DNA of 12,055 nt, taken from contig CACXCV010000203.1 in the NCBI GenBank assembly GCA_902766215.1, positions 1 to 12,055 on the forward strand. Reading direction: 5' to 3'. Positions 1 to 12,055 of this stretch are shown here, piece by piece. Position numbers and translations under genes: made by a program. The stretch is from Oscillospiraceae bacterium. GTDB lineage: Bacteria > Bacillota > Clostridia > Oscillospirales > Oscillospiraceae. A model generated the notes under the pieces. The model did not search any database. It had not been told where the DNA came from and was given only the letters and a program-made list of their open reading frames with translations. Within the stretch, counting starts at the first letter, position 1. Every line of letters starts with the position of its first letter.

Positions 1-8
1 CCGCACCG

Positions 9-659
9 ATGGCGGCTGCCGACGTCAATCTGGCCGCCAACAGCGCCGCTACCAGCGGTGCCGATGCAGAACTGAAATCCGAGCTGACTGATTCGTTTAC
101 CTTTGCGGCCGACAGCGCCGCACCCAGCGAGGGCGACGCATCCGGCGATCACGTTAACCTCTCATCCGCCCCGCTGAAGGCCGCGCCATCCGACGCGCTG
201 GACGAGGCGTCCGCTGAGGAATCTGCCGAGGCTGCCGAACCGCCGGCCAGCGAGCCGGCCGACACCGTGTCCCCGCCTTCGCCGGCAGCGGACAGCGCCA
301 ACACCCGCGGCGATACGGGGCATGGCTCCTACGTCAGCGGCGGCGATCTGACCCCGGCCGACGGCCAGGAAAACGCCATCGACTCCTCGTCGCTGATCAT
401 TACCAGCGCCGAACAGGCCGAGCTGCTCTTTGCCGCGGGCGACGGGTCCTTTGTCTGGACCATTCACGGTTATACGCCGGAGACGCTGCCGGAAGAAATG
501 CAGCAGCTGCTCACGTTTATCCGTGTGGGCACCTATGACCTGTATATCGCCACAATGGACGAAGCCGAGCTTGAGTCCTGGTTCTACGACTTCTATGATC
601 TGCTGGGCGGCGAGTTGACCTATGGCGACGCCAGCTCCATTGTTCTAAGCACAAAATAA
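9..659 (+). CDS. Hypothetical acidic low-complexity protein (D/E/A/S/P-rich N-terminal half, aromatic-rich C-terminal ~70 aa). The frame is open back to nt 1, so it may be 5'-truncated by the window.
   Basis: 216-aa ORF with GC-rich third codon positions, consistent with the other genes. The antisense ORFs across it (162..467 minus, 430..618 plus) are Arg/Gly-rich junk typical of wrong frames. No stop codon between nt 1 and the ATG at 9. No family recognised by eye. Confidence 0.5.
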   Translation: MAAADVNLAANSAATSGADAELKSELTDSFTFAADSAAPSEGDASGDHVNLSSAPLKAAPSDALDEASAEESAEAAEPPASEPADTVSPPSPAADSANTRGDTGHGSYVSGGDLTPADGQENAIDSSSLIITSAEQAELLFAAGDGSFVWTIHGYTPETLPEEMQQLLTFIRVGTYDLYIATMDEAELESWFYDFYDLLGGELTYGDASSIVLSTK

Positions 660-677
660 AGCTGTCTGGTTCCCGTG

Positions 678-712
678 CCGGAAACTGCCACCGCGGCGGC
701 GGCAGTTTCCGG
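678..712 (+). terminator. GC-rich hairpin (12-bp perfect stem ccggaaactgcc/ggcagtttccgg, 11-nt loop) 19 nt after the stop of the first CDS. No U-tract follows. Candidate terminator or regulatory hairpin.
   Basis: Perfect inverted repeat 678-689 / 701-712 read directly from the sequence. The following sequence (ccatactatacg) is not T-rich, hence the low confidence as an intrinsic terminator. Confidence 0.35.
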
Positions 713-787
713 CCATACTATACGCAGGTACATGATGCGGGCATTTTTGCTTTAACCTTTTTGTTGCAAGTTGTAGCGGCTCTGTTG

Positions 788-816
788 TTGTATCCCGCCG
801 CCGCCCCGATTATAAT
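788..816 (+). promoter_or_regulatory. Candidate sigma70 promoter for the VanW-family gene: -35 TTGTAT (788-793), 17-nt spacer, -10 TATAAT (811-816). An RBS (gAAGGTGa) lies at 836-843.
   Basis: Perfect TATAAT -10 hexamer 33 nt upstream of the ATG at 849. The -35 matches only TTG---. Read from the sequence; not verified. Confidence 0.35.
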
Positions 817-848
817 GAAATCAGAATCCCCAATGCGAAGGTGATGTC

Positions 849-2723
849 ATGACAAACAGCAATCCCCCGCGAAAGCGCGCGCTGCCGCGCTGGATGATCC
901 CTGCGCTGTGCGCCGTGCTGCTGCTGGCAGCGGTGGTTGCCGCTGTGTTCTGGCGCTATCTTGGCAGTCTGCGCGGCCCCGGCGGGCAGACCGGACGGCT
1001 GAGCCTGAACGACTATGACAAAATTCTGCCCGGCGTGCGCATCTGCGGCATCGAGGTGTCCGGCCTGACCCAGGACGAGGCCGCCGCAAAGGTGGAAACC
1101 GCGCTGCAGGCAGACGCCGCAGCCCAGCAGTTTACGCTGCAGCTGCCGGATCAGGAGCTGACGCTCACCGGCTATCTCCAGCGCAGCGTTCCCACGCTGG
1201 CCGGCGTGGTGAAAGAGGCCTATGCCCACGGGCGCGACGGCATGTCCTCGCTGGAGGACGCCATGGTCCAGGCCGAGGCCTCTCCCCTGGAGTTGGAACC
1301 CGCCGTGACAGAGACCATTGACAGCAGCGCCATTGACGCGGCGCTGGCCGCCTTTACCAAAAAGCTGGACAGCCGCGCCACCGACGCCGTGATCACCCAG
1401 CAGGAGGACAGCATTGAGCTGCGCAAGGGCAAGGATGGCCGTGCGCTGGACGAGGAGTCGCTGAGCCGTCAGATTGTCGCAGCAGTCAAGAGCGGCAAGT
1501 CCTCGCTGAAGGCTGTATACACCCTCACCCGCAGCGGCGAACGCCAGCTGAGGGCCCTGTACGAAACCTTCTGCACTGAGGCAGTGGACGCCCACTGGGA
1601 CAGCGAAACCCACAGCATTGCACCCGAGCAGGAGGGCCGCCGTTTCGACCTGGCGGCCGCCCTGAAGCAGCTGGAAGCTCCCGACGGGGCGCAGCTGGTG
1701 ATCCCGGTGGTGCATCAGGCGCCAAAGATCACCGAGGCCATGCTGAAGGAGCGGCTGTTTGCCGACCGGTTGGGCAGTTATGACAGCCCGCACACGCCCA
1801 TTGCCGCCCGCACAACCAACCTGACCCTGGCCTGCCAGGCCATTGACGGCACGGTGCTCAACCCTGGCGAGGTGTTCTCCTTCAACGACACCGTGGGCGA
1901 GCGCACCGCCGCCAAGGGCTATCAGGACGCTGCGATCTATCTTGATGGCCAGACCACAGATTCGCTGGGCGGCGGCGTGTGTCAGGTGGCCTCCACCATC
2001 TACTGCTGCGCCCTGATGGCCAACCTTGAGATCGTCGCACGCACCGAGCACATGTACTTTGTGGACTATGTGCCCCCCGGGCAGGACGCCACGGTCTATT
2101 GGGGGGCGCTGGACTTTCAGTTCCGCAACAACACGGATTATCCCCTGCGGATCGACGCCAGCGTCTCCGGCGGCTATGTACACATCAATCTCCAGGGCAC
2201 CAATGCCGACGGCAGCTATGCCAAAATCACCTATGAGCAGCTGTCGCAGACCCCCTGGGAGGACGTGGTGAAGGTGGACGAAACCAAGCCTGCGGGTTTT
2301 TCCCAGGTGACCACCACGCCCTATACAGGCCGCGTCATCCAGACCTATCGCAGCGTGTATGACAAGGACGGAGCGCTGCTCTCCACCCGGGCCGAGGCCA
2401 AAAGCACCTACCACAAACGCGACCGTGTGACCACCATCGGCAAGCAACCCGACCCGGAACCCACGCCCGGCCCGGAGCCGGATCCCGATCCGACCCCCGT
2501 CGATCCACCGGTCACCGATCCGTTTATCCCCATTGACCCGGAGCCGCCCGAGCCGGAGGAGCCGCTTATCCCCGGCGATGGCGAAAGCGCTCCCGGCAGC
2601 GATGAAAACGGCGAAAGCGCTCCCGGCAGCGATGAAAACGGCGAAAGCGTTCCCGGCAGCGGAACCGCACCCGCCGGGCAGACGGCGCGCTGGCCCTGGG
2701 CAGCGGATCTTGACGCAAATTAA
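849..2723 (+). CDS. VanW-family cell-wall protein. N-terminal signal-anchor TM helix, then a peptidoglycan-binding-like region, a VanW domain, a G5-like domain, and a C-terminal Pro-rich/acidic low-complexity tail.
   Basis: 624-aa ORF with an RBS 6-12 nt upstream. N-terminus MIPALCAVLLLAAVVAAVFW is a TM segment. The central region GGGVCQVASTIYCCALMANLEIVARTEHMYFVDYVPPGQDATVYWGALDFQFRNNTDYPLRIDASVSGGYVHINLQG is characteristic of VanW domains. The following ~80 aa (YEQLSQTPWEDVVKVDETKPAGFSQ...RDRVTTIG) resemble a G5 domain. The antisense 661-aa ORF 810..2795 is rejected as spurious. Confidence 0.85.
   Translation: MTNSNPPRKRALPRWMIPALCAVLLLAAVVAAVFWRYLGSLRGPGGQTGRLSLNDYDKILPGVRICGIEVSGLTQDEAAAKVETALQADAAAQQFTLQLPDQELTLTGYLQRSVPTLAGVVKEAYAHGRDGMSSLEDAMVQAEASPLELEPAVTETIDSSAIDAALAAFTKKLDSRATDAVITQQEDSIELRKGKDGRALDEESLSRQIVAAVKSGKSSLKAVYTLTRSGERQLRALYETFCTEAVDAHWDSETHSIAPEQEGRRFDLAAALKQLEAPDGAQLVIPVVHQAPKITEAMLKERLFADRLGSYDSPHTPIAARTTNLTLACQAIDGTVLNPGEVFSFNDTVGERTAAKGYQDAAIYLDGQTTDSLGGGVCQVASTIYCCALMANLEIVARTEHMYFVDYVPPGQDATVYWGALDFQFRNNTDYPLRIDASVSGGYVHINLQGTNADGSYAKITYEQLSQTPWEDVVKVDETKPAGFSQVTTTPYTGRVIQTYRSVYDKDGALLSTRAEAKSTYHKRDRVTTIGKQPDPEPTPGPEPDPDPTPVDPPVTDPFIPIDPEPPEPEEPLIPGDGESAPGSDENGESAPGSDENGESVPGSGTAPAGQTARWPWAADLDAN
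2580..2662. repeat. Direct tandem repeat of about 2.8 x 30 bp (ggcgaaagcgctcccggcagcgatgaaaac). It encodes the in-frame peptide repeats GESAPGSDEN within the VanW-protein tail.
   Basis: Copies 2580-2609 and 2610-2639 are identical. The third copy, 2640-2662, is partial and carries one substitution (c->t). The unit length is a multiple of 3, which preserves the reading frame. Confidence 0.85.
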
Positions 2724-2726
2724 TGC

Positions 2727-2755
2727 TTGACAAGCGGCCCGTAAGCTGCTAAAAT
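2727..2755 (+). promoter_or_regulatory. Near-consensus sigma70 promoter of the infC-rpmI-rplT operon: -35 TTGACA (2727-2732), 17-nt spacer, -10 TAAAAT (2750-2755).
   Basis: Hexamers and spacing read directly from the sequence. Located 22 nt after the VanW stop and ~160 nt upstream of the infC start. Confidence 0.7.
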
Positions 2756-2917
2756 AGTCAAGAACAAGGAAGAGGAGCGGCGGCCCCGCCCTCACCTCAA
2801 GCCACGATGCGAAGAGGTTGATATGCGCCAGCCCGGCTTTGGCCGGTTTGTATGCTTGTCAGTGCGGGTGCCGTTATGGCATCCGCACTTTGTACTTTGT
2901 ATTTGGAGGTGCTTACC
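2756..2917 (+). promoter_or_regulatory. Structured ~160-nt 5' leader of infC. It contains an attenuator-like intrinsic terminator at 2862-2904: an 11-bp stem gtgcgggtgcc/ggcatccgcac with a 5-nt loop, followed by tttgtactttgtattt. A second GC hairpin lies at 2833-2846. Candidate L20-responsive leader (Rfam L20_leader-type autoregulation).
   Basis: Stem-loops and the T-rich tract read from the sequence. The terminator-like hairpin ends 1 nt before the GGAGGT RBS at 2905-2910. Established knowledge: in Firmicutes, infC-rpmI-rplT is autoregulated by L20 binding to the leader, with transcription attenuation. Assigning that mechanism here is inference. Confidence 0.45.
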
Positions 2918-3445
2918 ATCAGTAAGCTGGACCATCAGCTCAACGAGGAGATTCGCGACAAAGAGATTCGCGTCATTGGCCACGACGGTGCTCAGCTGGG
3001 CATCATGCCCCCCGCCGACGCGCTGCGCCTTGCCGAGGAACACGAGATGGATCTGGTAAAGATCTCTCCCAACGCCACTCCGCCCGTGTGCAAAATCATG
3101 GACTATGGCAAGTTCCGCTTCGAACAGACAAAAAAAGAAAAAGAAGCCCGTAAGAACCAGCATGTGGTTGAGATCAAAGAGGTTCGCATGTCTCCGGGCA
3201 TCGACGTCAACGACTTCAACGTCAAGCTGAAAAACGCACAGAAGTTCCTCAAGGATGGCAACCGCGTGAAGGTCACCGTCCGCTTCCGCGGACGCGAAAT
3301 GGCGCACACCAACATTGGCGAACAGCTGCTGCAGAAGTTCGGCGCCGAATGCGCTGAGGTCGCCGCAGTGGAGAAGAATCCCAAGCTCGACGGCCGCCAC
3401 ATGTCGATGTTCCTCTCACCCAAAGCCACCCCCAAAACAAAGTAA
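2918..3445 (+). CDS. infC: Translation initiation factor IF-3. Likely non-canonical ATC start at 2918, 7 nt after GGAGGT. The ORF-track ATG at 2852 lies inside the leader/attenuator and has no RBS.
   Basis: Translation ISKLDHQLNEEIRDKEIRVIGHDGAQLGIM...VCKIMDYGKFRFEQ...RFRGREMAHTNIGEQLL matches IF-3 along its whole length. IF-3 genes classically use AUU/AUA/AUC starts for autoregulation. An excellent Shine-Dalgarno at 2905-2910 is positioned for codon 2918 and for no ATG or GTG. The stop at 3443-3445 is unambiguous. Confidence 0.85.
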   Translation: MSKLDHQLNEEIRDKEIRVIGHDGAQLGIMPPADALRLAEEHEMDLVKISPNATPPVCKIMDYGKFRFEQTKKEKEARKNQHVVEIKEVRMSPGIDVNDFNVKLKNAQKFLKDGNRVKVTVRFRGREMAHTNIGEQLLQKFGAECAEVAAVEKNPKLDGRHMSMFLSPKATPKTK

Positions 3446-3490
3446 CCTGCATGCCGGCGCTCCGGCAGCTAATACGGAAGGAGTACTATC

Positions 3491-3688
3491 ATGCCTAAGC
3501 TTAAGACGCACAGCGGTGCAAAGAAGAGATTTAACCTCACCAAAAACGGCAAGGTCAAGCGTGCCCACGCTTTCAAGAGTCATATCCTCACCAAGAAGGA
3601 CACCAAGCGCAAGCGCGGCCTGCGTTCCGGCGCATACGCTGATGTCACCAACGTCGCGGCCATCCGCGAGATGATTCCGTACAAATAA
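3491..3688 (+). CDS. rpmI: 50S ribosomal protein L35
   Basis: 65 aa starting [36 protein letters not shown], typical of L35. RBS GGAAGGAG at 3476-3483. Confidence 0.95.
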
Positions 3689-3706
3689 TAAGGGAGGATA
3701 TGAACC

Positions 3707-4063
3707 ATGGCTAGAGTCAAAGGCGCAATGATGACGCGCAAGAGAAGAAACAAGGTCCTGAAGCTCGCCAAGGGCTATTGGGGCAGCAAGTCCAAGCATT
3801 TTAAGATGGCCAAGCAGGCCGTCATGAAGTCTGGCGTTTATGCCTATGCCGGCCGCAAGCAGAAGAAGCGCAACGACCGCAGACTGTGGATTGCCCGTCT
3901 GTCCGCCGCTGTCGCCCCCTTCGGCATGAACTACTCCACCTTTATGAACGGCGTGAAGAAGGCCGGCCTCACCATGAACCGCAAGATGCTCTCTGAGATG
4001 GCCATTGCCGATCAGGCTGCATTTGCCGCCGTGGTCGAGGCTGCCAAGAAGGCCCTCGCCTGA
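3707..4063 (+). CDS. rplT: 50S ribosomal protein L20
   Basis: 118 aa starting MARVKGAMMTRKRRNKVLKLAKGYWGSKSKHFKMAKQAV...RRLWIARLSAAV, typical of L20. RBS AGGGAGGA at 3691-3698. Conserved infC-rpmI-rplT order. Confidence 0.95.
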   Translation: MARVKGAMMTRKRRNKVLKLAKGYWGSKSKHFKMAKQAVMKSGVYAYAGRKQKKRNDRRLWIARLSAAVAPFGMNYSTFMNGVKKAGLTMNRKMLSEMAIADQAAFAAVVEAAKKALA

Positions 4064-4081
4064 TTGATTACACAGATTGAC

Positions 4082-4113
4082 AGGCCCCGGACAAACGTCC
4101 GGGGCCTGTTTTT
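4082..4113 (+). terminator. Rho-independent terminator of the infC-rpmI-rplT operon (11-bp perfect stem aggccccggac/gtccggggcct, loop aaac, then GTTTTT).
   Basis: Hairpin plus T-tract read from the sequence, 19 nt after the rplT stop. It sits in the convergent gap before the feoB stop at 4149. Confidence 0.8.
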
Positions 4114-4148
4114 CATGCTGTATGCTGTCCATTGGGGTTGCCCGCGGC

Positions 4149-5951
4149 CTAGGCCAGCAGTGCCGCCAGCCGGCACAGCACCACGCCGATGGCCGTGGGC
4201 AGCAGCACAGCCGCCGCCGTCCAGCGCCAGCTGTGCGTCTCCCGCCGGATGGTCAGACAGGTGGTGGAGCACGGCCAGTGGAACAGGAAAAACAGCATGG
4301 TACACAGCGCCGTGGCACGGGTCCAGCCCGCCGCCGGAAGCAGTGCCGCCAGCTCGGCCGTTTCTGCCCCGGCCAGGGTACCGGACGAGGTCAGCAGCAT
4401 CACGACCACGGGCATGACCAGCTCGTTAGCCGGAAAGCCCAGCAAAAACCCGGTCAGAATTGCTCCGTTCATCCCCAGATATCGCCCGATCGGCTCCAGC
4501 GCCGCTGCCAGACGCGCCAGCAGCGGCGTCCCGCCGGGGGAGAGATTGGCCAGCAGCCAGAGCACCAGCCCCGCCGGAGCCGCAACCACTGCCGCCCGCG
4601 ACAGCACGTGCCCGGTGCGGTCCAGCAGGCTGCGCAGCAGAATCTGCCCTACCCGCGGCCGGCGGAAGGGCGGCAGCTCCAAGGCATAGGCCGAGTGTTC
4701 GCCCCGCAGCAGCGTGCGGCTCAGGCCAAAGGACGCAGCCAGCGTAGCGCCCACGCCCAGCGCCACCAGCAGCGTCAGAATACCTGCCGCCAGCAGCGAG
4801 CTGCCCGCCCCCTGCCCGGCAAAGAACAGCACAATCAGCGAAATCAGGGCGGGAAAGCGCCCGTTGCACGGCACCATGCTGTTGGTGAGAATTGCCAACA
4901 GCCGTTCGCGGGGCGAATCGATGATCCGGCAGCCTACCACGCCCGCCGCGTTGCAGCCAAAGCCCATGGCCATAGTCAGCGCCTGCTTGCCGCAGGCGCC
5001 GCAGCAGGCAAAGGCACTGTCCATCAAAAACGCGGCCCGGGGCAGATAGCCCAGGTCCTCCAGCAGCGTGAAGAGCGGGAAAAAGATGGCCATGGGCGGC
5101 AGCATCACCGCCACCACCCGCGCCGCCGTGGCATACACACCGTCCAGCAGCGTCCCTCTGAGCCACCAGGGCAGCCCCAGCGCCGCCGCACCCCGGTGCA
5201 GCCAGCCGCCCAGCCAGTCAAAGCCCCGCTGCAGCAGCGCCGAGGGCAGATTGGCGCCCCAGATGGTCAGCCAGAATATGCCCAGCAGCAGCACCAGCAG
5301 CAGCGGCACGCCCAGCGGTCCGGTCAGGGCGCGGTCGAGGGTCAGCTCCCGACGGCTGCGCGGCTGGCCGCTTCCGCTGGTACAGGCGGCGCTGATACCC
5401 TCGGCCAGGCGCACCACCTCGCGCGGCTGGCCGGGCACGGCCAGCGGGTGCGGCCGCTCAAAGCCGTCCAGCACCGCCCGCAGCCGCGCCAACAGGTGGT
5501 CAACACCCTCTCCCCTACCGGCGGACAGCCCGCACACCGGCACGCCCAGCCGCCGCTCCAGCTGCAGCAGATCCACGGAAATATTCCGGCGGCCCGCTTC
5601 ATCCAGCAGATTGACCGCAACCACCACCTGCTCCGCCCGGGCCAGAATCTGCAGCGCCAGCACCAGTGATCGCTGCAGACAGGTGGCGTCGCAGACCACA
5701 ATGACGGCCTCTGCCTCTCCGCCGTAGAGGAACGAATCGGCCACAGCCTCCTCCGGCGAGCCGGGGCTGAGGGAATAGGTCCCCGGCAGGTCCACCAGCA
5801 GCAGTTCGCCGCACTGCCCCTGCGCCAGCTCCACCGTCTTGCCCGGCCAATTGCCTGTGTGCTGCCGCAGGCCGGTCAGCGCGTTGAAGAGCGTGCTCTT
5901 CCCCACGTTGGGATTTCCGGCCAGGGCCACCACCCTGCTTTTCTGTTCCAT
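4149..5951 (-). CDS. feoB: Ferrous iron transporter FeoB (N-terminal G-domain plus polytopic membrane domain). Start reassigned to the internal ATG at 5951, versus the ORF-track start at 6065.
   Basis: From MEQKSRVVALAGNPNVGKSTLFNALTG (G1 motif) onward the protein is FeoB-like. It has a hydrophobic C-terminal two-thirds with Gate-motif-like stretches. A strong RBS GGGGAGG sits 7 nt upstream of ATG 5951 (minus strand). The 38 codons upstream in the track ORF have no RBS and no FeoB similarity. Confidence 0.9.
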   Translation of the reverse strand: MEQKSRVVALAGNPNVGKSTLFNALTGLRQHTGNWPGKTVELAQGQCGELLLVDLPGTYSLSPGSPEEAVADSFLYGGEAEAVIVVCDATCLQRSLVLALQILARAEQVVVAVNLLDEAGRRNISVDLLQLERRLGVPVCGLSAGRGEGVDHLLARLRAVLDGFERPHPLAVPGQPREVVRLAEGISAACTSGSGQPRSRRELTLDRALTGPLGVPLLLVLLLGIFWLTIWGANLPSALLQRGFDWLGGWLHRGAAALGLPWWLRGTLLDGVYATAARVVAVMLPPMAIFFPLFTLLEDLGYLPRAAFLMDSAFACCGACGKQALTMAMGFGCNAAGVVGCRIIDSPRERLLAILTNSMVPCNGRFPALISLIVLFFAGQGAGSSLLAAGILTLLVALGVGATLAASFGLSRTLLRGEHSAYALELPPFRRPRVGQILLRSLLDRTGHVLSRAAVVAAPAGLVLWLLANLSPGGTPLLARLAAALEPIGRYLGMNGAILTGFLLGFPANELVMPVVVMLLTSSGTLAGAETAELAALLPAAGWTRATALCTMLFFLFHWPCSTTCLTIRRETHSWRWTAAAVLLPTAIGVVLCRLAALLA

Positions 5952-6007
5952 CGCTCCGCCTCCCCATACATGCTGCCACAGCCTATGCACAGGGAACGCC
6001 ATACGTG

Positions 6008-6046
6008 AAAAAGCCGCTGCCTGGGCAGCGGCTTCTCCTGTTTTTT
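6008..6046 (-). terminator. Intrinsic terminator of the nfeD-flotillin-orf113-ATPase operon. The stem is gccgctgcc/ggcagcggc, extendable to 11 bp. On the minus strand it is immediately followed by UUUUU. On the plus strand there is also a distal T6, so it is partly bidirectional.
   Basis: Plus strand 6008-6012 is aaaaa, giving a U-tract on the minus strand directly after the hairpin 6013-6032. It lies 62-103 nt downstream of the minus-strand stop at 6111. Confidence 0.7.
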
Positions 6047-6110
6047 CTGCGGGATACGCCCTCATCCGGCGGGACCGGCAGGCTTTGGCGCGCCGGCCGC
6101 AGTCTGCCGC

Positions 6111-6869
6111 TTACTCGGCATGCTGCTCGTCCAGCAGGTAGGCCAGCATACGCTCCGGCGCTTCGAGAAAGCGGCGGGTGATCTGATAGTGCTGGGTCTG
6201 CTGCCAGGCAACCGGCTGGATTCCCTCGTCCGTCAGCTCATAGAGCAGCGCACCGGGTAGCGCCATGAGGATCGGCGAATGGGTGGAGAGCAGAATCTGC
6301 GCCCCCAGCCCCGCCAAGCGATGCAGCGCCGCCAGCAGGGTCAGCTGCCGCATGGGCGAAAGCGCCGCCTCCGGCTCGTCCAGCAGATAAAGGCCGTCTG
6401 GCCCAAAGCGGTTGAGCACCAGGGACAGGAAGCTCTCCCCATGGGACTGCGCATGCAGCGACTGCCCGCCATAACGCTGGAGAAAGCGGTCGCCGCCGGG
6501 CAGCTGCGCCAGCTGATCCACATGGGTTGCCACGTTGTAAAAGCTTTCAGCCCGGAGGAAAAACCCGTCCTTCGGCCGCCGGATGCCGCGGCAGAGCGTC
6601 AGGCTCTGCCCCAGCGGCGAGTGCGTCTGCGCCGTGGCAAACTGAAAGTTGGTCGATCCGCCCTCGGGATTCAATCCCGCGGCAACCGCCACGGCCTCCA
6701 GCAGGGTCGATTTCCCCACGCCGTTTTCCCCCACCAGGATGGTCACCGGAGCCAGCGGCAGCAGCTCCATCGTCCGCATGTGCCGCACCACCGGCAGGCT
6801 GCTGACATAGCTGTCCTCCGGCAGCGCGCGGCTGAGCCGCACGCCCGTGAGAAACTGCCGGCTGAGCAT
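6111..6869 (-). CDS. Minimal stand-alone ABC-type / AAA_21-like ATPase (252 aa). Has Walker A, signature-like, Walker B/D-loop and H-loop motifs. No fused effector or DNA-binding domain.
   Basis: Walker A VGENGVGKST. ABC-signature-like HAQSHGESFLSLV. Walker B/D-loop GLYLLDEPEAALSP. H-loop LLSTHSP. RBS GGAGGGGG 8 nt upstream of ATG 6869. Starts 3 nt after the stop of the upstream 113-aa gene. Confidence 0.85.
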   Translation of the reverse strand: MLSRQFLTGVRLSRALPEDSYVSSLPVVRHMRTMELLPLAPVTILVGENGVGKSTLLEAVAVAAGLNPEGGSTNFQFATAQTHSPLGQSLTLCRGIRRPKDGFFLRAESFYNVATHVDQLAQLPGGDRFLQRYGGQSLHAQSHGESFLSLVLNRFGPDGLYLLDEPEAALSPMRQLTLLAALHRLAGLGAQILLSTHSPILMALPGALLYELTDEGIQPVAWQQTQHYQITRRFLEAPERMLAYLLDEQHAE

Positions 6870-6872
6870 GGC

Positions 6873-7214
6873 TCAGTCCCCCTCCAGCTGCCGCACCACC
6901 TCGCGGATGGTGTCAAGAAAGGCCTCCTCGCCCACCGTGTTCACCTTGAACCACACGGCCTGGCTGCCGCCGGAGGTGATGGCCGACAGGAACAGCCGCC
7001 CGTTCTCGCCGGCCAGGGTCAGGCTCATGCTGACCCGGTTGCCGCCAAACATGCTGTAGCGCTCATAAACGCGCACCGCCACGCGTGCATTGTCCAGCGT
7101 GCAGTCGCTGCCGTCCTCATAGCTGGCGGAGAGACTGCCGTCGAGGATTGCCCGATGCAGCTGGTCCAATACGGTGTCAAATGAGCCGGTCAGATGGGTT
7201 TCAAGCTTCGCCAT
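6873..7214 (-). CDS. Small soluble hypothetical protein (113 aa). No TM segment and no recognisable motif. Translationally coupled to flotillin upstream and to the ATPase downstream.
   Basis: ATG 7214 is preceded by GGAGG 6 nt upstream (minus strand) and overlaps the last 14 nt of the flotillin gene. The TGA stop at 6873-6875 is 3 nt before the ATPase ATG. Codon usage is consistent with its neighbours. The predicted protein is beta-rich and acidic. Confidence 0.7.
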   Translation of the reverse strand: MAKLETHLTGSFDTVLDQLHRAILDGSLSASYEDGSDCTLDNARVAVRVYERYSMFGGNRVSMSLTLAGENGRLFLSAITSGGSQAVWFKVNTVGEEAFLDTIREVVRQLEGD

Positions 7215-8613
7215 GGGGCGCCTCCTCAGGTGCGGGCTGGACGGGCTGCGGAGCCGGGGTCACGGGCTTGCCCATAAAGCCGGGCAGCTCCATCCCCGCC
7301 ATGCGGAACATTTCGTTCATCGGCGGCACGGCGCTCATATACGACTTGATAAAATCGGAGGTGGTGGAGCCGCCGTCTTTGCCGTTCATGGAATCCCAGA
7401 CAGTAATCTTGTCGATGGACAGGTTCTTGATGGCCTCCATCTGGGTCTTGAGGAGGTTCTCCAGCTTGTCAGCAATCATCAGCTGCACGGCAGCCTGCGT
7501 ATCACCGCCGGCAGCCTCGATGATCCGGCGGAAGCCCTCGGCCTGGCGGGTCAGCAGCTCCTCGGCGCCCTTGGCCTGGGCGGCCAGGCGGGCATAGATG
7601 GCGTCGGCCTCGCCCTGGGCCTGGCGGCGGATGCGCTCGGCCTCTGCCTCGGCAGACAGCTGGGCCTGCTCCTTTTCAATCTCGGCGCGGACGATCACAT
7701 CGGCCCGCAGGCTGGCCTGTTCGCGCACAGCACGGGCCCTTTCCGCGTTTTCCTCGGCGGCGTAGGCTTCTTCCAGCGCCTTGGCCTGGGCGACCTTCTC
7801 GGCCGCGGTGGCACGGCGCAGCGCCTCGGCCTCGCGCTCGCGGCGCACGGCCTCCGAATCGGCAATCTGCACCTTGGCCTCGTTTTCGCCCTGGATGGCC
7901 ACGGCATTGGCCTCAGCCACCGAAACACGCTGGTCGCGCTGGGCCTCGGACTCGCCCACGGTACCGGCACGGTTCTGCTCGGCCACATTGCGCTTGGCGT
8001 CGTTGATGGCCTTGGCTGCCGCTTCCTTTCCCAGGGCGTCGATATAGCCGGATTCGTCGGTGATGTCGGTAACGTTGACGTTGATCAGCCGCAGGCCGAT
8101 CTTTTTCAGCTCGGTTTCCACGTTGGAGGACACCGCTGCCAGAAACTTGTCGCGGTCGGTGTTGATCTCCTCGATGTCCATGGTGGCGATGACCAGACGC
8201 AGCTGGCCAAAAATGATGTCCTTTGCCAGCTCCTGCACCTGATCCAGGCCCAGACCCAGCAGGCGCTCGGCCGCATTCTGCATCACTGCCGTCTCGGTGG
8301 AGATGCCCACGGTAAAGCGCGAGGGCACGTCAATGCGGATGTTCTGCCGGGACAGGGCGCTGCGCAGGTCCACACTGATGGAGATGGGCGTCAGGTCGAG
8401 ATAGGCGCAGGACTGGATCACCGGCCAGACAAAGGCCGCGCCGCCGTGGAGGCAGCGGGCCGAACGGGCGCTGCCGTTTTCGGTGTTGCCCACCTTACCA
8501 TAGATCACCATGACCTTGTCAGAGGGGCACTTGCGATAGCGGGACAGAATGGCCAGCGTGGTGCCGAAAAACAGCAGCACAATGACCGCGATGAGAATGT
8601 AGATGGCTGGCAT
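7201..8613 (-). CDS. Flotillin / SPFH (band-7) family protein, FloT (YuaG)-like. N-terminal membrane anchor, SPFH domain, long Ala/Glu-rich coiled-coil region, Pro-rich C-terminal tail.
   Basis: 470 aa. N-terminus MPAIYILIAVIVLLFFGTTLAIL is hydrophobic. The following SPFH-like region is VMVIYGKVGN...FVWPVIQS...RFTVGISTE. An extended EA-repeat region (AEQNRAGTVGESEAQRDQRVSVAEANAVAIQGENEAKVQIADSEAVRREREAEALRR...) is typical of flotillins. RBS AAAGGAG 7 nt upstream of ATG 8613. Preceded by an nfeD-like gene, as in B. subtilis yuaF-floT. Confidence 0.9.
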   Translation of the reverse strand: MPAIYILIAVIVLLFFGTTLAILSRYRKCPSDKVMVIYGKVGNTENGSARSARCLHGGAAFVWPVIQSCAYLDLTPISISVDLRSALSRQNIRIDVPSRFTVGISTETAVMQNAAERLLGLGLDQVQELAKDIIFGQLRLVIATMDIEEINTDRDKFLAAVSSNVETELKKIGLRLINVNVTDITDESGYIDALGKEAAAKAINDAKRNVAEQNRAGTVGESEAQRDQRVSVAEANAVAIQGENEAKVQIADSEAVRREREAEALRRATAAEKVAQAKALEEAYAAEENAERARAVREQASLRADVIVRAEIEKEQAQLSAEAEAERIRRQAQGEADAIYARLAAQAKGAEELLTRQAEGFRRIIEAAGGDTQAAVQLMIADKLENLLKTQMEAIKNLSIDKITVWDSMNGKDGGSTTSDFIKSYMSAVPPMNEMFRMAGMELPGFMGKPVTPAPQPVQPAPEEAPHGEA

Positions 8614-8647
8614 GTAAAAACTCCTTTCAATTCATGGTTAACCAATG

Positions 8648-9346
8648 TCAATCATCGCGCTCGACAACCAGTAGGCCGCCGCTGAGGTCCGTCACCCGCA
8701 CCTGCATCCCCGTGGGCAGGGCTTCGCCCTCGGTGACGGCGTCAAGCTCCATCAGCTGTTCGCCCAGGACCAGCTGCACCTTTCCGGCGCCGTGCCGCCG
8801 GGCCGGGATGGGAATGTACACCGTGCCGGACTCGCCAAGGGCGCTGCGCTGTGAAACGGTGCCGTTTTCCTGCAGGCCAGCCAGCAGCTGGATCAGCTTG
8901 GCAATGAGAACCAGGCTCAGCAGGCCGGAAGCCAGCGCAATGATCAGCGCCAGCACCGGCCGCAGACCGCACTCCAGCGCCGCGATGCCGGCCCAGCTGC
9001 CCACAGCCAGAAAGCCGATGATCCCCCGGACGGAAAACAGCCGCAGGCCGTGATCTGCCCCGGCGTCCGCGCCGCCGTCCGCATCCGGAGGCAGGCTGCC
9101 GTCCGGATCGGCCACCAGCTCTGTGTCGGGCACACCGTCCAGATCGACGTCTGAATCCAAATCCAGACCGGCGTCCGCGTCGCAGTCGCCGTCGCACAGG
9201 CCGCTGGTGTCCGAATCGGTCTGGTCGCCCCCGCCGCCGCTGAACAGCAGCAGGATCGTCTGAATCAGCAGGATCAGCGCACTGGGCGCGCCGATGAGAA
9301 ACAGCGCCTGCTCCAGCGCCGGAATCCCGGCCCACCATGCTTCCAT
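8648..9346 (-). CDS. NfeD-family membrane protein (short form): N-terminal TM helix, unusual Asp-rich ~60-aa loop, two further TM helices, C-terminal OB-fold beta-barrel. Start reassigned to ATG 9346, versus the ORF-track start at 9418.
   Basis: A strong RBS GAGGGGG sits 7 nt upstream of ATG 9346. The track start at 9418 coincides with the -35 hexamer of the operon promoter, so it cannot be coding. The C-terminus GESGTVYIPIPARRHGAGKVQLVLGEQLMELDAVTEGEALPTGMQVRVTDLSGGLLVVERDD matches the NfeD OB domain. Located upstream of a flotillin, the conserved partnership. Confidence 0.8.
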   Translation of the reverse strand: MEAWWAGIPALEQALFLIGAPSALILLIQTILLLFSGGGGDQTDSDTSGLCDGDCDADAGLDLDSDVDLDGVPDTELVADPDGSLPPDADGGADAGADHGLRLFSVRGIIGFLAVGSWAGIAALECGLRPVLALIIALASGLLSLVLIAKLIQLLAGLQENGTVSQRSALGESGTVYIPIPARRHGAGKVQLVLGEQLMELDAVTEGEALPTGMQVRVTDLSGGLLVVERDD

Positions 9347-9389
9347 TGGGTAACCCCCTCTTTTCAGAGTGTAAATTTCTCTTACCCCA

Positions 9390-9418
9390 AGTATACAATC
9401 TGCGCTGGGGTTTGTCAA
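9390..9418 (-). promoter_or_regulatory. Consensus sigma70 promoter of the nfeD-flotillin operon on the minus strand: -35 TTGACA (plus coordinates 9418..9413), 17-nt spacer, -10 TATACT (9395..9390).
   Basis: Read directly from the reverse complement of 9390-9418. Predicted TSS near 9383, ~37 nt upstream of the nfeD ATG at 9346. Confidence 0.6.
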
Positions 9419-9440
9419 TCCATTCTTACCGGCAGCCGTT

Positions 9441-9464
9441 CATAGAATGATTACAATTTCTATG
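9441..9464. promoter_or_regulatory. Perfect 7-10-7 inverted repeat CATAGAA-tgattacaat-TTCTATG between the two divergent promoters. Candidate operator or activator box.
   Basis: Arms 9441-9447 and 9458-9464 are exact reverse complements. The repeat is immediately upstream of the regulator -35 (9466-9471). It is centred about -48 relative to the predicted regulator TSS and about -70 relative to the nfeD TSS. Confidence 0.45.
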
Positions 9465-9465
9465 G

Positions 9466-9494
9466 TTGCACCCTCAGCGCATTTATGCTAAAAT
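9466..9494 (+). promoter_or_regulatory. Candidate promoter of the PlcR-like regulator gene: -35 TTGCAC (9466-9471), 17-nt spacer, extended -10 TGcTAAAAT (9486-9494).
   Basis: The extended -10 is well formed and the -35 is weak. 39 nt upstream of the GTG start at 9533. Confidence 0.5.
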
Positions 9495-9532
9495 ATCGTG
9501 TGTAAATGACAATTACAAGGTTGTGATCCATT

Positions 9533-10399
9533 GTGACTCTGGGTGAGAAAATCAAAAAGGCACGGCTGGACCGCCACATGACCCAGCGTGACGTGGTGGG
9601 CAGCTATATCACCCGCAACATGCTCTCAAAAATTGAAAACAACAGCGCCACGCCCTCGATGAAAACGCTGGAGTTTCTGGCCGCGCAGCTGAATCTGCCA
9701 ATCAGCTATTTCGTCTCGGAAAACGTTGTGGCGGTGGTTCCACGCTCACTGCAGGCGGCGCGCGAGGCATTTTCTGCCGGACAATACGACGCCGCCCTGG
9801 CCCTTCTGGAGGAAGCCGACGGCCTGGAGGATGAACAGGATGAGACGCAGCTGCTTTGCGCGCTGTGTCACCTGCATCTGGCCGCAGCAGCCAGCCGCCG
9901 CGACGATGCGCAGGCCGCCCTGGCCCACGCCCGCGCCGCCATGGAGGCCAACCGCCAAACCATCTACGGCAGCGAGGCGACAGCCGCCAAGGCGGCCTTG
10001 CTGGCCGCACGGTATGACGAGGCGTCGTTTGACCGCGCAATGGAAGCATATCACACGGCGCGGTCCTCGATGGGGCTGGACCGGCTGTACCACCTGACCA
10101 TGGCGCAGCACTATCTGGCCGCCGGTCAGACGCAGCCGGCTTCCGCCGAGCTGGCGCAGCTGGATGGCCCCTCGGGTCAGGACCCCGACTGTCTGCGCAT
10201 GCAGGGCGAGCTGTCCATGCAGCAGAGCGACTATCCGCGGGCCGCGCAGCAGCTGCGCCGGGCCGAGCAGCTGGCCGTTACCGCCGGCAGCAGCGAGGAC
10301 GCCATGGCGCCGCTGTATGCCATGCTGGAGCAGTGCTACCGCGAGATGGAGGACTATAAAGAGGCATACAACTACGCGGCAAAGCAGATTCAGCGATAA
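9533..10399 (+). CDS. XRE-family HTH transcriptional regulator with a C-terminal TPR-like helical-repeat domain. This is PlcR/Rgg (RNPP-family)-like architecture. GTG start.
   Basis: 288 aa. The N-terminus LGEKIKKARLDRHMTQRDVVGSYITRNMLSKIENNSATPSMKTLEFLAAQLNLPISYF closely follows the PlcR/Rgg HTH pattern (LGxxIKKxRxxxxxTQxxL...SxIExGxxxPSMxxLxxxAxxLxxPIxxF). The remainder is Ala/Leu-rich with amphipathic repeats and a Y/A-rich C-terminus. Monocistronic, bounded by its promoter and a downstream terminator. Confidence 0.85.
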   Translation: MTLGEKIKKARLDRHMTQRDVVGSYITRNMLSKIENNSATPSMKTLEFLAAQLNLPISYFVSENVVAVVPRSLQAAREAFSAGQYDAALALLEEADGLEDEQDETQLLCALCHLHLAAAASRRDDAQAALAHARAAMEANRQTIYGSEATAAKAALLAARYDEASFDRAMEAYHTARSSMGLDRLYHLTMAQHYLAAGQTQPASAELAQLDGPSGQDPDCLRMQGELSMQQSDYPRAAQQLRRAEQLAVTAGSSEDAMAPLYAMLEQCYREMEDYKEAYNYAAKQIQR

Positions 10400-10400
10400 T

Positions 10401-10447
10401 CCCGCCAAAAAACAACACCGCGCCGCCCCCCGGGGCGGCGCGGTGTT
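10401..10447. terminator. Bidirectional intrinsic terminator: a 16-bp perfect GC stem (aacaccgcgccgcccc/ggggcggcgcggtgtt), flanked by A6 upstream and T-rich sequence downstream.
   Basis: Palindrome 10414-10447 read from the sequence. On the minus strand it is followed by UUUUUU, which is canonical for the Gx-transporter gene whose stop codon is at 10447-10449. On the plus strand it follows the regulator stop (10397-10399) with a weaker U-tract. Confidence 0.75.
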
Positions 10448-10929
10448 CATTGTCTCAGCCGGCGCAGCAGCGCCGTGACGCACAGGCCGGTAAATGCCCC
10501 GGCCGCCATGGAGGCCAGCAGCATCACCGGCAGCCACACCAGCAGCGCCGGCGTGTCAGTGATGGCCACAGCCACGGCCATCTGGCCCAGGCTGTGCCCC
10601 AGCGCCCCCAGCACACCCAGCACCCAGGTCTGGGGGACAGCCTGGCGCAGCAGCGCCATCACGGCAAAGGCGCACAGCCCGCCCCCAGCGGCATAGAACA
10701 TGGCCGCCACGGTGCCGCAGACCAGGTTGCCCAGAATAATCCGCGCTGCCAGCACCAGCGCGGCGTCGCGCGCCCGGCCGGTGCGCAGCACATACAGCGT
10801 CACCGCATTGGCCAGGCCCAGCTTGATGCCCGGGATGGGCGCCAGCGGCGGCAGCTGCTGCTCGACGACAAACATGATCAGCGCCACAGCCGTGAGCAGG
10901 GCCAGGCGGGTCAGGCGGTTAGGTTTCAT
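10447..10929 (-). CDS. Gx transporter family protein (formerly annotated as 'heptaprenyl diphosphate synthase component I'-like). Small polytopic membrane protein. Start reassigned to ATG 10929, versus the ORF-track start at 11106.
   Basis: RBS GGAGGA 8 nt upstream of ATG 10929. From MKPNRLTRLALLTAVALIMFVVEQQLPPLAPIPGIKLGLANAVTLYVL onward the product is hydrophobic, with about 5 predicted TM helices. The 59-codon upstream extension in the track ORF is Arg/Trp/Cys-rich junk and would overlap the upstream gene. Confidence 0.8.
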   Translation of the reverse strand: MKPNRLTRLALLTAVALIMFVVEQQLPPLAPIPGIKLGLANAVTLYVLRTGRARDAALVLAARIILGNLVCGTVAAMFYAAGGGLCAFAVMALLRQAVPQTWVLGVLGALGHSLGQMAVAVAITDTPALLVWLPVMLLASMAAGAFTGLCVTALLRRLRQ

Positions 10930-10945
10930 ATGGGCGCTCCTCCGT

Positions 10946-11299
10946 TCATCCGGCCACGCTGTCCAGCGCATCGCCGGAGAATGTGATGACCAGCCGGTGC
11001 GGCAGGCACACCACCGGCGCGCCGCCCCGCACCGGGCCGCGTGCCACGCAGATCCCGTCGGGGCAGTCGGCCTCGGCCACGGCCACACAGCCGCTGGAAA
11101 CCACAATGCGGTTATAGCCGCCCCCGGGCAGCTCGACCAGCAGCTCGGTATCCTCCGTCAGGGGCAGGACGGCAATCTGCTGTCCATCCAGCCACACCTG
11201 CGCCGCGCCGGCCTCCGCCGGGCGCAGCAGCCAGACGCTCAGCCCTGCCAGCACCGCCGCCAGCGCCAGAAACAGCGCGGCCCAGCGGCGCGCGCTCAT
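10946..11299 (-). CDS. NusG domain II-containing protein. N-terminal signal-anchor followed by a small extracytoplasmic beta domain with a conserved CPDxxC motif.
   Basis: 117 aa. N-terminus MSARRWAALFLALAAVLAGLSVWLL is a TM/signal segment. Motifs VVSSGCVAVAEADCPDGICV and VVCLPHRLVI are typical of this family. The ATG overlaps the ApbE TGA (ATGA). RBS GGAGGTG 5 nt upstream. Confidence 0.8.
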   Translation of the reverse strand: MSARRWAALFLALAAVLAGLSVWLLRPAEAGAAQVWLDGQQIAVLPLTEDTELLVELPGGGYNRIVVSSGCVAVAEADCPDGICVARGPVRGGAPVVCLPHRLVITFSGDALDSVAG

Positions 11300-12055
11300 G
11301 AAAGCACCTCCGCCTCGACCCCGGTCAGGCGCAGGCCGCCGGTCTGATATACGCGGCCGCCGTCGTCTACCAGCACCATATCAAAGTCGCTCTGCTGCCG
11401 CCAGAGCGCCAGCGCCGCGTCCTTGCCCATGACATACACCGCCGTGCTCAGCGCGTCGGCATACAGGCCGCTGCCGGCGACGATGGTCACGCTGGTCAGG
11501 CCGCTGCGGGCCGGATAGCCCGTGGCCGGGTCAAGGATGTGGTGATACACCGTGCCGCCCTCCTCGAACCGGCGCTGATAGCCCCCGGAGGTCACCACGG
11601 CCGCGCTGCCGGAAATCCACAGCGTGCCCAGCATCGCACTCTCGTTTGCCGGGTCGCGGATGGCAATCTGCCAGTCGCCGCCGCCGGGCTTGGTTCCCAG
11701 GGTCTGCACGTTGCCGCCCAGGTTGAGAACGGCAGATTCCACCCCCGCCTGCCGCAGCTGCCGGCAGAGCACATCCGCCGCATAGCCCTTGGCCACGGCG
11801 CCCAGCGTCACCGCCCCGCCCTGGGGCAGGGTAAACGTGTCGCCCTGCCAGGACACGGCGCGATAATCCACGCAGCGCAGCGCGGCTGCCAGTGCATCCG
11901 CCTGCGGCAGGCGATAGTCCCCGGTGGAAAAGCCCCACAGCGCCGCCACCGGGCCGATGGTGACGTCCAGCGCGCCATCCGTCAGCCGGCACAGCGCCAG
12001 CGACTGCCGCAGCAGCTCTGCCGTGTCCGGCGACAGCGCCGCGCTGCCGCCGGCG
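11296..12055 (-). CDS. FAD:protein FMN transferase (ApbE family). The N-terminal part lies beyond the window end (5'-partial). The frame is open to nt 12055.
   Basis: The frame continued by hand to the window edge gives ...LDVTIGPVAALWGFSTGDY..., then GGNVQTLGTKPGGGDWQIAIRDP...SGGYQRRFEEGGTVYHHILDPATGYPA...SVTIVAGSGLYADALSTAVYVMG. These are hallmark ApbE motifs. The listed ORF start at 11949 is only an internal GTG. The overlapping ORF 11531..11992 in another frame is spurious. Confidence 0.85.
   Translation of the reverse strand, partial: AGGSAALSPDTAELLRQSLALCRLTDGALDVTIGPVAALWGFSTGDYRLPQADALAAALRCVDYRAVSWQGDTFTLPQGGAVTLGAVAKGYAADVLCRQLRQAGVESAVLNLGGNVQTLGTKPGGGDWQIAIRDPANESAMLGTLWISGSAAVVTSGGYQRRFEEGGTVYHHILDPATGYPARSGLTSVTIVAGSGLYADALSTAVYVMGKDAALALWRQQSDFDMVLVDDGGRVYQTGGLRLTGVEAEVLS

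Follow-up and report, generated by a model that had tools for sequence, protein, structure and literature searches.

The window, a stretch of 12,055 nucleotides, is high in G+C (55–72%), and its nearest sequences in public data belong to Oscillospiraceae recovered from gut metagenomes. Its minus strand carries four closely packed genes that form one unit, running from nfeD through flotillin and DUF6054 to an ATPase gene. A promoter-like site at 9,390–9,418 (minus strand; TTGACA and TATACT separated by 17 nt, 11 of 12 matches), recognized by consensus match only, lies roughly 45 nt ahead of the probable start of nfeD, a position that agrees with the 232-aa NfeD call in the sister strains. The first gene (8,648–9,346, minus strand) encodes an NfeD-like membrane protein of 232 aa, counted from the ATG at 9,346. 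The list of open reading frames (ORFs) holds a longer, TTG-started nfeD frame extending to 9,418; the gene calls at loci L081–L084 give 232 aa. The match to the Pfam NfeD C-terminal model is weak (E = 4.2e-4, below the cut-off). The second gene (7,201–8,613, minus strand) encodes a FloT-like flotillin of the SPFH/Band_7 type (Band_7, E = 6e-27), which matches the FloT model at E = 1.3e-43, below the equivalog cut-off. The two genes lie on the same strand with a gap of 34 nt, and their order is kept in L081–L084. An NfeD-like gene immediately upstream of a co-oriented Band_7 gene identifies the unit as an nfeD–flotillin (SPFH) operon.

The third gene (6,873–7,214, minus strand) encodes an acidic, 113-aa DUF6054 family protein with a predicted KA1-like α+β fold, assigned from Pfam and a structural model. 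A GAGGAGG ribosome-binding site precedes its start at 7,214, which overlaps the flotillin stop at 7,201 by 14 nt; every sister strain shares this overlap with the window. The fourth gene (6,111–6,869, minus strand) encodes a 252-aa stand-alone, head-only ABC-superfamily ATPase of the AAA_21/AAA_15 type, recognized by family matches, motifs, and model. The ribosome-binding site GGAGGGGG precedes its ATG at 6,869, which stands 3 nt past the DUF6054 stop. Both ORFs lie where the original prediction had placed them, on the minus strand at the tail of the flotillin operon, and because each has thousands of homologs, they are real genes and not chance ORFs. Between the operon end and feoB, a GC-rich hairpin (6,011–6,034) that has T-runs on either strand constitutes a bidirectional terminator. 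The mechanically listed feoB ORF carries an N-terminal extension that contains this hairpin, so that feoB must truly begin at an internal ATG (MEQKSRVV...), with which the sister-strain call agrees. Rfam and tRNA scans of the window returned no matches. On balance, we favor the view that DUF6054 and the ATPase are two separate genes, co-transcribed as the last two cistrons of the nfeD–flotillin operon.

Sister strains of the window's species, which share 96.3% nucleotide identity with it on both sides, keep nfeD–flotillin–DUF6054 and lack the ATPase. Comparison with these strains delimited a strain-variable segment at 6,035–6,816, comprising the ATPase body and its 3′ UTR, which is replaced in them by 4.8 kb carrying three opposite-strand genes. 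The terminator hairpin is kept in the sister strains and forms one edge of this segment. At the other end, roughly the first 50 nt of the ATPase gene are retained, with the ATG changed to ACG; this remnant shows that the ATPase was ancestral at the site and has since been lost. The ATPase-bearing form is also the rarer one in public data, with about seven contigs carrying the window's ATPase cluster versus well above 100 carrying the sister strains' DUF6054 cluster. These data show that the ATPase is an accessory gene in this species, lost in most strains.

The small protein had been described as unrecognizable. We found that it belongs to a catalogued family, DUF6054 (PF19524; E = 1.8e-43, 147.3 bits against a cut-off of 27), with a full-length match of residues 1–110 on positions 1–110 of the 111-position model. 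Its description as acidic and β-rich was borne out by a pI of 4.79 and by the AlphaFold model (pLDDT 86.5), in which five strands and two helices are arranged as strand, helix, four strands, helix. The family comprises at least 5,482 clusters at 90% identity, with 537 representatives at 50% identity, and an Oscillospiraceae copy and an actinobacterial copy are 57% identical. The most conserved residues are ERYS, R60, a TSGGSQ loop ahead of the last helix, and K90. Judging from where they fall in the sequence, these residues could cluster around the glycine-rich loop at the helix N-terminus and bind an anionic ligand. The top structural matches of the model are KA1 domains, a resemblance between a predicted fold and structures to which numerous unrelated two-layer α/β folds come nearly as high in score. 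Sequence search gave no close solved structure for DUF6054, and fold searches led to generic two-layer α/β folds. Domain fusions are rare and mutually unrelated (ParB, Cys_rich_CPCC, DUF2500, and His_Phos_1) and are possibly gene-calling artifacts; no DUF6054–ATPase fusion was present among the 150 best representatives. A literature search returned no paper naming DUF6054, and the RefSeq names of the two proteins are "DUF6054 family protein" and "AAA family ATPase".

For the ATPase, the nucleotide-binding motifs named in the original prediction were all present, with Walker A (GENGVGKST) at residues 47–55, the signature (SHGES) at 142–146, Walker B (LLDEPEAALSP) at 162–172, and the H-loop (STHSP) at 195–199. 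In a 17-sequence family alignment, these motifs and the D-loop were invariant or nearly so. The protein scored 55.7 bits against Pfam AAA_21 (cut-off 27) and 44.1 bits against AAA_15 (cut-off 32.1), and its AlphaFold model (pLDDT 84.7, pTM 0.84) is a single ABC-type head. With all motifs present, both HMMs above their gathering scores, and an ABC fold in the predicted model, the protein is a member of the ABC superfamily of the AAA_21/AAA_15 kind. The Pfam description of AAA_21 bears an 'AbiEii, type IV TA' label. Neither Pfam nor the model revealed a TOPRIM, nuclease, membrane, or DNA-binding domain in the 252 aa; one ABC domain spans the entire protein, as expected of the minimal AAA_21-type ATPase without an effector domain that had been predicted. 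Homologs form at least 8,000 clusters at 90% identity, and family members at 50–56% identity occur in Cupriavidus, Caballeronia, Mycobacterium, Streptomyces, Bacillus, and Clostridium replicons. In a PDB profile search, the nearest solved sequences were PtuA, OLD, AriA, and Rad50, matched over motif stretches only; no close solved structure was found by sequence, and fold searches led to generic ABC heads. The style of its motifs (GxNGxGKS..LEA, DEPE..LSP, and THSP) places the ATPase in the soluble SMC/OLD-like branch, although it carries none of the insertions or partner nucleases of that branch. The protein may correspond to COG3910, 'Predicted ATPase'. COG3910 is listed among the non-transporter ABC-like COGs (PMC9973855), and in the literature it was found only in one list. 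Both proteins are ordinary members of known, catalogued families of uncharacterized function.

Assignment of the ATPase as an ABC transporter subunit was rejected, as NCBIfam transporter models scored below 40 bits against cut-offs above 190; Pfam ABC_tran gave 23.8 bits, below its cut-off of 25. Identity to the transporter subunits BtuD, HrtA, and MacB is 15–20%, the signature reads SHGES and not LSGGQ, and in a Foldseek search of the model, transporter subunits aligned full-length but poorly (TM 0.45–0.5). No conserved permease or binding-protein neighbor was found in about 90 ATPase loci. The sole permease exception was an FtsX-like gene upstream of the ATPase on one Clostridium plasmid. 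A RecF, RecN, or SMC identity was likewise rejected (RecF model, 29 bits against a cut-off of 172; SMC_N, 28.3 bits against 40). Members of these families carry a coiled-coil or domain II insertion between Walker A and the signature; in the ATPase the two motifs are only about 85 residues apart, and its model is without a coiled coil. Compared with the heads of SMC, Rad50, RecF, and UvrA, the ATPase lacks the coiled coil, zinc hook, or DNA-binding insertion, and these heads do not score clearly better in structural comparison than transporter subunits do.

The association of the two genes was evaluated from both sides. For DUF6054, 80 loci were sampled, one per species, with 10-kb flanks, and neighbors were mapped by tblastn. 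The ATPase was absent within 10 kb from 72 of the 80 loci; in the other eight it lay at most 2.5 kb downstream on the same strand, following ruvB in six and directly following DUF6054 in two (L013 and L066). DUF6054 itself was found as ruvC–ruvA–DUF6054–ruvB–glmM (31 of 80 loci), ispG–polC–DUF6054–(DUF1835/DUF3658 protein or ATPase)–hisZG–hisD (10 to 11), aroF–DUF6054–aroB–aroA (six), and ahead of genes for a small membrane protein and then an ammonium transporter (three), the remaining loci being varied; an actinobacterial plasmid carries ilvA–DUF6054. These contexts (ruvA/ruvB, polC, aroF/aroB, ilvA, amt, and flotillin) have no single theme. For the ATPase, 80 metagenomic and 10 viral-contig loci were sampled. 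DUF6054 was nearby in one of the 90 (L110, a ruv arrangement with ruvB between the two) and directly upstream in none of about 75 metagenomic loci. Clustering of the ORFs within 2.5 kb across 91 loci revealed no shared neighbor family except in four near-identical loci.

Among ATPases 69–73% identical to that of the window, which form one Oscillospiraceae sub-clade, the DUF6054–ATPase pair is present in six of seven lineages, and in these six the stop and start codons overlap or nearly abut. The pair is flanked by AraC and GH2 genes (L085, L180/L181, and L185), by rplT–rpmI–infC (P0131 contig), by genes for a histidine kinase and AlkZ (L013), by polC and hisZG (L066, outside the sub-clade), and by flotillin in the window, giving five different sets of flanking genes. 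In the seventh lineage (L182–L184), the ATPase lies directly beside the HTH-TPR regulator gene that is also found in the window, without nfeD, flotillin, or DUF6054; at L176, ruvB is followed by the ATPase, and no DUF6054 lies between ruvA and ruvB. ATPases next to DUF6054 are 57–73% identical to the window protein, versus 50–63% for unpaired ones, and have the same motifs. These results show that, within one Oscillospiraceae sub-clade, the pairing is ancestral and the two genes are translationally coupled, and that the coupling is facultative, each family occurring mostly without the other. Neither DUF6054 nor the ATPase needs the other. The predicted two-gene module therefore stands as a tightly coupled pair recurring within the sub-clade, but not as an obligate unit, given the 72 DUF6054 loci without the ATPase. 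Co-occurrence outside flotillin loci, proposed at the outset as a check, was observed with other flanks, and no defense genes lay near any inspected copy of the pair. Because the pairing survived several rearrangements within one clade, some functional link is suggested, and a regulatory ATPase with an adaptor subunit is possible in this sub-clade.

The neighbors of the ATPase in other taxa provide a modest lead, drawn from gene order, that may point to DNA repair or recombination. A census of 84 non-redundant loci yielded 86 tight same-strand neighbors, nine of which are core repair genes: RuvB (three), MutS (two), MutL, a Y-family polymerase, an HhH-GPD glycosylase, and RecG. By our own rough estimate, core repair genes make up 1–2% of genes as background. 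The ATPase lies within tens of bases of MutS (L090), of MutS and MutL, one on each side (L111), of the Y-family polymerase (L116), of the HhH-GPD glycosylase (L138), of RecG (L169), and, in Oscillospiraceae loci, of RuvB; on an Amycolatopsis plasmid, a recombinase gene overlaps the ATPase start. The nine repair neighbors represent only about five independent lineages among the 84 loci, most neighbors are unrelated metabolic genes, and no DNA-related gene adjoins the pair in the window.

We propose, with a probability of roughly 55%, that the locus holds two co-transcribed genes of known families, of which the ATPase acts as a clamp or switch and DUF6054 as an optional accessory, the flotillin operon supplying merely the promoter. 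By analogy with other ABC ATPases, the ATPase would work as an ATP-driven homodimer in which two heads sandwich ATP, with Walker A on one side of it and the SHGES signature on the other. Its target would be soluble, possibly DNA repair intermediates, rather than a membrane permease, and the DUF6054 protein would serve as its accessory or regulatory partner in this sub-clade.

Alternatively, the two genes may have unrelated functions and merely hitch-hike, their adjacency being a gene order inherited in one clade and each using the promoter of its host operon. Such an origin would agree with the finding that each family is mostly alone, that both genes sit inside many unrelated operons, and that even close relatives have lost one of them while keeping its partner; nor do the ATPases adjacent to DUF6054 form a diverged class, as their identities and motifs indicate. 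It accounts less readily for overlapping or abutting stop and start codons that are kept through at least five flanking contexts, or for the eight of 80 DUF6054 loci with a same-strand ATPase shortly downstream; by our own estimate, a single-copy gene without linkage in a genome of 3 Mb would give well under one such locus. Pure hitch-hiking is the less likely reading, but a serious one.

A stronger version of the clamp-or-switch proposal would make DUF6054 and the ATPase an undescribed facultative two-protein system, in which a KA1-like adaptor tunes an ATP-gated clamp in DNA repair or recombination; we consider this unlikely. Still less probable is a flotillin-linked function, a model-based idea in which the KA1-like DUF6054 protein, by attaching to the membrane or to the flotillin scaffold, would bring the soluble ATPase into membrane microdomains. 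The 14-nt overlap conserved between flotillin and DUF6054 speaks for it, as do the structural matches to KA1 domains, a group in which several members are reported to bind acidic phospholipids. At none of the 80 other species-level loci did a flotillin lie within 10 kb of DUF6054, the linkage being seen only in the window and in the sister strains; a role of the flotillin operon in localization, as the original prediction had envisaged, cannot therefore be general. On the same count, DUF6054 was rejected as a regular third gene of flotillin operons.

The pair had also been read as an anti-phage, abortive-infection, or toxin–antitoxin module, with the ATPase as an AAA_21 sensor or toxin and the small protein as its partner or antitoxin. 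The nearest sequence relatives of known function are defense ATPases (mad3, AriA, Old, PtuA, and GajA), and the ATPase is strain-variable, patchy, and also carried on plasmids, but the PADLOC and PDB matches are confined to two short stretches (Walker A, and Walker B to the H-loop) and never extend over the full length. A nuclease, TOPRIM, or HNH partner is absent, the ATPase occurs in only 10 of 2.9 million viral contigs and in three phage records, and DUF6054 has no PHROG match. ATPase identity of 50–56% between Firmicutes, Actinobacteria, and Betaproteobacteria is, moreover, atypical of fast-evolving defense genes.

The individual systems were rejected one by one. OLD and Gabija GajA do not fit, as the protein has no TOPRIM, ends at residue 252, and has no adjacent helicase (GajB) gene; the PADLOC GajA and Old matches cover motif stretches of about 45 residues only. 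For PARIS, defined by an AriA that measures about 460 aa and contains a scaffold insertion and by a gene for the TOPRIM effector AriB, AriA matched at residues 151–203 only, and no AriB-like gene was present in the window or related loci. For Septu or retron PtuA–PtuB, defined by a PtuA of about 450–550 aa with a helical insertion and by an adjacent PtuB HNH nuclease, the NCBIfam PtuA model gave 22.7 bits against a cut-off of 500, the PDB profile matches to PtuA covered residues 152–206 or the Walker A region only, and no HNH gene was nearby. A toxin–antitoxin pair, whose genes are mutually dependent and co-inherited, the toxin never without its antitoxin, was rejected because about 89 of the 90 metagenomic and viral loci, as well as L176 and L182–L184, have the ATPase without DUF6054, and 72 of the 80 species loci, together with the sister strains, have DUF6054 without the ATPase; occurrence of either gene alone in close relatives argues against toxin–antitoxin dependence. 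With motif-level matches and no enrichment in the PADLOC, PHROG, viral-contig, phage, and plasmid searches, there is no support for a defense or toxin–antitoxin module, and we regard this reading as highly improbable.

Two testable leads emerge from these results. The first is that of the minimal, partner-less ABC ATPases, a very large and strongly conserved family found repeatedly directly behind DNA-repair genes; the second is DUF6054, strongly conserved, with its KA1-like predicted fold and conserved glycine-rich loop. Thousands of genes in gut Clostridia would gain an annotation if a function could be assigned to one or the other family.

Compared with known systems, the ATPase shares with PtuA, AriA, OLD, and GajA the GxNGxGKS..LEA Walker A context, the DEPE..L(H/S)P Walker B/D-loop, and the (T/S)THSP H-loop. 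It differs from them in being less than half their size, in having no helical or coiled-coil insertion or TOPRIM, and in standing without a PtuB, AriB, or GajB partner and outside any defense-island context, with matches limited to motif stretches of about 25–60 residues. The DUF6054 protein, compared with the KA1 domains of Chk1, BRSK1, and MARK and the C-terminal domain of AMPK-α, is only 8–13% identical, and it is bacterial, stand-alone, and acidic, whereas a phospholipid-binding KA1 domain is defined by the KA1 fold and a basic surface. Within its own family, it agrees with the other PF19524 members in length and in the invariant motifs (ERYS, GNR, TSGGSQ, and K..NT.GEE.FL) and has no sequence feature that sets it apart; its position after flotillin is peculiar to the window lineage. 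Three-gene nfeD–flotillin operons are found in B. subtilis as yuaF–floT–yuaI and yqeZ–floA–yqfB. Like these Firmicutes operons, the window unit consists of nfeD, flotillin, and then small unrelated gene(s) in one transcription unit; unlike them, its trailing genes are DUF6054 and an ABC-type ATPase, a combination observed only in this species-level lineage.

Comparison at the strain level revealed that the body of the ATPase gene has been exchanged. In the sister strain L081 (10400-15233), a 4.8-kb segment replaces window positions 6035-6816. Its genes lie on the opposite strand and encode an esterase, a protein that is Cu_amine_oxidN1-like, and a solute-binding protein. AT-rich sequence lies at one junction of the replaced segment, and a 5′ remnant of the ATPase gene is kept in L081, in which the start codon ATG is changed to ACG.

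Two homologs of the window ATPase were noted. P0123 is identical to it for the first ~185 residues and diverges sharply beyond them; its C-terminus looks like the product of recombination. P0122 (395 aa) matches AAA_15/AAA_21 twice, around residues 163-206 and again around 306-349; the two matches suggest either that part of the protein is duplicated or that they are an artefact of assembly. In other taxa, an ATPase of the same family was observed beside DNA-repair genes: it is flanked by mutS and mutL in L111 (454-5967) and directly follows mutS after an 8-nt gap in L090 (5375-8756). The Clostridium estertheticum plasmid NZ_CP077611.1 (L191, 88000-102000) also bears an ATPase of this family, 5 kb from a DUF6054 gene and on the other strand; there, DUF6054 follows a gene for an MmcQ/YjbR DNA-binding protein.

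Upstream of the nfeD operon, and divergent from it, lies a gene for an HTH_3 + TPR regulator (9533-10399, plus strand), followed by an ApbE/NusG_II/Hpre_diP_synt_I trio (10447-11949, minus strand) that is kept in the sister strains. In a related lineage (L182-L184), the same regulator gene directly adjoins the ATPase gene, with no flotillin genes between them (L183 and L184), and the trio adjoins the ATPase gene in L182 and L183, in a position and orientation opposite to those in the window. The regulator might control whatever gene adjoins it.

On the other side of the ATPase gene, feoB is listed as a 638-aa ORF (4149-6065, minus strand) that reads through the terminator hairpin. Its true start is probably an internal ATG near 5951; in the sister strains, feoB is 600 aa long. 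An ORF for feoA was not seen beside feoB in the window. Further away, a VanW/PG_binding_4 protein (849-2723, plus strand) has a Pro/Glu-rich C-terminal tail with tandem GESAPGSDEN repeats, and the 216-aa Ala/Ser/Asp-rich ORF upstream of its gene (9-659) gave zero Pfam matches.

The settings of DUF6054 were compared across 80 loci, one per species. The order ruvA-DUF6054-ruvB was found in 31 of the 80 species (for example, L008, 9350-11413), and at other loci the gene is flanked by polC and hisZG or by aroF and aroB. DUF6054 is a small, strongly conserved gene whose host housekeeping operon differs from family to family.

Follow-up and report, generated by a model that had tools for sequence, protein, structure and literature searches.

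We propose that the regulator encoded at positions 9533 to 10399 of the analyzed DNA, a stretch of 12,055 nucleotides from an Oscillospiraceae bacterium (hereafter, the window), belongs to a widespread, uncharacterized XRE-TPR family with a clean predicted operator, the palindrome GTAAAT-N3-ATTTAC; the protein class and its orphan status come as no surprise. It is probable that the regulator is a one-component transcription factor, in which an N-terminal XRE-type HTH is joined to a C-terminal TPR sensor or interaction domain. It would repress both its own gene and the divergent nfeD-flotillin operon through the palindrome, and a signal received by the TPR domain would release this repression; we hold this to be the likely mode of action.

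The regulator gene and its product

The open reading frame at 9533-10399 on the plus strand, which had been picked out by a sequence-only reading of the window, is real; it starts with GTG and specifies 288 amino acids. In some database entries, the start is placed at Met16 (273 aa), which would remove helix 1 of the HTH. The GTG start is supported by the near-invariance of M1, L3, and G4 in the relatives of the regulator (n = 59). The gene is flanked by a gap of 187 bp upstream, which holds two promoters, and by a gap of 48 bp downstream, which is filled by a hairpin. It is monocistronic, as the earlier reading had stated.

The protein is composed of an XRE HTH (aa 1-62, nt 9533-9718) and a TPR array (aa ~70-288, nt ~9740-10396). 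The Pfam families HTH_19 and HTH_3 matched aa 4-61 with E values of 3e-9 to 5e-9. The TPR-type Pfam matches were weak (ANAPC3, 9e-6; TPR_19, 9e-4), both below the gathering threshold, and only HTH-level matches were obtained with NCBIfam and PADLOC. An AF2 model calculated from the 59-sequence alignment (pLDDT 94.6, pTM 0.74) shows five helices in the HTH and, after them, about 12 that form the TPR domain. The Pfam HTH matches, the model, and the comparison of the family profile with PlcR (below) bear out the HTH plus TPR-like architecture and the PlcR-like size that had been claimed.

In the alignment of the 59 relatives, 12 of the 16 invariant residues fall in the HTH. In the recognition helix, T27, R28, M30, L31, S32, and E35 are invariant, and this invariant helix fits the invariant operator described below. 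The best-conserved stretch outside the HTH is the last repeat together with the capping helix (LYAxLExCYRExEDYKxAYxYAxKQ).

A palindrome just past the -10 box of the regulator promoter

The regulator promoter is located at 9466-9494 on the plus strand, as had been proposed. It consists of a -35 box (TTGCAC, 9466-9471), a 17-nt spacer, and an extended -10 box (TGcTAAAAT, 9486-9494), in which the TG is at 9486-9487 and the hexamer TAAAAT is at 9489-9494. The promoter is below the threshold of a generic scan, and the -10 arrangement including the TG recurs in the relatives.

The palindrome GTAAAT-N3-ATTTAC was first seen by inspection of the upstream regions, just past the regulator -10 box. In the window, this predicted operator (O1) occupies 9502-9516 (GTAAATGACAATTAC), 7 nt past the regulator -10 box and 16 nt ahead of the GTG. 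A probable ribosome-binding site, AAGG, can be read from the sequence at 9517-9520 (plus strand), 12 nt before the GTG, and in other members of the family, too, the palindrome is followed by G-rich positions.

The exact pattern GTAANTNNNANTTAC was found in 48 of 84 loci, nearly always as a single copy just upstream of the regulator. When one mismatch was allowed, 74 matches were found within 400 bp upstream, as against 15 in the other 926 kb. With the strict form GTAAAT-N3-ATTTAC (at most two mismatches in 12 positions), a site was located in the zone from -120 to -15 at 91 of 124 loci. The density of 94 matches in 13.1 kb of these zones against 69 in 1.2 Mb elsewhere is an approximately 125-fold enrichment, which is inflated for an AT-rich motif because the background is mostly GC-rich coding DNA. 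The composition of the background leaves the fixed offset from the -10 box unexplained. A -10-like hexamer was detected just upstream of the palindrome in 86 of 90 sites, with the extended -10 TG in 78, and the gap between the end of the -10 box and the palindrome is 3-4 nt in 62 of the 90. The arrangement that marks an XRE autorepressor, a palindrome that overlaps the -10/+1 region of the regulator's own promoter and is conserved along with the regulator gene, was therefore found in this family. The 15-mer was also considered as an RNA hairpin, and this reading was rejected; positions 5 and 11 are non-complementary, and the stem would contain four A-T-rich pairs.

The hairpin downstream of the regulator gene has a GC-rich stem of 15 bp and lies at 10414-10447. 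A T-run is present on the minus strand only (tail, GTTTTTTGG), and none follows the hairpin on the plus strand. This hairpin is the terminator of the convergent Hpre_diP_synt_I gene. For the regulator, it is at best a tail-less hairpin, which probably also halts that transcript. Thus, of the bidirectional terminator placed at 10401-10447 by the earlier reading, the hairpin is real and the T-run serves one strand.

The divergent operon and a second predicted operator

All genes of the divergent operon are on the minus strand. The first gene, nfeD, encodes an NfeD-like membrane protein (8648-9346; likely ATG at 9346, 232 aa). It is followed by a flotillin gene of the SPFH/Band_7 type (7201-8613, 470 aa; Band_7 E 6e-27), a gene for a DUF6054 protein (6873-7214, 113 aa), and, as the last gene, an ABC-type ATPase gene (AAA_21/AAA_15; 6111-6869, 252 aa). 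A terminator-like hairpin with a T-tail at 6013-6029 (minus strand) ends the operon before feoB. The match to the NfeD C-terminal domain is weak: in the window, its E value of 4e-4 does not reach the gathering threshold, and in the related locus L012, its score of 28.9 bits falls just short of the cut-off (29.1). The gene order is that of NfeD-flotillin operons, in which the SPFH/Band_7 gene is preceded by a gene for an NfeD membrane protein. In loci L160-L163, where the regulator is 98% identical, nfeD-flotillin-DUF6054 is present, the ATPase gene is missing, and a hydrolase gene is found instead. Thus, the ATPase is strain-variable. With PADLOC, only generic ABC-ATPase P-loop and signature-motif matches were obtained for it.

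The divergent promoter lies at 9390-9418 on the minus strand, with TTGACA (9418-9413), a 17-nt spacer, and TATACT (9395-9390); it agrees with the consensus at 11 of 12 positions. A second predicted operator (O2), GTAAATTTCTCTTAC, occupies 9371-9385, 4 nt past this -10 box. It has one mismatch to GTAANTNNNANTTAC and is degenerate in one half-site (TCTTAC). O1 and O2 are the only two matches to the palindrome in the 12-kb window, and both lie inside the 187-bp intergenic region; two matches in the window alone are not significant, as 23 of 200 shuffles reach two. An independent repeat search of the window also paired O1 with O2.

In six lineages (the window, L002, L003, L085, L012, and L013), a site-like palindrome is found exactly 4 nt past the divergent -10 box. 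The regulators of these loci are 41-100% identical, and their first divergent gene is nfeD, DUF6054, or DUF975. A second site with at most two mismatches was detected in 8 of 81 loci, whereas about one would be expected. Most loci of the family have the own-promoter site only. Thus, co-regulation of the divergent gene would apply to a subset of the family. The suggestion that the regulator controls the divergent operon gains genuine support in silico from O2 and from the recurrence of nfeD-flotillin beside distant family members. In the family, nfeD-flotillin is a minority partner.

The palindrome spans about -3 to +12 of both the regulator and the divergent promoters. Operators at +1 usually mean repression, although not always, and a palindrome at this position of a promoter with good -10 and -35 boxes is the classic geometry of repression. 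The overlap of the operator with the transcription start therefore favors repression by the protein over activation of the PlcR type.

The operator named by the sequence-only reading was a different element, an inverted repeat at 9441-9464 (CATAGAA-N10-TTCTATG; arms, 9441-9447 and 9458-9464) between the two -35 boxes. This repeat exists, but it is not conserved across the family. It is identical in the strains with the 98%-identical regulator. In L002 (77% identity), its arms read CTGCGGAA and TTCTGCAG, which are still complementary, and the centre AATGATT(A/G)CAATTT is retained; the repeat is absent in L003, L085, and L012. Because its recurrence is confined to same-species strains and L002, we rejected it as an operator for the whole family. 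Another factor may bind there, or the repeat, whose minus strand contains GTAAT, may serve as an auxiliary half-operator. A further inverted repeat of 10 nt with 90% complementarity (TGCGCTGGGG at 9401-9410 and CCTCAGCGCA at 9472-9481) lies in the -35/-10 spacers of both divergent promoters.

Several other features of the window were recorded. The FeoB open reading frame (4149-6065, minus strand) has probably been drawn too long: translation likely begins near 5951 (MEQKSRVV…), and the hairpin at 6013-6029 falls within the surplus part. The window shows no feoA. A VanW/PG_binding_4 protein encoded at 849-2723 (plus strand) has a Pro/Glu-rich tail with tandem GESAPGSDEN repeats (~2600-2720). 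An open reading frame at 9-659 (plus strand; 216 aa), rich in Ala, Asp, and Ser, matched no Pfam family. Rfam at the gathering threshold gave no match anywhere in the window, not even to an L20 leader at infC-rpmI-rplT (2730-4063).

Distribution of the family and its gene neighbours

In a scan of species-representative genomes, relatives of the regulator were found in at least 559 species-level genomes. Among the 80 loci listed, the labels are nearly all Oscillospiraceae, Ruminococcaceae, Faecousia, or generic Clostridia/Firmicutes. From the protein database, 347 relatives of about 290 aa were obtained, and a metagenome scan added few further close relatives. The literature yielded no study characterizing this family, no report on DUF6054, and no functional work on DUF975.

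The neighbouring genes were clustered over 85 loci and then over 126 loci. The commonest divergent neighbour is a gene for a DUF975 membrane protein, confirmed by Pfam (39 of 126 loci). In the close clade, DUF6054 is the conserved divergent partner (L002, 77% identity; L003, 60%; L085, 62%).

nfeD-flotillin is a minority partner, yet it recurs beside the regulator in three or four distant lineages. In L012 (regulator 44% identical), nfeD-flotillin-DUF975 lies directly under the divergent promoter, and in L120 (38% identity), nfeD is divergent from the regulator. The regulator homologue of L120 (1012-1551) is shortened to 179 aa, which may reflect a pseudogene or an assembly error. In L032 (34% identity), an ORF of 63 aa between the regulator and DUF975 is a flotillin C-terminal remnant (6526-6717, …KVSVWDSRNGQNG…), apparently left by the decay of an nfeD-flotillin insertion. 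In every case, nfeD-flotillin stands as an insertion between the divergent promoter of the regulator and the usual partner gene.

Between the window (7201-8613) and L012 (3454-4872), the flotillins are 79% identical, as compared with 49% for NfeD and 44% for the regulator. This excess reflects either unusually strong constraint on flotillin or horizontal movement of the cassette.

Relationship to peptide-sensing RNPP regulators

PlcR of the Bacillus cereus group (PlcR/PapR) is the closest solved relative of the regulator, being the best PDB match by sequence, profile, and Foldseek. Like the regulator, it is composed of an XRE HTH and about five TPR-like repeats and has nearly the same length; its DNA site is palindromic, as is the one predicted for the regulator. 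However, the sequence match to PlcR (E 1e-5) covers aa 3-73 only. Within the HTH, 22 of 58 residues are identical (38%, counted from the alignment), and the recognition helix is TRNMLSKIE in the regulator and HQSEVSRIE in PlcR. Thus, the earlier wording that the HTH follows the PlcR/Rgg signature "almost residue for residue" was overstated. The PlcR box, TATGNAN4TNCATA, also differs from the regulator palindrome, and no papR-like gene lies downstream at the regulator locus.

The resemblance raises the alternative that the regulator is an RRNPP quorum-sensing receptor, for which a secreted propeptide would be encoded elsewhere; the imported peptide would occupy the TPR groove and switch DNA binding. 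The architecture and length shared with PlcR speak for this alternative, as do the top structure matches and the full-length family profile. PlcR, Rgg2, ComR, and PrgX are the top Foldseek PDB matches of the full-length model (E 1e-6 to 1e-3), but their TM-scores are just 0.20-0.28, and generic TPR proteins (APC6/Cut9 and designed CTPR) are close behind. Against PDB sequences, the full-length family profile matched PlcR colinearly over residues 5-271 (E 2.4e-11) and NprR and AimR more weakly; the ComR HTH is also among the top matches. When the C-terminal domain alone was used as the profile, generic TPRs (TTC21B, CTPR, LapB, and MamA) were matched instead, and AimR (E 0.003) was the sole RNPP-type match. 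With hhalign, the C-terminal profile gave a probability of 1.4% against the PlcR TPR region, which was rebuilt from the profile alignment. The Rgg/RNPP C-terminal models of Pfam and NCBIfam matched neither the regulator nor any of the 59 members. The three C-terminal repeats superposed on the TPR modules of LpoP, HOP, and CHIP at ~2 Å over ~100 residues. The match to PlcR is thus driven by the HTH, and no specific C-terminal homology to PlcR is detectable. The C-terminal fold is truly a TPR fold, and it resembles canonical TPRs and not RNPP sensors. Thus, the placement in the RNPP family made by the sequence-only reading stands for the architecture, and the C-terminal domain models as TPR without specific homology to an RNPP sensor.

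The absence of an adjacent signalling-peptide gene, which the same reading had noted, was borne out. In the window, no plausible small secreted-peptide ORF lies beside the regulator. When ORFs of 12-75 aa within 400 bp on either side were clustered over 126 loci, no conserved peptide gene was found. The largest cluster (41 loci) proved to be the reading frame antisense to the conserved N-terminal codons; the remaining clusters are inside neighbouring genes or confined to one clade. Nothing shows that the regulator is controlled by a signalling peptide.

The regulator therefore has an N-terminal XRE/Cro-C1 HTH and a C-terminal TPR-like superhelical repeat domain, as DNA-binding RNPP proteins do, and lacks the specific sensor-domain homology and the adjacent small secreted propeptide gene. 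Because these last two features were looked for and not found, we do not file the regulator as an RNPP member. The RRNPP family is documented to include unlinked peptides as well as orphan receptors (PMC6414698). On balance, we regard an RRNPP receptor with a distant propeptide gene as unlikely. An HTH plus TPR architecture by itself does not make a quorum-sensing receptor, and this family marks that boundary.

Proposed regulation and its alternatives

In the mechanism that we favor, the regulator, presumably as a dimer, would bind the 15-bp palindrome. On O1, it would cover its own transcription start and thereby repress its own gene; on O2, it would repress the nfeD-flotillin-DUF6054(-ATPase) operon. 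A ligand or partner in the TPR domain would relieve the repression, and the nature of this signal is speculative. We infer the binding of the palindrome by the regulator, the direction in which it acts, and both the presence and the nature of the ligand.

Repression of this kind has parallels among HTH proteins with helical repeats. PrgX, Rgg3, and TprA, like the regulator in our model, are repressors that are relieved by a ligand, and PrgX and Rgg structures are among the Foldseek matches. Each of the three has a linked peptide gene and a degenerate, RNPP-specific repeat domain; the repeats of the regulator are nearer to consensus TPRs. RstA of Clostridioides difficile is an orphan RRNPP-type HTH-TPR protein that represses its own gene via an inverted repeat located over the promoter; its ligand or cofactor is reported to be unknown (PMC6414698). 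It targets toxin, motility, and sporulation genes via AT-rich imperfect repeats and has additional Spo0F-like and quorum-sensing-like TPR regions (PMC6414698). RstA is clostridial, combines an HTH with TPRs, and has no adjacent peptide gene, as is the case for the regulator; it surfaced in no search of the regulator and is likened to it by its description (PMC6414698). The gene in the window is an orphan, as had been claimed, but with RstA already known, this is not novel as such. RstA is a direct precedent for the proposed autorepression, and the regulator would work most like the repressor-type HTH-TPR regulators RstA, PrgX, Rgg3, and TprA.

The TPR domain may instead be a protein-protein module that senses the regulated membrane proteins, for example by sequestration at the membrane, so that feedback would proceed without a diffusible signal. 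The neighbours are consistently membrane or membrane-associated proteins (DUF975, NfeD, flotillin, and DUF6054), the three C-terminal repeats superpose on the partner- and peptide-binding TPRs of LpoP, HOP, and CHIP, and the last repeat with the capping helix is the best-conserved stretch outside the HTH. However, this alternative is purely inferential, and 70 of 126 loci have none of those families as the divergent neighbour; we consider it quite improbable. A specific form of it is an Oscillospiraceae-specific feedback on the state of the membrane, in which the TPR domain docks on a cytoplasmic segment of DUF975, NfeD, flotillin, or DUF6054, and the assembly or disturbance of flotillin microdomains titrates the repressor off its operator. 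This form is very doubtful; if true, the protein would be a sensor and regulator that is devoted to bacterial membrane-raft genes and works without a ligand.

Finally, the protein might be a PlcR-like activator, or the palindrome, which could be recognized by another factor, might belong to a different regulator, and the gene would then have no part in controlling the nfeD-flotillin operon; we find this hardly credible. In its favor, PlcR, ComR, and the majority of Rgg proteins activate transcription, and nfeD-flotillin adjoins the regulator in a minority of loci. Against it, the palindrome lies at about -3 to +12 of both promoters and not upstream of -35, and it co-occurs with the regulator gene in 91 of 124 loci. 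Both promoters, moreover, already come close to the consensus or have an extended -10 box and would not need an activator.

Significance

For a regulator family that is very widespread in gut and rumen Oscillospiraceae, this analysis yields a precise predicted operator, GTAAAT-N3-ATTTAC, together with a small set of membrane proteins predicted to form the regulon (DUF975, DUF6054, and NfeD-flotillin). In Bacillus subtilis, which has the NfeD-flotillin operon content in common with the window, floT is controlled globally via Spo0A/AbrB (PMC4409396). In the literature that we searched, no report of a dedicated divergent local regulator of flotillin genes was found. If the proposed repression is confirmed, a dedicated local regulator would be known for a bacterial flotillin operon for the first time, and there would be a way to approach the function of two uncharacterized domains, DUF975 and DUF6054.
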